The position numbers and the translations under genes were made by a program. Below are positions 1-64,000 of a stretch of 64,000 nt of DNA, one piece after another. Every line of letters starts with the position of its first letter. Position 1 is the stretch's first letter. The stretch is from an uncultured Acidobacteriota bacterium (GTDB taxonomy: Bacteria > Acidobacteriota > Thermoanaerobaculia > UBA5066 > Gp7-AA6): contig CAWATD010000006.1 in the NCBI GenBank assembly GCA_963784935.1, forward strand, positions 350,572 through 414,571, in the 5' to 3' direction. The notes beneath the pieces were generated by a model that saw only the letters and a program-made list of their open reading frames with translations, was not told the DNA's origin and ran no database searches.

Positions 1-1
1 C

Positions 2-160
2 CGGGCCCTGGCCAAGGAGAGCTGGTGGAAAGGCGTCTACTGGTGGGAAGTCTTCTCGGACGGCAGGTCCGCCGCCCCCGGCGAGCGGGGCTTCAACCTT
101 CTCGGCACCCCGGCGGAGAAGGCGATCGAGCGGGAGTTCCGGCAGCGCTCCGGTTCCTGA
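2..160 (+). CDS. 3' end of a gene that starts upstream of the window; product unknown
   Basis: Frame is open from the window edge to TGA 158-160 with G/C-rich third positions. Tail reads ...ESWWKGVYWWEVFSDG...GFNLLGTPAEKAIEREFRQRSGS. Too short to classify. Confidence 0.4.
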   Translation, partial: RALAKESWWKGVYWWEVFSDGRSAAPGERGFNLLGTPAEKAIEREFRQRSGS

Positions 161-167
161 TCCGGCC

Positions 168-965
168 GTGACGCTCATCGAGACGGCGGTCCTCGCGGCC
201 AGAGCCGGCGGCGAAGTGCTCCTTGCCAACTGGCGCAACCTTCCGCACGGCTCGGTCGAAGAGAAGACGAAGAACGACTTCGTCACCCACGCCGACCGGG
301 AGAGCGAGGAGCGGATCGTGGCCGCCATCCGCGCGCAGTATCCGGAGGACGCGTTCCTCGGAGAAGAAGGCGGGCGGCGCCAGGGCCGCGAAGGCGCGCG
401 CGTCTGGATCATCGATCCGCTGGACGGGACGTCGAACTTCGTCGCGGGCTTTCCGTTCTGGTGCGTGTCGATCGCGGCGTGGGAAGGCGAGCAGCTCGTC
501 GCGGGCGTCGTGTGGGACCCCCTGCGCGAGGAGATGTACACGGCCGAGCGCGGCGGGGGCGCGTGGCGCAACGGCACGCGCCTCGCGGTGACCGGCCGGC
601 CGAACCTCGACGGCGCCTTCATCGCGACCGGCTTTCCCTTCCGCAACCGGCACAAGATCGACGCGTATCTCGCGCTTTTCAAGGCCGTGTTCGGCGAGGC
701 GCGGGCGATTCGCCGCGCCGGCTCGGCTGCCCTCGACCTGGCCTACGTCGCCGCCGGCGTCTTCGACGGGTTCTTCGAGTTCCGCCTCTCGCCCTGGGAC
801 ATCGCCGCCGGGGCACTCCTGATCCAGGAGGCCGGCGGCGAGCTCACCGACTTCGACGGCGGCGAGGGATATCTCGAGCGAGGCAACGTGGTGGCGGGCC
901 CTCACGGCGTGGCCGCGGGGATCCGGGCGGCGGCGCGGGGCATCGTCTCGGAGGCGTCGATCTAG
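168..965 (+). CDS. suhB: inositol monophosphatase family protein (SuhB-like)
   Basis: 265 aa, GTG start. IMPase motifs FLGEEGG and WIIDPLDGTSNF, plus C-terminal WDIAAG. Confidence 0.9.
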   Translation: MTLIETAVLAARAGGEVLLANWRNLPHGSVEEKTKNDFVTHADRESEERIVAAIRAQYPEDAFLGEEGGRRQGREGARVWIIDPLDGTSNFVAGFPFWCVSIAAWEGEQLVAGVVWDPLREEMYTAERGGGAWRNGTRLAVTGRPNLDGAFIATGFPFRNRHKIDAYLALFKAVFGEARAIRRAGSAALDLAYVAAGVFDGFFEFRLSPWDIAAGALLIQEAGGELTDFDGGEGYLERGNVVAGPHGVAAGIRAAARGIVSEASI

Positions 966-968
966 CCT

Positions 969-2015
969 ATGGCGCACCGGCGCCGGCTGACCCCTGCCGC
1001 GATGCGGCGGTCCGCCGCCGGCCTGGCGCTCGCGCTCCTCATCGTGACCCTCGGTGCTTTGTCCTCGAGCCCGGCCCGGTCAGGCGTTTCCGTGGCGCGG
1101 GGCCGGTATCTCGCACACGGCGTGTGCGAGTGCTTCGAGTGTCACACGCCACTGCGGAGCGACGAGCTCGTCGAGCCGGACCCATTGAAGCTGGGCGCGG
1201 GAGACATCCTCAATAAGAAAGAGCGCCACGTCGCGCCCAACATCACGCCGGATCGGGAGACCGGCGCGGGAAACTGGACCGACGATCAGCTCATCCGAGC
1301 GATCCGCGACGGCATCGGCCACGACGGCCGGCGCCTGTCGCTGGTCATGCCGTACTGGAAGTTGAGCATCCTGACCGACGACGACGTCCGATCGATCGTG
1401 GCCTACCTGCGCTCGCTTCCGCCGATCCGAAACCGCCTGCCGCATTGGATCCCGTTGAGAGACGCCGAACCCCCACCGGAGCCGCCGCGGCGCCCCGCGA
1501 CGAACGCCGATCTCACGACCGTTCTCGGTCGCGGCGAGTACCTCGTCCATCTCGCCGGGTGCGCACACTGCCACACGGCGCGGCCACTGGTTGGAACGGA
1601 ATGGGAGCGTCGCAAGGACCTCGAGTTCGGCGGTGGCCGCCGGTTTTCGGCCAAGCCAACCTTCGACGAGCTCGAGGATGACCCGGGGTTCGCCTCGCCT
1701 CCGGCCCGGATGCCCGAGCCCAGGAGCTTCGTCACCAGTCCCAACCTCACGACCGATCCGTCGGGCATCCAGTACTACGACGAGAACATCTTCGTCCAGA
1801 CGATTCGGACCGGCAAGGTCGCGGGCGTGCGTCCGCTGACGCGCGCGATGCTCTGGTTCGAGTTTCGCAAGTTGACCGACGAGGATCTGAAGGCCATCTT
1901 CCTCTATCTTCGATCGAGGCCTCCGGTGCGCCACCGCGTCAGCAACACCGACCCCCCGACGTTCTGCCCGGTTTGCGGCCGGTATCACGGGCTCGGGGAG
2001 TTCAACGGCTCGTAA
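969..2015 (+). CDS. di-haem c-type cytochrome, exported
   Basis: 348 aa with an N-terminal hydrophobic signal. Two CxxCH motifs (CFECH, CAHCH). Confidence 0.8.
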   Translation: MAHRRRLTPAAMRRSAAGLALALLIVTLGALSSSPARSGVSVARGRYLAHGVCECFECHTPLRSDELVEPDPLKLGAGDILNKKERHVAPNITPDRETGAGNWTDDQLIRAIRDGIGHDGRRLSLVMPYWKLSILTDDDVRSIVAYLRSLPPIRNRLPHWIPLRDAEPPPEPPRRPATNADLTTVLGRGEYLVHLAGCAHCHTARPLVGTEWERRKDLEFGGGRRFSAKPTFDELEDDPGFASPPARMPEPRSFVTSPNLTTDPSGIQYYDENIFVQTIRTGKVAGVRPLTRAMLWFEFRKLTDEDLKAIFLYLRSRPPVRHRVSNTDPPTFCPVCGRYHGLGEFNGS

Positions 2016-2021
2016 GCCCGG

Positions 2022-3134
2022 CTAGACGTCGCCGAGGCTTCGCCGATATTCCCGGTCGAACGCGGCGAGCAGGCTCTCCTCTTTCGAGTACAGGCCGGGG
2101 CGGTAGGCCCGCGACGAGACACCGCGCTGCGCGAGCTCGCACATGTGCCAGTCCTGCCGGTTCGTCACGTCCCAGATCTCGATACCGTCGTTGGGGTCGA
2201 ATGCCGGGCTGGCCATCGTCTCGGGCGCAAAGAGGAAGTCGCACGAGACTCGCGTCCGGTCGACCGCGAGAGGCATCAAACGCGTCGCCATGACGAAGTC
2301 GGGCTGGATCGTGAGAAACGCACCCGGGAAGATCGAGTAGTAGTACACGCGCTGGCGTTCGTCCGCGGGCAGGTCGCCGAGGGGCGCCCCGCAGAGGCGC
2401 CCGCTTATGGTCAGGCTGCCGCCCGGCTCGTTGATGAGCATGTAGCCGCCGAGAACGCTCCCGTCGCGCAGGTTGTTGGCGCCGCTCCGGTAGTGCGAGA
2501 GCTTCGCCAGCGCCGGATGGACGGGCGGGCAGTGGTAGCACTCCGAGAAGTTCTGGAAGATGAGCTTCCAGTTTGCGGCGACCTCGTACTCGACCTGGCG
2601 CGCCGTCGCGAGCAGCGGCAGCCGCCAGGGCGCAAAGCGGCCGAGCAGGGGGGCCAGGGCTTCCTCGAGCGGCTGGGGATCGGCGGCGAGGTTGAGGAAC
2701 AGGAATCCCTCCCACTCCCCGAGCGCCGCTGGCGCGAGAGGGTGCTCCGCCTTGTCGAACCACGGCACGTCGGCCATGTGCGGCGCGCCGAGGAGGGCGC
2801 CGTCGAGCCCGTAGGTCCAGGCGTGGTACGGGCACCGGATCCCGCCCTCAAAATGTCCCCGCTCCGCCTCACACACGCGCGTGCCGCGGTGCCGGCAGAC
2901 GTTGTAGAAAGCGTGCGCTCGGCCGTCCTTGCCCCGCACGAGCAGGAGGCTCTCCGCACCGACCGGAGCCAGGACGAAGTCGCCCGGCTCGCGGATCGCG
3001 TCGCCGCGGCCGACGCACAGCCAGCGCCGCGAGAATATCCGCTCCTGCTCGGCGGCGAAGAGATCCGGGGACGTGTAGTACCGACCCGGAAGCGTCGTTG
3101 CCCGCTCGGTCAGGGAGTGGCCCGTGTATTCCAT
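2022..3134 (-). CDS. Rieske [2Fe-2S] aromatic-ring-hydroxylating oxygenase, alpha subunit-like
   Basis: Real start is MEYTGHS (CAT at 3132-3134) inside the 1001-aa track ORF. Rieske motif CRHRG...CPYHAW; C-terminal catalytic domain contains NFSECYHCPPVHP. Confidence 0.85.
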   Translation of the reverse strand: MEYTGHSLTERATTLPGRYYTSPDLFAAEQERIFSRRWLCVGRGDAIREPGDFVLAPVGAESLLLVRGKDGRAHAFYNVCRHRGTRVCEAERGHFEGGIRCPYHAWTYGLDGALLGAPHMADVPWFDKAEHPLAPAALGEWEGFLFLNLAADPQPLEEALAPLLGRFAPWRLPLLATARQVEYEVAANWKLIFQNFSECYHCPPVHPALAKLSHYRSGANNLRDGSVLGGYMLINEPGGSLTISGRLCGAPLGDLPADERQRVYYYSIFPGAFLTIQPDFVMATRLMPLAVDRTRVSCDFLFAPETMASPAFDPNDGIEIWDVTNRQDWHMCELAQRGVSSRAYRPGLYSKEESLLAAFDREYRRSLGDV

Positions 3135-3206
3135 TCGGAGCGAGCGTAAACCCCTCGCGGCCCGGCGGGCAAGCGATAGACTTCCGGCAACTTTGAAGGA
3201 GGCTTC

Positions 3207-4367
3207 ATGCGCCGACGTTTCACCCGCCGGGACTTCGTTCGCGCCGGCGCCGCCGCCGGCCTCGCCGCCACCGCGCCGCGCGGCCTGATGGGCAAGGCGC
3301 CCGCCGTCCAGACCGGCGGCGTCAAGCCGGTCGTCATCTCGTCCGCCAACGGTAACTGGTTCAAGAACGGCGGCACCGTCACGTGCGTCGAGAAGGCCTT
3401 CACGCTGATGACGCAGGGCTCCGACGTGCTCGACGCCCTGATCGAGGGTGTGAACATCGTCGAGCTGGATCCCGAGGACTACAGCGTCGGTTACGGCGGC
3501 GTGCCCAACGCCGAGGGCGTCGTCCAGCTCGACTCGTCGTGCATGCACGGGCCGCTGAAGCGCGCCGGCGGCGTGGCGTCCCTCGAGGGCGTCCGCACCC
3601 CGTCGCGCGTAGCGCGCGAGGTCATGAACAAGACCGATCACCACCTGCTCGTGGGAAAGGGCGCCCAGACGTTTGCGCGCAATCTGGGCTTCAAGATCGA
3701 GGACGATCTCAACACACCGCTCTCGCTCCGGCTCTGGCTCGAGTGGAAGCAGCGCACGGACCCGAAGCACTACCTGACGCCGGAGGAGCGCAAGATCGCA
3801 CACGACGGCGTGCGGCGCCAGATGGGGCGCGAAGGCAAGTTCGCGGCGTCCCAGATGTACGGCACCATCAACTGCGATGGCATCAACGCGAAGGGCGAGA
3901 TCTGCGGCGTGACGACGACCTCGGGCCTCTTCTTCAAGATCCCGGGCCGCGTCGGCGATTCGCCGATCCTGGGCGCCGGCCTCTACGTCGACGGCGGCGT
4001 CGGCGCCGCCGGCTCGACCGGCCGCGGGGAGGCAAACCTCTACAACCTGTCCTCCTACCTGATCGTCGAGAACATGCGCCGCGGCATGCACCCCAAGGAT
4101 GCCGGTCTCGAGGCCCTGAAGCGCATCAAGTCGAACACGGTCGAGAAGCGGCTGCGCAAGGCGAACGGCGACCCCAACTTCAACATCAACTTCTACGTCC
4201 TGAACGCGAAGGGCGAGTTTGCCGGGGTCGCCATGTACGCCGAGGACCCGGACGACAAGGGGTGGGCCGGCGGGAAGACGAGCGCCGTGCGCTACGCGGT
4301 CTGCGACGCCAACGGCGCTCGCTCGCCGCAGGTCGAGGGGCTGCTGCCGGGGACGGCGTCGGACTGA
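3207..4367 (+). CDS. Ntn-hydrolase of the asparaginase 2 / glycosylasparaginase family, Tat-exported
   Basis: 386 aa. Twin-arginine signal MRRRFTRRDFVRAGAAAG. Block YGTINCDG...GVTTTSGL...GRVGDSPILGAGLYVD is typical of the family. Confidence 0.85.
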   Translation: MRRRFTRRDFVRAGAAAGLAATAPRGLMGKAPAVQTGGVKPVVISSANGNWFKNGGTVTCVEKAFTLMTQGSDVLDALIEGVNIVELDPEDYSVGYGGVPNAEGVVQLDSSCMHGPLKRAGGVASLEGVRTPSRVAREVMNKTDHHLLVGKGAQTFARNLGFKIEDDLNTPLSLRLWLEWKQRTDPKHYLTPEERKIAHDGVRRQMGREGKFAASQMYGTINCDGINAKGEICGVTTTSGLFFKIPGRVGDSPILGAGLYVDGGVGAAGSTGRGEANLYNLSSYLIVENMRRGMHPKDAGLEALKRIKSNTVEKRLRKANGDPNFNINFYVLNAKGEFAGVAMYAEDPDDKGWAGGKTSAVRYAVCDANGARSPQVEGLLPGTASD

Positions 4368-4370
4368 GGC

Positions 4371-5249
4371 GTGGCTGGCTCGTACTGGTCCTGCCTCGAG
4401 CGGCACACGGACTGGGACGGACACTGGATGAGCCACCCGGCCGCGCGGGCCCGGATCAACCGGCGCGTGACGGGCGACCCCGCGCGTTGGCCGATCGCGT
4501 GGCTTGCGAGCGTCGTCGCGGACCGCGTGCCGTTCGCGCGGGCGCTTTCGATCGGTTGCGGCGTGGGCAACTTCGAGCGCTCGCTCGTCCAGCTCGGGAT
4601 CGCTACGGAGGTCACGGGGATCGACGCCAGCGCCGAGGTCCTTGAGTCGGCGCGGCGCTCGGCCGGGCAGGCCGGCATGGAGTCCCGGATCCGGTACGTC
4701 CACGCCGACGCCCGCGAGTACGTGAAAGCCGCACGCGGCCTGGACGCGGTCTTCTTCCACGCCTCGCTGCATCACTTCGATCGGCTTTCGGGGCTGCTCG
4801 CGGACGTCCGACGGTCCCTCGCTCCCCGCGGCGTGCTCTACCTCGACGAATACGTCGGCCCCGCGCGCAACGAGTGGACGTGGCGGCACCTCTTCGCCTG
4901 GAATGCCGTGTACCGGGCCCTGCCCGCGCGCGTGCGCCGCACGCGGATCGTGCGGCGTCCCATCAACGCGGAGGACCCCACGGAGGCGATCGCCTCCTCC
5001 GGCATCCTGTCTGCGGTCGGGGCGCACCTGCGCGTGATCGCGCGGCGCGACTACGGCGGCAATTTCCTCGAGCCGATCTACCCGAGCCTCCTGCGTCCGA
5101 ACCAGCCCGGGGGCCCGGAGCCCGAGATCTTCGACGCTTGCGTCGAGAAGCTCCTCGACCGGGAGGATCGGCTCCTCGCGCGCGGCCGCGCGAGCTACTT
5201 CTCGGTCATCGTCGCCGAGGCCGGACCGCGTGGAGGCGAAGTCGGCTGA
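4371..5249 (+). CDS. class I SAM-dependent methyltransferase
   Basis: 292 aa. Motif I-like LSIGCGVGNF and post-I GIDAS; GC3-rich frame. Confidence 0.75.
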   Translation: MAGSYWSCLERHTDWDGHWMSHPAARARINRRVTGDPARWPIAWLASVVADRVPFARALSIGCGVGNFERSLVQLGIATEVTGIDASAEVLESARRSAGQAGMESRIRYVHADAREYVKAARGLDAVFFHASLHHFDRLSGLLADVRRSLAPRGVLYLDEYVGPARNEWTWRHLFAWNAVYRALPARVRRTRIVRRPINAEDPTEAIASSGILSAVGAHLRVIARRDYGGNFLEPIYPSLLRPNQPGGPEPEIFDACVEKLLDREDRLLARGRASYFSVIVAEAGPRGGEVG

Positions 5250-5252
5250 CGC

Positions 5253-5786
5253 CTACTTCGGCAGGTACTCCTTCGGGATCGGGTTGTCCTTCGTCTCGTC
5301 GCTCCAGATGGCGTTGGCGATCCACCAGCGCTTGCCGTCCCAGAAGAGCTCGATCGAGTTGATGCCGCGCTTGATGATGGGGCCGGTCTCGGTCTGGCGC
5401 GTCTCGTAGGTGCTCCAGACGTGCGCGATCGGGCCGAAGCGCTCGGTGACGCGGTGGATCTCCTTTTCGACGAAACCCTTCTTGAGCCCTGCATCGGAGG
5501 CGTCCACGAACTGCTGGTGGTCCACGATCTGCGGAGCCAGCTGGCCGTTCTTGTCGAGGTCCACGATCACGAAGCGCAGGTCCTTGATGTAGAGCGTCCG
5601 GTCGCGCGCCCAGTCGCGGGGCTGGCCGGCCGGCCCGGTCACGACCTCGTAGTACGCCTTGACCATCCCGTCGATCGTCGCGACGTCGTCCGGCCGAGGC
5701 GCCACAGTGGCGACCGGGACGTGTGTTTGCGCCGCCGCGGCTGCCGCCAGGAACACACCCAGGGCGATGGAAACGAGGTTCTTCAT
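5253..5786 (-). CDS. secreted hypothetical protein (possibly NTF2/SnoaL-like fold)
   Basis: 177 aa. Signal peptide MKNLVSIALGVFLAAAAAAQ; clean coding frame; no motif I can name. Confidence 0.6.
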   Translation of the reverse strand: MKNLVSIALGVFLAAAAAAQTHVPVATVAPRPDDVATIDGMVKAYYEVVTGPAGQPRDWARDRTLYIKDLRFVIVDLDKNGQLAPQIVDHQQFVDASDAGLKKGFVEKEIHRVTERFGPIAHVWSTYETRQTETGPIIKRGINSIELFWDGKRWWIANAIWSDETKDNPIPKEYLPK

Positions 5787-5810
5787 GTCAATCCTTTCGT
5801 TTCGATGCGT

Positions 5811-6617
5811 CTAGTCCAGGATCACTCCCGCGTATCCAACCACACTCGAGGTGTCCCCCGTTTCGTCACCGCTGTCGCAGCGCGCCACGACGCGAGCGCG
5901 GGAGATCCCTGCTGCGCGGGCCGCGAAGAGCAACGCCGTTGCGGGCAGGAATCCGCACATGGAGATGGACTCGGTCAACACGACGCGGAAGAGGCCTTCG
6001 GGATCGAGCCCAACGACTCGCGCGAGGGCCATGTCGTCCTTGCGCCGGCCCTCGTCGCGGCTTTCGTAATGGTTCATGTCGGAGGAGGCGAGGATGAGCG
6101 GCGGCTCGGTCTCCTCCGCGCAGATGGCGGCGAGCGCATCGCCCACTTCGCGGCACAGGGCGAGGCTCGGCTCGCCGAGGCACACGGGAACGAGCGTGAA
6201 ATCGGGGCGCAGGACCTGCAGGAAGGGCAGCTGCACTTCGAGCGAGTGCTCCCTCAGGTGGGCGCCCGCGTCTTGTTCGAGCGAGGGGGAGAGAGCGAGG
6301 AGCCTGTCCGCCAGGCGCCGATCCACGGGGACGTCGCCGAGCGGAGTGCGCCAGGCATCCGAGGGATCGAGGGCGGCCGGGACCCCGCGCCCGGTGTGAT
6401 TGGGACAGAGGATGATGCACGTCGAGGGAATCCGAAGTCGCGCGTAGACCGCACCGGCCACCGGGCCCGAATACACGTAGCCGGCGTGGGGGACGATGGC
6501 GCCGAACGCCCGCTCGGCTTTCGCCTCGGGCGGCAGGTGCGATCGCACAGCCTTCTCGAGGCGATCGGGCCGCGCCTCGTAGAAGGAGCCGGCGACGGCG
6601 GGGACCCGGATTGCCAT
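5811..6617 (-). CDS. AmmeMemoRadiSam system protein B (MEMO1 family)
   Basis: Start MAIRVPAVAGSFY (CAT 6615-6617) inside the 549-aa track ORF. Family blocks AGSFY, IVPHAGYVYSG and SSDMNHY. Confidence 0.85.
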   Translation of the reverse strand: MAIRVPAVAGSFYEARPDRLEKAVRSHLPPEAKAERAFGAIVPHAGYVYSGPVAGAVYARLRIPSTCIILCPNHTGRGVPAALDPSDAWRTPLGDVPVDRRLADRLLALSPSLEQDAGAHLREHSLEVQLPFLQVLRPDFTLVPVCLGEPSLALCREVGDALAAICAEETEPPLILASSDMNHYESRDEGRRKDDMALARVVGLDPEGLFRVVLTESISMCGFLPATALLFAARAAGISRARVVARCDSGDETGDTSSVVGYAGVILD

Positions 6618-6631
6618 GGCCGCTTGCCGGG

Positions 6632-7483
6632 TCAGTTCACCAGGAGCGTCGCTTCGGCAACCTGCCCCGCCAGCTCGGCGCGGATCGTCGCGGCTCCGAC
6701 CGTTCGGCCCTGGGCCACGCCCGCCGAATCCACGCTGGCGACCGCGGGGTTGGAGGACTTGAAGGTCGCGGCGGCCTCGGGAATGAGGGTACCGTCCGGG
6801 CCGTAGGCCTTCACCTCGAAGTGCTGACTCTCTCCCACGCGGGCCAGGGCGGTGGCCGGCCGGATCTCGAGCCGGGCGATCGGGCGCAGGATGGCGCTCA
6901 CGTCGCAGCCGCCCTGGATGTCGCCGATCCTTGCGATGATGGTCGTCGAGCCCGGGGCCACGGACGTGACGACTCCTCCCTCCGCGACGGTCGCGATCTT
7001 CGGGTCCGCCGAGCTCCACTCGGGCGTGAGAGCGACGGGTTTGCCCTTCGAATCCTTGACCGTGAAAGAGACCGGGATGGCGGTGCCGGCCGGGCCTGTC
7101 AGGGCCAGCGACCCCGGGGTGATTTCGATCGAGGCGACGTCCACGACCTCCACCGGGATCTGGGCCGAGACACCCTGGTACGTGGCGGTCACCATCGCCT
7201 TGCCGGCCTTCCTGGCGACGATGCGGCCGCCGGGCTCGGCGGATACGTTTGCGTTCGACGCGCTCCAGGTCGCCGTCGCTTGCTCGAAGCCCTGTCCGTT
7301 CTTGTCGAGGACCTTTGCCGAAAGCCGCTGCGAGCGGTCGAGGCCGTAAATTTTGACGTCCTTCGAATGTTTGCCCTTGCCGGCCGCGTCGACGGTGATC
7401 TGGATGGAAGCGGGTTTGCGGGAGCAGGCGCCGGCGACGAGCACGGCGCCGAGCAGGCAAATCATGGCGCGAGATGAACGCAT
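6632..7483 (-). CDS. lipoprotein with bacterial Ig-like (Big_2) repeats
   Basis: 283 aa. Lipobox LVAGAC. Repeated beta-rich modules (ATWSASN..., EWSSADPKIATV..., TFKSSNPAVASV...). Confidence 0.75.
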   Translation of the reverse strand: MRSSRAMICLLGAVLVAGACSRKPASIQITVDAAGKGKHSKDVKIYGLDRSQRLSAKVLDKNGQGFEQATATWSASNANVSAEPGGRIVARKAGKAMVTATYQGVSAQIPVEVVDVASIEITPGSLALTGPAGTAIPVSFTVKDSKGKPVALTPEWSSADPKIATVAEGGVVTSVAPGSTTIIARIGDIQGGCDVSAILRPIARLEIRPATALARVGESQHFEVKAYGPDGTLIPEAAATFKSSNPAVASVDSAGVAQGRTVGAATIRAELAGQVAEATLLVN

Positions 7484-7528
7484 CCCTTTTACCTCCTGAG
7501 GTTTATCGCATTCGAGGATAGCACCGTT

Positions 7529-8257
7529 TCACATCCAGCCGAGGATCCGGCGCGCCCGGCGCGCGACCCGATCGGGATGGCGTACGGGGTCGTAGATCCG
7601 GGGCGAGGGGATCACCGCCGCGAGCGTCGCGGCCTCCTCGCGTGTGAGCTCGCGCGCGGGTTTGCCCATGTACCGGCGGGCCGCCGCCTCCACTCCGAAG
7701 GTCCGGGGCCCGAACTCGATGACGTTGAGATAGAGCTCCAGGATCCGCTTCTTCGAAAGCGCCCGTTCGAGGCGCCATGCGATGAAGAGCTCCCGGAGCT
7801 TTCGCCAGGGCGTCCGGGCAGGGGAGAGGTAGAGGTTCTTGGCCAGCTGCTGGGTGATCGTCGAACCGCCGACCTTGAGCTTGCCCTTCTCCCAGTTCTT
7901 CTCGGCCGCGCCGCGCATCGCCTCCCAGTCCACGCCCTCGTGCTCCCAGAAGCGGGCGTCCTCCGCCACGACGACGGCCCGCGCCGCGTCCGGCGCGATC
8001 AGCGACAGCGGCACCGGGTCCCACTCGAGGCGCGTGCCCTTGCCGTCTCTGGCGAGCGCGGCCTTGCGGCGCTCCATGAAGGCGGTCGTCGCGGGCCAGG
8101 ATCCGGCGAGCGGGCGGACGTCGGGCAGCGTCGCCCAAAACAAAGCCGCGGCCCCGAGGGCCGCGGCGGACGAGACGATGAGAATGCGCCGGATCACGAG
8201 ACCCGGGCGCCGACTACTTCTTGGCAGCCGTGATGGCGCGGCGGAGCTTTCTGACAC
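7529..8257 (-). CDS. mtgA: monofunctional biosynthetic peptidoglycan transglycosylase
   Basis: 242 aa. GT51 motifs EDARFWEHEG and GGSTITQQLAKNLYL; single N-terminal TM. An alternative GTG start at 8197 would remove the 44-nt overlap with the upstream gene. Confidence 0.9.
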   Translation of the reverse strand: MSESSAAPSRLPRSSRRPGLVIRRILIVSSAAALGAAALFWATLPDVRPLAGSWPATTAFMERRKAALARDGKGTRLEWDPVPLSLIAPDAARAVVVAEDARFWEHEGVDWEAMRGAAEKNWEKGKLKVGGSTITQQLAKNLYLSPARTPWRKLRELFIAWRLERALSKKRILELYLNVIEFGPRTFGVEAAARRYMGKPARELTREEAATLAAVIPSPRIYDPVRHPDRVARRARRILGWM

Positions 8258-9557
8258 CCTCGTCCGCCTCGTCCTTCGAGAGCACGAGGTGCGGCCGGAA
8301 GCGGACGGCGTTGGCGCCGGAGGCCAGGCCCATCATGCCGTTCTCGAGGCAGGCCGCGAGCGTCCGGTCGCGCGTTTCCTTGTCGGGCAGGTCGAAGGCG
8401 ATGAACAGGCCGCGTCCGCGCACGTTCGTCATGACGCCGGGAAACTCCAGGGCGAGCTCGGCGAGGCGGCCCTGCAGGTGTTCGCCGACGACGCGCGCGT
8501 TCTCGATCAGGTTGTCCTCGGCGATGATGTCGAGGTACTTCGCGCAGCGGATCATGTCCACGAGGTTGCCGCCCCACGTCGAGTTGATGCGCGAGGAGAC
8601 CTTGAACACGTTGTCCGGGACGTCGTCGATGCGGTGGTTGGACGCGAATCCGCAGACCTGGGTCTTCTTGCCGAACGCGAACATGTCGGGCTCGACGCCC
8701 ATCTGCTGCCAGCACCACATCGAGCCCGTGAGCCCGACGCCCGTCTGGACCTCGTCGAAGATCAGCAGGAACTCGAGCTCGTCGGCGAGCGCGCGCAGGC
8801 GCCGGAAGAGCTCCGGGCGGAAGTGGTTGTCGCCGCCCTCGCCCTGGATGGGCTCGAGGATCAGCGCCGCGATGTCGTCGGGGTTGGCGGCACAGGCGGC
8901 GCGGATCTCGCGCTCGACCTCTTCTTCGGCGGCGGCCACCTGCTTCAGGACCGCATCCGTCACGGGGAAGGAGAGTTTCGGGCAGGTCAGCCGCGGCCAG
9001 TCGAACTTCGGGAAGTACTGGGTCTTGCGCGGGTCCGCCGTATTCGTCATGGAGAGCGAGTAGCCCGAGCGTCCGTGGAAGGCGTTCTTGAAGTGGAGGA
9101 TCCTGGTGCCCTTCTCGCCCCTGCCGCGCGCCAGGCTCTTGCGGATCTTCCAGTCGAAGGCCGTCTTCAGCGTGTTCTCGATGGCGAGCGTGCCTCCCTC
9201 GACGAAGAACATGTGGTCGTTGTGGGACTTCGGAACGGCCAGGGTCGAGAACTTCTCGACGAAGCGGGCGAAATGCTCGGTGTAGATGTCGCTGGTGGAG
9301 GGCTTGGTGAGGGCCGCCTCCATGAGCGCCTCCCGGAACTCCGGGTCGGCCATCTTGGGGTGGTTGTAGCCGACGGGGAGGGTGGCGAAGCAGGAGAAGA
9401 AGTCGAGGATCGGCCGGTCGCTCCGGGCGTCGTAGAGGTAGGAGCCCTTGCTCCGCTCCATGTCCATGACGACGTGGTACCCGTCCACGAGGATGTGGCG
9501 GGAAAGGACGTCGAGGACGTTTTTCGGCGACAGCTGCTCGCGTGTGACGGTCGACAT
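8214..9557 (-). CDS. lat: class III aminotransferase, L-lysine 6-transaminase-like
   Basis: Start MSTVTREQL (CAT 9555-9557) inside the 732-aa track ORF; 447 aa. Contains EPIQGEGG and IFDEVQTG blocks. Confidence 0.8.
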   Translation of the reverse strand: MSTVTREQLSPKNVLDVLSRHILVDGYHVVMDMERSKGSYLYDARSDRPILDFFSCFATLPVGYNHPKMADPEFREALMEAALTKPSTSDIYTEHFARFVEKFSTLAVPKSHNDHMFFVEGGTLAIENTLKTAFDWKIRKSLARGRGEKGTRILHFKNAFHGRSGYSLSMTNTADPRKTQYFPKFDWPRLTCPKLSFPVTDAVLKQVAAAEEEVEREIRAACAANPDDIAALILEPIQGEGGDNHFRPELFRRLRALADELEFLLIFDEVQTGVGLTGSMWCWQQMGVEPDMFAFGKKTQVCGFASNHRIDDVPDNVFKVSSRINSTWGGNLVDMIRCAKYLDIIAEDNLIENARVVGEHLQGRLAELALEFPGVMTNVRGRGLFIAFDLPDKETRDRTLAACLENGMMGLASGANAVRFRPHLVLSKDEADEGVRKLRRAITAAKK

Positions 9558-9667
9558 GATGCCCCCTTGAAAGGCGAAAAACGGGCGAAAAAACCGGCCG
9601 TGAGACGTGAACGCTAGCATTCCGGAGGGGAGAAGGGAACCCCCCGTTCGGCAGGGGCTTGCGGGCG

Positions 9668-10807
9668 CTACGAGTACAGGGCCGGGATGCGGGCGTCCTC
9701 CAGGCTCGCGGCGGTGCAGCGGTCCTTTCCGTGCTCCTTGGCCCGGTACAGGGCCGTGTCGGCGGCGCGGAGCAGCTCGTTCTTCTGCTGCTCGACGGAG
9801 GCGCCGGGGGTGGCGTGGGTCCGGATGGACGAGAGCCCCAGGGACGCCGTGATCACGCCCTGCAGATTCAAGGCCGGCTCGTTGAAGCCGTAGGGCCGGA
9901 AGAGGAAGGTCGCGGTCCGGATCGCCATGCGGATGGCCTCGCTCACCTCGAGGCCTTCCTGCAGGTTGTGGCCGGGCAGGATCAGGACGAACTCGTCGCC
10001 GCCGTAGCGCGTCAGCGTCGCGCGCTCGTCGGTCACCGTGCGGCGCAGCAGGTAGCCGACCTCCCGCAGGACCTGGCTGCCGGCCAGATGCCCGTGCCGG
10101 TCGTTGACGGCCTTCAGGTTGTCGAGGTCGAGGAAGACGATGCAGCAGTCGCCGCCGTCGCGCGAGATGCGCGAGAGCTCCTGTGTGAGCCTCAAGTGGA
10201 GGTACCGCTCGTTGTAGAGGCCGGTCAAGCCGTCGCGCTTGGCGACTTCGTAGGCGCGGCGCGCGTCGAGCAGGTTCTGGATGGAGATCGAGGCGTAGTC
10301 GGCGAAGATCTCGAGCAGGCGCCGGTCCTTCTCGCGGAAACCGCCGGGCCCCGTGCGGTTGACGAGCTCGAGGACGCCGCACACCGATGACTCGATGCGG
10401 ACCGGCACGCACAGGGCCGATTTCGTCTGGAAGCCGTCGGTCAGATCGAGCGTCGGGTAGAAGAAGGGGTCGTCGACCACGTCGTCGGTCATGTACGCAA
10501 CGCCGGTGGCGTAGACGTGGCCGACGATCCCGACCCTCGCGTTCATGCGTTTGCCGAGCCGGGCCTCGCCGTGGGCGCCGTAGGTCGCTATGAAGACGAG
10601 CTCATTCTCGAGGCGGTCGTCCGAGTTCTTGGTCATCGGGTCGTCGAGGAGGATGGAGCCGGCCTCGGACGGGACGAACTCGTTGGCTTTCTGGAGGATC
10701 TCGCGCAGGAAGCGGTCGATCTCGATCTCGCCCGTGTAGGCGTAGTAAGCCTTGTGCCTCTCGAGGAAGTTCTCGAGTCTGCGGTTTTCGAGAGTGAAGA
10801 CCTGCAA
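9668..10807 (-). CDS. GAF-domain diguanylate cyclase (GGDEF)
   Basis: 379 aa. N-terminal GAF-like region. C-terminal DGLTGLYNERY...FLDLDNLKAVNDRHGH...RYGGDEF. Confidence 0.9.
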   Translation of the reverse strand: MQVFTLENRRLENFLERHKAYYAYTGEIEIDRFLREILQKANEFVPSEAGSILLDDPMTKNSDDRLENELVFIATYGAHGEARLGKRMNARVGIVGHVYATGVAYMTDDVVDDPFFYPTLDLTDGFQTKSALCVPVRIESSVCGVLELVNRTGPGGFREKDRRLLEIFADYASISIQNLLDARRAYEVAKRDGLTGLYNERYLHLRLTQELSRISRDGGDCCIVFLDLDNLKAVNDRHGHLAGSQVLREVGYLLRRTVTDERATLTRYGGDEFVLILPGHNLQEGLEVSEAIRMAIRTATFLFRPYGFNEPALNLQGVITASLGLSSIRTHATPGASVEQQKNELLRAADTALYRAKEHGKDRCTAASLEDARIPALYS

Positions 10808-10879
10808 CAGACCTCCCAGTCCCGCAAAAATTCTACCATCTGATAGCCTCGAGCGCCGTGGCCCCAGTCACGCGATGCC

Positions 10880-11728
10880 ATGCCGCCACAGCATGACCGG
10901 CGGGCCGGCCCGCGACAGGCCGGCATTCCCGCCCGCAAGCGCTGGGGACAGAACTTCCTCGCGAGCCCCGCGACCGCCGAGCGCATCGTGGACGCAGCGC
11001 GCATCGCTCCGGAAGACACCGTGCTCGAGGTCGGTCCGGGCGAGGGGGCCCTCACGCGGCCGCTCGCGGCGCGCGCCCGTTGCGTCGTGGCGGTCGAGAT
11101 CGATCCGCTGCGCGCCGAGGCGCTCGCGGCCGAACTCGGGACCGGGGGCAACGTGCGCCTGTTCCAGGGCGACATCCTCCAGCGGCCGTTTCGCCAGTGG
11201 CTCGCGGGAGCGGGGAAGGGTGTCGGCGACACGGCGCTGCTCGTGGCCAATCTTCCCTACAATGTCGCGACCCCGATCCTCGTGGCCGCCATCGAGGACC
11301 GCGACACCATCCGGCGCTCGGTGGCGACCGTCCAGCGCGAGGTGGCCCGCCGGTTCGTGGCGCGCCCGGGCTCCGACGACTACGGGTTCCTCTCCGTGCG
11401 CGCCGCGGCATACGCGACGGGCCGTATCCTCTTCGACCTGCCGCCGGGCGCCTTCCGCCCGCGGCCCAAAGTCATGTCGAGCGTGCTGGAGCTGACGCCC
11501 CGCGCGGAGCCGCTCGACGCGGAGCTCGTCCGGAGGGCGCTGTGCCTGGCCTCACTCGGGTTCAATGCCCGGCGCAAGACCCTGGCCAACGCCCTGTCGT
11601 CCGCCGCACCCCGCGCGCACTGGGAGCGCGGCCTGGAAGCGCTCGGGAAGACGGCCCGCGCGCGGGCCGAGGAGCTTTCGCTCGAGGACTTCCTCGCCCT
11701 CGCCCGCAACTGGGAGCCGCTCGCGTGA
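10880..11728 (+). CDS. rsmA: 16S rRNA (adenine1518/1519-N6)-dimethyltransferase
   Basis: 282 aa. Contains KRWGQNFL and VLEVGPGEGALT. Confidence 0.9.
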   Translation: MPPQHDRRAGPRQAGIPARKRWGQNFLASPATAERIVDAARIAPEDTVLEVGPGEGALTRPLAARARCVVAVEIDPLRAEALAAELGTGGNVRLFQGDILQRPFRQWLAGAGKGVGDTALLVANLPYNVATPILVAAIEDRDTIRRSVATVQREVARRFVARPGSDDYGFLSVRAAAYATGRILFDLPPGAFRPRPKVMSSVLELTPRAEPLDAELVRRALCLASLGFNARRKTLANALSSAAPRAHWERGLEALGKTARARAEELSLEDFLALARNWEPLA

Positions 11729-13341
11729 ACTCCGGGCCACTCGAGGTCGTCCCGCTCGGCGGCGTCGGCGAATTCGGGCGCAACGTGCTCTGGCTCTCTT
11801 CCGGCGGCTCGAGCATCCTCGTCGATGTCGGGGTCTCGTTTCCCGACGAGAGCTTTCCCGGGATCGATCGCATCGCGCCGGACCTCTCGGTCCTGCGCGG
11901 CGAGCGGATCGACGGCGTCTTCCTGACGCACGGCCACGAAGACCACATCGGCGCCCTGCCGTTCCTGCGCGAGTGGTGCCAGGCGCCCGTTTACGGATTT
12001 CCCTTCACGCTGGCGCTCGCCCGCCGGCGGCTCGAGGAAACCGAGGCGTCCCTCGACCGCCTGATCGAGGCGCGGGGCCGCGAGCCGATCCATGCGGGGG
12101 CCTTCACGGTGACGTTCTTCCGCGTCTCCCACTCCGTGCCCGGCTCGGCGGCCGTGCTCGTCGAGGCGGGCGGCCGCCGCCTTTTCCACTCCGGCGACTT
12201 TAAGCTCGATGACGATCCTCCCGACGGCGAAACGACCGACCGCGAGGGGATCGCGGCCGCGGTCGGCGCGGGCGTGGACCTCGCCCTCGTGGACTCGACC
12301 AACGCGGAGCGGCCGGGCCGGTCCCAGTCCGAGCGCGTGGCGGGCGCCGGACTGCGAGCGGCGTTCGCGGGGGAGCGGGGGCGGATCATCCTGACGACCT
12401 TCTCGAGCCACGTCGCGCGCGTGTCGCAGGCCGCCGAGGAAGCGCTCGCGGCGGGCCGGCGCGTGGCCCTGCTCGGGCGCAGCATGCGCGCGGTCGCGGA
12501 GATCGCGGAACGATTCGGGCGCCTGCGCCTGCCGGCGGGCTCGCGGCCGGCAGCCGCGGACCTGCGGGCGATCCCGCCCGGCCGCCTGCTCTGCGTGGCG
12601 TCCGGAAGCCAGGGCGAACCGTTTTCGGCGCTCTACCGCCTCGCGCTCGGCGAGCACGGGGATCTCGAGCTCGCCGAGGGGGACGTGGTCCTGCTCTCGG
12701 CGCGCACGATTCCGGGCCACGAGCGGTCGGTCAATCGCATGAGCGACCACCTGGTGCGCCGGGGCGCGCGCGTCGTGCGCGAGACCGAGCCGCCGATCCA
12801 CGTCTCCGGGCACGCGCACCGCGACGAGATCGCGGAGTGGATTCGCATGGTCCGGCCCCGCGCGGTCATGCCCGTCCACGGAGACCGCCGCATGCTCGCG
12901 GCCGCGGGCCAGATCGCTGTCGCCGAAGGGGTCGCGCCCGGGCGCGTCCACCTGCTGGACAACGGCGACCGGCTCACGCTCGGGGCCGACCGGGAGACCG
13001 TCGCGCCGAGGTCCGTCGCGTGCGGCGCGGTCTACCTCGACGGCCGTACCGAGACCGTCGGGCCCGAGATCGTGCGCGAGCGGCGCCACCTTGCTGCGGA
13101 AGGCGTCGTGGTCATCCTCGTCCGGGGCGACGAGGTGGACGTCATTTCCCGCGGCGTCGCGGCGGACGAGCGCGAGCTCGCGGGCGAGGTCGCGCGCGCG
13201 GCCCGCGCCGTGCTCGCCCGCGCGAGCGATGAAGAGCGCAGCGACCCCGAGTGGCTGCGCGCGGAGATCGCGATTGCCGCGAAGCGGGCCTGCCGCCGCG
13301 CGCTCGACCTGCGGCCCGTGATCGTGCCGGTGGTCGTCTGA
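11725..13341 (+). CDS. rnj: ribonuclease J (metallo-beta-lactamase / beta-CASP)
   Basis: GTG at 11725 overlaps the rsmA stop (GTGA). Contains PLGGVGEFGRN and the THGHEDHIGALP motif; 538 aa. Confidence 0.9.
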   Translation: MNSGPLEVVPLGGVGEFGRNVLWLSSGGSSILVDVGVSFPDESFPGIDRIAPDLSVLRGERIDGVFLTHGHEDHIGALPFLREWCQAPVYGFPFTLALARRRLEETEASLDRLIEARGREPIHAGAFTVTFFRVSHSVPGSAAVLVEAGGRRLFHSGDFKLDDDPPDGETTDREGIAAAVGAGVDLALVDSTNAERPGRSQSERVAGAGLRAAFAGERGRIILTTFSSHVARVSQAAEEALAAGRRVALLGRSMRAVAEIAERFGRLRLPAGSRPAAADLRAIPPGRLLCVASGSQGEPFSALYRLALGEHGDLELAEGDVVLLSARTIPGHERSVNRMSDHLVRRGARVVRETEPPIHVSGHAHRDEIAEWIRMVRPRAVMPVHGDRRMLAAAGQIAVAEGVAPGRVHLLDNGDRLTLGADRETVAPRSVACGAVYLDGRTETVGPEIVRERRHLAAEGVVVILVRGDEVDVISRGVAADERELAGEVARAARAVLARASDEERSDPEWLRAEIAIAAKRACRRALDLRPVIVPVVV

Positions 13342-13415
13342 CCACGGAGGGGCATCGCGATCGAGTGTGGCCGTCCGCGCACGGGCGCCGGTCCCGCTGG
13401 TGATACGGTAACCGC

Positions 13416-14234
13416 GTGAGCTGGCTCGACGCCATCATCCTCGGAATCATCCAGGGACTGACCGAATTCATCCCCGTTTCCTCCGATGGACACCTTTCCG
13501 CGGCCGAGATGCTGATGCCGCGCTTCGGCCAGGTCGGCCTGCTCTTCGACGTCATGGTGCACATGGGCACCCTGGCGGCAATCGTCATCTACTACCGCAA
13601 GCTCCTCGCGGATGAGGTCGCCGGCCTCGTTTCGCGCGACCTCGCCGAGCGGGCCAGGGCGTGGCGCCTGGCGATGCTGCTGCTCGTCGCGACGATTCCG
13701 ACCGGGATCGTCGGCCTGTTCATGAAGCACTACGTCGAGCAGACCAAGACGAACCCGCAATTCGTCGGGGCCATGGAGATCCTGACCGGCCTCTATCTCG
13801 CGGTGTCGTACTTCCGGCGGGGCGGGACCAAGGACCTCGAGACCATGACCTACCTCGACGCCTTCATCATCGGCGCCGTACAGGGCTTCGCCGTGCTCCC
13901 CGGGCTCTCGAGATCCGCTTCCACGATCGGCTTTGGCCTGATGCTCGGGTTGGCGGCCCGCTGGGCGGCGGACTACACGTTCCTGCTCGCCATACCGGCC
14001 ATCGTCGGCGCGGCGGGTGTCGAGATCATTTCCGCGCTGCGGCACAACGGAGCAGGATTCTTCGCGACGCCCGATTTCGCCCGGTACCTTGTCGGTGCGG
14101 CCGTCGCCGGGATCGTGGGCTACATGACGATCGGGTTCCTGATCCGGATGGTCTCCACCCGGAAGGTCCACTGGTTCGCGCTCTACTGTTTCGTCTTCGG
14201 GCTCGTCCTGATCTTCTTCTTTCCGAAGCCCTAG
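13416..14234 (+). CDS. uppP: undecaprenyl-diphosphate phosphatase
   Basis: 272 aa. N-terminal QGLTEFIPVSSDGHL, polytopic membrane protein. TAG stop lies inside a CTAG at 14231-14234. Confidence 0.9.
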   Translation: MSWLDAIILGIIQGLTEFIPVSSDGHLSAAEMLMPRFGQVGLLFDVMVHMGTLAAIVIYYRKLLADEVAGLVSRDLAERARAWRLAMLLLVATIPTGIVGLFMKHYVEQTKTNPQFVGAMEILTGLYLAVSYFRRGGTKDLETMTYLDAFIIGAVQGFAVLPGLSRSASTIGFGLMLGLAARWAADYTFLLAIPAIVGAAGVEIISALRHNGAGFFATPDFARYLVGAAVAGIVGYMTIGFLIRMVSTRKVHWFALYCFVFGLVLIFFFPKP

Positions 14235-14240
14235 ACCCAA

Positions 14241-14371
14241 CTCGTGTTCCGTCACCGAGGTGTTGATAGCGCCATGCGGCTTCTTGCAACCACCGCGGCC
14301 CTCGCTCCTGGGCCTCCTTGCATCGTTCGAGCGGAGAGATTGGTATCGTGACTTCGGTTACAGGACACTAG
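14241..14371 (+). repeat. copy A of a ~123-nt intergenic element (core 14245-14367), flanked by CTCG / CTAG
   Basis: Aligns by hand over its full length with 45892-46022 and 57489-57620. The first 17 nt pair with the last 17 nt (15/17). It sits exactly between the convergent stops of uppP and the ORF at 14368-14586. Confidence 0.85.
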
Positions 14372-14586
14372 CCGCCGCCGGGGCGGGTGCGGTGAGCATG
14401 GCGCGTGCCGAGGCGGATCGCCCCGTACACGAGCACGCAGCACAGGAAGTCGATGAGCAGGCCCACGTCGAATCCGAACGCCTGGTGCTGGAGCGCCGGC
14501 GGCAGCGACGGGTGCAGGACCGCGAAGTAGATCCCGTTGCCCGCGAGGATGGCGATCAGGTATTCGACCCAGCGGCGCGGCGTCAC
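14368..14586 (-). CDS. small two-TM membrane protein (hypothetical)
   Basis: 72 codons from GTG 14586. Nearly every codon ends in G/C. Two hydrophobic segments (WVEYLIAILAGNGIYFAVL, VGLLIDFLCCVLVYGAI). 10 nt downstream of the preceding gene. Its TAG stop is the CTAG at the right edge of repeat copy A. Confidence 0.55.
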   Translation of the reverse strand: MTPRRWVEYLIAILAGNGIYFAVLHPSLPPALQHQAFGFDVGLLIDFLCCVLVYGAIRLGTRHAHRTRPGGG

Positions 14587-14596
14587 ACCCGGAAAT

Positions 14597-15280
14597 CTAT
14601 CGCTTTTCCGCCGCGCTGCGCGCGAGGGTCTCGGCCAGGTGGCGCTCGGAAAGGGCCCGGCCCTCGACAAGCCCATGCCGCTGGCGGATGGCGATCGCCT
14701 CGCGGAGGGCCTTGCCGCTTTCGCCGAGGTGCGCGACGGCGCGGGTGGGTTCGAGCTCGGCGAGGCGGCGCCAGGCGATGCCGAGGTTGTGGAGCGTGAC
14801 CCCGCGCGCGATCTCTCTCTCCGAGGTGCGCCAGCCGAGGGCCTTCTCGAACAGGGCGACCGCCTCCTCGAGCTCCGCGCTCGTTGTTCCGAGATTCGAA
14901 AGCGCCGTGCCAAAATTGTGCTGGGCTCGCGCGTGCCAGCCGCTTTCCGAATCTCCGGCGAAGTGCGCAAGGGCGACGCCGAACGCCGCGCGCGCCCGCG
15001 GCAGGTCGGCGGCTGGTCCCGGGCTTCCGTAGAAGACCGCGGCGTTGTGGAAGAAACGGGCGCGCTCCTCGGGCGCGCCGAAGAGCAGACCGGGCAGGAG
15101 ATCCCAGAGGTCGTCCGCGAGCGCCCGCGCGCCCTCCGCGTCGCCGCGCTCGCTCAACTCCTCCTGCGCCCGAAACCAGTCGCGATAGGCGCCGACCGGA
15201 TCGGCGCCGAGCGCGCCGCGGAAGTGCCGCACCAGATCGTCCATGGTCCCGTTCACCGAGCGCAACGATATGCCTCGCAT
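14597..15280 (-). CDS. hypothetical helical-repeat (TPR-like) protein
   Basis: 227 aa. Repeating helical A/L/E-rich segments; coding-like frame; no catalytic motif. Confidence 0.6.
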   Translation of the reverse strand: MRGISLRSVNGTMDDLVRHFRGALGADPVGAYRDWFRAQEELSERGDAEGARALADDLWDLLPGLLFGAPEERARFFHNAAVFYGSPGPAADLPRARAAFGVALAHFAGDSESGWHARAQHNFGTALSNLGTTSAELEEAVALFEKALGWRTSEREIARGVTLHNLGIAWRRLAELEPTRAVAHLGESGKALREAIAIRQRHGLVEGRALSERHLAETLARSAAEKR

Positions 15281-15286
15281 GCGCGG

Positions 15287-16009
15287 CTACCTCGAGGCCG
15301 CCGGCGGAGCGGGGAGGGCGAAGTAGATCTTTCCGTGGAGGGGGCTGTACTCGTGCCCGATCAGCAGGCGCTCGGGGCCGACGGTGCTCCCGATGAAAAG
15401 GCGCAGTCCGCGAGCGTCGGGAGGCACCGCGAACGCGAGGGTGGCGGTGTAGGACTCGCCAGGACGCAGCTCTCGATCGAGCGGCGTCGACGGGCTGCCG
15501 TGCGCCTCGTCCCACTTCGCGGCCGCTGCCGCGTCGGGCTCATGGCGGCGTCCGGCCTCGTCCACGAGCCAGATGGTCCTGGGATTCGGGGAGAGGGGCC
15601 CGTTGCCCCGGAAAGGCGCGATCGTGCTCGGGTCGAACCAGGCCCGCACCGTCACGACCCTCGTCGTCGCGTCCGGCGCGGCGGCGGCCGTCACCTCGTA
15701 GGCGATGTGGCAATCCATCTCGCAGAAGTACTTCCGTTCCCCTGGCGCGAGCGTGCGCTCGTGCGAGAGCAGCGCCGCGGCCAGGAGGAGGGTGAAGTAC
15801 ACGACGGCGGCAGAGAGCCCGACGGCGCCGAGTCCCTTCGCCAGCCCGGGGCGCCGGGCGGCCGCGGCGACGCCCGCGCCGATGGCCGCGCAGACGAGCA
15901 GACATGCCGTCCCGAGAAACGCGAGGATGACGAGGGGCGCCAGTTCGGGAACGTAGGCGTCGAGGGCCGCGAAACGCAGAGTACTTTGCATCATGAAGTT
16001 AATCTCCAA
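15287..16009 (-). CDS. membrane-anchored hypothetical protein
   Basis: 240 aa. Two N-terminal TM helices, then a soluble domain containing YFCEMDCHIAYEV. Family not recognised. Confidence 0.6.
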   Translation of the reverse strand: MEINFMMQSTLRFAALDAYVPELAPLVILAFLGTACLLVCAAIGAGVAAAARRPGLAKGLGAVGLSAAVVYFTLLLAAALLSHERTLAPGERKYFCEMDCHIAYEVTAAAAPDATTRVVTVRAWFDPSTIAPFRGNGPLSPNPRTIWLVDEAGRRHEPDAAAAAKWDEAHGSPSTPLDRELRPGESYTATLAFAVPPDARGLRLFIGSTVGPERLLIGHEYSPLHGKIYFALPAPPAASR

Positions 16010-16015
16010 AAAATT

Positions 16016-16378
16016 TTACTTCCCGCGCGCGTGCGCGATCACGGCCTCGAGATGGGACAGGTAGCGCTCCAACGCCCGGCGGCCCTCCACGGTCAGCCGG
16101 AAGGTCGTCTTCGGGACGCGGCCCTCGAACGACTTGGCGCAGGAGACGTAGCCCGCGTCCTCGAGCTTGCGCGCGTGGACCGAGAGGTTCCCGTCGCTCG
16201 CGTCGAGCAGCGACCGCAGCTCCAGGAAGGTCAGCGAAAGGTTCGCGGCCAGCGCGCTGACGATCGCCAGGCGCATCCGCTCGTGGAGCACCCGGTCGAG
16301 CTCCGGCAGCTTGCGCTTCGCAGGCCGGACCAAAGGCCGCGAGGCCGAATCCGGAAGCGCCCTCTTTGCCCTAGCCAC
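16016..16378 (-). CDS. winged-helix transcriptional regulator (ArsR-like small wHTH)
   Basis: GTG 16378, with an 8-nt overlap onto the upstream gene. LDRVLHERMRLAIVSAL...FLELRSLLDASDGNLSVHARKLEDAGYV is typical of this small regulator family. Confidence 0.75.
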   Translation of the reverse strand: MARAKRALPDSASRPLVRPAKRKLPELDRVLHERMRLAIVSALAANLSLTFLELRSLLDASDGNLSVHARKLEDAGYVSCAKSFEGRVPKTTFRLTVEGRRALERYLSHLEAVIAHARGK

Positions 16379-16982
16379 CGTGCCTCCGCGCGATCGCGAT
16401 GCCGAAGGCGATGTGCAGCGCGCCGAAGCCGGCCGCGAGGTAGGCGGTTCCCCATGCGGCGGGGGAGGAGAGGGCGGCGCAGCCGAGGAGCATGAACAGC
16501 GCGCCCATGACGAGCACGAGGCGGATGGCATGGGCGCCTCCCGTGACGACGGCCGTGCCGTAGAGCAGGAGCCAGATTCCGGGCAGCAGCGGCACGAGGC
16601 CCGCCCGTTCGAGGGCGAGTGTCATCACGGCGCCGGCGCCGAGCGGAGGCAGGAGCATGAGCAGGAAGCGGCGGCCCGGGCCCGAGAAGAGATCGGTGTG
16701 CGAGCGGCGGGCCTTGCGGGCCATCGCCGCGATGCCGATCACGACGGCGGCGCAGGCCGCGGCGACCCAGATCCCGAGCCACCGCTCCTGGGTCCTCGCG
16801 CCGAGCGACAGCCCGGCCGCGACCAGGGCCACGGCGCCCATCGCCACGCCGCCGGCGCCCGGGACCGCGGTGAACGTGGAGGCGCGCTCCATCGTGTCGC
16901 GGATGAAGCGAATCTGGTCCTCGGCGCGAGGCGCGAAGGGGAGCACGGGTGGAGTATCGGGCGACGGTCGCCCCACTGTCAA
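16371..16982 (-). CDS. polytopic membrane protein (hypothetical)
   Basis: 203 aa with 5-6 predicted TM helices. First gene of a tight same-strand five-gene block. Confidence 0.65.
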   Translation of the reverse strand: MTVGRPSPDTPPVLPFAPRAEDQIRFIRDTMERASTFTAVPGAGGVAMGAVALVAAGLSLGARTQERWLGIWVAAACAAVVIGIAAMARKARRSHTDLFSGPGRRFLLMLLPPLGAGAVMTLALERAGLVPLLPGIWLLLYGTAVVTGGAHAIRLVLVMGALFMLLGCAALSSPAAWGTAYLAAGFGALHIAFGIAIARRHGG

Positions 16983-17001
16983 GTACTTTGTGACATAAAG
17001 T

Positions 17002-18030
17002 TCATGGGCCGTCGAAGAGGCCCTTCTGCGCCGGGGCGGGCCGGCGGAAGGTGCTCGTGCGGGGCGGCGCGTCCTCGCCGCGGTTGAACCCGAGGCGGCG
17101 GCACTCGACCGCGAAGAGACCCTCGATCGCCTGCCAGCGCGGCCCGACGCCCTCCATGCGGGCGCCGAAGCGGCTCTCGTTGCGTTTTCCCCCGCGGGTC
17201 TGTTCGAGGTTCGAGAAGACGCGCGCGGCCCGGTCGGGGAAGGCCTGGGCGAGCCGTTGCTCGAAGACCGGTCGCGTCTCGGCGGGCAGGCGCAGCAGGG
17301 TGATGAAGGCCTTCACCGCGCCCGCCCCGCGCGCCCGCGCCAGGATCCTCGGGATGTCGCTGTCGTTCAACCCGGGAATGATCGGGGCGAGGGCGACGCC
17401 CGTCCGGATGCCCGCCGCCGAGAGGAGCGCGATCGTTTCGAGCCGCTGCGAGGGCGTCGCGACGTTGGGCTCGAGGGCCCGCGCGGCGCGGTCGTCGGCG
17501 AAGGGGACGCTCACGTACACGGTGGCCTGCGCCTCCCGCGCGAGGGCCGAAAGCACGTCGACGTCCCGCCGCACCAGGGCCCCCTTGGTCACGATGCCGA
17601 CGGGATTGCGAAAGTCGCGGCAGATCTCGAGGCAGCGCCGCGTCAACCCGTAGACCGCCTCGGTCGGCTGGTAACAGTCGGTCACGCCCGAGAAGACGAT
17701 GGTCTCGCCCTTCCACGACTTGCGCGAGAGTTCCCGCCGCAGCAGCTCCGGCGCGTTGACCTTCGCCACGATCTTGCGGTCGAAGTCCGTGCCCGCGCCC
17801 CAGCCGAGGTACTGGTGCGTGGGGCGGGCGTAGCAGTACGCACACGCGTGGAAACATCCGCGGTACGGGTTGACGCTGTAGCGAAATCCGACGTCCGGGC
17901 TCTCGTTCTCGGCGATGATCGAGCGCGCTTCTTCCTCGAAGACTTCGAGCTCGGCGGCGGGCGGCTCTCCGAGGTACTCGGCGTGCACCGACTGCCAGGG
18001 GTTCGGGGGGTTCGAGACCGGGCGGGGCAT
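17002..18030 (-). CDS. PA0069-family radical SAM protein
   Basis: Start MPRPVSNPPNPW (the track ORF starts 14 codons earlier, at 18072). Radical SAM cluster motif CFHACAYCY. Confidence 0.85.
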   Translation of the reverse strand: MPRPVSNPPNPWQSVHAEYLGEPPAAELEVFEEEARSIIAENESPDVGFRYSVNPYRGCFHACAYCYARPTHQYLGWGAGTDFDRKIVAKVNAPELLRRELSRKSWKGETIVFSGVTDCYQPTEAVYGLTRRCLEICRDFRNPVGIVTKGALVRRDVDVLSALAREAQATVYVSVPFADDRAARALEPNVATPSQRLETIALLSAAGIRTGVALAPIIPGLNDSDIPRILARARGAGAVKAFITLLRLPAETRPVFEQRLAQAFPDRAARVFSNLEQTRGGKRNESRFGARMEGVGPRWQAIEGLFAVECRRLGFNRGEDAPPRTSTFRRPAPAQKGLFDGP

Positions 18031-18070
18031 CCGTCCAGAGTATAGAGTCCGGGGCCAGAACGGAGGCCTC

Positions 18071-19066
18071 ATGCGAAGGGCGATTTGCGGCGCGATCCTC
18101 CTCGTTGCCGCGGCCGTCGGAGCGGCTCAGCCGAAGGCCACGCCGACGCCGGATCACCACGCACGCAAGGCCGAAGACATCTTCCGGCTCAAGCCGCTTT
18201 CCGGAGGCGTCTACGCTCTCTACGGCCGCGGGGGCAACGTCGGGTTCTTCGTCGGGCCGGATGCCGTCGTCGTGGTGGATTCGCAGTTCAAGGACATCGC
18301 GCCGGGCATCGTGCGAGAGATCCGGAGCGTGACGGACCGGCCCATTCAGTATCTCGTCAATACCCACCACCACGGCGATCACACCGGCGGCAACGAGGTT
18401 TTCCGGCAGTTCGCGGTCATCATCGCGCAGGACAACGTCCGCAAGCGGATGCTCGCTTCGCCGGCCGACATCCTGGAGTACTACCCGGGCTACCTCGAAG
18501 AGGCGAAGAAGAAGAACGACGCCGAGGACATCCAGTCTCTGGAGAACGCGATCGCCTGGGCGAAGAAGGTCAAGGTCGAAGAGATCGCGGCGCCCGTGAT
18601 GACCTTCGATTCGGAGCTGCGCATCCACGCCGGAGGCGAGACGATCGGGATCTGGCACACGCCGCCCGCGCACACCGACGGCGACAGCGTCGTCTATTTC
18701 GAGAAGGCGAATGTCCTGCACATGGGCGACCTCTTCTTCCACCGCGTCGTCCCGTTCATCGACACGAAGCACGGCGGATCGGTGAAGGGATACCTCGCGG
18801 CGATCGACGGGGTGATCGCGCGCGTACCGGCGAGCGTCGTGATCATTCCGGGCCACGGAGAAGTGACCGACCTGGCGGGTCTGAAGGCGTTTCGTCAGTT
18901 CATCGCGGACGTCCTGGCGGCCGCCGAGGCTGCGAAGGCGGCGGGGAAGTCAAAGGAGCAGTTTCTTGCCGGCGTGAGCCTGCCGGCGTACAAGGACTAC
19001 GACGGCTACGCGGATCGATTCCAGGAGACGTGCGCAGCGGCTTACGACGCGGTCTCCGTCCGGTAG
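18071..19066 (+). CDS. exported MBL-fold metallo-hydrolase
   Basis: Start MRRAICGAILLVAAAVGAAQ (signal peptide). HxHxDH motif THHHGDHTGG. Confidence 0.85.
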   Translation: MRRAICGAILLVAAAVGAAQPKATPTPDHHARKAEDIFRLKPLSGGVYALYGRGGNVGFFVGPDAVVVVDSQFKDIAPGIVREIRSVTDRPIQYLVNTHHHGDHTGGNEVFRQFAVIIAQDNVRKRMLASPADILEYYPGYLEEAKKKNDAEDIQSLENAIAWAKKVKVEEIAAPVMTFDSELRIHAGGETIGIWHTPPAHTDGDSVVYFEKANVLHMGDLFFHRVVPFIDTKHGGSVKGYLAAIDGVIARVPASVVIIPGHGEVTDLAGLKAFRQFIADVLAAAEAAKAAGKSKEQFLAGVSLPAYKDYDGYADRFQETCAAAYDAVSVR

Positions 19067-19075
19067 GCCCGCGCC

Positions 19076-19936
19076 TCAGGCTGGTTTCGTCTTCGACCCC
19101 CCGCCCTTGCGGGCGTCGAAGAAGCGTTCGAACTCCTTGATTCCCCTTCCGGTCAGAAACGGTTCGGCGAAGCGGGCGATGTCTGCGCGCAGGCGCCGGA
19201 ACGCGTCGAGGGGGTCCTTCGACAGCCCGGGATACCGCATCCGGCCCGATGCCTGCAGGCAGTCCATGTAATCGGGGTGGAGCATGCGCCGCTCGCCCGT
19301 GGACCACAGGCCGATCCCGACGCCCGAACGCACCTGGAGCTCGAGAGCACGACCCCGGCGGGCGAAGCGTCCGACGGCGACCATGCGGTCGTCCGACTCC
19401 TCCTCGCGCACGCCGCCGAACTTGAAGCCGTACGGCCGCAGCGCGTCCCCGAGGATGTGAGCCCCCGCCTCGAGCAGGGCCGCGTCCTTGCGCCTGGGGT
19501 GCGAGCGCCGCAGCGCCTCCATCATTGCGTCGATCCGCTGGCGCAGGTCATCGCGGGTGGCGCGAAAGGCGGCCGTGCGCCGGGCGGGGTCGCCGGTCAC
19601 GAAACTCGGATCCTCGATCGACCAGTGAACGAGGTGCCGGGCTCCGGGCCAGGTCGGGCAGTCGGCGGCGGCGGAGTCGCAGACGGTGACCACGAGGTCG
19701 AACTCCTGCTCGCGAAACTCATCGGCCGATTTCGAATGGGCCTCTTCCATCCCGAAGCCGAGCTCTTCGATGGCCGTGATGGCGAGTGGATGGACGAATC
19801 CGGCCGGCCGGGAGCCAGCCGACACGGGATCGAGCAGGTCGGGATAGTCGATCCGCGCCAGGGCCTCGGACATCTGGCTGCGCGCCGCGTTACCGGTGCA
19901 GAGAAAAAGGATCCGTTTCGGGCGTTCCGGCGTCAC
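19076..19936 (-). CDS. LMW-PTP / thioredoxin-type arsenate reductase domain fused to a ~150-aa C-terminal domain of unknown function
   Basis: P-loop ILFLCTGNAARSQ (CX5R-S) and VTVCDSAAADCP (ArsC-like Cys pair). Start is uncertain: GTG 19936 is chosen; the track ORF start at 20131 would overlap ftsK. Confidence 0.7.
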   Translation of the reverse strand: MTPERPKRILFLCTGNAARSQMSEALARIDYPDLLDPVSAGSRPAGFVHPLAITAIEELGFGMEEAHSKSADEFREQEFDLVVTVCDSAAADCPTWPGARHLVHWSIEDPSFVTGDPARRTAAFRATRDDLRQRIDAMMEALRRSHPRRKDAALLEAGAHILGDALRPYGFKFGGVREEESDDRMVAVGRFARRGRALELQVRSGVGIGLWSTGERRMLHPDYMDCLQASGRMRYPGLSKDPLDAFRRLRADIARFAEPFLTGRGIKEFERFFDARKGGGSKTKPA

Positions 19937-20078
19937 GCCCCATTTATACCGCCGATCGGCGCAGGGGAAGGAAACTCGACCAGCCTCGTCCGGATCGGGC
20001 GTCACGTCTGCCGCGATCCGGCCCGCTTCCGGGCGCTCGAGTGGCCCTTTCGGCCTTTCCGCCTGATAATGGCTGAGA

Positions 20079-22409
20079 TTGAGCGAAACACCGTTCCGCA
20101 AGAGCCGTCTGGCGAGCGAGGCGATCGGCATCCTCCTGCTGCTCGCCGGGGTCCTCGCCGTTCTGTCCCTCTTCTCCTACGATCCGCACGACCCGAGCAT
20201 CTTTTCCTGGACGGCCGGGGGAGAGGCCGCCAGCCCGAATAACTGGATCGGCGGTTTCGGGGCGTCGCTGGCGGCGGCTCTCTATGCCCTCTTCGGCCTG
20301 GCCGCCTGGGCGGTGACGGGCGTGATCTTTCTGCTCGGCTGGCGGCGATTCTGGGCGCGGCCGCTGCCGAACCCGGGCACCAAGGCCGCGGGGCTGCTGT
20401 TGCTCGTGTTCTCCGTTCCGATGCTCTTGTCTCTGGCGTTCGGCAGGCGCAAGCTCTACGGCGAGGAGATGGAGACGGGGGGGATCGTCGGGCGCGCCCT
20501 GGCGGACGCGTTCCGCGGCCGTGTCGGAACGACCGGCGCGGTGCTGCTCGCGATCACGTTCGTGGTCCTGGCGGTGCCGCTGGCGACCCAGGTTTCGCTC
20601 GGGGACGTCTTCCTGAGGCTGCGCGTGCGTTTCGCCGGGGTGATCGGCAGGCTGACGGTGGGCTGGGCGCGCCACCGCGACCGTCGGACCAAGGAGCGCC
20701 TGCGCCGGACCGTGGTGACCCGGCACCTCGAGAAGGCGAAGAAGGACCCCGTGTCGCTGGAAGACATCCCGTTCGCTCCGGAGGATGCGCCGCCGATCGT
20801 GCGCGAAGTTCCGGGCCCGGGCAAGTTCTCCATCACGAAGACGAAAGCCGCGGTCAAAGCCAAGGCCGCTTTCCCCGCCGCGCCGAAGAAGAGGCCCGAG
20901 CCGCAGCAGAGCCTGCCGCTCACGCTCGATGGCTACACCCTGCCGCCCGTCTCGCTGCTCGAGAAGCGCGTGGAGGCGGGCGCGATCGACCGCAAGGCGC
21001 TGGCGGAGACAGGGCGGGTGATCGCAGCCAAGTGCGCCGAGTTCGGCGTCGAGGGCGAGGTCACGGAGTACCACCCGGGGCCGGTCGTCACGACGTACGA
21101 GTTCCGGCCCGCGGCGGGCATCAAGGTCAACCAGGTCATGGGGCTCTCGGAAGACCTCGCGCTGGCGCTGTCGGCGGAGTCCATCCGCGTCGAGCGTCTG
21201 CCGGGGCGCGCGAGCGTCGGCATCGAGGTCCCCAACCCGGGCGGGGGCGAGATCATCGCCATCCGCGACGTGGTCGAGTCCGAGCGGTTCCAGAGCTCGC
21301 GCTCGCCGCTGACGCTCGCCCTCGGCAAGGACATCCATGGCGAGCCGGTCGTGGACGACCTGCGCGCGATGCCGCACCTCCTGATCGCCGGCACGACCGG
21401 ATCGGGCAAGAGCGTGGGGATCAACTCGCTCATCACGTCCATCCTGTACAAGTCCTCGCCCGACAAGGTGAAGCTCATCCTCATCGATCCGAAGATGGTC
21501 GAGCTCGAGATGTACGAGAGCCTGCCGCACCTGGCGACTCCGATCATCACGGACCCCAAGAAGGCTGCCAACGCTCTGCGGTGGGCGGTCGCCCAGATGG
21601 AGGAGCGCTTCCAGACGCTTTCAGACTTCGGCCAGGTCCGCAACGCCGAGCAGTACAACGCGGCGATCAAGGACCCGGAGGCCGTGGCCCGCGTGCGCGC
21701 GCAGCATCCCGAGGACCCCGATCTCAAGCTCGAGCCGATGCCGCTGATCGTGATCGTCATCGACGAGCTGGCCGACCTCATGATGACGGCACCCAAGGAG
21801 GTCGAGGAATCCATCGTCCGGATCGCGCAGAAGGCCCGTGCCGTGGGCATCCACCTCGTCGTCGCCACCCAGCGGCCGTCCGTGGACGTGCTGACCGGCG
21901 TGATCAAGGCGAACCTGCCATCGCGCATCGCCTTCAAGGTGTCCTCCAAGACCGACTCGCGGGTCATTCTGGACGGGAACGGCGCGGAGCGGCTCCTCGG
22001 GCGCGGCGACATGCTGTTCCTGGCGCCCGGGACCTCGCGCTTGAAGCGCGTGCATGGCGCGTACGTCTCGGTCCAGGAGACCGCGCAGGTCGTGAAGTTC
22101 CTGAGGAAGCAGGCCAAGCCCCAGTTCGACGAGGAAATCACGAAGGACCGCAGCGAATCCCTCGCGCGCGACGACGCCGGGGACGAGATGGACCCGCTGT
22201 ACGACGAGGCCGCGCGGCTCGTCGTGCGGGAGAAGATGGCGTCGATCTCGTTCCTGCAGCGGCGCATGGGCGTGGGGTTCTCGCGCGCCGGCAAGCTCAT
22301 CGACATGATGTCCCGCGACGGCCTGCTCGGGCCGCCCCGGGGCTCGAAGCCCCGCGAGGTCCTCGTCGCGGACGACTACTTCGCGGAAGTGGACCGCCAG
22401 CCGCGATGA
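20079..22409 (+). CDS. ftsK: DNA translocase FtsK
   Basis: 776 aa, TTG start. N-terminal TM helices, Walker A GTTGSGKS, and the C-terminal gamma domain ISFLQRRMGVGFSRAGKLID. Confidence 0.95.
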   Translation: MSETPFRKSRLASEAIGILLLLAGVLAVLSLFSYDPHDPSIFSWTAGGEAASPNNWIGGFGASLAAALYALFGLAAWAVTGVIFLLGWRRFWARPLPNPGTKAAGLLLLVFSVPMLLSLAFGRRKLYGEEMETGGIVGRALADAFRGRVGTTGAVLLAITFVVLAVPLATQVSLGDVFLRLRVRFAGVIGRLTVGWARHRDRRTKERLRRTVVTRHLEKAKKDPVSLEDIPFAPEDAPPIVREVPGPGKFSITKTKAAVKAKAAFPAAPKKRPEPQQSLPLTLDGYTLPPVSLLEKRVEAGAIDRKALAETGRVIAAKCAEFGVEGEVTEYHPGPVVTTYEFRPAAGIKVNQVMGLSEDLALALSAESIRVERLPGRASVGIEVPNPGGGEIIAIRDVVESERFQSSRSPLTLALGKDIHGEPVVDDLRAMPHLLIAGTTGSGKSVGINSLITSILYKSSPDKVKLILIDPKMVELEMYESLPHLATPIITDPKKAANALRWAVAQMEERFQTLSDFGQVRNAEQYNAAIKDPEAVARVRAQHPEDPDLKLEPMPLIVIVIDELADLMMTAPKEVEESIVRIAQKARAVGIHLVVATQRPSVDVLTGVIKANLPSRIAFKVSSKTDSRVILDGNGAERLLGRGDMLFLAPGTSRLKRVHGAYVSVQETAQVVKFLRKQAKPQFDEEITKDRSESLARDDAGDEMDPLYDEAARLVVREKMASISFLQRRMGVGFSRAGKLIDMMSRDGLLGPPRGSKPREVLVADDYFAEVDRQPR

Positions 22410-22786
22410 CGCGCGCCATGCGCTCGCTCGTTTTCGCCGTCGTCGTCGCGCCGTTTCTGGTCTACGGGGTCTACCGGCTGGCGCGCGGCCTCGGTTTCCT
22501 CGATCCCCCGTGGAACCGGGAGCACGAAGAGCGCCGCACGATCGTCGCGGCGATCTACGCTCTCCTCCTCTTCCTGTGCATCTTCCTGTTCGGCTACGCG
22601 AATGCGTGGCCCCGCGTCTGGGCGATCTTCGGCATCGTCAACGCGGCCGCGCTCGTGTTCTTCCTGGCGCTCGGCGTCGCCGCCGCCCGCAGGCTCTGGA
22701 AGCTGCGCCATCCGGCGACCGATGTCCCCGCGGCGGCTCTTGCGGCACAAGCCCCGGACGGCGAAGGCGAGAAGCCGCTGCTCTGA
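22406..22786 (+). CDS. small membrane protein (hypothetical)
   Basis: ATG overlaps the ftsK stop (ATGA). 126 aa with three hydrophobic helices. Confidence 0.55.
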   Translation: MTRAMRSLVFAVVVAPFLVYGVYRLARGLGFLDPPWNREHEERRTIVAAIYALLLFLCIFLFGYANAWPRVWAIFGIVNAAALVFFLALGVAAARRLWKLRHPATDVPAAALAAQAPDGEGEKPLL

Positions 22787-22823
22787 CTCTTCGAGTCGCC
22801 TCACGACGCAGGACCCAAGACCC

Positions 22824-23765
22824 ATGACCCCCCTTCGCGTCGTCTTCTTCGGCACTCCGGACTTCGCCGTGCCGTCGCTCGCGGCGCTGCTCGACGCGGG
22901 CTTCGCGGTGCCGCTCGTCGTGACGCAGCCCGACCGGCCGGTGGGCCGCCACGCCGCGCCGCGTCCGTCGGCCGTCGCGGCTTTCGCGGCCGGGCGCGGG
23001 ATCCCGGTCGAGAAACCGGCGGCCGTGCGCGGCAACGCCGGGTTGTTCGAGACCCTTTCGGCCGCACGCCCCGACGCCATCGCCGTCGTCGCGTTCGGTC
23101 GCATCCTTCCGGCCGAGATCCTGCGCCTGCCCCCGATGGGTTGCCTGAACGTGCATGCGTCGCTGCTGCCACGGCACCGCGGCGCCTCGCCGATCCAGGC
23201 GGCGATCCTCGCGGGGGATTCCGAGACGGGTGTGGCCGCCATGCGGTTGGAGGAGGGCCTCGACACCGGCCCGGTCTACCTCGAGCGGCGCGTGCGGATC
23301 GGGGAAAAGGAGACGGCGGGAGGGCTCTCTTCCCGGCTCGCGACGATGGGCGGCGAGCTGCTCGTCGAGACGCTCCGCGGACTTGCCGCCGGAAAGCTGT
23401 CCGCGCGGCCGCAGGAGGGGGAGCCGTCGTTCTGCCGGCCGATCCGCCGCGAAGACGCAGCCATCGACTGGACGCGCAGCGCCGGCGAGCTGTCGCGGCG
23501 CCTGCGCGCCTACACGCCGTGGCCGGGCCTGTACACCTTCCTCGGGCCCGAGCGTGTGAAGATTCTCGAGGCCGACGTGGACTCGGGAAGCGGTCTCGGA
23601 GAGCCGGGGAGCTTCCGGCTCGAGGGAGGGCGGCTCGTCGCGTCGGCGGGCGAAGGGACGGCGCTCTCGATCGAGCGACTGCAGCGCGCCGGCCGCAGAC
23701 CCGTCGCCGGCGCCGAGTTCGCCCGCTCCGTGCAACTGCCGGGCCGCTTCGAAAGCCCGCGGTGA
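22824..23765 (+). CDS. fmt: methionyl-tRNA formyltransferase
   Basis: 313 aa. Contains RVVFFGTPDFAVPSL, VVTQPDRP and NVHASLLPRHRGASPIQ. Confidence 0.9.
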   Translation: MTPLRVVFFGTPDFAVPSLAALLDAGFAVPLVVTQPDRPVGRHAAPRPSAVAAFAAGRGIPVEKPAAVRGNAGLFETLSAARPDAIAVVAFGRILPAEILRLPPMGCLNVHASLLPRHRGASPIQAAILAGDSETGVAAMRLEEGLDTGPVYLERRVRIGEKETAGGLSSRLATMGGELLVETLRGLAAGKLSARPQEGEPSFCRPIRREDAAIDWTRSAGELSRRLRAYTPWPGLYTFLGPERVKILEADVDSGSGLGEPGSFRLEGGRLVASAGEGTALSIERLQRAGRRPVAGAEFARSVQLPGRFESPR

Positions 23766-23769
23766 ATGT

Positions 23770-25125
23770 GTGAGGCAGCCTGCCGCCGCGACGGCGCGGA
23801 CCCGCGCGGTCGAGGCGCTGCGGGGCGTGCTCGAGAAGTCGCGCAATGCCGCGCCGCTCATCGGGGAGCTCGCGCGCGACCTCGCGCCGGCGGACCAGGA
23901 CCTCCTGCGCGAGCTCGTCCTCGGCGTGCTGCGCTGGAAGTCGGCGCTCGACGCCGAGATCGCCGGGGTCTGCCGCATCCCGATGCAGAAGCTCATTCCG
24001 AGCCTGCGGGAGATCATGGAAGTCGCGCTGTATCAGCTGCGCCATCTCGATCGGGTCCCTCCGTATGCGGCGGTCAGCGCCGCGGTGGACCAGGCGCGGG
24101 CGGCCGGTGGCGAAGGCGCGTCGAAGCTCGTCAACGGCGTCCTGCGCAACATCGTCCTCCTCCCGCCACCGGCGAAGTCACCGCCGCTGCCCCCGTCGGG
24201 GGGAGCGGTCCGGGGGGAGGGGGGAGTCGCTGCGCAGCTCGCTCGAGACTTCTCGCACCCGACCTTTCTCGTCGAGCGCTGGGTGGCGCGTTTCGGGTAC
24301 CGAAACGACGCGCCGCATCCTCGCCGCCGACAACGCGCCCTCGCGCCTCGACCTGCTGACGAATCCCCGGCGGACCAACCGCGAAGCCCTGCGCTCGGCG
24401 CTCGCCTCCGAGGGTGTCGAGACGGAGCTATCTCCGCTCGCTCCGCTCGCGCTCACGGTCCTGAAGGGCAACCCGCTGCGCTCCGGCCTGCTCGCTGCCG
24501 GCCATTTCAGCGTGCAGGACGTCGGAGCGCAGCTGCTGCCGCTGCTCCTGCCGGAGGGCGAGCTCCTCGTGGACCTGGCCGCGGCGCCCGGGGGCAAGTC
24601 GCTGTCCGCCATCGCGCACGGGCGCGCGCGGTGGACGGCCGCCGTGGACCGCTCCCGGCGGCGCCTCGAGCGCGTCACGGAAAACGCGCGGCGCCTCGGA
24701 GTCCCCGAAGTCCGCGCGCTCGCCGGCGACATCGGCGCGCTGCCGCTGTCGGAGGGCCGGTTCGAGCGCGTTCTTCTCGACGCGCCGTGCAGTGGAACCG
24801 GAACCCTACGAAAGAACCCGGAGATTCGCTACCGCGTCACGGCCGAGGCGATCGACCGCATCGCGCGGTCCAGGAGGAAGCGCTCGTCGCCGCCGCGCGC
24901 CTGCTCGCTCCCGGGGGGTATCTCCTCTACTCGACCTGCAGCCTCGAGGAGGAGGAAAACGAGCGCGTCGTCGCCAGTGCGCTCGCGCGCATGCCCGAGA
25001 TCGAGCCTGCCCCGATCAACGCCGCCGCCCCGCTCGCCCCCTTCATGGACGGGCCCAGGTTCCGCCTCTTTCCGGACGACCGGTGCGACGGCTTCACGGC
25101 CCACCTGCTGCGGCGGCTTCCGTGA
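23770..25125 (+). pseudogene. rsmB: 16S rRNA (cytosine967-C5)-methyltransferase RsmB, interrupted by two compensating 1-nt frameshifts (or two sequence errors)
   Basis: The NusB-like N-terminus (...FSHPTFLVERWVARFG) and the C-terminus (LLAPGGYLLYSTCSLEEEENE) are in the frame of 23770. The methyltransferase core (HFSVQDVGAQLL, DLAAAPGGKS, VLLDAPCSGTGTLRKNPE) is readable only in the frame of ORF 23846..25435, between about 24298 and about 24868. Confidence 0.85.
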
Positions 25126-25132
25126 CCCCCGC

Positions 25133-25877
25133 TCAGCCGGGCTGGTCCTGCTTCGAGGCGCGAGTGGACGCGGGAGCGGGAGCCGGGGAAGCGGCGGCAC
25201 CTTTCACGTCGTCATAGATCCGCCGGATCGTGACCACGCGAGTCCGCCCGCCTTCCATCTTCGTCGTCACGGTGAGGTGCGATCCGTCGGCGGTGATCGA
25301 GAAGCGCCTCGGTCACCTTCGGGCCGGTCTCCGGCTTCGAGACGATCTCGATGCCGGCCGTCCTTCCAGCGCGCCTCCACTTTCGTCTTGCCGCCGTGCG
25401 AGCGTTCCATCTCGATCACGCGTCCATCGGTGTAGACGACGCGCTCGCGTCCGGCGGCGTCCGTGATCGAGAGCATCGGCTCGGAGTGGGAGATCTTGAG
25501 CGTCTCGAGCGCGGACAGGGCCTCGAAGTCCGGCGACCGCTTCGTCACCGGCCGCGGAGCCGGAGCCCGAACCGTGTCGACCGCCCGAACCGGCGGACGA
25601 TCCCATCCCTCCCATTCCTCCGGAACCGCCGCCGCCGGGCCCGCGGCCGCCTCCGCCGCCGTGGCCCCCGCCGTGTCCTCCGCCTCCCGCAGGCCCACCA
25701 GCCGCCGGGCGCCGCGGCCCGGGCCTCTTCCATGACTTTCTTCGGATCGTCGCTCGCGTCCTTGTTGAGCTGCCAGGTTCCGCTCAGGTTCGGCATGTCG
25801 AGCGCGCGCAGGAAGAGGCTCGCTCCGACCGCGAGGCCAAACAGCGCCAGCGTCCGAGGATTCAGCGGTTGTTTCAC
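25133..25877 (-). pseudogene. secreted Gly-rich-linker protein, reading frame broken about 4 times
   Basis: The protein-like sequence hops between frames. Signal plus NLSGTWQLNKDASDDPKKVMEE (from GTG 25877); a GGGGHGGGHGGGGG... linker; PVTKRSPDFEALSALETLKISHSEPMLSITDAAGRERVVYTDGRVIEMERSHGGKTKVEARWKDG; GIEIVSKPETGPKVTEA; FSITADGSHLTVTTKMEGGRTRVVTIRRIYDDV..., ending at TGA (25133-25135). Confidence 0.6.
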
Positions 25878-25969
25878 GTGTCCTCCCGAATCCTAAACGC
25901 GGAGAAGCGCGGATCGGTTACAGGGCCTGCCGGATTCAATTCCACGCGCGTGAGCGCTCTCGAGCGAGT

Positions 25970-26251
25970 CCGATGGAAGCGCCTGGGCGCCGCCACGTCC
26001 ACCACCAGTAGGTCGTGCGCGTCGCGGACCGCGAGGGGGTGAAGCGGCGGCTGGCCGAACGGGGCGTCGCGAGCTCGGTCTTCTACCCGGACCGCTCCAC
26101 CTCCAGAAGTGCTTCGCAGGGCTGGGCGGCCGGGAAGGCGACTTCCCGCAGGCCGAGCGGGCCGCGAAGGAAGTGCTCGCGCTGCCAAACTTTTCCGAGC
26201 TGACGGATGCGGAAGTCGAGAGGTGCGGAGTCCCTGGTGGCGAGCGTGTAA
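25970..26251 (+). pseudogene. 5'-truncated relic of a DegT/DnrJ/EryC1-type aminotransferase
   Basis: Reads [34 protein letters not shown] | [42 protein letters not shown] | ..AESLVASV*. That is an in-frame TAG at 26009-26011 plus two frame changes (about 26090 and about 26221). It parallels the C-terminus of the intact paralog at 27195-28331. Confidence 0.6.
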
Positions 26252-26259
26252 CGCCGCCC

Positions 26260-27198
26260 CTACGGGTCCGGGGAGCCGGTCCTCTCGAGCACGAGATAAC
26301 CCTTCCTGGCTCTCGCGGCGTCGAGGGTGCGCCAGAGGTACTCGCCGAGGATTCCGAGCGAGAGGAGCTGGACTCCCGAGAAGAAGGCGAGCGCGACCAT
26401 GAGCGAGGTCCAGCCCTGGATCGGCAGGCCGTGGACCACCTTGTAGGCAACGAGAAAGACCGCGTAACCGAAGGCGAGCAGCGCAAGGATGGCGCCCGCG
26501 ACCGACATCCAGCGCAGCGGCGCATAGGAGAAGGAAATGACGGCGTCGAGGAAGTACTTGAGCTTCTTCGTGAACGTCCAGCGTGACTCGCCGTCTTCGC
26601 GGGCGAGACGGTCGTAGGGAACGAGCGCGGTCGGAAACCCGCCCCAGAGAATAAGGCCCGGAAGCGACGTGTGCACCTCTCCGGCCTCGACCAGAAAGTC
26701 GACCGCGGATCGGCCGATCAGGAAGCAGTCGAACCCTCCCGCGGGCATCTGGGAGAAGGCGAGGCGCCGTAGCGCCCGGTAGTAGAAACCCGCCGCAGCA
26801 CGGGTCGCGAAGCCTTCGGGGCGGCTGCGCCGTACGGCGAGGACGGCGGTCGCGCCGCGGCGCCATGCGGCGACCATCTCCGGGAGAAGCTCCGGAGGTT
26901 CCTGGAGATCGGCCGAAAGCACTGCGACGGCTTCTCCCTTCGCCTCGCGCAGGCCGGCCATGATCGCCATCTGCGAGCCGAAGTTGCGGGTCAATCGGAG
27001 GCCGCGCGCGGCGGGCCAGTCCCGGGCGATCGCCTCGATGCGCGGCCACGATTGGTCTGCCGAGCCGTCGTCCACGAAAAGGACTTCGAGATCGTGGTCC
27101 GACGCCGCGGCGACCTTCTTCAGCCGCTCGGCCAGGCGCGGCAGGCTCTCCGCGTTGAAGTAGACGGGGACGACGACCGACACGAGCTCGCGCGTCAT
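26260..27198 (-). CDS. GT2 polyprenyl-phosphate glycosyltransferase (GtrB/ArnC-like)
   Basis: 312 aa. Contains [18 protein letters not shown] and [10 protein letters not shown], plus two C-terminal TM helices as in GtrB/ArnC. Confidence 0.85.
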
Positions 27199-28331
27199 GG
27201 AGCCCTCTCGAAGAAGTCACGGACGGCCTCGATCACGGCCCCGACCTCGCGCTCGGAGAGCGACGGGTAGATCGGAAGGGAGGCGACCGTCTCGCAGGCT
27301 TCCTCCGAAACGGGGAAATCCCCCTTCCGGTATCCGAGGAAGGCGTAGGCGGGCTGCAGGTGGAGCGGTGTCGGGTAGTGGATCCCGGTCTCGATCCCGT
27401 GGGAGGCGAGGTGCTCGCGGAAAGCGTCGCGCCGCGCGATCCGGACGGGGTAGAGGTGCCTGGCGGGAACCGACTCGGGCCGACAGCCGAGCAGTCGCAG
27501 CGGAAGCTCTCGGAACGCCGCGTCGTAGCGTTCCCCGATCTCGCGCCGGCGGGCGTTCTCGCTTTCGAGGAAAGGGAGCTTGGCGCGCAGGATCGCGGCC
27601 TGGATCTCGTCCAGGCGGGAGTTCCAGCCCTCACGCTCGGCGTGGTCGCGCCGGCTCCAGCCGTACTGCCGCCGATCTCTGACCTCGTCGGCGATCCGGG
27701 CGTCGTTGGTCGCGACCGCGCCGCCATCTCCGTATGCCCCGAGGTTCTTGGAGGGATAGAAGGAAAACGCCGCCGCGTTCCCGAAGCTCCCCGACGAGCG
27801 GCCACGCCAGCTCGCCCCGTGGCTCTGGGCGCAGTCTTCGATGAGCGCGAGCCCTTCGCGTCTTGCCAGAAGCGACAGACGCTCGAGGTCGGCGAGGCCG
27901 CCATAGAGGTGGACGGGGAGCAGGCATTTGAGGGTCGACGTGACGGCGCTTTCGGCGCTGTCGGCGTCCAGCGTGAGCGTCTCCGGGTCGACATCGGCGA
28001 GCCGCGGCCATGCCCGCGCCAGGCGCACCGCGGCGATCGTGGGCACGCACGTGTTGGCGGGCAGGAGGACTTCGTCCTCGGCGTGGAGCCCGGCGGCCTG
28101 GAGGGCCAGAGCAATGGCCTCGGTACCGTTGGCGCAGGCGACGACGTGCGAGACGCCGAGCCACTGTGCGAATTCCTCCTCGAAACGGCGGACCTCCTCG
28201 CCCAGGATGAACCAACCGCGTTCGAGGACTCGCGCAATCGCGGCGTCGATCGCGGCCCGCTTGCCGCGATAGTCGTCGGCCAGGGCGCCGAACGCCACGC
28301 GGGGGGCAGCGCCGGCCGCGCCCGGGCTCAT
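27195..28331 (-). CDS. DegT/DnrJ/EryC1/StrS family sugar aminotransferase
   Basis: Start MSPGAAG (ATGA overlap with the upstream gene); 378 aa. Contains WFILGEEVRRFEEEFA, FSFYPSKNLGAYGDGG and HYPTPLHLQPAY. Confidence 0.9.
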   Translation of the reverse strand: MSPGAAGAAPRVAFGALADDYRGKRAAIDAAIARVLERGWFILGEEVRRFEEEFAQWLGVSHVVACANGTEAIALALQAAGLHAEDEVLLPANTCVPTIAAVRLARAWPRLADVDPETLTLDADSAESAVTSTLKCLLPVHLYGGLADLERLSLLARREGLALIEDCAQSHGASWRGRSSGSFGNAAAFSFYPSKNLGAYGDGGAVATNDARIADEVRDRRQYGWSRRDHAEREGWNSRLDEIQAAILRAKLPFLESENARRREIGERYDAAFRELPLRLLGCRPESVPARHLYPVRIARRDAFREHLASHGIETGIHYPTPLHLQPAYAFLGYRKGDFPVSEEACETVASLPIYPSLSEREVGAVIEAVRDFFERAP

Positions 28332-28888
28332 GCCGCCTCGACGACCTCGCCGGACGCGTGGCGCGCGTAGCGGCGGCCGCAGGAGCAGGCCGTGCTCCCG
28401 TTCTCGAAGCGGAGGGTCTTCCCGCAGCGGCAGACGTGCCCGTGGATCTGGGCGGGGCCGCCGTAGACGAGTGCGAAGTCCGGGACGTCCCTCGTGACGA
28501 GCGCGGCCGCTCCCACCATGGCGAACCGTCCGACGGCGATGCCCGGCAGGAGGATTGCCCCCGCGCCCAGGCTCGCACCCTCCCGCACCCGCGTTTGCGG
28601 AAAAGCCTCGGGGCGCCGGCGGCTGCGGGGCCGCGGATCGTTCGAGAAGATCACGCCCGGCCCGACGAAAACGCCGTCCTCGAGCACGAGGCCGTCGTAG
28701 AGCGAAACGCCGCACTTGACCGTCACGCGGTCGCCGAGGACGACGTCGTTTTCGATGAAACAGCGGTCGCAGACGTTGCAGTCCGCGCCGATCCGGGCCC
28801 CGGCGAGGATGTTGACGAACGCCCAGATCCGCGTGCCGTCGCCGATCGCCTTCGTGGCGACGAGCGCGGTGGGATGAATCGAGATCAT
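28328..28888 (-). CDS. hexapeptide-repeat (left-handed beta-helix) sugar N-acetyltransferase-like protein
   Basis: 186 aa. Imperfect hexapeptide repeats (IGDGTRIW.., IGADCNV.., LGDRVTV..). C-terminal CRCG...CSCG zinc-ribbon-like tail. Confidence 0.8.
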   Translation of the reverse strand: MISIHPTALVATKAIGDGTRIWAFVNILAGARIGADCNVCDRCFIENDVVLGDRVTVKCGVSLYDGLVLEDGVFVGPGVIFSNDPRPRSRRRPEAFPQTRVREGASLGAGAILLPGIAVGRFAMVGAAALVTRDVPDFALVYGGPAQIHGHVCRCGKTLRFENGSTACSCGRRYARHASGEVVEAA

Positions 28889-28926
28889 GGACTGCGGGTA
28901 GCTTACCGGATGGGGGCCCCCGGGCG

Positions 28927-29907
28927 TCAGAAGTAGTCGGCGCGGCGCTCGCGGTAGAACTCGACCGTCCGCACCAGACCGTCCCGGAGGCTCGTTTTCG
29001 GCTCCCAGCCGAGCAGGGTGCGGATCTTCGTGATGTCGGAGACGAAGTCGCCCGGCTCCTGGGCCTTGCGCTCGGGGGTGAAGTCGGTGAATTCCAGGCG
29101 CGCCCCCGGGACGATCTCCCGCAGGAGCTCGGCCACCTCGAGGAAGGTCGAGGGCCGGTCGTGCCCGACGTTGAGGACCTCGCCGACCGCCCGCGGCTCG
29201 GAGGCGGCGAGAAGCAGCGCCTCGACGCAGTCGTCCACGTAGAGAAAGTCGCGGAGGATCCTGCCGGAGCCGAAAATCGGAATCGGCTTTCCGTCGAGAG
29301 CCAGACGCACGAACCAGTTCACGACGCCGAACTGCGAGTGCTTCATCTGGCCCCGCGGGCCGTACACGTTGGTCAGGCGCAGGGGCACGGTGCGGATGCC
29401 ATGGATGCGCGTGTAGGTGCGGCAGATCATCTCGGCCGAGAGCTGCGAGATTTCGTAGATGCCGCGCGGGTCCGACGGTGTCTCTTCGGAGACGGGCAGC
29501 TTCACGGCGGGCCCGTACTGGCCGCGGGTGCCCGAGCGCACGACGAGCGCGTCGGGGTTCGCCTTGCGGCAGGCCTCGAGCAGGACGGCGGTGCCCTTGA
29601 TGTTGATGTCGATGTCGGGATAGGGGTTCGAGAGCGACATGACATGGGAGACCTGCGCCGCCAGGTGAAAAACGACGTCCTGGCCCGCGACGAGCCGCTC
29701 CATCGCGGCTGCGTCGCGAACGTCGGCGGTGTCGACGACCACGTCGGAGCGGATCTCGCGGATGTTCGCGGGGTTGCCGCCGTAACCCTCGATCATCGCG
29801 TCGCAGAGCGTGACGCGGGCGCCCTCCGAAACGAGGTGCCGGGCGAGGTTGGAGCCGATGAACCCGAGCCCTCCGGTGACAAGAACGCGCTTGCGGGAAA
29901 GAGTCAT
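28927..29907 (-). CDS. NAD-dependent epimerase/dehydratase (extended SDR)
   Basis: 326 aa. Rossmann motif VLVTGGLGFIGSNL and the YxxxK region YEISQLSAE. Confidence 0.9.
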   Translation of the reverse strand: MTLSRKRVLVTGGLGFIGSNLARHLVSEGARVTLCDAMIEGYGGNPANIREIRSDVVVDTADVRDAAAMERLVAGQDVVFHLAAQVSHVMSLSNPYPDIDINIKGTAVLLEACRKANPDALVVRSGTRGQYGPAVKLPVSEETPSDPRGIYEISQLSAEMICRTYTRIHGIRTVPLRLTNVYGPRGQMKHSQFGVVNWFVRLALDGKPIPIFGSGRILRDFLYVDDCVEALLLAASEPRAVGEVLNVGHDRPSTFLEVAELLREIVPGARLEFTDFTPERKAQEPGDFVSDITKIRTLLGWEPKTSLRDGLVRTVEFYRERRADYF

Positions 29908-30037
29908 CTGTTACCGATTCTGCGACATCGGTTACCCAACTTCAACGACCGTGGCGCGAGCCGTGGCGCCAGATTCGTCGTGAGCTTTCCCGGTTTCGAC
30001 GATCCAGATGCCGGGGTGCTGGCTGTCATAAGCTAAT

Positions 30038-30505
30038 TTGTCCATGGCGAATCCGGTATCCCGGAAGGGAATCCCATCGCGGCTCCGCCGGGTTGTCGCG
30101 ATCGTCGCGTTCGTCACGGCGTTCGTCTTTCTTGCCGGTGGCGATCCATTTCCCGAGTTTCGTAGCCGGCTCGACATTCTGCGACGATCCTGGCGGAAGG
30201 AGTCGGCTGTGCGACGCCTCGAAGGGACGGCAGCGGCCTACGACCGGCGTTTCGCAGCGCTCGTGGTTTCGGCTCGAGACGCCTTGCCTCTCGGGGCTCC
30301 CGGGCTCGCTCTCTACGCGCCTGGCATCCCGGAATGGGGCGGGCTCTACTTCGCTGTCTATCATTTTGCGCCGACGCCGGTGTTGCTGGCTCCCAAGCGC
30401 GTTCCTGCCGGCTGGCTCGTGCTGAAGTACGGCCAAAGCGGGCCTTCTGACGGACGCGTCGTGCGGCAGTTTACGGACGGTGCGTTACTCCTTCCGCCTC
30501 CATGA
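30038..30505 (+). CDS. membrane-anchored hypothetical protein
   Basis: 155 aa with one N-terminal TM helix. ATGA overlap with the downstream gene. Noticeably lower GC than its surroundings. Confidence 0.5.
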   Translation: MSMANPVSRKGIPSRLRRVVAIVAFVTAFVFLAGGDPFPEFRSRLDILRRSWRKESAVRRLEGTAAAYDRRFAALVVSARDALPLGAPGLALYAPGIPEWGGLYFAVYHFAPTPVLLAPKRVPAGWLVLKYGQSGPSDGRVVRQFTDGALLLPPP

Positions 30506-32022
30506 GCTCAGTGAGTCTTCCGCTGTCCCTGCTTCAGGTCGGAGGAATCCTGCTGTTGGCGTCATTCGTCGGCAAGGCCGTGACCTTCGTCTTGCTTCCC
30601 GGCGGTGGCGGCCCGACGCTCGAAAGGTGGGGATGGAGCATCGCAGTCGCCCCGCTCCTCATTGCTGTCCACGTCCTCGTCTCATTCACGGTGCGGCTTC
30701 ATCCGGGTTGGATCGCGTTGCTGGCGCTGGCGTTCTGCGGAATTGTCATGGCCCGCCGTTTCCGCTTGCCGAGGGGGGACCGGGCGTCCGGCGGGCGGAA
30801 CTGGCGATCGCCCGCGACCCTATTCCTTCTCGCAATCACGGTGGCCGGGATGGCGATCTACGCGGTGCGAAGCCTCGCGGAACCGATGTGGTCGAACGAC
30901 TTTCTCGCGGTCTGGGGACTCAAGGGCAAGACGATCTTCGGAGACGCGGGAATACCGCAGCGGCTGTTTCGGTGGCCCGAGTTCGCCTTCTCGAACCCGG
31001 GCTATCCGATCGGGCTTCCACTGGTGTACGCGGGAATCGCGTTTCTTCTGGATCGATGGGACGACCACGCCATGGCCCTGCTCTTCCCTTTCTTCCAGCT
31101 CGGCACCCTGCTGGTTCTGGTCGGATGGTTGCTGAGGCGCGGGATCGTTCCCGTCGTCGCGCTGGCTGCGGCGGCATTCGTGGCGAACTTCGGCCTGCTG
31201 TATTCGGCCTGGCTGAGCGGAATGGCGGAGGTTCCGGCGGCATTCGCGTTTCTCCTGGTCGGTACCGCGCTGTGGGATGTTCTCGACGATACCGACCCGG
31301 GCTCCGTTCGCCGGCTCTTTCTGGCGTCGCTGCTGGCCGCCGCGACGAAGAACGAAGGGGTGTTCCTGCTCGGGACCGCATGGGCACTTCTCGGGTTCCG
31401 GGCAGTCCTGCGACGGGAGCGCCGGCTGTGGGTCGGTGCGACGGCCGTCCTGATTGCCGGCCTGGGCTCCGTCCTGCTCCACCGGCTCGTTCTCGGAAGT
31501 CACACGATACGCGGTCTCGACCTCGGGCTCCTGTGGCGCTCCGGCCTTGGTTCCCGCGTTGTGGAGACTCTGCGTCAGGAATGGACTCAGCTCATACGGC
31601 CCATCTGGCCGGGACTGGTCGCCGTCATCGCGCTGCTGGGGCTTGGCTCGCGGCGATCGAGCGCGAACCCGATACTCATCGTTGTGTCGGCGTCGTTGGT
31701 GACCTACCTCGCCATTCCCGTCCTGTGTCCTTGGGGGCCGGACTGGTTGATCCATTGGACCGTAGGTCGGATAACCTGCGCCCTGGTTCCTCTGCTGGCA
31801 GCGGGGATCGGCATGGCCTGGTGTCACCGTGGAGGCCCAGCTCTCGACGATAAGCGACTGGAGAGGGGCGAAGGCAGCATCATGTCGAGGCGAGCATCCG
31901 GACCCGATCCATTTCTGGCGACACGAGCCTCGTTGCCCCTATCCCAGGGAGTTCTTTCTTCCTCTTCTTATCGCCGTCCGGTATCGTCATCCCAACCTGG
32001 GAAGGCATTGGCAAGACCTTAA
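30502..32022 (+). CDS. polytopic membrane protein, possibly a GT-C-fold (ArnT/PMT-like) glycosyltransferase
   Basis: 506 aa with more than 10 hydrophobic helices. It faces a polyprenyl-P sugar cassette. The fold assignment is inference only. The last ~60 aa look non-globular, so the stop may be read-through of a shorter gene. Confidence 0.55.
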   Translation: MSSVSLPLSLLQVGGILLLASFVGKAVTFVLLPGGGGPTLERWGWSIAVAPLLIAVHVLVSFTVRLHPGWIALLALAFCGIVMARRFRLPRGDRASGGRNWRSPATLFLLAITVAGMAIYAVRSLAEPMWSNDFLAVWGLKGKTIFGDAGIPQRLFRWPEFAFSNPGYPIGLPLVYAGIAFLLDRWDDHAMALLFPFFQLGTLLVLVGWLLRRGIVPVVALAAAAFVANFGLLYSAWLSGMAEVPAAFAFLLVGTALWDVLDDTDPGSVRRLFLASLLAAATKNEGVFLLGTAWALLGFRAVLRRERRLWVGATAVLIAGLGSVLLHRLVLGSHTIRGLDLGLLWRSGLGSRVVETLRQEWTQLIRPIWPGLVAVIALLGLGSRRSSANPILIVVSASLVTYLAIPVLCPWGPDWLIHWTVGRITCALVPLLAAGIGMAWCHRGGPALDDKRLERGEGSIMSRRASGPDPFLATRASLPLSQGVLSSSSYRRPVSSSQPGKALARP

Positions 32023-32076
32023 ATAACTGATCTATAACAGTTTATTCGTAAAGCCTCGAGTCAGGCTCGGACTCTG

Positions 32077-32103
32077 CTAGCACTCGTCATCGAGGAGTGC
32101 TAG
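32077..32103. promoter_or_regulatory. CIRCE operator (HrcA binding site) upstream of groES
   Basis: CTAGCACTC-N9-GAGTGCTAG is a perfect 9-bp inverted repeat with a 9-nt spacer. It matches the consensus TTAGCACTC-N9-GAGTGCTAA and lies 60 nt upstream of the groES ATG. Confidence 0.9.
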
Positions 32104-32162
32104 TATCGCACTCCCCCGGCAACGGGGACCACGAAGGCAACACAACTTCAAGGAGGAAGTTC

Positions 32163-32456
32163 ATGAAAGTTCGGCCACTCTACGATCGAATCCTGGTCAA
32201 GCGGCTCGAGGTCGGCGAGATGAAGAAGGGCGGGATCATCATCCCGGACACCGCCAAGGAGAAGCCGATGGAGGCGGAAGTCGTCGCCGTCGGCAAGGGC
32301 AAGGTGAACGAGGACGGCAAGCAGTTTCCCCTGGACGTCAAGAAGGGCGACCGCATCCTCATCGGCAAGTACGCCGGCACCGAAATCAAGATCGACGACG
32401 AAGAGCACCTGATCCTGCGCGAGGACGAAGTGCTCGCGGTCGTCGAAGGGAAGTAA
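32163..32456 (+). CDS. groES: co-chaperonin GroES
   Basis: 97 aa, [16 protein letters not shown].... AAGGAGGA RBS lies 6 nt upstream. Confidence 0.95.
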
Positions 32457-34115
<1,659 letters not shown>

Positions 34116-34147
34116 TCCCGACGTAAGTCGCAAGACGCGAGACGTTC

Positions 34148-34178
34148 GAGCCCCGGCGCGAGCCGGGGCTCTTTTTTT
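34148..34178 (+). terminator. rho-independent terminator of groESL
   Basis: Perfect 10-bp stem GAGCCCCGGC / GCCGGGGCTC, GCGA loop, then T7. Confidence 0.9.
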
Positions 34179-34191
34179 GGAGCGGAGAGGG

Positions 34192-35055
34192 CTAGAAGCC
34201 CCCTTCGAACGTCTTGCAGGCGCCGGGGTCGCCGGCCGTCAGCCCGCGGCGCAGCCACTCGACGCGCTGCTGCGAGGAACCGTGCGTCCAGGACTCCGGC
34301 TGGACCCGGCCCGTGGCCATGCGTTGGAGGCGGTCGTCGCCGATGGCAGCCGCGGCACGCAAACCGGCTTCCGCGTCTCCGGGCTCGAGCAACCCCTTGC
34401 GCGCGCCGCGATTGCCCCAGACGCCGGCGAAGCAGTCGGCCTGCAGCTCGAGACGGACGGAGAGCTGGTTGGCGCCCTCCCGGGAGCTCCGCCGCCGCAG
34501 ATCGTCCACCTTGTCGGCGATCCCGAGCTGCTGCTGCACGTGGTGGCCGATCTCGTGGGCGATCACGTACGCCCGGGCGAAGTCTCCCGGAGCGCCGAAG
34601 CGTTGGGAGAGCTCGTCGAAGAAGCCGAGGTCGAGGTAGACCTTGCGGTCGAGCGGACAGTAGAACGGGCCCTGCGCCGCCGACCCACTGCCGCATGCGG
34701 TCGGGGTCGCGTCCGTGAAGAGGACGAGTTTCGGCAGCTCGTACCGTTGCCCGGAGGCGGCGAAGATCGAAGCCCACGTGTCCTCGGTGTCGGCAAGAAC
34801 GGCCGACACGAATCTCTTTTCCTTGTCCTCCCCGCCGGGCGGCGCGGGCGATCCGCCGGAGGAAGGAGCGACGACGCTGCCCGATGGGGAAGACCCCTGC
34901 AGCAGCTGGAGGATGCGCAGAGGGCTGTTGCCGGTGACCAGGGAGATGACGAGGACGAGGATCAGAGTTCCGCAGCCGCCGATTGCGATGCGTCCCCCCG
35001 AGAATCCGCGCCGGTCTTCGACCTGATCGCTCTGGCGGCCGTCCTCCCATCGCAT
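34192..35055 (-). CDS. neutral zinc metallopeptidase (YpfJ family)
   Basis: Start MRWEDGRQSDQVEDRRG (35055), typical for the family. One TM helix and the HEIGHH zinc motif. Confidence 0.85.
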   Translation of the reverse strand: MRWEDGRQSDQVEDRRGFSGGRIAIGGCGTLILVLVISLVTGNSPLRILQLLQGSSPSGSVVAPSSGGSPAPPGGEDKEKRFVSAVLADTEDTWASIFAASGQRYELPKLVLFTDATPTACGSGSAAQGPFYCPLDRKVYLDLGFFDELSQRFGAPGDFARAYVIAHEIGHHVQQQLGIADKVDDLRRRSSREGANQLSVRLELQADCFAGVWGNRGARKGLLEPGDAEAGLRAAAAIGDDRLQRMATGRVQPESWTHGSSQQRVEWLRRGLTAGDPGACKTFEGGF

Positions 35056-35156
35056 GGCCGCCGTTATACACCGAGCGCGGGCCGCGAACGGGTTGCACAC
35101 GAGGCGTGGCAACAATTGGAACCTATGCTTTCGATTATCATGATATACTAAGGCCA

Positions 35157-36311
35157 ATGTTCCGACGGTCAGTCCGCCTCCCGGAGCGTCCGCGCGAGTC
35201 CTTCTTCCTCTGGGGGCCCCGGCAGACCGGCAAGACCACGCTCCTGAAGGCGCTCTACCCGCAGGCCATCCGGATCGACCTCGGCAGGACCGAAGAGTTC
35301 GTGCGCTACAGCGAGCGGCCCGCGCTCCTGCGCGAGGAGCTCGAGCACAGCCCGCCGGACCCGGTCGTCGTGATCGACGAGATCCAGAAGATCCCTCCGC
35401 TCCTCGAAGAAGTGCGCTGGCTGGTCGAGAACCGCGGCCGCGTTTTCGCGATGGCGGGCTCGAACGCTCGGCCCGTGCGGCAGTCGACTCCAGCCCTCCC
35501 GCCGGGGCGCGTGGCGCGCTTCGACCTGTTCGGCCTGACGTCGGCCGAGATCGGCCGGCCGTTCGACCTCTGCCGGATGCTCAACCACGGCTACCTGCCG
35601 CGGCACTATCTCGCCGACGCCCCCGTACGCCCGCTGCGCGCCTACGTCGAGAGCTACCTGAAGGAGGAGGCGCCGCTCTCGGGCCGGACCCGGAGCATGC
35701 GCGCTTTCTCCGGCTTCCTGACGGCGGTTGCGCTGACGGACGCGGAGCTCGTCAACTACGCCACGATCGCCCGCGAATGCGGGGTCTCCGCGCCCACGGC
35801 CCGCGAGTACTTCCAGGTCCTGGTCGACACGCGTCTGGGCCGGTTCCTGCCGGCGTTCACGAAGCGGCCGAAGCGGCGCGTGATCGGGGCGCCGAAGTTC
35901 TTCCTGGCGGACGTCGGGATGGTCAACACGCTGGCGCGGCGGGGCGCCCTGGCGGCGGGCTCCGAGCTCTTCGGAAAGGCGTTCGAAAACTGGATCTTTC
36001 ACGAGTTGACGGCGGCCTCGCACTACCGGGAGCGGTACATGGAGCTCTCGTACTGGCGCCTCGCGAGCGGCATCGAGGTCGACTTCGTGGTCGGGGACAT
36101 GCGCTGCGCGATCGAGGCCAAGGCGGTCGCCCGCGTGACCTCCGACCACCTCAAGGCCCTGCGCCAGCTCGTCGTGGATCAGCCCGGTGTCCGCCGCCGG
36201 GTCGTCGCGTCGCTCGAACCCAGCCCTCGCGTGACCGAGGACGGGATCGAGGTCCTGCCGTGGAGGGTGTTTCTCGACCGGCTGTGGAGCGGGGAGTTCT
36301 GGGGAGAATGA
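35157..36311 (+). CDS. AAA+ ATPase with DUF4143-type C-terminal region
   Basis: 384 aa. Walker A GPRQTGKTT and Walker B VVVIDEIQ. The C-terminal GIEVDFVV...CAIEAKA resembles a PD-(D/E)xK nuclease motif. Preceded by an unusually AT-rich ~60 nt. Confidence 0.85.
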   Translation: MFRRSVRLPERPRESFFLWGPRQTGKTTLLKALYPQAIRIDLGRTEEFVRYSERPALLREELEHSPPDPVVVIDEIQKIPPLLEEVRWLVENRGRVFAMAGSNARPVRQSTPALPPGRVARFDLFGLTSAEIGRPFDLCRMLNHGYLPRHYLADAPVRPLRAYVESYLKEEAPLSGRTRSMRAFSGFLTAVALTDAELVNYATIARECGVSAPTAREYFQVLVDTRLGRFLPAFTKRPKRRVIGAPKFFLADVGMVNTLARRGALAAGSELFGKAFENWIFHELTAASHYRERYMELSYWRLASGIEVDFVVGDMRCAIEAKAVARVTSDHLKALRQLVVDQPGVRRRVVASLEPSPRVTEDGIEVLPWRVFLDRLWSGEFWGE

Positions 36312-37222
36312 TCGGCGAGGGGGCCGCCGGGAGGGTCGCGGCGGTCATCGTGCACTACCGCACGCCCCGCGAGACGGCGGCCGCCGCCGCGGCGGTTGCC
36401 GGGACCGCTCCGGAGGCCGAGGTCGTCGTCGTCGACAACGCCTCGGGCGATGGTGTCGCCGAAGAGCTCGCGCGCGCGGCGCCGGGTGCGCGGCTCGTCG
36501 AGGAAAGCGTGAACCGGGGATATGGGGCGGCTTGCAATCGCGGAGCCCGCGAGACGGATCGGCCCTATCTCCTGTTTCTCAATTCGGACGCGGTCGTCCT
36601 TCCTGGCGCGGTCGCCGCGCTCGCGGAGGCCCTCGACCGCGAGGCGGGGCTGGCCGCCGTCGGTCCGCGCCTCCGGAACCTGGATGGATCGCTGCAGGCA
36701 TCGATCCGTCGCCTCCCGACTCCCTGGAGGATCTTCTGCGAGAGCTCGGGCCTGGCCTTTCTTTCGGGCGGCCGCGCGCCGTTCGAGGGCCACAGCGCCA
36801 CCCGCCAGGACCACGAGCATTGCCGTCCGGTCGAGGCCCTCATGGGCGCGGCCTTGCTCGTGCGCCGCATCGCGTTCGAGCAGGCCGGCGGCTTCGACGA
36901 GGCGTTCTTCCTGTATGCCGAGGAGACCGACCTGATGGCGCGCTGGCGCGAACACGGCTGGCGGGTTCTCTACGAGCCGAGGGCGGAGGCCGTGCACGCG
37001 GGAGGCCGCTCCGCGGGCGACCGGCTGTTCGGCCAGCTTCACGCCTCGCTCGTGCGCTACACGCGCAAGCACCATGGGCGCGCGGCGGCACTGCTCGCAG
37101 GCCTTGCTCTCGATGCCGGCGCCGCCGCCCGCTACGCCGCGGCACTCGCGACTCGGGGAGAGCGGGGACGCGTCCGGCGGGCTCGCTACCGGTCGGCCCT
37201 GGGGCGCCGCCGTCACCCATAA
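36308..37222 (+). CDS. glycosyltransferase family 2
   Basis: ATGA overlap with the upstream ATPase gene. Contains VIVHYRTP, VVVDNASGDG, NRGYGAACNRG and LFLNSDAVV. Confidence 0.85.
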   Translation: MIGEGAAGRVAAVIVHYRTPRETAAAAAAVAGTAPEAEVVVVDNASGDGVAEELARAAPGARLVEESVNRGYGAACNRGARETDRPYLLFLNSDAVVLPGAVAALAEALDREAGLAAVGPRLRNLDGSLQASIRRLPTPWRIFCESSGLAFLSGGRAPFEGHSATRQDHEHCRPVEALMGAALLVRRIAFEQAGGFDEAFFLYAEETDLMARWREHGWRVLYEPRAEAVHAGGRSAGDRLFGQLHASLVRYTRKHHGRAAALLAGLALDAGAAARYAAALATRGERGRVRRARYRSALGRRRHP

Positions 37223-37232
37223 TGCGACCGGG

Positions 37233-38426
37233 ATGAAGTCGCTTCTCTTCAGTCTGATGTCGCGGCCGCCGCATCCGACGCGCGACGGCCTCGCGATTCG
37301 CAACTACCACCTCCTCGCGGCCCTGGCCGGGCACTTTCGCGTGCGGGCCTTTTCGCTGCTCGACCCGGAACGTGCCTACGGGGGAGGGGAGGTTCCTCGC
37401 GGCGTGGAGATCGAGTGGATTTCGCAGCCGCCCCGCCGGATGCGCCGGGCCTGGGCGGCGGCCGCGAGCCTGGCCGGCTCGGCCTCGTATTCCGAGCGCC
37501 TCTACCGGTCGCGGGACCTCTGCCGGCGCGTCGCCGCCCGTGCGGCCGCCGAACGTCCGTCCTGGGTCGTCGCACACTCGTACCACGTGGCGCCGCCGGC
37601 GCTCGAGGCCGGGGCGCCGGTCTGGATCGATTTTCACAACCTCGACTTCGAGATCTGGCGGCGCACCGGTGAAGGATCGAGGAGCGGCGCCGCGGCGTGG
37701 TTCGCGCGTCTGCAGGCGCCGCGCGTCCGGCGGCTCGAGGCGAGCCTGGCCCGCCGCGCCGCCGGGCTCTCGTGCGTCTCGCGGCGTGACGCCGGGGCGC
37801 TGCGCGCGCTCGGCGCGGCGGCCGAGCCGATGGTCGTCGCCAACGGCGTGGACCTCTCCCGTTACCGGATGCGGGCGCAGGTGCCGGAGGATGACCTCGT
37901 CTTCTTCGTCGGCGACCTCTCGTGGCCTCCCAACGCCGACGCCGTGCGATGGCTGCGACAGAAAGTGTGGCCGGAGTTGAAGCGCGCGAGGCCCTCGGCA
38001 CGCGTCGAGATCCTGGGGCGCGAGGCGCCGGCCGACCTGTTGCGTCTCGCGGCGCCGGACTGGGTGCTGCTCGGCGAAGGCGGCGACACGCGGCCGCACT
38101 GGGCGCGGGCCAGTGTGGCGGTCGTGCCGCTGGTCGCCGGAGGGGGAACGCGGCTGAAGATCCTCGAGGCGGCGGCCTCCGGGGTGCCCGTCGTCTCCAC
38201 ACCGATCGGAGCCGAGGGCCTCGAGTTCGCCGCCGAGACGGAGATCCTCCTGCGCGAAGACGCAGCCGGGTTCGCGGCGGCGGTGGCCGGGCTCCTGTCC
38301 GACCGGGCGGCGGCCCGAAGACAGGCGGTCGCCGCCCGCGCCCGGGTCGAGGCGTTGTACGACTGGGAGCGGATCGGCGAAGAATTTGCGCGCGAGCTCG
38401 AGCACCGCGCGGCCGGACGTCCATGA
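37233..38426 (+). CDS. glycosyltransferase family 4 (GT-B, group 1)
   Basis: 397 aa. C-terminal GGTRLKILEAAASGVPVVSTPIGAEGLEF (E-x7-E region). Confidence 0.8.
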   Translation: MKSLLFSLMSRPPHPTRDGLAIRNYHLLAALAGHFRVRAFSLLDPERAYGGGEVPRGVEIEWISQPPRRMRRAWAAAASLAGSASYSERLYRSRDLCRRVAARAAAERPSWVVAHSYHVAPPALEAGAPVWIDFHNLDFEIWRRTGEGSRSGAAAWFARLQAPRVRRLEASLARRAAGLSCVSRRDAGALRALGAAAEPMVVANGVDLSRYRMRAQVPEDDLVFFVGDLSWPPNADAVRWLRQKVWPELKRARPSARVEILGREAPADLLRLAAPDWVLLGEGGDTRPHWARASVAVVPLVAGGGTRLKILEAAASGVPVVSTPIGAEGLEFAAETEILLREDAAGFAAAVAGLLSDRAAARRQAVAARARVEALYDWERIGEEFARELEHRAAGRP

Positions 38427-39562
38427 CCGCTCTTGCCGCAGCCCTCGCCCTCGGCGCGCTCGTCCTGTTCGCGTGGTCGTATCTCGTCTATCCGCCGCTC
38501 ATCGTGCGCCGGGCGCGGGCGATCGGTCCGCCGTCCGAGCCCCCGCCGACCGCACCGTTGTCGGTGGACGTCGTTCTCTCGGCGGCCGACGAGGAGGCGG
38601 TCATCGCCGCGCGCGTCCGGAACCTGCTTTCCCTGGACGGCGGCGGGGACTATCGGATCGTGATCGGATGCGACGGCTGCCGGGACGGGACCGCCGAGCG
38701 GGCGCGTGAGGCAGGCGGAGCGCGGGTGCGCGTCGTCGAGTTTCCATCGCGGCGCGGCAAGGCCGCGGTCGTCAACGACCTCGTGCGCGACTCGACCGCG
38801 GACCTGCTCGTCTTCACCGACGCGAACACGCGCTTCGAGCCGGGCGCCGTCGAGGCCCTGGCGCGAGCCTTCGACGACGCGCAGGTGGGCGCGGCGTGCG
38901 GGCGGCTGATTTTCGAGAGGGCGCAGGGCGCGCGGGAGACGCCCGAGTCGGACTTCTGGGACCGCGAGACGCGGATGAAGGAGGCGGAGGGAGCCCTGGG
39001 GATCTGCCTCGGCGCCAACGGCGCGATCTACGCCGCGCGGCGCGCGCTCGTCCTGCCGCTGCCGGAAGACACGACGTCGATGGACGATTTCCTGATCCCG
39101 GTCCGCGTGGCGCGGGCCGGGCACCGGGTGGTCTTCGCGGGCGACGCCGTCGCCCGCGAAGACGCGGCGCGGGACGTCGCCGCCGAGGTTTCGCGGCGCC
39201 TTCGGATCGGGATCGGCGCCGGCCAGGTCCTGCGGCGCGAGCGGTGGCTGTACGCCGCGGGCGCGCACCCGCTGCTGACCCTGGCTTACCTGTCCCGCAA
39301 GGTCGCCCGATGGCTCGCGCCCCTGCTGGCGCTCGGTGCGGCGGTCGCCGCGCTCCTTTCCTCGGCGCTCCGGCCTTTCGGAGCGGCGGCGCTGGCTTTG
39401 GCGTTCCTCTTGCTCGGCGTCGCGCCGCTCAGGCCCCGCCTGGGAGGAGCGGCGGGGAGGCTCTATTATTTCGGCGTGTTGAACCTCGCGCTCGCCCTCG
39501 GCGTGGCCGCCGGACTCGCCGGCTACGCGCGTCCGGTCTGGGCGAGGACGGCGCGGTCCTGA
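38423..39562 (+). CDS. membrane-bound glycosyltransferase family 2
   Basis: ATGA overlap. N-terminal TM helix, DGCRDGT, FTDANTRF (DxD-like), GANGAIYAARR, and C-terminal TM helices. Confidence 0.85.
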   Translation: MTALAAALALGALVLFAWSYLVYPPLIVRRARAIGPPSEPPPTAPLSVDVVLSAADEEAVIAARVRNLLSLDGGGDYRIVIGCDGCRDGTAERAREAGGARVRVVEFPSRRGKAAVVNDLVRDSTADLLVFTDANTRFEPGAVEALARAFDDAQVGAACGRLIFERAQGARETPESDFWDRETRMKEAEGALGICLGANGAIYAARRALVLPLPEDTTSMDDFLIPVRVARAGHRVVFAGDAVAREDAARDVAAEVSRRLRIGIGAGQVLRRERWLYAAGAHPLLTLAYLSRKVARWLAPLLALGAAVAALLSSALRPFGAAALALAFLLLGVAPLRPRLGGAAGRLYYFGVLNLALALGVAAGLAGYARPVWARTARS

Positions 39563-40929
39563 TGGCGCGCCGCCGGCCCTCGGCCTTCCGCATCGTCGCG
39601 CTCGGAGGCGACCTCGCGATCGCGGTCGCGGCCCTGTACGCCGGTTTCTTCCTGCGCACGCACGTCGCGATTCCGGGCACGCTCGGCCTGCTGCCGGGCG
39701 GCAGCGTGCGCTTCACGTTCTGGAACATCGTGATCGTCGCCTCCGTCCAGGCCATGGCCCTCCGGCTCTTCGGCCTCTATGGGGACCACGAGCGATTCCG
39801 GGAGCCGCTCGGACGCCTGCTCTTGCCGGCGCTCTGCCTCGAGCTTCTGACGCTGGCTTCGGTCTACTTCCTGGCGCAGCCGTATTCCTTTCCGCGCTCC
39901 GTGCTGGTCCTCTATCTGCTCATCAACGGGTTTGCGCTCGCGATCTGGAGAACCGTGCTCGACCGCGTCTTCCCGCAGCCCCGGCGGCGCGCAGCGATCG
40001 TCGGCGGCGGTCCCGCCGCGGCGCTGATTGCCAACACCATCCGGCGCCATTCCTGGACGGGGGTCGAGCTCGTGGGGCTCATCGGGGAGGGCGACGGGGG
40101 ACCGGCGGATGTGCCGGTGCTCGGGCCCGTCGAGGATCTGCTATCGATCGTGGAAGCGCGGGAGATCGACGAGGTGATCCTGACGCCCGAGGCGTCCTGG
40201 TGGCGCGACGAAATCCCGGAGCGCATTCCTCCAGCATGGCGCGCGGACCTGCTCGTCTGGCCGTCGCCGTTCGAGACGATGATCGGGCGGCTGCGCTTCC
40301 GCATCGTCGGCGATCTCCCGCTGCTCGAGGCGCGCGTGCGGCCGCTCGACGGCGCCGGAGGCTTTCTGAAGCGGGCCTTCGACATCCTCGTTTCGTCGAC
40401 CGCGCTGCTCCTGCTGGCCCCGGGACTCGCCCTGGCGGCCGGGCTCGTCGCGGGCACGTCGCCGGGGGGCGTGTTCTACCGGCAGACGCGCGTGGGCCGG
40501 GACGGGAAACGCTTCGAGCTCTGGAAGCTGCGCACCATGAAGAAGGGCGCCGAGATCGAAACGGGGGCCGTGCTCGCCGTGCCGGACGACCCGCGCGTGA
40601 CGGTGATGGGCCGGGCCCTGCGCGGCGCGCGGATCGACGAGGTGCCGCAGCTCTGGAACGTATTGCGCGGTGACATGAGTCTCGTCGGCCCGAGACCGGA
40701 GCGGCCCGAGTTTGCACGGCGGTTTGAGAAGACCGTGTCCGGCTACGCGCTGCGCCATGCGGCCCGACCCGGCCTGACCGGCCTCGCGCAGGTTTCGGGC
40801 GAGTACTCGAGCGAGCCCGACATCAAGTTGCGCTACGATCTCGCGTACTTGAACAACTGGTCTCTTTTTCTCGATCTCGCGATCCTGCTCCGCACGCTGC
40901 CGGTCGTCCTGACGCGCCGTGGCATCTGA
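39562..40929 (+). CDS. polyprenyl glycosylphosphotransferase (bacterial sugar transferase, WbaP/EpsB-like initiating enzyme)
   Basis: Start overlaps the previous stop (TGATG). N-terminal TM helices. C-terminal KRAFDILVSS...RVGRDGKRFELWKLRTM...DEVPQLWNVLRGDMSLVGPRP. Confidence 0.9.
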   Translation: MARRRPSAFRIVALGGDLAIAVAALYAGFFLRTHVAIPGTLGLLPGGSVRFTFWNIVIVASVQAMALRLFGLYGDHERFREPLGRLLLPALCLELLTLASVYFLAQPYSFPRSVLVLYLLINGFALAIWRTVLDRVFPQPRRRAAIVGGGPAAALIANTIRRHSWTGVELVGLIGEGDGGPADVPVLGPVEDLLSIVEAREIDEVILTPEASWWRDEIPERIPPAWRADLLVWPSPFETMIGRLRFRIVGDLPLLEARVRPLDGAGGFLKRAFDILVSSTALLLLAPGLALAAGLVAGTSPGGVFYRQTRVGRDGKRFELWKLRTMKKGAEIETGAVLAVPDDPRVTVMGRALRGARIDEVPQLWNVLRGDMSLVGPRPERPEFARRFEKTVSGYALRHAARPGLTGLAQVSGEYSSEPDIKLRYDLAYLNNWSLFLDLAILLRTLPVVLTRRGI

Positions 40930-41674
40930 CGCACCGGGCGGCCGCAGGGTCGCGGTCGTGATGCCCGCCTACAACGCGGAGCAGACGCTCGAACGGACCT
41001 ACGCCGACGTGCCGAAAACCCACGTGGACGACGTCATCCTCGTCGACGACTGCTCCCGCGACCGCACCGTCGAGATCGCCAGGAAGCTCGGCATCCACGT
41101 CGTGGTCCACCCACTCAACCGCGGCTACGGGGGCAACCAGAAAACGTGCTACCGGACGGCGCTCGAACGGGGCGCCGACATCGTGATCATGGTCCACCCC
41201 GATCACCAGTACGATCCGACGGTCATCCCCCATCTGCTCGAGGGGCTGGCCGGAGGCAGCGACGCCGCGTTCGGCAGCCGCATGCTCGGAGGCCGGCCGA
41301 TCCAGGGCGGCATGCCCAAGTGGAAATACCTCGGCAACATCCTGCTGACGGCGATCGAGAACGCGACGTTCCTGATCTACCTGACGGAATACCACAGCGG
41401 ATTTCGGGCCTACACCCGCAAGTATCTCGAGGCCGTCAATCTCGAGGCCAATTCGGACGGCTTCGTCTTCGACACCGAGATCATCGCCCAGGGGATGGCC
41501 AAGGGTCTGCGCATCTGCGAGATCCCGATCGAGACGCGCTACTTCGACGAGGCCTCGCAGATCGCTTTCGGCCCCTCCGTGCGGTACGGCCTCGCGATCT
41601 TGAAGACCATGGTCCTGTACAAGCTCCACGTGTGGGGGATCTACTCGAGCCGGATCTTTCGCGACCGGAAGTGA
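40919..41674 (+). CDS. glycosyltransferase family 2 (DPM1-like, soluble)
   Basis: 251 aa, GTG start overlapping the upstream gene by 11 nt. Contains VVMPAYNAE, LVDDCSRD and HPDHQYDP. Confidence 0.85.
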   Translation: MASDAPGGRRVAVVMPAYNAEQTLERTYADVPKTHVDDVILVDDCSRDRTVEIARKLGIHVVVHPLNRGYGGNQKTCYRTALERGADIVIMVHPDHQYDPTVIPHLLEGLAGGSDAAFGSRMLGGRPIQGGMPKWKYLGNILLTAIENATFLIYLTEYHSGFRAYTRKYLEAVNLEANSDGFVFDTEIIAQGMAKGLRICEIPIETRYFDEASQIAFGPSVRYGLAILKTMVLYKLHVWGIYSSRIFRDRK

Positions 41675-41678
41675 CGTC

Positions 41679-42212
41679 CTACCTTCGTTCCTCCGGCGGC
41701 AGCCCCGGCGGCTCCGACAGTTTTCCCTGTCGCAGTTCTTCCGAAAGTCGCGCGATCTCGCCGAGGAGCGGGTCCTTCACGGCCGGGGGAAGCGACGCGA
41801 GGATCTCGGGGCTGATCCAGCCGGCCCGCAACTGGGCGGCCGCGGCGCTGTCGGTCCGGTGGGCCATGGCGTAGGCGCGCCCCAGGTTCAGATCGATCTC
41901 GGCGCGCTCCCCGGTGGCGAAGGCTTCGCGATAGAGCTCGAGGGCGCGCTCGGGCTGTCCGGTCAGGAGGCAGGCGGAACCGGCGAGCACCCAGGGCCGC
42001 GGGTCGTCGGGCAGGCTTCCGGTCGTCTGGAGCGCGAGCTCGCCCAACGCGGCGATGTTTCTCGTCGTTTCCGGATCGGAGCTCCGATCGAGCAGTGCCC
42101 GAAAGGCCGCAGTCGCGTAGCCGACGCGGCGCTCCGCGGCGTACCGCGAAAACTCGGGCCAGGCGAGCGCGGCGAGAATGGCGACGACGGCGGCCGCGCG
42201 CAGGATCCTCAC
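41679..42212 (-). CDS. membrane-anchored helical-repeat (TPR-like) protein
   Basis: GTG 42212 overlaps the stop of the upstream gene (GTGA). One TM helix followed by helical repeats. Confidence 0.5.
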   Translation of the reverse strand: MRILRAAAVVAILAALAWPEFSRYAAERRVGYATAAFRALLDRSSDPETTRNIAALGELALQTTGSLPDDPRPWVLAGSACLLTGQPERALELYREAFATGERAEIDLNLGRAYAMAHRTDSAAAAQLRAGWISPEILASLPPAVKDPLLGEIARLSEELRQGKLSEPPGLPPEERR

Positions 42213-43540
42213 GCCGTTTCTCCCGGAGGTTCGTCGCCCGAGATCCGCCACGCGCGGCCCGCCGCGAGCAGCAACGGGACGGCCGTCACCGGCCGTTGGA
42301 GGGGAAACCACGTCAGCGCCGCCGCGGCGCCCGCCGCGAGCACGGCGAGCAGGATCGCGGCCTCGGCCGTCCTGGTGCGCCAAGCCGTCCGTCCGACCGC
42401 GGCGAGGAGGCAGCCGACGACCCCGAGGACGAGGAGCCCGGCGGGCACGCCCGCGTCGCTGAACACCTGGAGGTAGTCGCAGTGCGCCTCGGCGTAGGAG
42501 CTCGTCAGGAGCGGGGCAACGAAGCGGCGGTGGGTGCGAATCTCGGCCGCGAGTCGGTGCGGCACGTATTCTGCCCCGAAGGTGCCGGGGCCGAAGCCCG
42601 TCAGCGGTCGCTCGCGCGTCATCTCGAGCGCCGCGGCCCAGGGCCCTCCGCGAAACGAAACGAGCGCATCCCAGTTTCCCATCCGCGCCGAACTTGCGAT
42701 CTCCCGGGCGCGGTCCCGGAGCGGAGCGTACGCGACGAATGCCAGGCCGACGGCAAGCAGCGCCGTCGCCATCGGAAGGGCCGCCCGCCGGCGGTACAGC
42801 ACGACGAGGAGAAAGGCAGCTCCCGCGAGCGCCGAGGTCATTGCGGTCAGGTTCAGGTTGACGACGAGGGCCGCCGCGAAGAGGCCGGCGGCGAGGCCAG
42901 ACGCGGTGCGGGCGCGGCGCTCGGGCGCCTTGAGGGCGAGGCCGAGGGCCAGCACACCCGCGAGCGCAAGCGTGATGGCGAGGTAGCCGACGTTACCCGC
43001 GTACGCGCCGGTGTTCTGCCGGTCACCGAACGTCTCGAGCAGGAAGGGCTGGAAGCGCCCGCGACTCTCGAGGATCGAGGTCATGGCATTGACCGCGGTC
43101 GCAGCGAGGAAGGCCCCGGTGAGCCAGACGCGACCCTTCTCGACGACGCGCGAGGCCCCGAGCGGGAGGAGCAGCGCGAACACGGCGACGGATCGCATGG
43201 CATCGAGTGACGGCCCCCGCCGCGGGGAAACGAACGACGCGACGAGCGCCATGCCGAGCGCTGCCGCCGTGAGCCACGCCGCGGCGCGCCGCTCGGGCGC
43301 TGCCTCGCGCCAGAGGCCCGCGGCCCCAGGCTGTCCGCGGCGCGAGAAGGCGAAGGCCGCGGCGACGGCTATCCCGATGAGCGCGATCAGCCGCTTGGGC
43401 GCGTCGAATGCCGCTGCGGCCCCGGTGTCGACGACGAGTGCGGTTCCCACCAGGACGGCGGCCAGGGCGGCCACGGCCCCGATCGTTCCGATGTCTGCGC
43501 GCGCCCGGCGCTCTGGTTCCTCGAGCTTCTTCCTGGCCAA
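42209..43540 (-). CDS. O-antigen ligase / polymerase family (Wzy_C-like) membrane protein
   Basis: 443 aa with about 11 TM helices and a large loop containing RGGPWAAALEM...GFGPGTF...AHCDYLQVFSDAG. Confidence 0.8.
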   Translation of the reverse strand: MARKKLEEPERRARADIGTIGAVAALAAVLVGTALVVDTGAAAAFDAPKRLIALIGIAVAAAFAFSRRGQPGAAGLWREAAPERRAAAWLTAAALGMALVASFVSPRRGPSLDAMRSVAVFALLLPLGASRVVEKGRVWLTGAFLAATAVNAMTSILESRGRFQPFLLETFGDRQNTGAYAGNVGYLAITLALAGVLALGLALKAPERRARTASGLAAGLFAAALVVNLNLTAMTSALAGAAFLLVVLYRRRAALPMATALLAVGLAFVAYAPLRDRAREIASSARMGNWDALVSFRGGPWAAALEMTRERPLTGFGPGTFGAEYVPHRLAAEIRTHRRFVAPLLTSSYAEAHCDYLQVFSDAGVPAGLLVLGVVGCLLAAVGRTAWRTRTAEAAILLAVLAAGAAAALTWFPLQRPVTAVPLLLAAGRAWRISGDEPPGETA

Positions 43541-43585
43541 GCGCAGGCGATGTTATGACGTTATGCTCACGCCGGGTGGCCTGAC

Positions 43586-45895
43586 GTGGACGAAGACGAA
43601 TCCGCGCGCGCGCGGCTGGTTTCGCTGCCGATGTGGGTGTACCGGCACCGGGTCCCGATCCTCGTCGGCTTCGGGAGCCTGTTGCTCGCCGGCGTGATCG
43701 CGCTCGGATACTTCACCACGCGCGTGGTGGCGCGCTTCGATGGCCGGCGATGGAATCTCCCGTCGCGGATCTACTCGGATCTCTACACCCTGCGCCCCGG
43801 GGACGCGGCCTCGATTCCGGTGCTCTGCGCCAAGCTCGGGCGGCTCTTCTACCAGGAGTCCGACGGGCCGCCGGAGCGGCCCGGGCACTTCCGGCGCGAG
43901 AAGGACGCCCTCGAGATCCACACCCGCGGCTTCCGGTACCCGGGGCGCACGTTCCCGGGCGCACGCGTCCGCATCGTGGTCGGGTCCGGCCGCGCGCGGG
44001 CGCTGACCGACGCGGCGGGAGACGCGGTGCCGGCGCTCAACCTGGAACCAGAACTGCTGGGGTCGGTGTTCGGAGCGGAACTCGAGGACCGGACGGTCAT
44101 CCGCCTCTCCGAGGCGCCGCAGTCGCTGGTCGACGCCATCCTCGTGACGGAGGACCGGGAGTTCTTCCGACACACCGGCGTTTCGGTGCGGCGCCTCTTC
44201 GGAGCCGTGTTCCGGACGCTGACGGGCGGCATGAAGCAGGGCGGCTCGACACTGACCCAGCAGCTCGTCAAGAACCTCTACCTCTCGCCCGAGCGCACTT
44301 TGCGCCGCAAGGCCACCGAGGCCGTGATGGCCGTGGTGCTCGACGCCCGTTACTCGAAGGACGAGATCCTCGAGGCGTACTTGAACGAGATCTACCTCGG
44401 ACGGCGGGGCGCGATCGCCGTGACGGGCGTCGGCGAGGCGGCGCGCTACTACTTCGGCGCGGAGGTCTCGGACCTCGACCTGGCCGAGTCCGCCACGCTG
44501 GCCGGAATGATCCGGGCGCCCAACGCGTATTCGCCGTTGCGCAATCCCGAGCGCGCGCGTCAGCGCCGCGACCTCGTCCTGCGCCTCATGCACGAGGAAG
44601 GGAAGGTCGACGAGGCCGCGATGCGCGCCGCGATGGCGGAGCCGATCACGCCCCGGACCCGCGTGGAGGACCGGACCCGCGCGCCGCATTTCGTCGATTT
44701 CGTCAAGGGCGAGCTCGCCGAGCGCTACGGCCAGCAGCTCCAGAGCGAAGGCCTCCAGGTCTACACGACCCTGGACGTGGATCTGCAGCAGGCCGGGCAG
44801 CGCGCCGTGACGCAGGGCCTCGAGAGTCTCGAGAAGGCGTACAGGCGCCTGACCTCGGCCTCGAGGGAGGCGCCGCTCCAGGGCGCGCTGATCGTGCTCG
44901 AGCCGCAGACCGGCGGCGTGCGCGCGCTCGTGGGAGGCCGCGACTACCGCCTCTCGCAGTTCAACCGCGTCACGCAGGCCCACCGCCAGCCGGGGAGTCT
45001 CTTCAAGCCGTTCGTCTACCTCGCGGCCTTCGCCCGCCGCGACATGGATCCTCCCGTGACGCCGGCGACGATCCTGATGGACTCGCCGATCACGGTCGAG
45101 TGGGGGCAGAAGACCGACGAGGAAACGTGGACGCCGCGCAACTATGACGGCGACTACCGAGGCCCGATGTCGGCGCGCCATGCGCTCGAGCGATCGATCA
45201 ACATCCCGACCGTGCGCGTCTCGCTGATGGCGGGCCTTCCGTTCGTGCTCGGCGCGGCCAGGGGTGCGGGCATCGGATCGCGGCTGCGCGGCTACCCCTC
45301 GGTCGCGCTCGGGGCCTTCGAGATCTCGCCGATGGAGATCGCGGGTGCCTACGCCGTCTTTGCCAACAGCGGCGTCCGCGTGGCACCGAACGCCATCGTC
45401 GGCGTCATGACCGGCGACGGGACCGTGCTCGACCGCAAGGCCGCGCCGCTTTCCCCGGCGCTCCCGGCCGACGCCGTCTTCCTCGTCAATTCCATCCTGA
45501 AGGGAGCGGTCGACCACGGCACCGCGGCCGGGGCGCGCGCGCGCGGCCTGGCCGGCGTGCTGGCAGGCAAGACCGGGACCACCAACGACGGGCGGGACGC
45601 GTGGTTCGTGGGTTTTTCACCGCGATTCCTCACGGCAGTCTGGGTCGGCTACGACGACAATCGCGGCCTGAACCTCTCCGGAACGCAGGCCGCGGTGCCC
45701 ATCTTCGCCGACTTCGCGCGTTCGGCACCGGCGCAGTTCTTCGCGGAGGACTTTCCGGTCCCCTCCGACATCGTGACGGCAACGATCGATCCGGAGACGG
45801 GATTTCTCGCCGCGCCCGGTTGCCCGCAGCCTGCGACCGAAAGCTTCATCGAGGGCACGGCGCCGACGACGGTGTGCCCGAGGCACGGTGGCTAG
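43586..45895 (+). CDS. class A penicillin-binding protein (PBP1A family: transglycosylase + transpeptidase)
   Basis: 769 aa. GT51 motifs EDREFFRHTG and GGSTLTQQLVKN; transpeptidase motifs SLFKP and KTGTTND. TAG stop lies inside a CTAG at 45892-45895. Confidence 0.92.
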   Translation: MDEDESARARLVSLPMWVYRHRVPILVGFGSLLLAGVIALGYFTTRVVARFDGRRWNLPSRIYSDLYTLRPGDAASIPVLCAKLGRLFYQESDGPPERPGHFRREKDALEIHTRGFRYPGRTFPGARVRIVVGSGRARALTDAAGDAVPALNLEPELLGSVFGAELEDRTVIRLSEAPQSLVDAILVTEDREFFRHTGVSVRRLFGAVFRTLTGGMKQGGSTLTQQLVKNLYLSPERTLRRKATEAVMAVVLDARYSKDEILEAYLNEIYLGRRGAIAVTGVGEAARYYFGAEVSDLDLAESATLAGMIRAPNAYSPLRNPERARQRRDLVLRLMHEEGKVDEAAMRAAMAEPITPRTRVEDRTRAPHFVDFVKGELAERYGQQLQSEGLQVYTTLDVDLQQAGQRAVTQGLESLEKAYRRLTSASREAPLQGALIVLEPQTGGVRALVGGRDYRLSQFNRVTQAHRQPGSLFKPFVYLAAFARRDMDPPVTPATILMDSPITVEWGQKTDEETWTPRNYDGDYRGPMSARHALERSINIPTVRVSLMAGLPFVLGAARGAGIGSRLRGYPSVALGAFEISPMEIAGAYAVFANSGVRVAPNAIVGVMTGDGTVLDRKAAPLSPALPADAVFLVNSILKGAVDHGTAAGARARGLAGVLAGKTGTTNDGRDAWFVGFSPRFLTAVWVGYDDNRGLNLSGTQAAVPIFADFARSAPAQFFAEDFPVPSDIVTATIDPETGFLAAPGCPQPATESFIEGTAPTTVCPRHGG

Positions 45896-46022
45896 CGTTC
45901 TGTCACCGAAGCGTTGATAGCGCCATGCGGCTTCTTACACCCACCGTGGCCCTCGCGCGTGGACCTTCTTGCATCTTTCGAGCGGAGAGATTGGCATCGT
46001 GACTTCGGTGACAGGACACTCG
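45892..46022 (+). repeat. copy B of the ~123-nt element (core 45896-46018), flanked by CTAG / CTCG
   Basis: Full-length hand alignment with copies A and C. Best terminal stem (16/17 pairs). The left CTAG contains the PBP stop codon. Confidence 0.85.
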
Positions 46023-46078
46023 ACGAGGCGGCCCGTCGACGGCCTGCGGTCTGATAAATTCACCGATTCGGTCATCTC

Positions 46079-49003
46079 GTGAAAAGACGCAATCCACTCC
46101 GCCCCACGCCGATCCGCATCCGCGGCGCCCGGACGCACAACCTCAAGAACATTTCGGCCGACATTCCGCTCGGCCGCCTGACGGTCATCACCGGCGTGTC
46201 GGGCTCGGGCAAGTCGTCGCTGGCCTTCGACACCCTCTACGCCGAGGGGCAGCGGCGCTATGCCGAGTCGCTCTCGACCTACGCGCGCCAGTTTCTCGAG
46301 CGCCTCGACCGGCCGGACGTGGATTCGATCGAGCCGGTGCCGCCGGCGATCGCGCTCGAGCAGAAGAACGGCGTGCGCAACGCGCGCTCGACGGTCGGAA
46401 CGCAGACCGAGATCCACGACAGTCTGCGGCTGCTGTATGCGCACGGCGGCACGACCGTGTGTCCCGACTGCGGCGCCGATGCCGTGGGGGGAGGCGTGGA
46501 CCGGGCTCTCGAAGAGCTGTGCGCGACCGAGGATGGCGCCCGGGCGGTCCTCGTCGCGCCCCTGCGGTGGAAAGACACGGCGACGCCGGTCTCCGGGCGT
46601 CGCAGGCGGGCGGTCGGCGACGGGACGCGGCTGGCCGAGTACAAGCGTGCCGGCTTCTTCCGGGCGCTGGCGCCTTCGGGCGAGATCGTCGAGCTGGGCG
46701 ACGAGGCGTCGGCCCTTCTCGACGCGGAGGGCCGCCTGCGGCTCGTCGTGGGCCGCTTCGTCATCGGCGCCGCGTCGCGCCCGGAGATCGCAGCCGCGGC
46801 CGAAACGGCATTTTCGCTCGCGGGGTCGCTCGAGGCGCGCATGGGCGAGCGCGTGCGGACCTTCCGGCGCGGCCTCCACTGTCCGCGCTGCGGGCGCGAG
46901 TTCCGCGATCCGACGCCACCGCTGTTCGCCTTCAATTCCCCGCTCGGCGCCTGCGCCGTCTGTCAGGGTTTCGGACGCGTGATTGGCGTGGACCTCGAGA
47001 AGGCAATCCCCGATCGCAGCCTGGCGCTCTCGGATCGCCCGATTGCACCCTGGAACACGCCGGCATACGAGTCTGCCTACGACGACCTGTTCCGCGCCTG
47101 CCGCCGCTACTCGGTGCGCACCGACGTGCCGGTGTCGCGCCTGTCCGCGCACGAACGGGAGGTGCTGATCAAGGGGCGCGGGGACTTCTACGGCGTCCAG
47201 GGCTTCTTCGACTGGCTGGAGACCAAGCGGTACAAGATTCACGTCCGAGTCCTGCTGGCGCGCTACCGCGCGTACTCGCTCTGCGGTTCCTGCCGCGGAG
47301 CCCGCCTCGCCGCGCCGGCGCTGTGGGTCCGATTCCGCGGCAGGACGATCGCCGAGCTCGTGGACATGTCGCTCAGGGATCTGAGGGTGTTTCTCGACGG
47401 GCTCTCGCTTTCGGCGGCGGAACAGGCGCGCCTCGGGTCGGTCGTTGCCGAGCTCAGGGCGCGGGTGCGTTACATGAACGACGTGGGGCTCGACTACCTG
47501 ACGCTCGCGCGCCCGGCCCGGACCCTGTCGGGCGGCGAGTCGCAGCGCATCGGCCTGGCCTCCGCGCTGGGGGGGGCCCTGACCGGAACCCTGTACGTGC
47601 TCGACGAGCCGACGATCGGCCTGCACGCGGCCGACACGAAGCGGCTGCTCGCGATCCTCCGGCGTCTGGCCGACCGCGGCAACACCGTGGTCGTCGTGGA
47701 GCACGATCCCGAAGCCATCGAGTCGGCGGACCACGTGATCGACCTCGGCCCCGATGCGGGCAGCCGGGGAGGGCAGGTGCTGTTCGCGGGGACCCCCCGC
47801 GCCCTCGCGCGCGTGAAGGACTCGGCGACCGGGGAGCTCCTGCGCCGCCGCGGGAATCCGGCGCGCGACTCGCGCCCCGCGACGCACGACCCGATCCCGG
47901 GCCGCGGCGCGCGCTCAAGCCCCTCCCGCATCGTTCCCTTCCGCCGCGCGGAGGGCGCCATCACGGTCGTGGGCGCGCGGCAGCACAACCTGCAGAACAT
48001 CACGGTCCGAATCCCGCTCGGACGGCTCGTGGCGCTGGCCGGAGTCTCGGGCTCCGGAAAGTCCACGCTCGTGCGCGACATCCTGCACAACGCGTACGCG
48101 CGCCGGGTCCGCGGCGCGGCGCAATTCGAGGTCGGGGAGCACGATCGCATCGACGGGCTCGAGGGCATCTCCGAGCTGCTGCTGGTCGACCAGAGCCCCC
48201 TCGGCCGCTCGGCGCGCTCGAACCCCGTCACCTACACCAAGGCCTGGGACGAGATCCGCCAGCTCTTCGCCCGCTCCGGACGCGCCCTTTCGCGCGGCAT
48301 CACCCCGCGGGACTTTTCCTTCAATTCGGCCGGCGGCCGCTGCGAGGTCTGCCGCGGCACGGGCTGGCAGACGATCGACATGCAGTTCCTCGCCGACGTC
48401 ACGGTCCGCTGCGAGGCCTGCGACGGGAGACGGTTCCAGCCCCGGGTGCTCGCCGTGCGCCTGCGCGGCAGGAACATCGACGAGGTGCTGGACATGACCG
48501 TCGAGGACGCCGCCGTGTTCTTCGGCGGGGAGGAGAAGATCGTGCGCCGCCTCGAGCCGCTCCTGGAGGCGGGGCTCGGGTATGTCCGGCTCGGGCAACC
48601 CACCGCGACGCTCTCGGGCGGCGAGGCCCAGAGACTCAGGCTGGCGGCCTTTCTGGGGATCCGTCCGGCTTCCACGAACGGGGCTCTGTTTCTGTTCGAC
48701 GAGCCGACGACGGGCCTCCACGCGCGCGACGTGGACCGTCTGCTGGCGACGCTCCGGCGCCTGATCGCGCGCGGCCACTCCGTGCTCGCCGTCGAGCACC
48801 ACCTCGGGTTTCTCGAGGCGAGCGACTGGATCATCGAGCTCGGTCCTGGCGGCGGCGAGGACGGAGGTCGGCTCCTGGGCGAGGGCGCGCCCCGAGACAT
48901 CCGCAGCAACCCGAAGAGTGTGACGGGGCCTTTCCTCGCAGACCCGCGAGCCGCGTTCGGCACCGGTCCAGCCTCTATAATGGGAAAGAAGTCCCTTCGC
49001 TGA
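46079..49003 (+). CDS. uvrA: excinuclease ABC subunit A
   Basis: 974 aa, GTG start. Contains [10 protein letters not shown], two Walker A sites ([18 protein letters not shown]) and zinc-finger Cys pairs. Confidence 0.97.
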
Positions 49004-49011
49004 AAAACGCC

Positions 49012-52000
49012 GTGAAGAGAGCTGCAGAATCTCGAGCATCGGACGACCGGGCGGAGCCAGGCCCTCTCCGGCGACCGCTCGCGGCCCTGCTTCTGGCCCT
49101 GTTGCCGGTCGCCGTTCCGGGCGAGCCCGCGCGCCCTCCCGAGCCTTCCTTCCTCGGGCGCTTCATGTTCCGGACGTACGCGCAGGAGGAAGGCATGTCA
49201 GACCCTTCCGTCGAGTGCGTCCTGCAGGACCGCGCCGGGTTCCTCTGGGCCGGGACAGACGACGGCCTCTTTCGTTTCGACGGCCGCACCTTCACGAAAT
49301 TCAGCCGCGAGCAGGGCTTGCCCCAGACGCGCATCTATCAGCTGTATGAGACTGCCGACGGCCGTTTCTATGCCGGAACGGGCGCGGGACTCGCCCGGTT
49401 CCAGGCAGGCCGGTTCGTCGTCGTCGGCGGCAAGACGGGGTTGAGCGCGCTCGCGATCAGTCACCAGGGCGTGGCGTCGGATCGGGAAGGCACCGTGTAC
49501 GTCGGCACGGACCACGGCCTGTTCTCGGGCAAGAACGACCACTATGAACCGGACCAGGAGGCGAATGCCGTCGGGGAGGGCGCGGTTGGCGGGGTCCACG
49601 TGGACGCCGCGGGCGCGTTGTACTTCGCGCGTGGCGGAATCCTCTTCCGAAAGGAGTCGGGGCGCGTCGTCGAGTTCGGGCGGCCGCGCGGGCTGCCCTC
49701 CGAGGAGACGATCGACGAAGTGCGCTCCGACCGGGCGGGGCAGCTGTGGGCCCGCACCCTCAAGCACCTGTATCTCCTGCCGAAGGGCGGCCAGAAGTTC
49801 GAGCGGGACGACCAGGGCCTGCCCGAGTCGAGCGAGGTCGGACGGCTCGCCTTCGACGACAAAGGCGAGCTGCTGGTGCCGACCGTCCAGGGCCTCGCTT
49901 TCAAGCAAGGCGGCATCTGGCGCCTCATCGGGCGCCGGGAAGGTCTGGCCTCCGATGCCGCGCTCTCCGCGCTCGTCGATCGCGAGGGCTCGCTCTGGGT
50001 CGGATTGCTCGGGGGCGGGCTCGACCGCCGGCTCGGCCGTGGCCAGTTCACCAACTGGACCCGCTCCGACGGACTCCCGCAGGAAGTGGTGTGGGCCATC
50101 GTTCGACAGAAGGCGACGCCCGGGGCCGGCGCCATCTGGGTCGGGACCGAGCAGGGCCTGAACCGGCTGGATCCGGTTTCGGGCGAGGTCCGCCGGCTCG
50201 GCGTCGAAGACGGCCTCGGCGGTAACACGATCGCGACCCTCGCGGCGGGAAGCGACGGCAGCGTGTGGATCGGCTCCTGGCCCGGGGGCGTCACGCGACG
50301 GATGCCGGACGGGAAGCTGCGTCGCTACTCGGCCGAGGACACGGCGCCAGAGCAGTTCCGCGTGGCCGCGATTCACGTCCGCGCCGACGGCGAGGTCTGG
50401 TTCGGGGCCGTCGAGGGGCTCTACCGGCTGCGCGCGGGCTCGAGTGCCACCGTGCTCGAGCGGGTTGCGCTGGGCCGCGAAAAGCCGGACAACGTCCGCG
50501 GGTTCGCCGAGGACCCCGCCGGCACGCTGTACGCCGCGAGCAAGCAGGGAATCCTGCGCCTGACGGGATCCGCGCCGCGCAAGTTCACGCGCGAGGACGG
50601 CCTGCGGGAGGACTACCTCTCCTCGATCGCGTTCGGCGCCGACGGGAGCGCCGTCGTGGCGTACCGCGAGTCGATCGGCGCCGCGAGGGTGATCATCGAA
50701 GGCGACCGCATCACGGTCAAGCCGATCAACACGGCCAGCGGGCTGATCTCCAACAAGGTCGTCCTGCTCGGCCGCGAGTCCTCCGGCGCGTTCTGGATCG
50801 GCACCGGAACCGGTGTCGACGTCTTTTCGGCCGACTGGACGCGGACCGCCCACTACGGAAAGCCCGACGGCATGGTCAGCGACGACCTCGACCAGAATGC
50901 ATTCTATGCCGAGCCCGACGGAACGGTCTGGCTCGGCTCGAGCCGGGGATTGATCCGCTTCCAGGCGGGCACGACCCCTGCGCCCGAGCCGCCTCCGCCT
51001 GTGGTCATCACCGATGTTCGAGCGGGGCAGCGGCAGCTCGACCCCGGGCGTCCGGCGGCCCTGGGCGCCGGCGAGCGCAACTTCAGCGTCTCGTGGGCGG
51101 GATTGACGTTCATCGAGCCTCACAAGGTGCGCTATCGGCACAGGATGCTGGGTCTGGTCGACCAGTACACGGAGACCGAGCTGACCGAGGCGCGGTTCCC
51201 GGCCCTGCCGTCTGGCAAGTACCGGTTCGAAGTTCTTTGCATTTCCGCCTCCGGGAAGGTCTCGCGGACTCCGGCCATCTTTGAGCTCGAGGTCCGCGCC
51301 GCGTGGTGGCAGACGCTGTGGGCGCGCCTGCTCGGGGTGCTGCTTGCCGCGGGCGCCCTGTTCGCGGTGGTGGGTTGGCGCACGCGCCACCTGGAGGCCG
51401 AGCGCCGGCGCCTCGAAGAGGCCGTTGCCGCGCGCAGCGCCGAGCTCGCCGCGGCCAACCGGGAATTGCGCGAGGCCTCGTTCACCGATGCCCTCACGGG
51501 GGCGCGCAACCGGCGATTCTTCTCGACCGTCATCGAGGACGACGTGAACCGGACTCTGCGCGTCCATTCGACCCCGGCGCAGAACCGGCCGCGCAACTGC
51601 GACCTCATCTTCTACATCGTGGACATCGACCACTTCAAGGAGATCAACGACGAGTTCGGCCACGACCGCGGCGATGGCGTGCTCGCGGAGGTTGCGCGCC
51701 GGCTTACGCAGGTCGTGCGCGATTCGGACCGCTTGATCCGGTGGGGCGGCGAGGAGTTCCTGCTCATTTCGCGGGACGCCGACCGCACGCGGGGCGACGT
51801 GCTCGCGGGCCGCGTCATGCAGTCGGTCGGGTCGGAGCCCTTCGACCTGGGCAACGGCCGGAAGGTCCGGCGCACGTGCTCGGTCGGGTGGGCGCCGTTT
51901 CCATGGTACCCGGACTCGACGCGGACCTTTGCCTTCACCGAAGTGCTCAAGCTCGCGGACCGGGCCATGTACCTGGCCAAGCAGTCGGGACGGAACCGCT

Positions 52001-52143
52001 CCGTGGGCGTCCTGCCGGCCGGGCTCTACGCCGAACAGGGCGGCCGCAACGGCGAGTGGTGGGAAAAGCCGCTGACCGAATGCGAAGGCACGGCCGTGAC
52101 GCTCGTGCGCTCGGGGGGCCCGGTCGTCGTCTCGGAAGACTGA
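49012..52143 (+). CDS. periplasmic beta-propeller (Reg_prop / Y_Y_Y-type) sensor diguanylate cyclase
   Basis: The real gene is the 3' part of the 1894-aa track ORF. GTG 49012 gives a signal-like LAALLLALLPVAVPG. Repeated ...W(V/A)GT..GL.R(F/L) propeller units, the TM helix WWQTLWARLLGVLLAAGALFAVVGW, then a GGDEF domain (DALTGARNRR, VDIDHFKEINDEFGH, RWGGEEF). The start could instead be the downstream MFRTYAQ. Confidence 0.85.
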   Translation: MKRAAESRASDDRAEPGPLRRPLAALLLALLPVAVPGEPARPPEPSFLGRFMFRTYAQEEGMSDPSVECVLQDRAGFLWAGTDDGLFRFDGRTFTKFSREQGLPQTRIYQLYETADGRFYAGTGAGLARFQAGRFVVVGGKTGLSALAISHQGVASDREGTVYVGTDHGLFSGKNDHYEPDQEANAVGEGAVGGVHVDAAGALYFARGGILFRKESGRVVEFGRPRGLPSEETIDEVRSDRAGQLWARTLKHLYLLPKGGQKFERDDQGLPESSEVGRLAFDDKGELLVPTVQGLAFKQGGIWRLIGRREGLASDAALSALVDREGSLWVGLLGGGLDRRLGRGQFTNWTRSDGLPQEVVWAIVRQKATPGAGAIWVGTEQGLNRLDPVSGEVRRLGVEDGLGGNTIATLAAGSDGSVWIGSWPGGVTRRMPDGKLRRYSAEDTAPEQFRVAAIHVRADGEVWFGAVEGLYRLRAGSSATVLERVALGREKPDNVRGFAEDPAGTLYAASKQGILRLTGSAPRKFTREDGLREDYLSSIAFGADGSAVVAYRESIGAARVIIEGDRITVKPINTASGLISNKVVLLGRESSGAFWIGTGTGVDVFSADWTRTAHYGKPDGMVSDDLDQNAFYAEPDGTVWLGSSRGLIRFQAGTTPAPEPPPPVVITDVRAGQRQLDPGRPAALGAGERNFSVSWAGLTFIEPHKVRYRHRMLGLVDQYTETELTEARFPALPSGKYRFEVLCISASGKVSRTPAIFELEVRAAWWQTLWARLLGVLLAAGALFAVVGWRTRHLEAERRRLEEAVAARSAELAAANRELREASFTDALTGARNRRFFSTVIEDDVNRTLRVHSTPAQNRPRNCDLIFYIVDIDHFKEINDEFGHDRGDGVLAEVARRLTQVVRDSDRLIRWGGEEFLLISRDADRTRGDVLAGRVMQSVGSEPFDLGNGRKVRRTCSVGWAPFPWYPDSTRTFAFTEVLKLADRAMYLAKQSGRNRSVGVLPAGLYAEQGGRNGEWWEKPLTECEGTAVTLVRSGGPVVVSED

Positions 52144-52175
52144 TTCCGGCAAGACCTTCCCTCCCGGCCCGGCGT

Positions 52176-52682
52176 CTAGGGTTTCTTGCCGGCTTCCTCG
52201 AGGAACTGCACCATCGCGTCCTTGCCGCGGTAGCCGTCGGTCTTGGCGATGAGGGTGCCGTCGGGGGCCGCGGCCACGATGGTCGGGAACCCGACGATCT
52301 CGTAGTGGCGCTGCAGCTCCGAGACATCGGGAGCATTGCGCCCGTCTTCCCGCGAGCGATCCACGACGCGGGTCGGAATGAAGGCGGCGTTGACCTGGTC
52401 CGCGAGGCCGGGATCTTCCCAGTCGCGGTCGACCAGCTTGCACGGGGCGCACCACGCCGCCGTGAAGTCGTAGAGGATCGGCTTGCCCGAGCTCCTGGCG
52501 AGGGCGGCCGCCTTTTCGAGGGGCTGCCAGCGGACCAGCCCCACGCCGCCGCCGTCGCGGCGGTCCATGACGCCCGTGACGGCGCGCAGGACCAGCGCCG
52601 CCAGCAAAGCCCAGAAGAAGACGGGGGAAACCCGCGACTGCGACCGCGGGAAGGGCGGGGCCTCAGTCCTGTCCATACGCAA
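52176..52682 (-). CDS. membrane-anchored thioredoxin-fold protein
   Basis: 168 aa. N-terminal TM helix; active site WCAPC. Confidence 0.8.
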   Translation of the reverse strand: MRMDRTEAPPFPRSQSRVSPVFFWALLAALVLRAVTGVMDRRDGGGVGLVRWQPLEKAAALARSSGKPILYDFTAAWCAPCKLVDRDWEDPGLADQVNAAFIPTRVVDRSREDGRNAPDVSELQRHYEIVGFPTIVAAAPDGTLIAKTDGYRGKDAMVQFLEEAGKKP

Positions 52683-53358
52683 ACTCCCTGCGGCTCAGGA
52701 CGACGGCAGCCAGGACGAAGCACAGCATGACGGCGAAGACCCAGCGCCCGAGCGCTTCCGCCGGAACAGGGCGACCGGCGAGCACCGCGTCCCACCGGAC
52801 GTCGGGCAGCAGATTCTCCTGGACGACGCGCGCCGCCTTCGCGAGGTTCGCCCTCCCGAGCGCGGTCGCGAAGCCGGAGGCCGCGGAAAAGGCGATCCCC
52901 AGAAAAAGGTAGCCGAGCGCGTCCCCGAACGACGGAAGCAGCGTGGATAGCAGAAGCAGAAGCGCGGCGGCCTGGAGTCCGTCGAGCAGGGCGCCGACCA
53001 GGGCCCGCGGGAGCGCCGGGGTCAGCAGCGTCGCCACCCCGCCGTACCGGAACGAGATGACGAGGGCGAAGACGGTCGCCGCGGCGAGGAAGATCGCGTA
53101 GGCCGCCATCACGCCCAGCAGGCGCCCTCCGAGGTACTCGGTGCGCGAGATGGGCCGCGCCAGGATCATCTGGAGCGCGCCGCTCGACGCATCGCGCGAC
53201 ACGGCGCCCGAGGCAATCAGGAGCAGGGCGACGAGCCGCGCGGGGCCGTTCGCCAGCGCCGGCGGCGCGGCGACGAGCAGGGCCAGCACGGCGAGCGTGA
53301 CCGAGACGAGCGGGCTCTCGAACTTCTGGCGGAGAAAGCGCTGCGCCATCACGATCAT
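52663..53358 (-). CDS. ABC-2-type transporter permease
   Basis: 231 aa with 6 TM helices. ATGA overlap with the upstream ATPase gene. Confidence 0.65.
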   Translation of the reverse strand: MIVMAQRFLRQKFESPLVSVTLAVLALLVAAPPALANGPARLVALLLIASGAVSRDASSGALQMILARPISRTEYLGGRLLGVMAAYAIFLAAATVFALVISFRYGGVATLLTPALPRALVGALLDGLQAAALLLLLSTLLPSFGDALGYLFLGIAFSAASGFATALGRANLAKAARVVQENLLPDVRWDAVLAGRPVPAEALGRWVFAVMLCFVLAAVVLSRREFAYGQD

Positions 53359-54266
53359 GATGGCGGCGCCTCGCGAAAGAGCTCCTCGAGCTCGGCCGAG
53401 GAGCGGACCTCGAGGACCGGCATGTCGGCGAGCGCGAGCGCCCTCACCGCCAGGGCGACGTCCGCCTCGGAGGTCGCCGACAGCCGCAGCACTCCCTCCC
53501 GGCCCGGCTCGGCCGCGATGCCCGCCGCGGCCAACGCCGCGTGCGCGGCCTCGAGCCGGTCGGGGGGCACCCGGACGACGGCGCGGCGCCGCGAGGCGGC
53601 CTCGCCCGTGAGGGTCTCGGTGCGCGTGAGGCGCCCGTGGTCGATGAAGACGACCCGATCGCAGACCCGTTCGACCTCGCTCAGCTGGTGGGAGTTCAGG
53701 ACGATCGTCGCGCCCCGGGCCTTGGCCGCCAGGATCTGCTCGCGGATGATGGCCACTCCGAGGGGATCCGTGCCCGAGGCCGGCTCGTCGAGAAAGAGCA
53801 GCGCGGGCTGGCGCAGGGTCGCCTGCGCCATTCCGATGCGCTGGAGCATGCCCCGCGAGTACGTCCGCAGTTTCTTGCCGAGCGCGGACCGTTCGAGGCC
53901 GACACGCTCAGCCGCGGCCGGGATCTCGACGCGCTCGCGCGCCGGGTCGCCGCCGCAGAGGCGCCAGTGGACCGAGAGAAAACTCGCGCCCGACAGGTCC
54001 CGGTCGAAGCCGAGGCGCTCGGGCATGTACCCGGTCCGGGCGCGGACCCACAGGTCGTCGACCGCGCGCCCCTCGACGGCGAGCCGGCCCGAGTCGGGCC
54101 GCAGGAATCCGAGCAGACAGGAAAGCAGCGTCGTCTTGCCGGCGCCGTTGGGGCCAATCAAGCCGAGCGCCTCGCCGCGGCGCACCTCGAGCGACACGCC
54201 GTCGAGCGCGCGGGTCGTCCGGCCGAAGCGACCGTAGGTCTTGGATACGGATTCGACGGTGATCAC
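53355..54266 (-). CDS. ABC transporter ATP-binding protein
   Basis: 303 aa. Walker A GPNGAGKTT, signature YSRGMLQR, Walker B LLFLDEP. Confidence 0.9.
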   Translation of the reverse strand: MITVESVSKTYGRFGRTTRALDGVSLEVRRGEALGLIGPNGAGKTTLLSCLLGFLRPDSGRLAVEGRAVDDLWVRARTGYMPERLGFDRDLSGASFLSVHWRLCGGDPARERVEIPAAAERVGLERSALGKKLRTYSRGMLQRIGMAQATLRQPALLFLDEPASGTDPLGVAIIREQILAAKARGATIVLNSHQLSEVERVCDRVVFIDHGRLTRTETLTGEAASRRRAVVRVPPDRLEAAHAALAAAGIAAEPGREGVLRLSATSEADVALAVRALALADMPVLEVRSSAELEELFREAPPS

Positions 54267-54332
54267 GGTGGGGGATGATACGGGATTCGGGAATATGGTC
54301 TATTCTTCGGCGCGTTTGCAACGCGGTCTGGC

Positions 54333-55297
<965 letters not shown>

Positions 55298-55301
<4 letters not shown>

Positions 55302-56035
55302 AGAAGCTCTTCGCGATCGTCGGCCGGGAGTGGCGTGCCTATTTCCTCTCGCCGCTCGCCTACGTGATCCTCACGGCCTACATGTTCCTGAACGGCATCA
55401 TCTTTTCGCGCATCGTGGCCTTCCTTTCGGCGCCGGGAGCGCCACGCGAGCGGTTCCTCTCGCTGATGTTCACGAACACGTACTTCTGGATTTTCACGCT
55501 CTTCATCATCCCGATCCTGACGATGCGCCTGCTCGCCGAGGAGCGGCGCTCGGGAACGCTCGAGGTCCTGCTCACGTCCCCGGTTTCCGAGGCGACCGTG
55601 GTCGTCGGAAAATTCCTCGGGGCCTGCGGCTTCTTCCTGGTGCTCTGGGTTCCGAGCGTCCTGTTCATCCTCTTCCTGCGCGCGAAGACCTCGGTCGACC
55701 TCGGCGCGGTGGCCTCGGGGTATGCGGGGATCGCGCTGCTCGGCGCGTACTTCCTGGCGATCGGCACGTTTGCTTCGGCGCTGACGAAGAACCAGATCCT
55801 CGCGGCCATCCTGACCTTCGCGATCCTGATCCCCGTCTTTTCCGTGGGGCTGTTCGAGTCGGGCGCCGACCCGGCGCGGCAGAGCCTGATCGGGTACCTC
55901 AACATCTGGGAGCACATGGACGAGTTCGCGCGGGGCGTGGTCGACACGCGCCGGATCCTGTATTACCTGTCGGGGACGGCCTTCTTCCTGTTCCTCGCGG
56001 CGACGATCCTTTCCTCGAAGAAGGAGACGCCGTGA
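55298..56035 (+). CDS. ABC-2 permease (GldF-like)
   Basis: GTGA overlap. 245 aa with 6 TM helices. Contains EERRSGTLEVLLTSPVS. Confidence 0.8.
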
Positions 56036-57492
56036 GCGCCCGCTCCACGCGAGTGGGCACGTCGGCGGCCGGCATCCTGCTCGCGGCGGCGCTCTGGCTG
56101 GGCGTGAACTACCTCTCGACGCGCCACTGGAAGCGCTTCGACTGGACGCGGGCGCAGGTGTACTCGCTCTCGGAAACCACGAAGAAGACCCTCGAGGGCC
56201 TCAAGAAGCCCGTGCAGGTGACCGTGTTCATGGTCTCGGGGCGGTCGCGGGTGCTGCCCGAGGTCAAGGAGCTGCTGGCCCGTTACCAGCAGCTCAGCCC
56301 GAAGATCGAGGTCGAGTACCTCGATCCCCAGCGCAACATGGCCCGGGCCGAGGCGCTCGTCAAGGATGCCGGCGTGCGGGAAAACACGGTCGTGTTCCGC
56401 TCCGGCGATCGCCGGAAGTACGTCGACGAGGACAAGCTCGCCGACTTCGACTTTTCGGGCGCCGGCATGGGCGGTGCGGCGACCGTCAAGAGTTTCAAGG
56501 CGGAGGAGGCCTTCACGTCCGCCATCCTCTCGGTCACCGAGGACCGGCAGTCCCGCGTGTACTTCACGAAGGGGCACGGCGAGGCGGCGATCGATTCGAC
56601 GGAGCGCGGGCGCGGCTATGCCGACGCCCGGCAAGAGCTCGAGCGCGGCAACCTGGTCGTCTCGACGTGGGAGGCGCTCGGAAAGGACGACCTTCCGAAG
56701 GACGCGGACCTCATCGTCGTGGCCGGGCCCCGCACGGCGTTTCTCGAGCCGGAAGCCGCGGCGCTCGCGAAGTATCTCGGGGCGGGCGGGCGCGCACTGC
56801 TGCTCCTCGATCCGATCCTGCCGGGCCCGGGCGCGCCGCCCGCGGACCTCGGCCTCGGTGCCCTGCTCGGAAAGTACGGCATCCGGCTGGGCGACGACCT
56901 CGTCGTGGATCCCGCCAACGCCCTTCCGAATGTGGGGGCCGAAACCCTGGTTGCCAGCAAGTACGGCAATCATCCGATCGTACGATCGCTGGCCGCCGAA
57001 GGCCTCCCGGCCGTGTTCCAGCTCGCGCGTTCGGTGACGAAGGCCGAAAAGGATCCACAGGGCCTTTCGGAGGCCATGCTCATCGAGACGTCCGCGGAGG
57101 GCTGGGGCGAGACCAACCTCAAGCAGCTCGATTCCGGGCTCAAGAAGGAGCCCGGGGACACGCCGGGGCCGGTTTCGCTGGCCGTTGCCGTGGGCCCCGC
57201 CGACGAGAGGAAGAAGGGTGATCCGTCGCCGCGGCTCGTCGTGTTCGGCAACTCCCGGTTCGCAGCCAGCGGGTCCATTCAGAACGGTGCCAACGGCACG
57301 CTGTTCGCGAACGCAGCGCAGTGGCTGGCCGGCCGGGACCGCCAGGTCGGCATCGCGCCGAAGACGCCGGAGCAGGCATCGCTGACGCTCACCGAAAACC
57401 AGGTCATCCGGATCGGCTGGACGGTCATCGTCGGGCTGCCGGCCCTGGCCATCCTGCTCGGCGTCTGGGTCTGGTACCGGCGGCGGGACTAG
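56032..57492 (+). CDS. GldG-like ABC transporter auxiliary protein
   Basis: GTGA overlap. 486 aa with N- and C-terminal TM helices flanking a large soluble domain. TAG stop lies inside a CTAG at 57489-57492. Confidence 0.8.
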   Translation: MSARSTRVGTSAAGILLAAALWLGVNYLSTRHWKRFDWTRAQVYSLSETTKKTLEGLKKPVQVTVFMVSGRSRVLPEVKELLARYQQLSPKIEVEYLDPQRNMARAEALVKDAGVRENTVVFRSGDRRKYVDEDKLADFDFSGAGMGGAATVKSFKAEEAFTSAILSVTEDRQSRVYFTKGHGEAAIDSTERGRGYADARQELERGNLVVSTWEALGKDDLPKDADLIVVAGPRTAFLEPEAAALAKYLGAGGRALLLLDPILPGPGAPPADLGLGALLGKYGIRLGDDLVVDPANALPNVGAETLVASKYGNHPIVRSLAAEGLPAVFQLARSVTKAEKDPQGLSEAMLIETSAEGWGETNLKQLDSGLKKEPGDTPGPVSLAVAVGPADERKKGDPSPRLVVFGNSRFAASGSIQNGANGTLFANAAQWLAGRDRQVGIAPKTPEQASLTLTENQVIRIGWTVIVGLPALAILLGVWVWYRRRD

Positions 57493-57620
57493 TGTTCTGG
57501 CACCGAAGTTTCGATAGCGCCGTGCGGCTTCTCACAACCACCGTGGCCCTCGCTCTTGGGCCTTACTCGCATCTTTCAAGCGAAGAGATTGGCATCGTGA
57601 CTTCGGTTACAGGACACTAG
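57489..57620 (+). repeat. copy C of the ~123-nt element (core 57493-57616), flanked by CTAG / CTAG
   Basis: Full-length hand alignment with A and B (one extra nt). Perfect 4-bp direct repeats at both ends. Lies between the gldG-like stop and the next same-strand start at 57630. Confidence 0.85.
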
Positions 57621-57629
57621 GGTCCGGCC

Positions 57630-58988
57630 GTGTCCGCCAGGAAGCTGCTCGCACTGACCGCGGTGGTCGCCGTCCTTTTCGGGTTCATCTTTCTCTTCGA
57701 GCGTCGTTTGCCGACGACCGAAGAGCGGTCGCGCAAAGGCGACCTCTACTGGGACATTCCACAGGACCAGGTCGAGCGGATCGAGCTCGCCCGTTCGGGC
57801 GAGACCCTGGAGTTCCAGCGGGCCGGCGAGGCCGGTTGGAAGATGATCAAGCCCGAAAAATACCCGGCCGACCCGTTTGCCGTCGGGAGCGTGTTGTCCG
57901 GGCTTGCCGAGTTCAAGCGCGCGGGCGGCGAGGACGCGGGCGATGCGCGGCCGGCTGACTACGGGCTCGACAAACCCGCGGCGAAGGCCACGATCGTCTG
58001 GAGCGACCCGGCGGACCCGAAGTCGCGCAAGACGCGGACGATCGAGTTCGGCGCCCCGGTTCCCGGCACCGATGTCGTCGCCGCGCGTGTGGAAGGGACG
58101 CAAAAGGTCCTTTTCGTGCCGGCGGCCGTGCTCGCGTCCCTGAGGAAGAGCGCGGACGACTTCGAGAGCCGGGAGCTCTTCGGCGGGGCCCCGGCGGACA
58201 TGACGCGGCTGGAGATCCTGCGGGGGCGGGGCCGGCTCGTCTTCGCACGCAAGCAGGGAGTCTGGTGGCTGGTCGAGCCGATGTCGGACCTCGCCGATGC
58301 GGCGGAGGTCGACCGGCTGGAGGCGTCCCTGCTGGGGCTCCGGGCCAGGGATTTCATCCACGGTGGCCAGGATCTGGCGGCGTTCGGCTTGAGCCCGGCG
58401 CTCTTCCGCGTCTCGATCACGGGCGCAAAGGGCTTAGTCAGCGCGGTCGACTTCGGCGCGACGCGTTCGGACGGCAACACGATTTACGCGCGGCGCGATG
58501 GGCAGGTCCTCACCGTCGAACGCGACATCTCGGAAGAGCTGTCGAAGGAAGCCGAGGCGTTCCGGGGCCGCGCGCTGCTCGGCTTCCACAGGGGAGAAGC
58601 CGCGGGGATCGATGCGGCGTTCGGGAAAACGCGCATCCTCCTCGACTTCAACGGCGGCGGATGGAACTCCGGGGGCCGTCCTGTGCTGGCGGCGGCGGCC
58701 GACGATGCGCTCGGGGCTCTGCTCGACCTGAAGTGCAGGGAGTTTGTCGACGAGTCCGCGATGAAAGCGCTCGATCCGGCGGCCGCGACCGTGACGGTCC
58801 GGATGAAGACCGGGGACCCGTGGACCCTGAACCTGCACCCCGGAGCGAACGGGATGATCGCGCGGGTTTCGGCGCGGCCCGGAGGATTCCTCCTGGATCG
58901 GGACGCCGCGGAGAAGCTCGAGGCGGCGCTCCGGAAAGCCGTCGCGGAGGCGACGCCCGCGAAGAAATCGGAAGACGGTAGACGGTAG
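57630..58988 (+). CDS. DUF4340-like protein (usual partner of GldG-type ABC modules)
   Basis: 452 aa, GTG start. N-terminal TM helix. Repeated beta-rich modules (...IELARSGETLEFQRAGEAGWKMIKP...). Confidence 0.7.
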   Translation: MSARKLLALTAVVAVLFGFIFLFERRLPTTEERSRKGDLYWDIPQDQVERIELARSGETLEFQRAGEAGWKMIKPEKYPADPFAVGSVLSGLAEFKRAGGEDAGDARPADYGLDKPAAKATIVWSDPADPKSRKTRTIEFGAPVPGTDVVAARVEGTQKVLFVPAAVLASLRKSADDFESRELFGGAPADMTRLEILRGRGRLVFARKQGVWWLVEPMSDLADAAEVDRLEASLLGLRARDFIHGGQDLAAFGLSPALFRVSITGAKGLVSAVDFGATRSDGNTIYARRDGQVLTVERDISEELSKEAEAFRGRALLGFHRGEAAGIDAAFGKTRILLDFNGGGWNSGGRPVLAAAADDALGALLDLKCREFVDESAMKALDPAAATVTVRMKTGDPWTLNLHPGANGMIARVSARPGGFLLDRDAAEKLEAALRKAVAEATPAKKSEDGRR

Positions 58989-58990
58989 AC

Positions 58991-59010
58991 GGGGCCAGGG
59001 CCCTCGCCCC
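58991..59010. terminator. GC hairpin between convergent genes (possible bidirectional terminator)
   Basis: GGGGCCAG-GGCC-CTCGCCCC, imperfect, with no proper T-tract on either side. The function is inferred from position only. Confidence 0.3.
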
Positions 59011-59037
59011 TGCCGTTTCGCCCCTGCCGACTGCCCC

Positions 59038-60477
59038 CTACCGTCTCCCCGTCAGGTGCGGCGCTTTCTTCGAAGCCTCGGCCTCGAGATCGGAAATGCG
59101 CTTCTGGCGCTTGGCTTCCTTGTCGTCGGCGGCCCTGGTCTGTTTCTCCTTGGCCTTCGAGAAGGTCGTCGAGAGGGAGAAGAGCAAGCCATGACCCTTC
59201 GGGGGCTTGGCGCGGCGCGCCGTGGCGCCCCAGAATTTCGTCTTCTTGAAGACGGCCTCGGTGAAGTCCGAGTTGGCGAGATCGGCGCCCTTCAACTCGG
59301 CACCGGTGAAGTCGGCCCCGATCGCGCGCGCGAAGCGCAGGTCCGCGTCCTGGAGGCTCGCGCCCTGGAAATTGGCGCCGATGAGCAGCGACCCCGAGAG
59401 GTCGGCGTCGAATCCGCGGCAGCCGGAAAAGTCGGCCCGCTTCAGGTTCGCGAGCCGGAAGCTTCCGAGGGACAGGTCCGCGCGGGAGAAGTTGACGCCC
59501 TCCGCCTGCGCCTCGGTCAGGTCCGCGCCCGAGAAGGACGCGCCCACGAAGCTGTACGGCTTGAGGTTTGCCCGCCGGAGCACGACCCTGGAAAGATCCG
59601 CTCCCTGGAAGTTGGCCTTCTCGAATCGGGCCGAGCGCAGGTCCACCTCGGTCAGTTTCGCCTCGGCGAAGCTGACGTCGGTGCCCCCGGCGTCGAGGAA
59701 GGCCGCGCGGCGCAGGTCGGCCTTCCGAAGCCGGGCCCGGTCGAAGGTGGCCGCCGTGAAGTTGGCCTCCACCGCCGACGCGAGCTCCAGGTCCGTGTCG
59801 GTGAACTCCGCCGCCTCGCAGTCGGCGGCGTTGATCGAAGCCTGCCGGAGATTGGCGCCCGTGAATTTTGCGCCCCGGAGGTCCGCTCCGGTCAGGTCGC
59901 AGCCCTTCAGGTTGGCGCCCGCGAAATTCGCTTTCGGGAAGGAGCCCTGCGTGGCCACGACCCCTTCGAAGACCGCCCGCGAGAGGTCGGCGCCGTCGAA
60001 GTGCGCGTTGGCGAGCTTGATGCCCCGGAAGTTGACGTCCTTGAGCACCGCGCCCGCGAGGTTGGCGCCCGACAGGTCGGCGCCTTCGAGGCGGGTGAAG
60101 GACAGGTCGGCTCCGGCGAAGTCCGTTCCCGCCAGCACGCAACTCTGGAGCGAGGCGGAACGAAAGCGGCCCCCGGCGAAGAAGGCCTTCGTGAAATCCA
60201 GGAAATCGAGGTCGCAGTGCTCGAAAATCGCGCCCGGACCCGAGACGCCCTCCCACTTCGTGTGGCGCAGCGTCGCACGCGTGAAATCCGTTCCCGCGAT
60301 GGTGGCGCGGGACAGGTCCGCGCGGGTCAGGTCCGCCCGCTTGAGGTCCTTGCCGGACAGGTCCATTCCCGCGAGGTCGGCGCCGGTCAGGTCCGGCGTC
60401 ACGTTCGAGTTCCTGACGCGCCACTCGTTCCATCCGGGCGTGCCGAGAAGCTTCCAGTGCTCAGGATTTGCCATCAT
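59038..60477 (-). CDS. pentapeptide-repeat protein
   Basis: Start MMANPEHW (60477) inside the 624-aa track ORF. About 400 aa of A(D/N)LxG-type pentapeptide repeats, then a Lys/Arg-rich tail. Confidence 0.9.
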   Translation of the reverse strand: MMANPEHWKLLGTPGWNEWRVRNSNVTPDLTGADLAGMDLSGKDLKRADLTRADLSRATIAGTDFTRATLRHTKWEGVSGPGAIFEHCDLDFLDFTKAFFAGGRFRSASLQSCVLAGTDFAGADLSFTRLEGADLSGANLAGAVLKDVNFRGIKLANAHFDGADLSRAVFEGVVATQGSFPKANFAGANLKGCDLTGADLRGAKFTGANLRQASINAADCEAAEFTDTDLELASAVEANFTAATFDRARLRKADLRRAAFLDAGGTDVSFAEAKLTEVDLRSARFEKANFQGADLSRVVLRRANLKPYSFVGASFSGADLTEAQAEGVNFSRADLSLGSFRLANLKRADFSGCRGFDADLSGSLLIGANFQGASLQDADLRFARAIGADFTGAELKGADLANSDFTEAVFKKTKFWGATARRAKPPKGHGLLFSLSTTFSKAKEKQTRAADDKEAKRQKRISDLEAEASKKAPHLTGRR

Positions 60478-60482
60478 CGGGC

Positions 60483-60518
60483 ATTGTAACCGCCCGGCCG
60501 GCCGGGGCGCGTTACAAT
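60483..60518. promoter_or_regulatory. 36-nt near-perfect palindrome filling the divergent intergenic spacer
   Basis: ATTGTAAC-CGCCCGG-CCGG-CCGGGGCGC-GTTACAAT. The 8-bp outer arms are perfect and the inner GC part pairs with two 1-nt bulges. Each arm reads TACAAT (-10-like) 5-7 nt before the start codon it faces. Confidence 0.4.
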
Positions 60519-60525
60519 CACTCCG

Positions 60526-62028
60526 ATGAGCGCTGCCGTCACTGCCGTCACGACTCCCGTCGCCGTCCCGAACCGGGCGATGGAGCGGATCCGCAAGGCG
60601 CTCCTCGGCGGCCACCCCCTGATCTACGTGATGACCTGGGAGGAAACGCGGGTCGAGCGCCTGGCGCAGCACCTGGCGAAGACGTTCTACGGCGCACCCT
60701 GTCCATATGGCGTCTGGTCGGTGGTCGACGGGCTGGTGGTCGACGGCACGCCGGTCCCCGACACGCAGGACCCGCTGCGCGCGCTCGAGGCGATTCTGGC
60801 CGCGTCCGGCAAGGGCTTCTACCTGCTCAAGGACTTTCCGGCCTCGGGCCGCCCGGAGATCGTGCGGCGCCTGCGCGACCTCTACCGCGCACTCAAGGAT
60901 CGGGGCCGGCACGTGCTGATCGTCTCTCCGCGCCTGGCGATCCCGGAAGACGCCAAGAAGGAGATCTACGTCGTCGAGTACGAGCTACCCGACGACAACG
61001 AGATCGCGAAGATCCTGGACGGGCACCTGCGACGGCGCCTCTCGATCGCGATCGACGAGCCGCAGATGCGCCGATTGTCGCTGGCGATGCGCGGCCTGAC
61101 GGCGGACGAGATCGGACACGTCGCCTCCAAGGTGTTCGCCGCCCGGAAGACCTTCGACGAGGCGGGGTTCCTCGAGATCCTCGGCGAGAAGGAGCAGATG
61201 TCCCGCAAGGAGGGGGTGCTCGAGTTCGTGCCCCCGCGCTTCTCGCTCGACGACATCGGCGGCTACGCGGTCCTGAAGGCGTGGCTGCAGAAGCGCCAGG
61301 CCCTTTTCTCGAAGGACGCGCTCGACGCGGGCATCCCGATCCCGAAGGGGATTCTCCTGATGGGAATTTCCGGCTGCGGCAAAAGCCTGTGCGTCAAGAC
61401 CATCTCGACCCTGTGGAACCTGCCCCTCTTCCGGTTGGACATGAATGCCGTCTTCGGGACCGACAACCCCGAAATGACCTTTCTCCGGGCGCTGCGTGCG
61501 GTGGAGTCCGTCTCTCCCGCGGTCCTCTGGATCGACGAGATCGAGATGGGCGTCGGCGGCTACCGGGAGGGCGGCGACGCCTCGATGTCGCGCATCTTTT
61601 CGGGCTTCCTGACCTGGATGCAGGAGAAGAGCGCGCTCGTCTTCGTCGCGGCGACGGCCAACCGGATCCATCTGCTCCCGGCCGAGATCATCCGCAAGGG
61701 CCGGTTCGACCAGGTTTTCTTCGTGGACCTGCCGAACGAGGAGGAGCGCAAGCAGATCTTTGCGATCCACCTGGCGAAGAATCGGTGCGACGTGGCGCGC
61801 TTCGACCTCGTCTTCCTCGCCAAGGCCACCAGCGGCTGGAACGGCGCCGAGATCGAACAGGCCGTCATCTCCGCGGTCGTAGACGCCTATGCGGAGAGCA
61901 GGGCGATCACCGAGGACGACCTCTACCGGATGATCGCGGCCACCGTTCCGCTCGCGGTCACGATGGAAGAGCAGATCAAGGCGATCCGCAGCTGGGCGCA
62001 CGAGCGCGCCCTGAACGCCTCGCTGTAG
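60526..62028 (+). CDS. AAA+ ATPase, Ycf46-like architecture
   Basis: 500 aa. The N-terminal half resembles Ycf46 (HPLIYVMTWEE..., FYLLKDF). C-terminal AAA module has Walker A GISGCGKS, Walker B VLWIDEIE, and GRFDQVFFVDLP. Confidence 0.85.
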   Translation: MSAAVTAVTTPVAVPNRAMERIRKALLGGHPLIYVMTWEETRVERLAQHLAKTFYGAPCPYGVWSVVDGLVVDGTPVPDTQDPLRALEAILAASGKGFYLLKDFPASGRPEIVRRLRDLYRALKDRGRHVLIVSPRLAIPEDAKKEIYVVEYELPDDNEIAKILDGHLRRRLSIAIDEPQMRRLSLAMRGLTADEIGHVASKVFAARKTFDEAGFLEILGEKEQMSRKEGVLEFVPPRFSLDDIGGYAVLKAWLQKRQALFSKDALDAGIPIPKGILLMGISGCGKSLCVKTISTLWNLPLFRLDMNAVFGTDNPEMTFLRALRAVESVSPAVLWIDEIEMGVGGYREGGDASMSRIFSGFLTWMQEKSALVFVAATANRIHLLPAEIIRKGRFDQVFFVDLPNEEERKQIFAIHLAKNRCDVARFDLVFLAKATSGWNGAEIEQAVISAVVDAYAESRAITEDDLYRMIAATVPLAVTMEEQIKAIRSWAHERALNASL

Positions 62029-62108
62029 GGGCACCGCTGCCGCGGTGCGAGTTCGGGACCCCTCGCTTTGCTCGGGATGACCATCGGATTGCCTCCGCGC
62101 TCCAATGG

Positions 62109-62750
62109 TCAGTTGTTCCTCGGATCGAGATCCCTTGGCCGGAACGGCGCGAGGAACACGAGGCGGTCCTTCCATTCGCGCATCCGGCCCCGGAGGGTCT
62201 CGAAGCGGGAGGCGAGCGAGTCGGTCTCGAGCAACGCCTGGAGCTCGGGCGGGGCATAGCGCAGGCGCAGCGCCATCTCCGAGGCGAGCCGTTCCGGGGA
62301 GATCTGTTCGCCCGGCAGCGGAGGCAGGTCGAGCGCACGGGCAACCTCGCCGTAGAGAGCGGTCGCGGAGGCAACGATGCGCTCGCCCTCGCCGGCCTCC
62401 GGAAACGGCACGGTCTGGATCTCTTCGACGCTCGCCACGCGATACGGATCGGGCGCCCGCTCCTCCAGCACCCGGAATCGGAACCGCGCTTCGAGAAGGA
62501 TGTTGTAGCGCCCGTCGGCAAGCGCCTCGGATTCGACGATCTCTCCGGCCGTCCCGATGCGGTGGATCGCCGGGGCCTCGCCGCCCTCCTCGGCGCCGGG
62601 CTTCAGCATCGCCATACCGATCGTGCGGTCGGCCTCGAGCGCGTCGGCCACCATGGCCCGGTATCGGGGCTCGAAGATGTGGAGGGGCAGGAGGGTCCCC
62701 GGGAGCAGGACGACTTCCGGCAGCGGGAAGAGGGGGATGCGGCGACTCAT
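62109..62750 (-). CDS. LON substrate-binding (Lon N-terminal) domain protein
   Basis: Start MSRRIPLFPLPEVVLLPGTLLPLHIFEPRY (62750); 213 aa. No ATPase or protease part. Confidence 0.85.
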   Translation of the reverse strand: MSRRIPLFPLPEVVLLPGTLLPLHIFEPRYRAMVADALEADRTIGMAMLKPGAEEGGEAPAIHRIGTAGEIVESEALADGRYNILLEARFRFRVLEERAPDPYRVASVEEIQTVPFPEAGEGERIVASATALYGEVARALDLPPLPGEQISPERLASEMALRLRYAPPELQALLETDSLASRFETLRGRMREWKDRLVFLAPFRPRDLDPRNN

Positions 62751-63136
62751 CGGTCCGGAACCCCGCCCGCCGCGGCGCTTTTCGCGGCCGCGCGGGAGAG
62801 GGCCCCCACGTAGGCCACGACCTGGCGAATTTCCTCGTCGGTCAGTTTCCCCTGGAACTTCGGCATCGGATCGCGGCCCTCGCGCACCTGCGTCTCGATG
62901 GCCGCGGCACTGCCGTCCGAGCGCCACACGCCGTCGACCAGGCTGGCATACGGCAGGTGGCCGGCCAGGATCGTCTTTCCGTCGCCGTTCGTGTTGTGGC
63001 AGGACGCGCACTTGCGCTCGAAGATGCGCCGGCCCGCCGCAGCGTCGCGGTCCGCGCTGGCGACCTCGGGCAGGGCCGGGCGGCGGCAGGCCGCGAGGCC
63101 GGCCAGGAGGATCGCGAGCACGGGGCGCCGGAGCAC
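62747..63136 (-). CDS. class I c-type cytochrome lipoprotein
   Basis: 129 aa. Lipobox LAAC, CASCH haem motif, distal Met in DPMPKF. ATGA overlap with the downstream Lon-N gene. Confidence 0.8.
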   Translation of the reverse strand: MLRRPVLAILLAGLAACRRPALPEVASADRDAAAGRRIFERKCASCHNTNGDGKTILAGHLPYASLVDGVWRSDGSAAAIETQVREGRDPMPKFQGKLTDEEIRQVVAYVGALSRAAAKSAAAGGVPDR

Positions 63137-63231
63137 GCGGGGCAGTCTAAACCAGCGGTCCCGCGGCGGCCCGATCTTGATTCGTCTCTCATTTGTTGGC
63201 CGCGGGGCGGCGTGCTAAGGTTCCCGCCCTC

Positions 63232-63465
63232 ATGGCCGACCGCAAGGACAAGGTGCCCGAGAGCGTGCCCGGCAAGTACTACGTCGACAGCCAGTGCATC
63301 GACTGCGACGTCTGCCGCGTCACCGCGCCCCGGAACTTCCAGCGCAACGAGGACAAGGGGTATTCCTACCTCTCCAGCCAGCCCTCGGGGCCCGAGGAGG
63401 ACGCGCAGTGCCAGGAGGCGATGGACTCGTGCCCCGTGGAGGCGATCGGAAGGGACGGCGAGTAG
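63232..63465 (+). CDS. small ferredoxin
   Basis: 77 aa from MADRKDKVPES. Contains CIDCDVC...C(P). Confidence 0.8.
   Translation: MADRKDKVPESVPGKYYVDSQCIDCDVCRVTAPRNFQRNEDKGYSYLSSQPSGPEEDAQCQEAMDSCPVEAIGRDGE

Positions 63466-64000
<535 letters not shown>

Follow-up and report, generated by a model that had tools for sequence, protein, structure and literature searches.

A short repeat at gene ends in an uncultured Thermoanaerobaculia genome is very probably a non-autonomous IS630-type transposon

A repeat with inverted ends beside three stop codons

The window, i.e., the whole 64-kb stretch of DNA that was analysed, contains three copies of a repeat of about 131 nt, all on the + strand, at 14241-14371 (copy A), 45892-46022 (copy B), and 57489-57620 (copy C). 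Copy A lies between two convergent genes, one encoding BacA/UppP (13416-14234, +), which ends 7 nt upstream of the copy, and the other a 200-aa ORF (14368-14970, -) whose TAG stop codon is formed by the CTAG at the right border of the copy. Copy B follows a class A PBP gene (43586-45895), the TAG stop of which lies inside the CTAG at the left border of the copy, and uvrA starts at 46079. Copy C has the TAG stop of an ABC_transp_aux gene (55330-57492) inside its left CTAG, and a DUF4340 gene starts at 57630. Every window copy is thus adjoined by a stop codon, on the left side in two cases and on the right side in one. Copies B and C lie between co-directional genes and are probably co-transcribed with them. 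In the spacer that holds copy B, a CTGATA(G/A/C)ATTC motif followed by TTCGGT stands roughly 30 nt before uvrA (window 46040-46075) and is found in nearly all close relatives (L071-L097). This motif is a possible promoter or operator, and copy B sits just upstream of it and leaves it undisturbed.

A first-pass annotation of this DNA had reported three same-strand copies of the repeat, and reading, alignment, and a repeat finder all return the same three. It had located the repeat correctly but drawn its bounds too tightly, as the unit reaches 4 nt further on each side and carries a CTAG at both borders, a frame that had been missed. The identity of the copies, first put at roughly 85-90%, measures 84-90% (ungapped, against copy A), and their internal sequences differ by substitutions and by one indel, the single extra base of copy C relative to copies A and B that had also been seen at first pass. 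No further copy was found in the window, either by nhmmer with an HMM built from the three copies or by approximate scans of both strands for the terminal inverted repeats (TIRs). For the 14-mer ATCGTGACTTCGGT, 0.35 matches would be expected in the window at up to two mismatches, and there are exactly three.

The TIRs are 17 bp long and have the sequence GTGTYCTGTMACCGAAG (~17 bp) at both ends. In copy A, which measures 131 bp including its flanks, a left flank of CTCG (14241-14244) is followed by the left TIR (14244-14260), the right TIR (14352-14368), and the right CTAG (14368-14371). Copy B, also of 131 bp, consists in the same order of a left CTAG (45892-45895), the two TIRs (45895-45911 and 46003-46019), and a right flank of CTCG (46019-46022). 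In copy C (132 bp), both flanks are intact (CTAG at 57489-57492 and at 57617-57620) around TIRs at 57492-57508 and 57601-57617. The left border of copy A and the right border of copy B, both now CTCG, are thus decayed forms of CTAG. The ends are complementary at 15, 16, and 15 of 17 positions in copies A, B, and C, respectively, and these counts, together with a T:G position shared by all copies, are those given by the first-pass annotation. The central GGCCC-N8-GGRCC hairpin that it described is present in the window copies but is broken in diverged members of the family. It was also right that the copies share no ORF and contain no T-tract. We took as the criteria for a MITE a length of about 50-800 bp, no coding capacity, and TIRs of at least 10-15 bp; at 131-132 bp including flanks and with no ORF common to the copies, the repeat is small and non-coding. 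A local segmental duplication was considered as the origin of the three copies and rejected, since their flanks are unrelated and they are 91-93% identical to copies from other metagenomes, as close as they are to each other. With 10-16% divergence and a decayed CTCG flank in two of the three, the window copies may now be immobile fossils.

The position of the copies at stop codons can be traced to the scarcity of their borders. In the window, which has a GC content of 69.5%, CTAG would be expected 180 times on base composition and 44.5 times under a Markov model; it occurs only 14 times, a depletion of about 13-fold relative to the first figure. Of these sites, four border copies of the repeat, eight end open frames of at least 172 codons, and two lie in a CIRCE-type operator, CTAGCACTC-N9-GAGTGCTAG (window 32074-32104), upstream of an AAGGAGG RBS and the groES start at 32163. 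Three other tetranucleotides, TTAA (3), TATA (6), and ATAT (8), are rarer still in the window. What is left of the depleted CTAG is mostly found where a C precedes a TAG stop, on either strand, and for this reason the copies adjoin stop codons. Furthermore, since the first base of the element is G and its last base is C, the arrangement C-TA-[G...C]-TA-G restores a TAG for the gene on either side. Copy B provides a direct case of such a restored stop, with the C-terminus of PBP1 (…HGG*) being the same as in the closest relatives.

Dispersed copies, IS630-type ends, and empty sites

The first-pass annotation had proposed a search of other genomes for copy number and context, and this search found dispersed copies in Acidobacteriota MAGs and in metagenomes. 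Among species-representative genomes, exact matches to a 23-nt block from the interior of the element were found at 8 loci in three Acidobacteriota MAGs, and a metagenome scan with an internal block returned four further copies on four contigs. Altogether, the element is present in at least 7 Acidobacteriota MAGs and 4 metagenome contigs, and its copies there occur in both orientations relative to genes. Nearly every copy has the borders CTAG|TGTTCTGTCACCGAAG...CTTCGGTTACAGGACA|CTAG, including the window copies, L001-L009, L231-L234, and other loci. L001 and L008, both from one MAG, share 100% identity, and near-identical copies in the OTE_51 MAG indicate recent activity outside the window. 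The TIR scan gave 0 matches in viral contigs and with it no evidence for a phage vector, and a distant-mode blastn search of a plasmid collection returned no match to the element.

Several of these loci are of interest in their own right. Two shortened variants, an internal-deletion variant of 89 bp (L003:5698-5786) and one of 75 bp (L036:3820-3894), keep both TIRs and the CTAG flanks, so persistence of the element seems to need very little internal sequence; L005 is a right-half fragment. Two diverged copies of the window type lie 1 kb apart in the Acidobacteriota MAG MFD09730.bin.2.99 (L062:5398-5530 and 6534-6665) and could be either a composite arrangement or simply two independent insertions. 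A second CTAG-flanked repeat, with the ends GAGACTGCTGAAAAACGG...CCTTTTTCAGCAAC, occurs at L036:3894-4080, where it directly adjoins the 75-bp variant, and at L005:1013-1040, where it replaces the left half of a copy of the window type. This second repeat probably represents a different MITE family with the same CTAG targets, in a nested insertion. Finally, copies often lie within 60-200 nt of the end of a short-read contig (L001, L002, L006, L008, and L039), as expected of a multi-copy repeat, and the element is probably a frequent assembly breakpoint in short-read MAGs of these genomes.

An alignment of all short elements separates them into at least four subfamilies with unrelated interiors between the same ends. 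Subfamily 1 is the window type (131-132 bp), and its copies from different MAGs and metagenomes are 84-93% identical internally. The others are a GC-rich subfamily of 132-134 bp in MFD05442.bin.1.363, a third of 171-173 bp in Verrucomicrobiota, and a fourth of 174-175 bp in other Acidobacteria, and further types, seen as one-offs, measure 157 and ~186 bp. The subfamilies have nothing but the terminal ~21 nt in common: across 61 unique ends, information content is high at positions 1-21 and then collapses. Judged from these alignments, conservation that is limited to the ends is characteristic of a transposase-binding end rather than of an RNA helix built around a conserved core.

These ends are shared with complete insertion sequences. 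A TIR scan of genomes with the 20-nt end CTAGTGTYCTGTMACCGAAG returned 67 loci in Acidobacteriota, Chloroflexota (mostly Dehalococcoidia), Dormiibacterota, Verrucomicrobiota, Planctomycetota, and other phyla. Paired inverted matches delimit short elements of 75, 89, 131-134, and 171-175 bp as well as long elements of 1164 and 1172 bp. The 1172-bp elements are present in at least 14 complete copies in the Dehalococcoidia chromosome OY762251.1, and the 1164-bp element, with the same 20-mer ends, was found in a Dormiibacterota MAG. The 20-nt MITE end CTAGTGTCCTGTAACCGAAG matches the left end of the 1164-1172-bp elements (L012 and L017) at 20 of 20 positions, and the left end of the IS, CTAGTGTCCTGTAACCGAAGT, is the reverse complement of the right end of the MITE. 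The long elements each contain a single ORF of 364-376 aa, which matches the NF033545 IS630 family transposase model with 285 and 277 bits (cutoff 100), contains the Pfam domains DDE_3, HTH_32, HTH_23, and HTH_29, and is 65-68% identical to annotated IS630 transposases on proteobacterial plasmids. By our own count on the sequence, the catalytic triad of the L012 protein is DD35E.

A protein-based scan also recovered full-length relatives from many Acidobacteriota MAGs; they measure 1159-1161 bp and are often multi-copy. The ends of these relatives, CTAGTGTCCTGTAACTGAAG, are one mismatch away from the MITE end, and their flanks are almost always C-TA...TA-G. Full-length elements with the exact MITE TIR are thus found in other phyla, and those of Acidobacteriota are one base off in the TIR. 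In the 64-kb window itself, tblastn with an IS630 transposase detected no IS630-family transposase gene. We rejected the idea that the MITE is a simple internal-deletion derivative of the recovered ISs, as similarity between them ends at ~21 nt.

Comparison of orthologous sites provides filled and empty alleles, with the caveat that the taxa compared are relatives (84% identical in DNA; 78-94% identical in protein) and not strains of one species. The PBP1 protein places the window in Thermoanaerobaculia, with the closest species representatives 94% and 91% identical. At least 12 related Thermoanaerobaculia genomes (78-94% amino-acid identity) keep the PBP1-uvrA gene order and the conserved CTGATAGATTC motif before uvrA and lack copy B, and there are no copies in 80 related PBP1 loci (about 560 kb). 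On the strength of these orthologous PBP1-uvrA spacers without the element, we regard copy B as an insertion. The reverse situation is found on the metagenome contig L234, which is orthologous to window 28047-28901 at 84% identity. There, L234 reads GGTAAG-CTCG-[element]-CTAG-CCGCAGTCCATG and the minus strand of the window reads GGTAAG-CTAC-CCGCAGTCCATG; the gap between the two is 127 nt, with borders that coincide exactly with the ends of the element together with a single copy of the target. The unoccupied target site defined by this alignment is at 28898-28901 (CTAC on the - strand, GTAG on the +), between an epimerase gene (28927-29907, -) and a hexapeptide-transferase gene (28328-28888, -). 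For copy C, a metagenome scan with GCGGCGGGACTAGGGTCCGGCC for a conspecific empty allele gave 0 matches. Exact-protein look-ups with the neighbouring BacA and DUF4340 proteins, which could have led to strain variants, had no match either, possibly owing to differently called start codons.

Taken together, the element is very probably a non-autonomous DNA transposon (MITE) of the IS630/Tc1/mariner superfamily that codes for nothing. This assignment is strongly supported by the IS630-identical ends, the CTAG/TA flanks, the dispersed copies in both orientations, the filled and empty sites, the deletion variants, and the subfamilies that share only their ends. Of the two origins that the first-pass annotation had left side by side, a miniature mobile element and a structured RNA module, it is the former that the TIRs, the flanks, and the orthologous sites bear out. 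The TIRs GTGTYCTGTMACCGAAG would be the binding and cleavage sites of an IS630-family DDE transposase, presumably provided in trans, either by a full-length IS at another place in the genome or by one in an earlier host. IS630 is reported to prefer the TA of CTAG as its target (Tenzen & Ohtsubo 1991, as cited in PMC2170065), and ISY100 of Synechocystis transposes by cut-and-paste with duplication of TA (PMC2170065). By family precedent and the biochemistry of ISY100 (PMC2170065), the transposase would excise the element and paste it into the TA of a CTAG, duplicating the TA, and tolerated insertions would accumulate at the 3' ends of genes, where CTAG survives. The long terminal stem would then be the two transposase-binding ends read as RNA.

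RNA-level structure and alternative explanations

The alternative that fares best is compatible with the element being a MITE and adds that it has become secondarily useful: in a 3' UTR or intercistronic RNA, its ~17-bp hairpin could stabilise the mRNA, be a site for RNase III, or attenuate transcription. Precedent exists in proposals made for Correia/NEMIS, ERIC, and REP elements, and the Delihas review describes long stem-loop transcripts of bacterial MITEs and RNase III processing of NEMIS RNAs (PMC2229807). The location of copies B and C between co-directional genes and the 84-93% identity of subfamily-1 interiors across MAGs and metagenomes are consistent with such a use. Folding points partly in the same direction. 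Single-sequence folds are dominated by the terminal stem, with -42 to -52 kcal/mol for the whole element, and on the + strand copies B and C fold better than shuffled sequences (z = -4.0 for both). However, copy A folds no better than its shuffles (z = -0.4), and on the - strand the z-scores of copies A, B, and C are 0.05, -2.9, and -3.3. The - strand thus folds almost as well, as expected of an inverted repeat at the DNA level. The lack of a T-tract, the loss of the central hairpin in diverged members, and the absence of covariation also speak against a selected RNA function, as do the random orientation of the element with respect to the abutting gene and the orthologous sites in relatives that do without it. 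We therefore consider a secondary use unlikely. The more specific proposal that subfamily 1 has been co-opted, i.e., kept because a hairpin at the stop codon sets mRNA 3'-end stability or operon polarity, we consider less likely again.

A structured non-coding RNA or cis-regulatory module would make the copies paralogous RNA genes or UTR modules in which the stem was kept for its function in RNA. The observations that first suggested this were the three window copies on one strand, the long stem, and the shared U-G position, which would be C-A on the other strand. That three same-strand copies carry no statistical meaning had been conceded from the start, and we agree; among subfamily-1 copies, the gene whose stop lies in the flanking CTAG is on the left of the element in 7 and on the right in 6, which shows no strand preference relative to the abutting gene. 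The U-G position is an inherited difference between IRL and IRR within subfamily 1 (GTGTTCTGTC... vs GTGTCCTGTA...). In agreement with the first-pass statement that the repeat is not a described RNA family, a scan of the whole window against Rfam gave 0 matches at the gathering thresholds, and at E<=10 copy A returned a single, irrelevant match of 13 bits outside the element.

The covariation test called for at first pass, performed with RNAalifold and shuffled alignments of 15 subfamily-1 copies, went against the RNA module, with stem positions varying without compensation. RNAalifold predicted the terminal stem and three short internal helices of 2-4 pairs and did not retain the central hairpin; its covariation term of +1.06 for the 15 copies gives no support, and there is no compensatory pair in the predicted terminal stem. 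One predicted pair, in an internal helix, is changed on both sides in a single sequence. For the structure drawn in the first-pass annotation, 84.7% of cells are paired against 84.8% after shuffling, and the covariation score is 0.054 against 0.056. In its terminal helix, one pair is changed on both sides, and the changes at 7 other pairs only break pairing. Across these 15 sequences, which are a small sample, each of the five measures comes out the same before and after shuffling. Since, in addition, copies elsewhere lie in both orientations relative to genes, the stem sequence is that of the termini of IS630-clade ISs, and unrelated interiors are found between the same ends, the RNA module is largely refuted and, in our estimate, very improbable.

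We find it just as improbable that the repeat is a MITE of another IS family with a 4-bp CTAG duplication (IS5-type, which targets YTAR) or that a RAYT (Y1) transposase mobilises it as a REP/BIME-like palindrome. The C-TA-[G...C]-TA-G flanks fit a TA duplication, and the palindromic CTAG, intact on both sides, fits a 4-bp duplication equally well on sequence alone. The few exceptional flanks point in opposite directions: the CTAG...CTAC of L017 and the C...A of L172 fit duplication of TA in an NTAN target, whereas the full-length element L025:3923-5094 has TTAG on both sides. What tells against another family is that the elements with identical ends encode only IS630-family transposases, not those of IS5 or Y1 type, and, in the case of REP/BIME, that a repeat of 131 bp with 17-bp TIRs differs from the 20-40-bp palindromes headed by GTAG or CGTC outlined in PMC3733652.

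Known systems and meaning of the repeat

Read as an IS630-type MITE, the window element has its closest analogue in RUP of Streptococcus pneumoniae, which is described as a MITE derived from IS630-Spn1 (Oggioni & Claverys 1999, as cited in PMC2229807). According to the account of RUP in PMC2229807, the two have in common that they are non-coding (~107 bp for RUP), have IS630-like TIRs, insert at TA, are present in many intergenic copies, and are proposed to be mobilised in trans. In that same account, RUP differs in belonging to a host of another phylum, in having contiguous TIRs of 9 bp, and in being reported to target IS elements. The window element, for its part, has 17-bp TIRs, a CTAG context, and a position at stop codons; the distinction from RUP is drawn from published descriptions. 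IS630 of Shigella sonnei and ISY100 resemble the full-length elements that share the ends, with a length of ~1.16-1.17 kb, one transposase with HTH and DDE_3 domains, and a TA target within CTAG. In contrast, the window element lacks a transposase gene and has ~21 nt per end in common with the autonomous elements.

The Correia/NEMIS elements of Neisseria are a further parallel, being TIR-bounded units of 107-155 bp with TA termini that are mostly intergenic and were defined by alignments of filled and empty sites (PMC2229807). Their transcripts form long stem-loops (PMC2229807). Correia elements differ in their 24-bp TIRs, which have no identified parent IS, and they carry IHF sites and RNase III targets. 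In the literature searched, to which ISfinder did not belong, we found no description of this particular family.

The repeat is thus an ordinary kind of bacterial repeat and not a new structured RNA; a false lead for such an RNA is removed, and no new biological question is opened. The value of the result lies mainly in annotation, as it gives a name to a repeat family, so far unannotated, that occurs in uncultured Thermoanaerobaculia and in other Acidobacteriota, and explains why the contigs of short-read MAGs break at these sites. It also links the family with an IS630 clade that is widespread and has kept its 20-nt ends in at least six phyla, and it offers a clean example of a scarce target funnelling a transposon to stop codons.

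Follow-up and report, generated by a model that had tools for sequence, protein, structure and literature searches.

Our analysis of three repeats of about 125 bases in a 64-kb window, the whole stretch of DNA under study, identifies them very probably as members of a MITE family of Thermoanaerobaculia (Acidobacteriota) that inserts at CTAG and whose association with stop codons is passive. The stop association itself is the outcome of target specificity combined with the distribution of CTAG in these genomes, with no recognition of stop codons. We propose the following model for the origin of the arrangement. A DDE-type transposase supplied in trans would insert the element at one specific target, the palindromic tetranucleotide CTAG, and each end of an inserted element would then carry a CTAG, the simplest cause being a 4-bp target-site duplication. 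The element lands for the most part directly behind genes. Each side of it regains a CTAG, which leaves the host stop codon and the encoded protein unchanged, whichever way the element is oriented.

All three copies in the window lie on the + strand and share 84-90% mutual identity, and no fourth copy was detected there, even with three mismatches allowed. An earlier note on this DNA had described the copies and their CTAG or CTCG flanks, and had proposed that in each copy one intact CTAG serves as the stop codon of the abutting gene. On re-reading the sequence the coordinates matched exactly, and the genes concerned, encoding a PBP1A-family protein, GldG and a 72-aa membrane protein, are real. 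The features, including the terminal inverted repeats (TIRs) of each copy, are as follows.

13416-14234, + strand: uppP (undecaprenyl-diphosphatase), with its own CTAG stop at 14231-14234 unoccupied
14241-14244: 5' flank of copy A, CTCG (CTAG with A>C at position 3), no stop codon
14245-14367, + strand: core of copy A, 123 nt, TIRs at about 14245-14270 and 14342-14367
14368-14371: 3' flank of copy A, CTAG, on the minus strand the TAG stop of the ORF at 14368-14586
14368-14586, - strand: conserved 72-aa membrane ORF, convergent with uppP, carrying the target CTAG of copy A
43586-45895, + strand: PBP1A-family penicillin-binding protein (PBP), stop TAG inside the CTAG at 45892-45895
45892-45895: 5' flank of copy B, CTAG, the PBP stop codon
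45896-46018, + strand: core of copy B, 123 nt, TIRs at about 45896-45921 and 45993-46018
46019-46022: 3' flank of copy B, CTCG, a degenerate CTAG and not a stop
56032-57492, + strand: GldG-family ABC-transporter auxiliary protein, stop inside the CTAG at 57489-57492, start approximate
57489-57492: 5' flank of copy C, CTAG, the gldG stop codon
57493-57616, + strand: core of copy C, 124 nt, TIRs at about 57493-57518 and 57591-57616
57617-57620: 3' flank of copy C, CTAG, the duplicate and not a stop
57630-58988, + strand: DUF4340 gene, the next gene in the gldG operon

Since only 14 CTAGs occur in the window against 68 expected from shuffles, their presence at four of the six flanks is far beyond chance. 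The unoccupied uppP stop lies 6 nt upstream of the 5' flank of copy A and 10 nt upstream of its core. The gldG start is given as approximate because the orthologues are 486 aa long; a 720-aa ORF starting at 55330 is over-extended. The 72-aa membrane ORF has no Pfam family and is nevertheless a real gene, with orthologues of 74-79 aa directly after uppP in four related contigs (L029-L032) that share the pattern VTPRRW[VI]EYL...CCVLVY[GA]AIRLG.

Scans of public collections yielded 23 additional copies, for a total of 26 copies at 24 independent sites, distributed over the window, three Acidobacteriota MAGs, and soil or sediment metagenome contigs, all of them from Thermoanaerobaculia/Acidobacteriota. 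One further candidate from the metagenome scan, L015, was rejected as a chance match. Tabulation of the 4-bp flanks across the independent sites, as the earlier note had suggested, gave CTAG at 43 of 48 ends (21/23 5' ends and 22/25 3' ends); the other flanks depart from CTAG by a single base, and none is YTAA. Two copies in one MAG, L002 and L010, are identical over 131/131 positions at unrelated loci, and L016 differs from L013 by a single base; such pairs sit at unrelated loci of the same MAG or sample. This identity and near-identity reflect recent mobility.

The core of the element measures 123-124 nt and ends in imperfect TIRs of about 26 nt (TGT...ACA), in agreement with the imperfect inverted repeats noted earlier; the consensus of one core end, TGTTCTGTCACCGAAGTTTCGATAGC, compares with TGTCCTGTAACCGAAGTCACGATACC for the reverse complement of the other, and the inverted-repeat end sequence of the element reads TGTYCTGTNACCGAAGT. 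These TIRs are retained in every complete copy, including the divergent L020 subfamily, with the core starting in TGT (CGT in six copies) and ending in ACA in nearly all copies. Conservation across copies is good in the interior blocks, and the element is small and non-coding: its sole internal ATG-TGA frame, a candidate ORF of about 26 aa, is broken in many copies by frame-shifting indels or by changes of the ATG to AAG, AGG, ATT, ATC and others, and was rejected as a gene. Variants include an internal-deletion copy (L004), two 5'-truncated copies (L001 and L006) and the L020 subfamily, which has the same ends around an unrelated interior. These are typical MITE variants and support the assignment to that class.

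Because CTAG is self-complementary, a CTAG "direct repeat" can equally be read as a 4-bp extension of the inverted repeat, so that the window alone is insufficient to establish a target duplication and an empty site is needed. The earlier note had proposed looking for one at the 3' ends of gldG, PBP and uppP in relatives, and the gldG locus provides it. In L023, whose GldG orthologue shares 90% aa identity, the site reads cggcgggaCTAGggtccgtg and contains one CTAG (...GGGA-CTAG-GGTCC...), whereas the filled sites of the window, L025 (96%) and L024 (87%) read cggcgggaCTAG[core]CTAGg.... The inserted segment is thus the core plus 4 bp. The GTG start of the DUF4340 gene lies 5 nt past the CTAG in the empty site, and in the window copy C displaces it by another 127 nt. 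At the PBP site, the L028 orthologue has the same ...GGCGG-CTAG stop without the element, and L026 and L027 have TAA stops, also without it. At the uppP site the element is absent from all four relatives (L029-L032), and in L029 an unoccupied CTAG forms the stop of the small membrane ORF orthologue. Relatives lacking the element at these orthologous positions show 86-94% aa identity. Together, the 26 copies at 24 sites, the 43 CTAG flanks among 48 and the single CTAG of the empty site support the earlier proposal of a non-autonomous mobile element residing in CTAG.

The gldG stop may have been occupied more than once. An empty L023 (90%) between the filled L025 (96%) and L024 (87%) implies either that this CTAG was hit by two independent insertions or that the element was precisely excised once. 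The copies of the window and L025 fall in one subfamily and the L024 copy in another, and the hits on this CTAG are apparently independent.

Could the repeats instead be a vertically inherited structured small RNA or 3'-UTR RNA gene, with the CTAG ends forming the base of a closing helix? All three window copies lie on the strand of the upstream gene, G-U pairs in the closing helix favour the + strand, as do the folding energies (-52.5 vs -47.4 and -49.8 vs -47.7 kcal/mol), and the conservation of the interior blocks would also fit. Against such an RNA, the element is present in some genomes and absent from others at all three orthologous sites, rather than conserved at orthologous positions as the earlier note had said an inherited RNA should be; identical copies occupy unrelated loci; and 8 of 20 gene-adjacent copies are antisense. 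RNAalifold, applied to 19 copies, returned a covariation term of +0.48 with many broken pairs, and no more than 3 of the 37 pairs showed compensatory (double) changes. In the L020 subfamily the ends are retained around a replaced interior, and Rfam gave nothing, either for the whole window at the gathering threshold or for copy B at E<=1. The lack of RNAalifold covariation, the lack of an Rfam match and the occurrence of both orientations argue for a MITE and make an inherited RNA very improbable.

Integron attC sites are imperfect palindromes of similar length located directly 3' of genes, and REPs are intergenic palindromes. We assign next to no probability to the repeats being attC sites or REP/BIME sequences handled by a RAYT transposase, in spite of an attC-like length and position 3' of genes and a REP-like palindromic, intergenic character. 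The genes beside the copies are not cassettes but housekeeping genes whose synteny is conserved, the copies occur in both orientations, and comparison with the empty site reveals a clean insertion that duplicated the target. In addition, the ends mismatch the attC core (GTTRRRY; the element has GTTCTGT), the element is about four times the length of a REP, and its flank is CTAG as opposed to the GTAG at REP heads.

What places a MITE of this kind at the ends of genes? CTAG is scarce in these ~70% GC genomes, with an under-representation of about 5-fold, and coding sequence contains hardly any; at least half of the CTAGs, on either strand, are TAG stops preceded by C. A conservative automatic classifier assigned the 56 unoccupied CTAGs in 277 kb to stops (28), to intergenic or unclear positions (26) and to the inside of genes (2); the 28 stops are a lower bound, since at least three of the "unclear" background CTAGs coincide with ends of called genes. 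The reason that the earlier note had given for the position of the element, namely that CTAGs are mostly C-preceded TAG stops, therefore holds: with hardly any CTAG inside genes and at least half of all CTAGs serving as stops, insertions fall at gene ends. Its suggestion that selection retains only the duplicate serving as a stop finds no support in the larger sample, in which CTAG persists at about 25 of the 29 flanks that are not stops; L012 and L019, which have no adjacent gene, keep CTAG at both ends.

An active preference of the element or its transposase for stop codons or gene 3' ends would place it similarly, as would persistence of copies at gene ends because a long hairpin is useful at mRNA 3' ends; we consider these two versions improbable even when taken jointly. 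Roles at mRNA 3' ends, in stabilisation or attenuation of read-through, have been proposed for REP, ERIC and Correia elements. Based on hand-curated gene calls, the flanking CTAG is a bona fide stop at 18 of 24 independent sites, and Pfam matches in the genes concerned (NAD kinase, PpiC, OMP barrel, halogenase, chalcone-isomerase-like, Usp, CCP, Iso_dh, DAGK, PlsX, SucD, DUF2127, DUF4760 and Fer2) indicate that the stop flanks belong to real genes. Set against 28/56 in the background, 18/24 gives a Fisher p of 0.049, but the manual rescue behind the first figure is absent from the background set, which was classified automatically. When one automatic classifier is applied to both, 14 of 24 occupied sites and 28 of 56 background sites are stops (p = 0.63), so that active targeting of stop codons beyond the distribution of CTAG is not borne out; a modest extra bias toward stops may exist. 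In the window, three stop-CTAGs and no intergenic CTAGs are occupied, as a 3'-end preference would predict, but in the larger sample six copies have a gene stop at neither flank, four of them complete (L011, L012, L019 and L021). Relative to the gene using the stop, 12 copies are sense and 8 antisense (p = 0.5). A useful hairpin would fit the + strand RNA of copies B and C, which folds far below shuffled controls (z ~ -4), but copy A folds no better than its shuffles (z = -0.4), and the copies contain no U-tract and no promoter or terminator consensus. An extended target, GCTAGC, was also considered and is not claimed: the outer neighbour is G in 26 of 43 element flanks against 52 of 112 in the background (p = 0.15).

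The empty and filled sites are fitted by a 4-bp CTAG duplication with TGT...ACA ends and equally well by a TA duplication with GTGT...ACAC ends or a blunt insertion between CT and AG, since the palindromic nature of CTAG renders 2-bp and 4-bp duplications indistinguishable at these sites. Read as G+core+C, the element has symmetric GTGT...ACAC ends with C-TA|...|TA-G flanks, compatible with all sites. Searches for the source of the transposase were negative: the 290 kb of loci contained no second TIR pair at IS-like spacing, and hence no parent IS; a blastn search of 72,556 plasmids with the element, aimed at an autonomous partner, gave no match; a TIR scan of IMG/VR viral contigs produced only chance matches, in low-GC phages; and neither a transposase with matching ends nor a longer TIR-bounded element was found in any of these three sets. 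These negative results count against the model, in which mobilisation in trans is an inference. No description of the element was found in Rfam, the plasmid collection or the literature searched.

The 4-bp duplication of a YTAR target (CTAG) that marks the IS5 subgroup is consistent with the present sites, as are the TA duplication and the blunt insertion. IS5-family ends are typically GG or GA, and such ends are absent here; with a CTAG duplication, the element starts TGTTCTG and ends CAGGACA. MITEPsy1 of P. syringae pv. phaseolicola, derived from ISPsy2 of the IS5 family, is about 100 nt long, has TIRs, inserts at CTAG (or YTAA) with duplication of 4 bp, and is multi-copy and mobile (PMC3189936). 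Both are small, multi-copy bacterial TIR MITEs that insert at CTAG. They share no sequence similarity, belong to hosts of different phyla and differ in their ends, GGAAGGTCTGAAAAAGCC in MITEPsy1 (IS5-type GG, GGAAGG...; PMC3189936) and TGTTCTGTCACCGAAG (TGT...ACA) in the present element, which also lacks the YTAA sites of MITEPsy1 and has only CTAG or one-base variants as flanks. Whereas MITEPsy1 has an identified parent IS and was trapped experimentally, the present element is known from sequence alone.

IS630 is described, in Tenzen & Ohtsubo 1991 as cited in PMC2170065, as inserting at TA within 5'-CTAG-3'. A preference for CTAG, giving CTA...TAG flanks, is a likeness to IS630/Tc1-mariner elements, and the present sites fit a TA duplication when read as G+core+C. 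The IS630 family generally accepts other TA contexts, however, whereas CTAG is essentially invariant here, and our searches found no IS630-type transposase or matching TIR. Members of the IS481 family (IS481/IS1002, ISLxc2) have NCTAGN as target, TGT ends and a 6-bp duplication (PMC2516522). The present element resembles them in its TGT...ACA termini, in the CTAG core of its target and in the ease with which a palindromic target can be taken for a piece of the inverted repeat. A further likeness is that the target TAG serves as a stop codon, which in the IS481 family is that of the element's own transposase and here that of a host gene. The flank statistics exclude a 6-bp NCTAGN duplication: all copies have T or C directly past the 5' CTAG, regardless of what follows the 3' CTAG (C 16, A 4, G 2, T 1). 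The base preceding the 5' CTAG varies (G 10, A 7, T 2 and C 1), whereas almost all cores end in A.

The Correia/NEMIS, ERIC and RUP repeats and the mycobacterial MIRUs are palindromic repeats of intergenic regions that border on or extend into gene ends, are often co-transcribed, and are often found in operons beside stop and start codons. The present element is likewise small, non-coding, hairpin-forming and located between genes. It differs in that Correia and RUP target TA, MIRUs are tandem units, structures differ in other cases and a strict CTAG target is the hallmark of none of these families, and in that functional effects are documented for repeats of their type, while our description is confined to sequence comparison.

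Since IS elements that target CTAG, and at least one MITE that duplicates it, have already been described, the element is a new MITE family of an ordinary, known kind and does not constitute a new mechanistic class. It adds a MITE family to the poorly studied, uncultured Thermoanaerobaculia and shows in a clear natural case how insertions are steered to gene ends, without damage to proteins, by a CTAG target that is palindromic and depleted from the genome. The repeat accounts for several "intergenic" blocks of about 130 bp; it can break assemblies and confuse the annotation of gene ends and operons, as at the gldG-DUF4340 junction that is split here, and may be used as a strain-level insertion-polymorphism marker.

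More speculatively, and in our view rather unlikely, a near-absolute CTAG-specific transposition system may operate in Thermoanaerobaculia, for which the remaining CTAGs, mostly stops, would be scar-free "safe harbours": with the stop regenerated on both sides, the protein would pay no price for an insertion. Several non-autonomous passengers would then be rivals for a small shared set of landing sites at stop codons, and the transposase serving them may belong to a lineage so far undescribed. The repeated hits on the gldG stop and the L020 subfamily are hints in this direction, as is an unrelated 43-nt palindrome, CAGGCTGCTGAAA..., which is likewise bounded by CTAG...CTAG.

The window carries three copies (A, B and C) of a non-coding repeat of about 125 bases, each consisting of a core between two tetranucleotides, CTAG or a variant of it; in every copy, one intact CTAG provides the stop codon of a host gene:

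Copy A, core 14245-14367, plus strand: CTCG flank at the 5' end, CTAG flank at the 3' end
Copy B, core 45896-46018, plus strand: CTAG flank at the 5' end, CTCG flank at the 3' end
Copy C, core 57493-57616, plus strand: CTAG flanks at both ends
PBP1A gene, 43586-45895: its stop is the intact CTAG of copy B
GldG gene, ending at 57492: its stop is the intact CTAG of copy C
Small ORF, 14368-14586, minus strand: its stop is the intact CTAG of copy A

The positions of the copies, and the use of one CTAG per copy as a stop, had been described exactly in an earlier note made from the sequence alone. Pairwise identity is 84-90% over about 131 nt. The two ends of the core are inverted repeats of each other, imperfectly matched over about 26 nt. 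A scan of the window with two conserved 20-21-mers, allowing up to three mismatches in either, returned no fourth copy. CTAG is strongly depleted in the window (14 observed versus 68 expected from dinucleotide-preserving shuffles), and its presence at four of the six flanks is hence not attributable to chance. The small ORF is a real gene, given that orthologues of 74-79 aa with a matching sequence signature lie convergent and directly after uppP in four related contigs. The 720-aa gldG frame proposed earlier (55330-57492) is over-extended: orthologues have 486 aa and match only its C-terminal 68%, and in relatives the part upstream of gldG holds an ABC-2 permease gene overlapping gldG by 4 nt.

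CTAG is its own reverse complement, so that only an empty site can tell such 'direct repeats' from an inverted repeat that is 4 bp longer. We compared the closest gldG orthologues together with their flanks. In a relative with 90% amino acid identity in gldG (L023), the site reads ...cggcgggaCTAGggtccGTG..., with a single CTAG serving as the gldG stop and a DUF4340 gene starting five bases after it. Filled sites in the window, L025 (96%) and L024 (87%) read ...cggcgggaCTAG[core]CTAGg.... The inserted segment is therefore exactly the core plus 4 bp, and the junction reconstructs one CTAG, the outcome by which the earlier note had proposed to test its reading. At the PBP site, the gene in L028 (89%) ends in ...GGCGG-CTAG as it does in the window, with no element behind it, and L026 (94%) and L027 (90%) have a TAA stop, no CTAG and no element. 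The uppP site is devoid of the element in all four relatives (L029 to L032, 86-91%), and in L029 the stop of the small ORF after uppP is a CTAG without an insertion. These related contigs contain no copies over about 75 kb. Conservation at orthologous positions, which the earlier note named as the mark of an inherited RNA, is thus not observed, and vertical inheritance is excluded.

At gldG, the empty relative (90%) falls between filled relatives (96% and 87%). A single insertion followed by a precise excision may account for this distribution. The L024 copy has 4-5 differences from a subfamily found elsewhere (L016 and L013), with which it has the TTATAACC variant in common, and 12-14 from the window and L025 copies, which share derived characters of their own. 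Two independent insertions into one CTAG are the more economical explanation.

Further copies came from three sources: one genome per species in GTDB, scanned with an exact pattern (ten loci in three Acidobacteriota MAGs); JGI metagenomes, scanned with a pattern fitting either end (twelve loci, one a chance match); and look-ups of orthologous genes (two further copies). An nhmmer profile built from A, B and C recovered all of them. With the window copies included, the total is 26, distributed over 24 independent sites. Of the 23 complete 5' ends, 21 are flanked by CTAG, as are 22 of the 25 3' ends, and the exceptions are all single-base variants (CTCG three times, CGAG and TTAG once each). The L004 copy is an internal-deletion derivative, and those of L001 and L006 are 5'-truncated. 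Two copies at unrelated loci of one MAG (L002 and L010) are identical over 131 nt, and two from one sample (L016 and L013) are one base apart; such near-identity is typical of a repeat family with recent activity, spreading from a master copy. A subfamily member, L020 (2814-2945), matches the family in its ~30-nt ends and CTAG flanks and differs in having an unrelated interior. At either end it is similar to the main family's 3'-type inverted repeat (...CCGAAGTCNCGATNCCAA), a form that may be nearer to the ends of a putative parent IS.

What is the basis of the association with stop codons? By hand curation, a flanking CTAG terminates a real gene at 18 of the 24 independent sites, at both flanks in L017 and L018. 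Pfam matches of the stop-serving genes comprise NAD kinase, PpiC rotamase, OMP beta-barrel, halogenase-like and chalcone-isomerase-like proteins, Usp, cytochrome c peroxidase, isocitrate/isopropylmalate dehydrogenase, YegS-type lipid kinase, PlsX, SucD, DUF2127, DUF4760 and 2Fe-2S ferredoxin. In six copies neither flank is a gene stop (L011, L012, L019 and L021, complete; L007 and L006, without the 5' end). As background we classified all 56 element-free CTAGs in 277 kb by a conservative local codon-composition test: 28 are stop codons, 26 intergenic or unclear (at least three of the unclear ones coincide with ends of called genes) and 2 inside coding sequence. Under the same automatic test, stops account for 14 of 24 element sites and 28 of 56 background sites (p = 0.63); the curated 18 of 24 gives p = 0.049 against this background, a comparison that is not like for like, curation having been applied to element sites alone. 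The association is real and is accounted for by the distribution of CTAG, bearing out the argument of the earlier note. A preference for an extended GCTAGC target was not significant relative to background CTAGs.

Of the 65 heuristically called window genes, 31 end in TAG, 29 in TGA and 5 in TAA, a high TAG share for a genome of ~70% GC. TAG is preceded by G in 20 cases, by A in 6 and by C in 5; the element thus makes use of a minor part of the TAG stops, only 5 being CTAG. CTAG is necessary for insertion, yet most CTAGs are empty. Unoccupied CTAG stops in the window include those at 962-965 and of uppP (14231-14234), the latter 6 nt upstream of the 5' flank of copy A and 10 nt upstream of its core.

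The earlier note further proposed that selection preserves the stop-serving duplicate alone. This does not hold in the larger sample: CTAG persists at about 25 of the 29 flanks that are not stops, and copies without an adjacent gene retain it at both ends. CTCG occurs three times (A 5', B 3' and L021 5'), always on a non-stop flank, which is trivially expected because a stop-serving flank is not free to mutate.

Could the repeat be an RNA gene? Compared with shuffled sequences, the folding of B and C lies about 4 sd lower and that of A does not, and the plus-strand RNA folds somewhat better than the minus strand owing to G-U pairs; the terminal inverted repeat by itself would suffice for this. 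RNAalifold on 19 complete copies gave a covariation term of +0.48, with compensatory changes in 3 of 37 pairs and many pairs broken. Rfam yielded nothing, either at gathering thresholds or at E<=1, and no sigma-70 or intrinsic-terminator consensus occurs within the copies. Gene-adjacent copies lie sense (12) or antisense (8) to the gene whose stop is used (p = 0.5), and an internal ATG...TGA frame is disrupted in many copies. Taken together, these results fit a DNA-level mobile element and give no support to a strand-specific RNA gene.

The element inserts into CTAG and has CTAG at both ends afterwards; it is bounded by terminal inverted repeats, multi-copy, polymorphic, recently mobile and non-coding. 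Its mobilisation would depend on a DDE transposase acting in trans; searches of element loci, plasmids and viral contigs returned no autonomous partner. The palindromic target does not allow the duplication size to be fixed, as the sites can be divided symmetrically in three ways: CTAG duplicated as 4 bp, leaving TGT...ACA as the ends; TA duplicated, with GTGT...ACAC as the ends; or blunt insertion between CT and AG. MITEPsy1, derived from the IS5-family ISPsy2, duplicates CTAG or YTAA (PMC3189936), a precedent for the first. For the second, the precedent is IS630, which inserts at TA within CTAG (Tenzen & Ohtsubo 1991, as cited in PMC2170065). IS481-family elements likewise have TGT ends but duplicate NCTAGN (PMC2516522), and a 6-bp duplication of this type is ruled out, as T or C follows the 5' CTAG in every copy, whatever follows the 3' CTAG. 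The core of the earlier interpretation, a mobile element in CTAG, finds support in the orthologous empty site; its selective retention and its IS5 label are not supported, and the latter is weakened by the TGT ends. The element is a new MITE family of Thermoanaerobaculia, of an already known kind, with strict use of a CTAG target.

Other repeats and motifs were also observed in the window and in the other loci. An inverted repeat upstream of groES/groEL (32077-32103, CTAGCACTC-N9-GAGTGCTAG) is the source of two of the 14 window CTAGs; the HrcA operator (CIRCE) consensus is TTAGCACTC-N9-GAGTGCTAA, and we take the repeat to be of this type. A second, unrelated mini-palindrome with CTAG on both sides, CTAG-CAGGCTGCTGAAAAATGGATGCGGGCGCCCTTTCAGCAGCCTG-CTAG, lies between convergent genes in L028 (8041-8091) and is absent from the window; a remnant directly follows the MITE in L008 (about 3030-3063), and in L006 (1014-1083) its 5' half is fused to the MITE 3' half in a chimeric copy. 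Downstream of copy B, which leaves it intact, the motif CTGATAAATTCACCGATTCGG (46051-46071) precedes the GTG of a UvrA-like gene (46079-49003) by 7 nt. With a few substitutions it can also be made out in L026, L027 and L028, and its retention in an otherwise unalignable spacer suggests that it may be a regulatory site. In the element-free L028, a tandem heptamer, GGCAGAC, of about 6 units directly follows the PBP stop (about 12325-12370).
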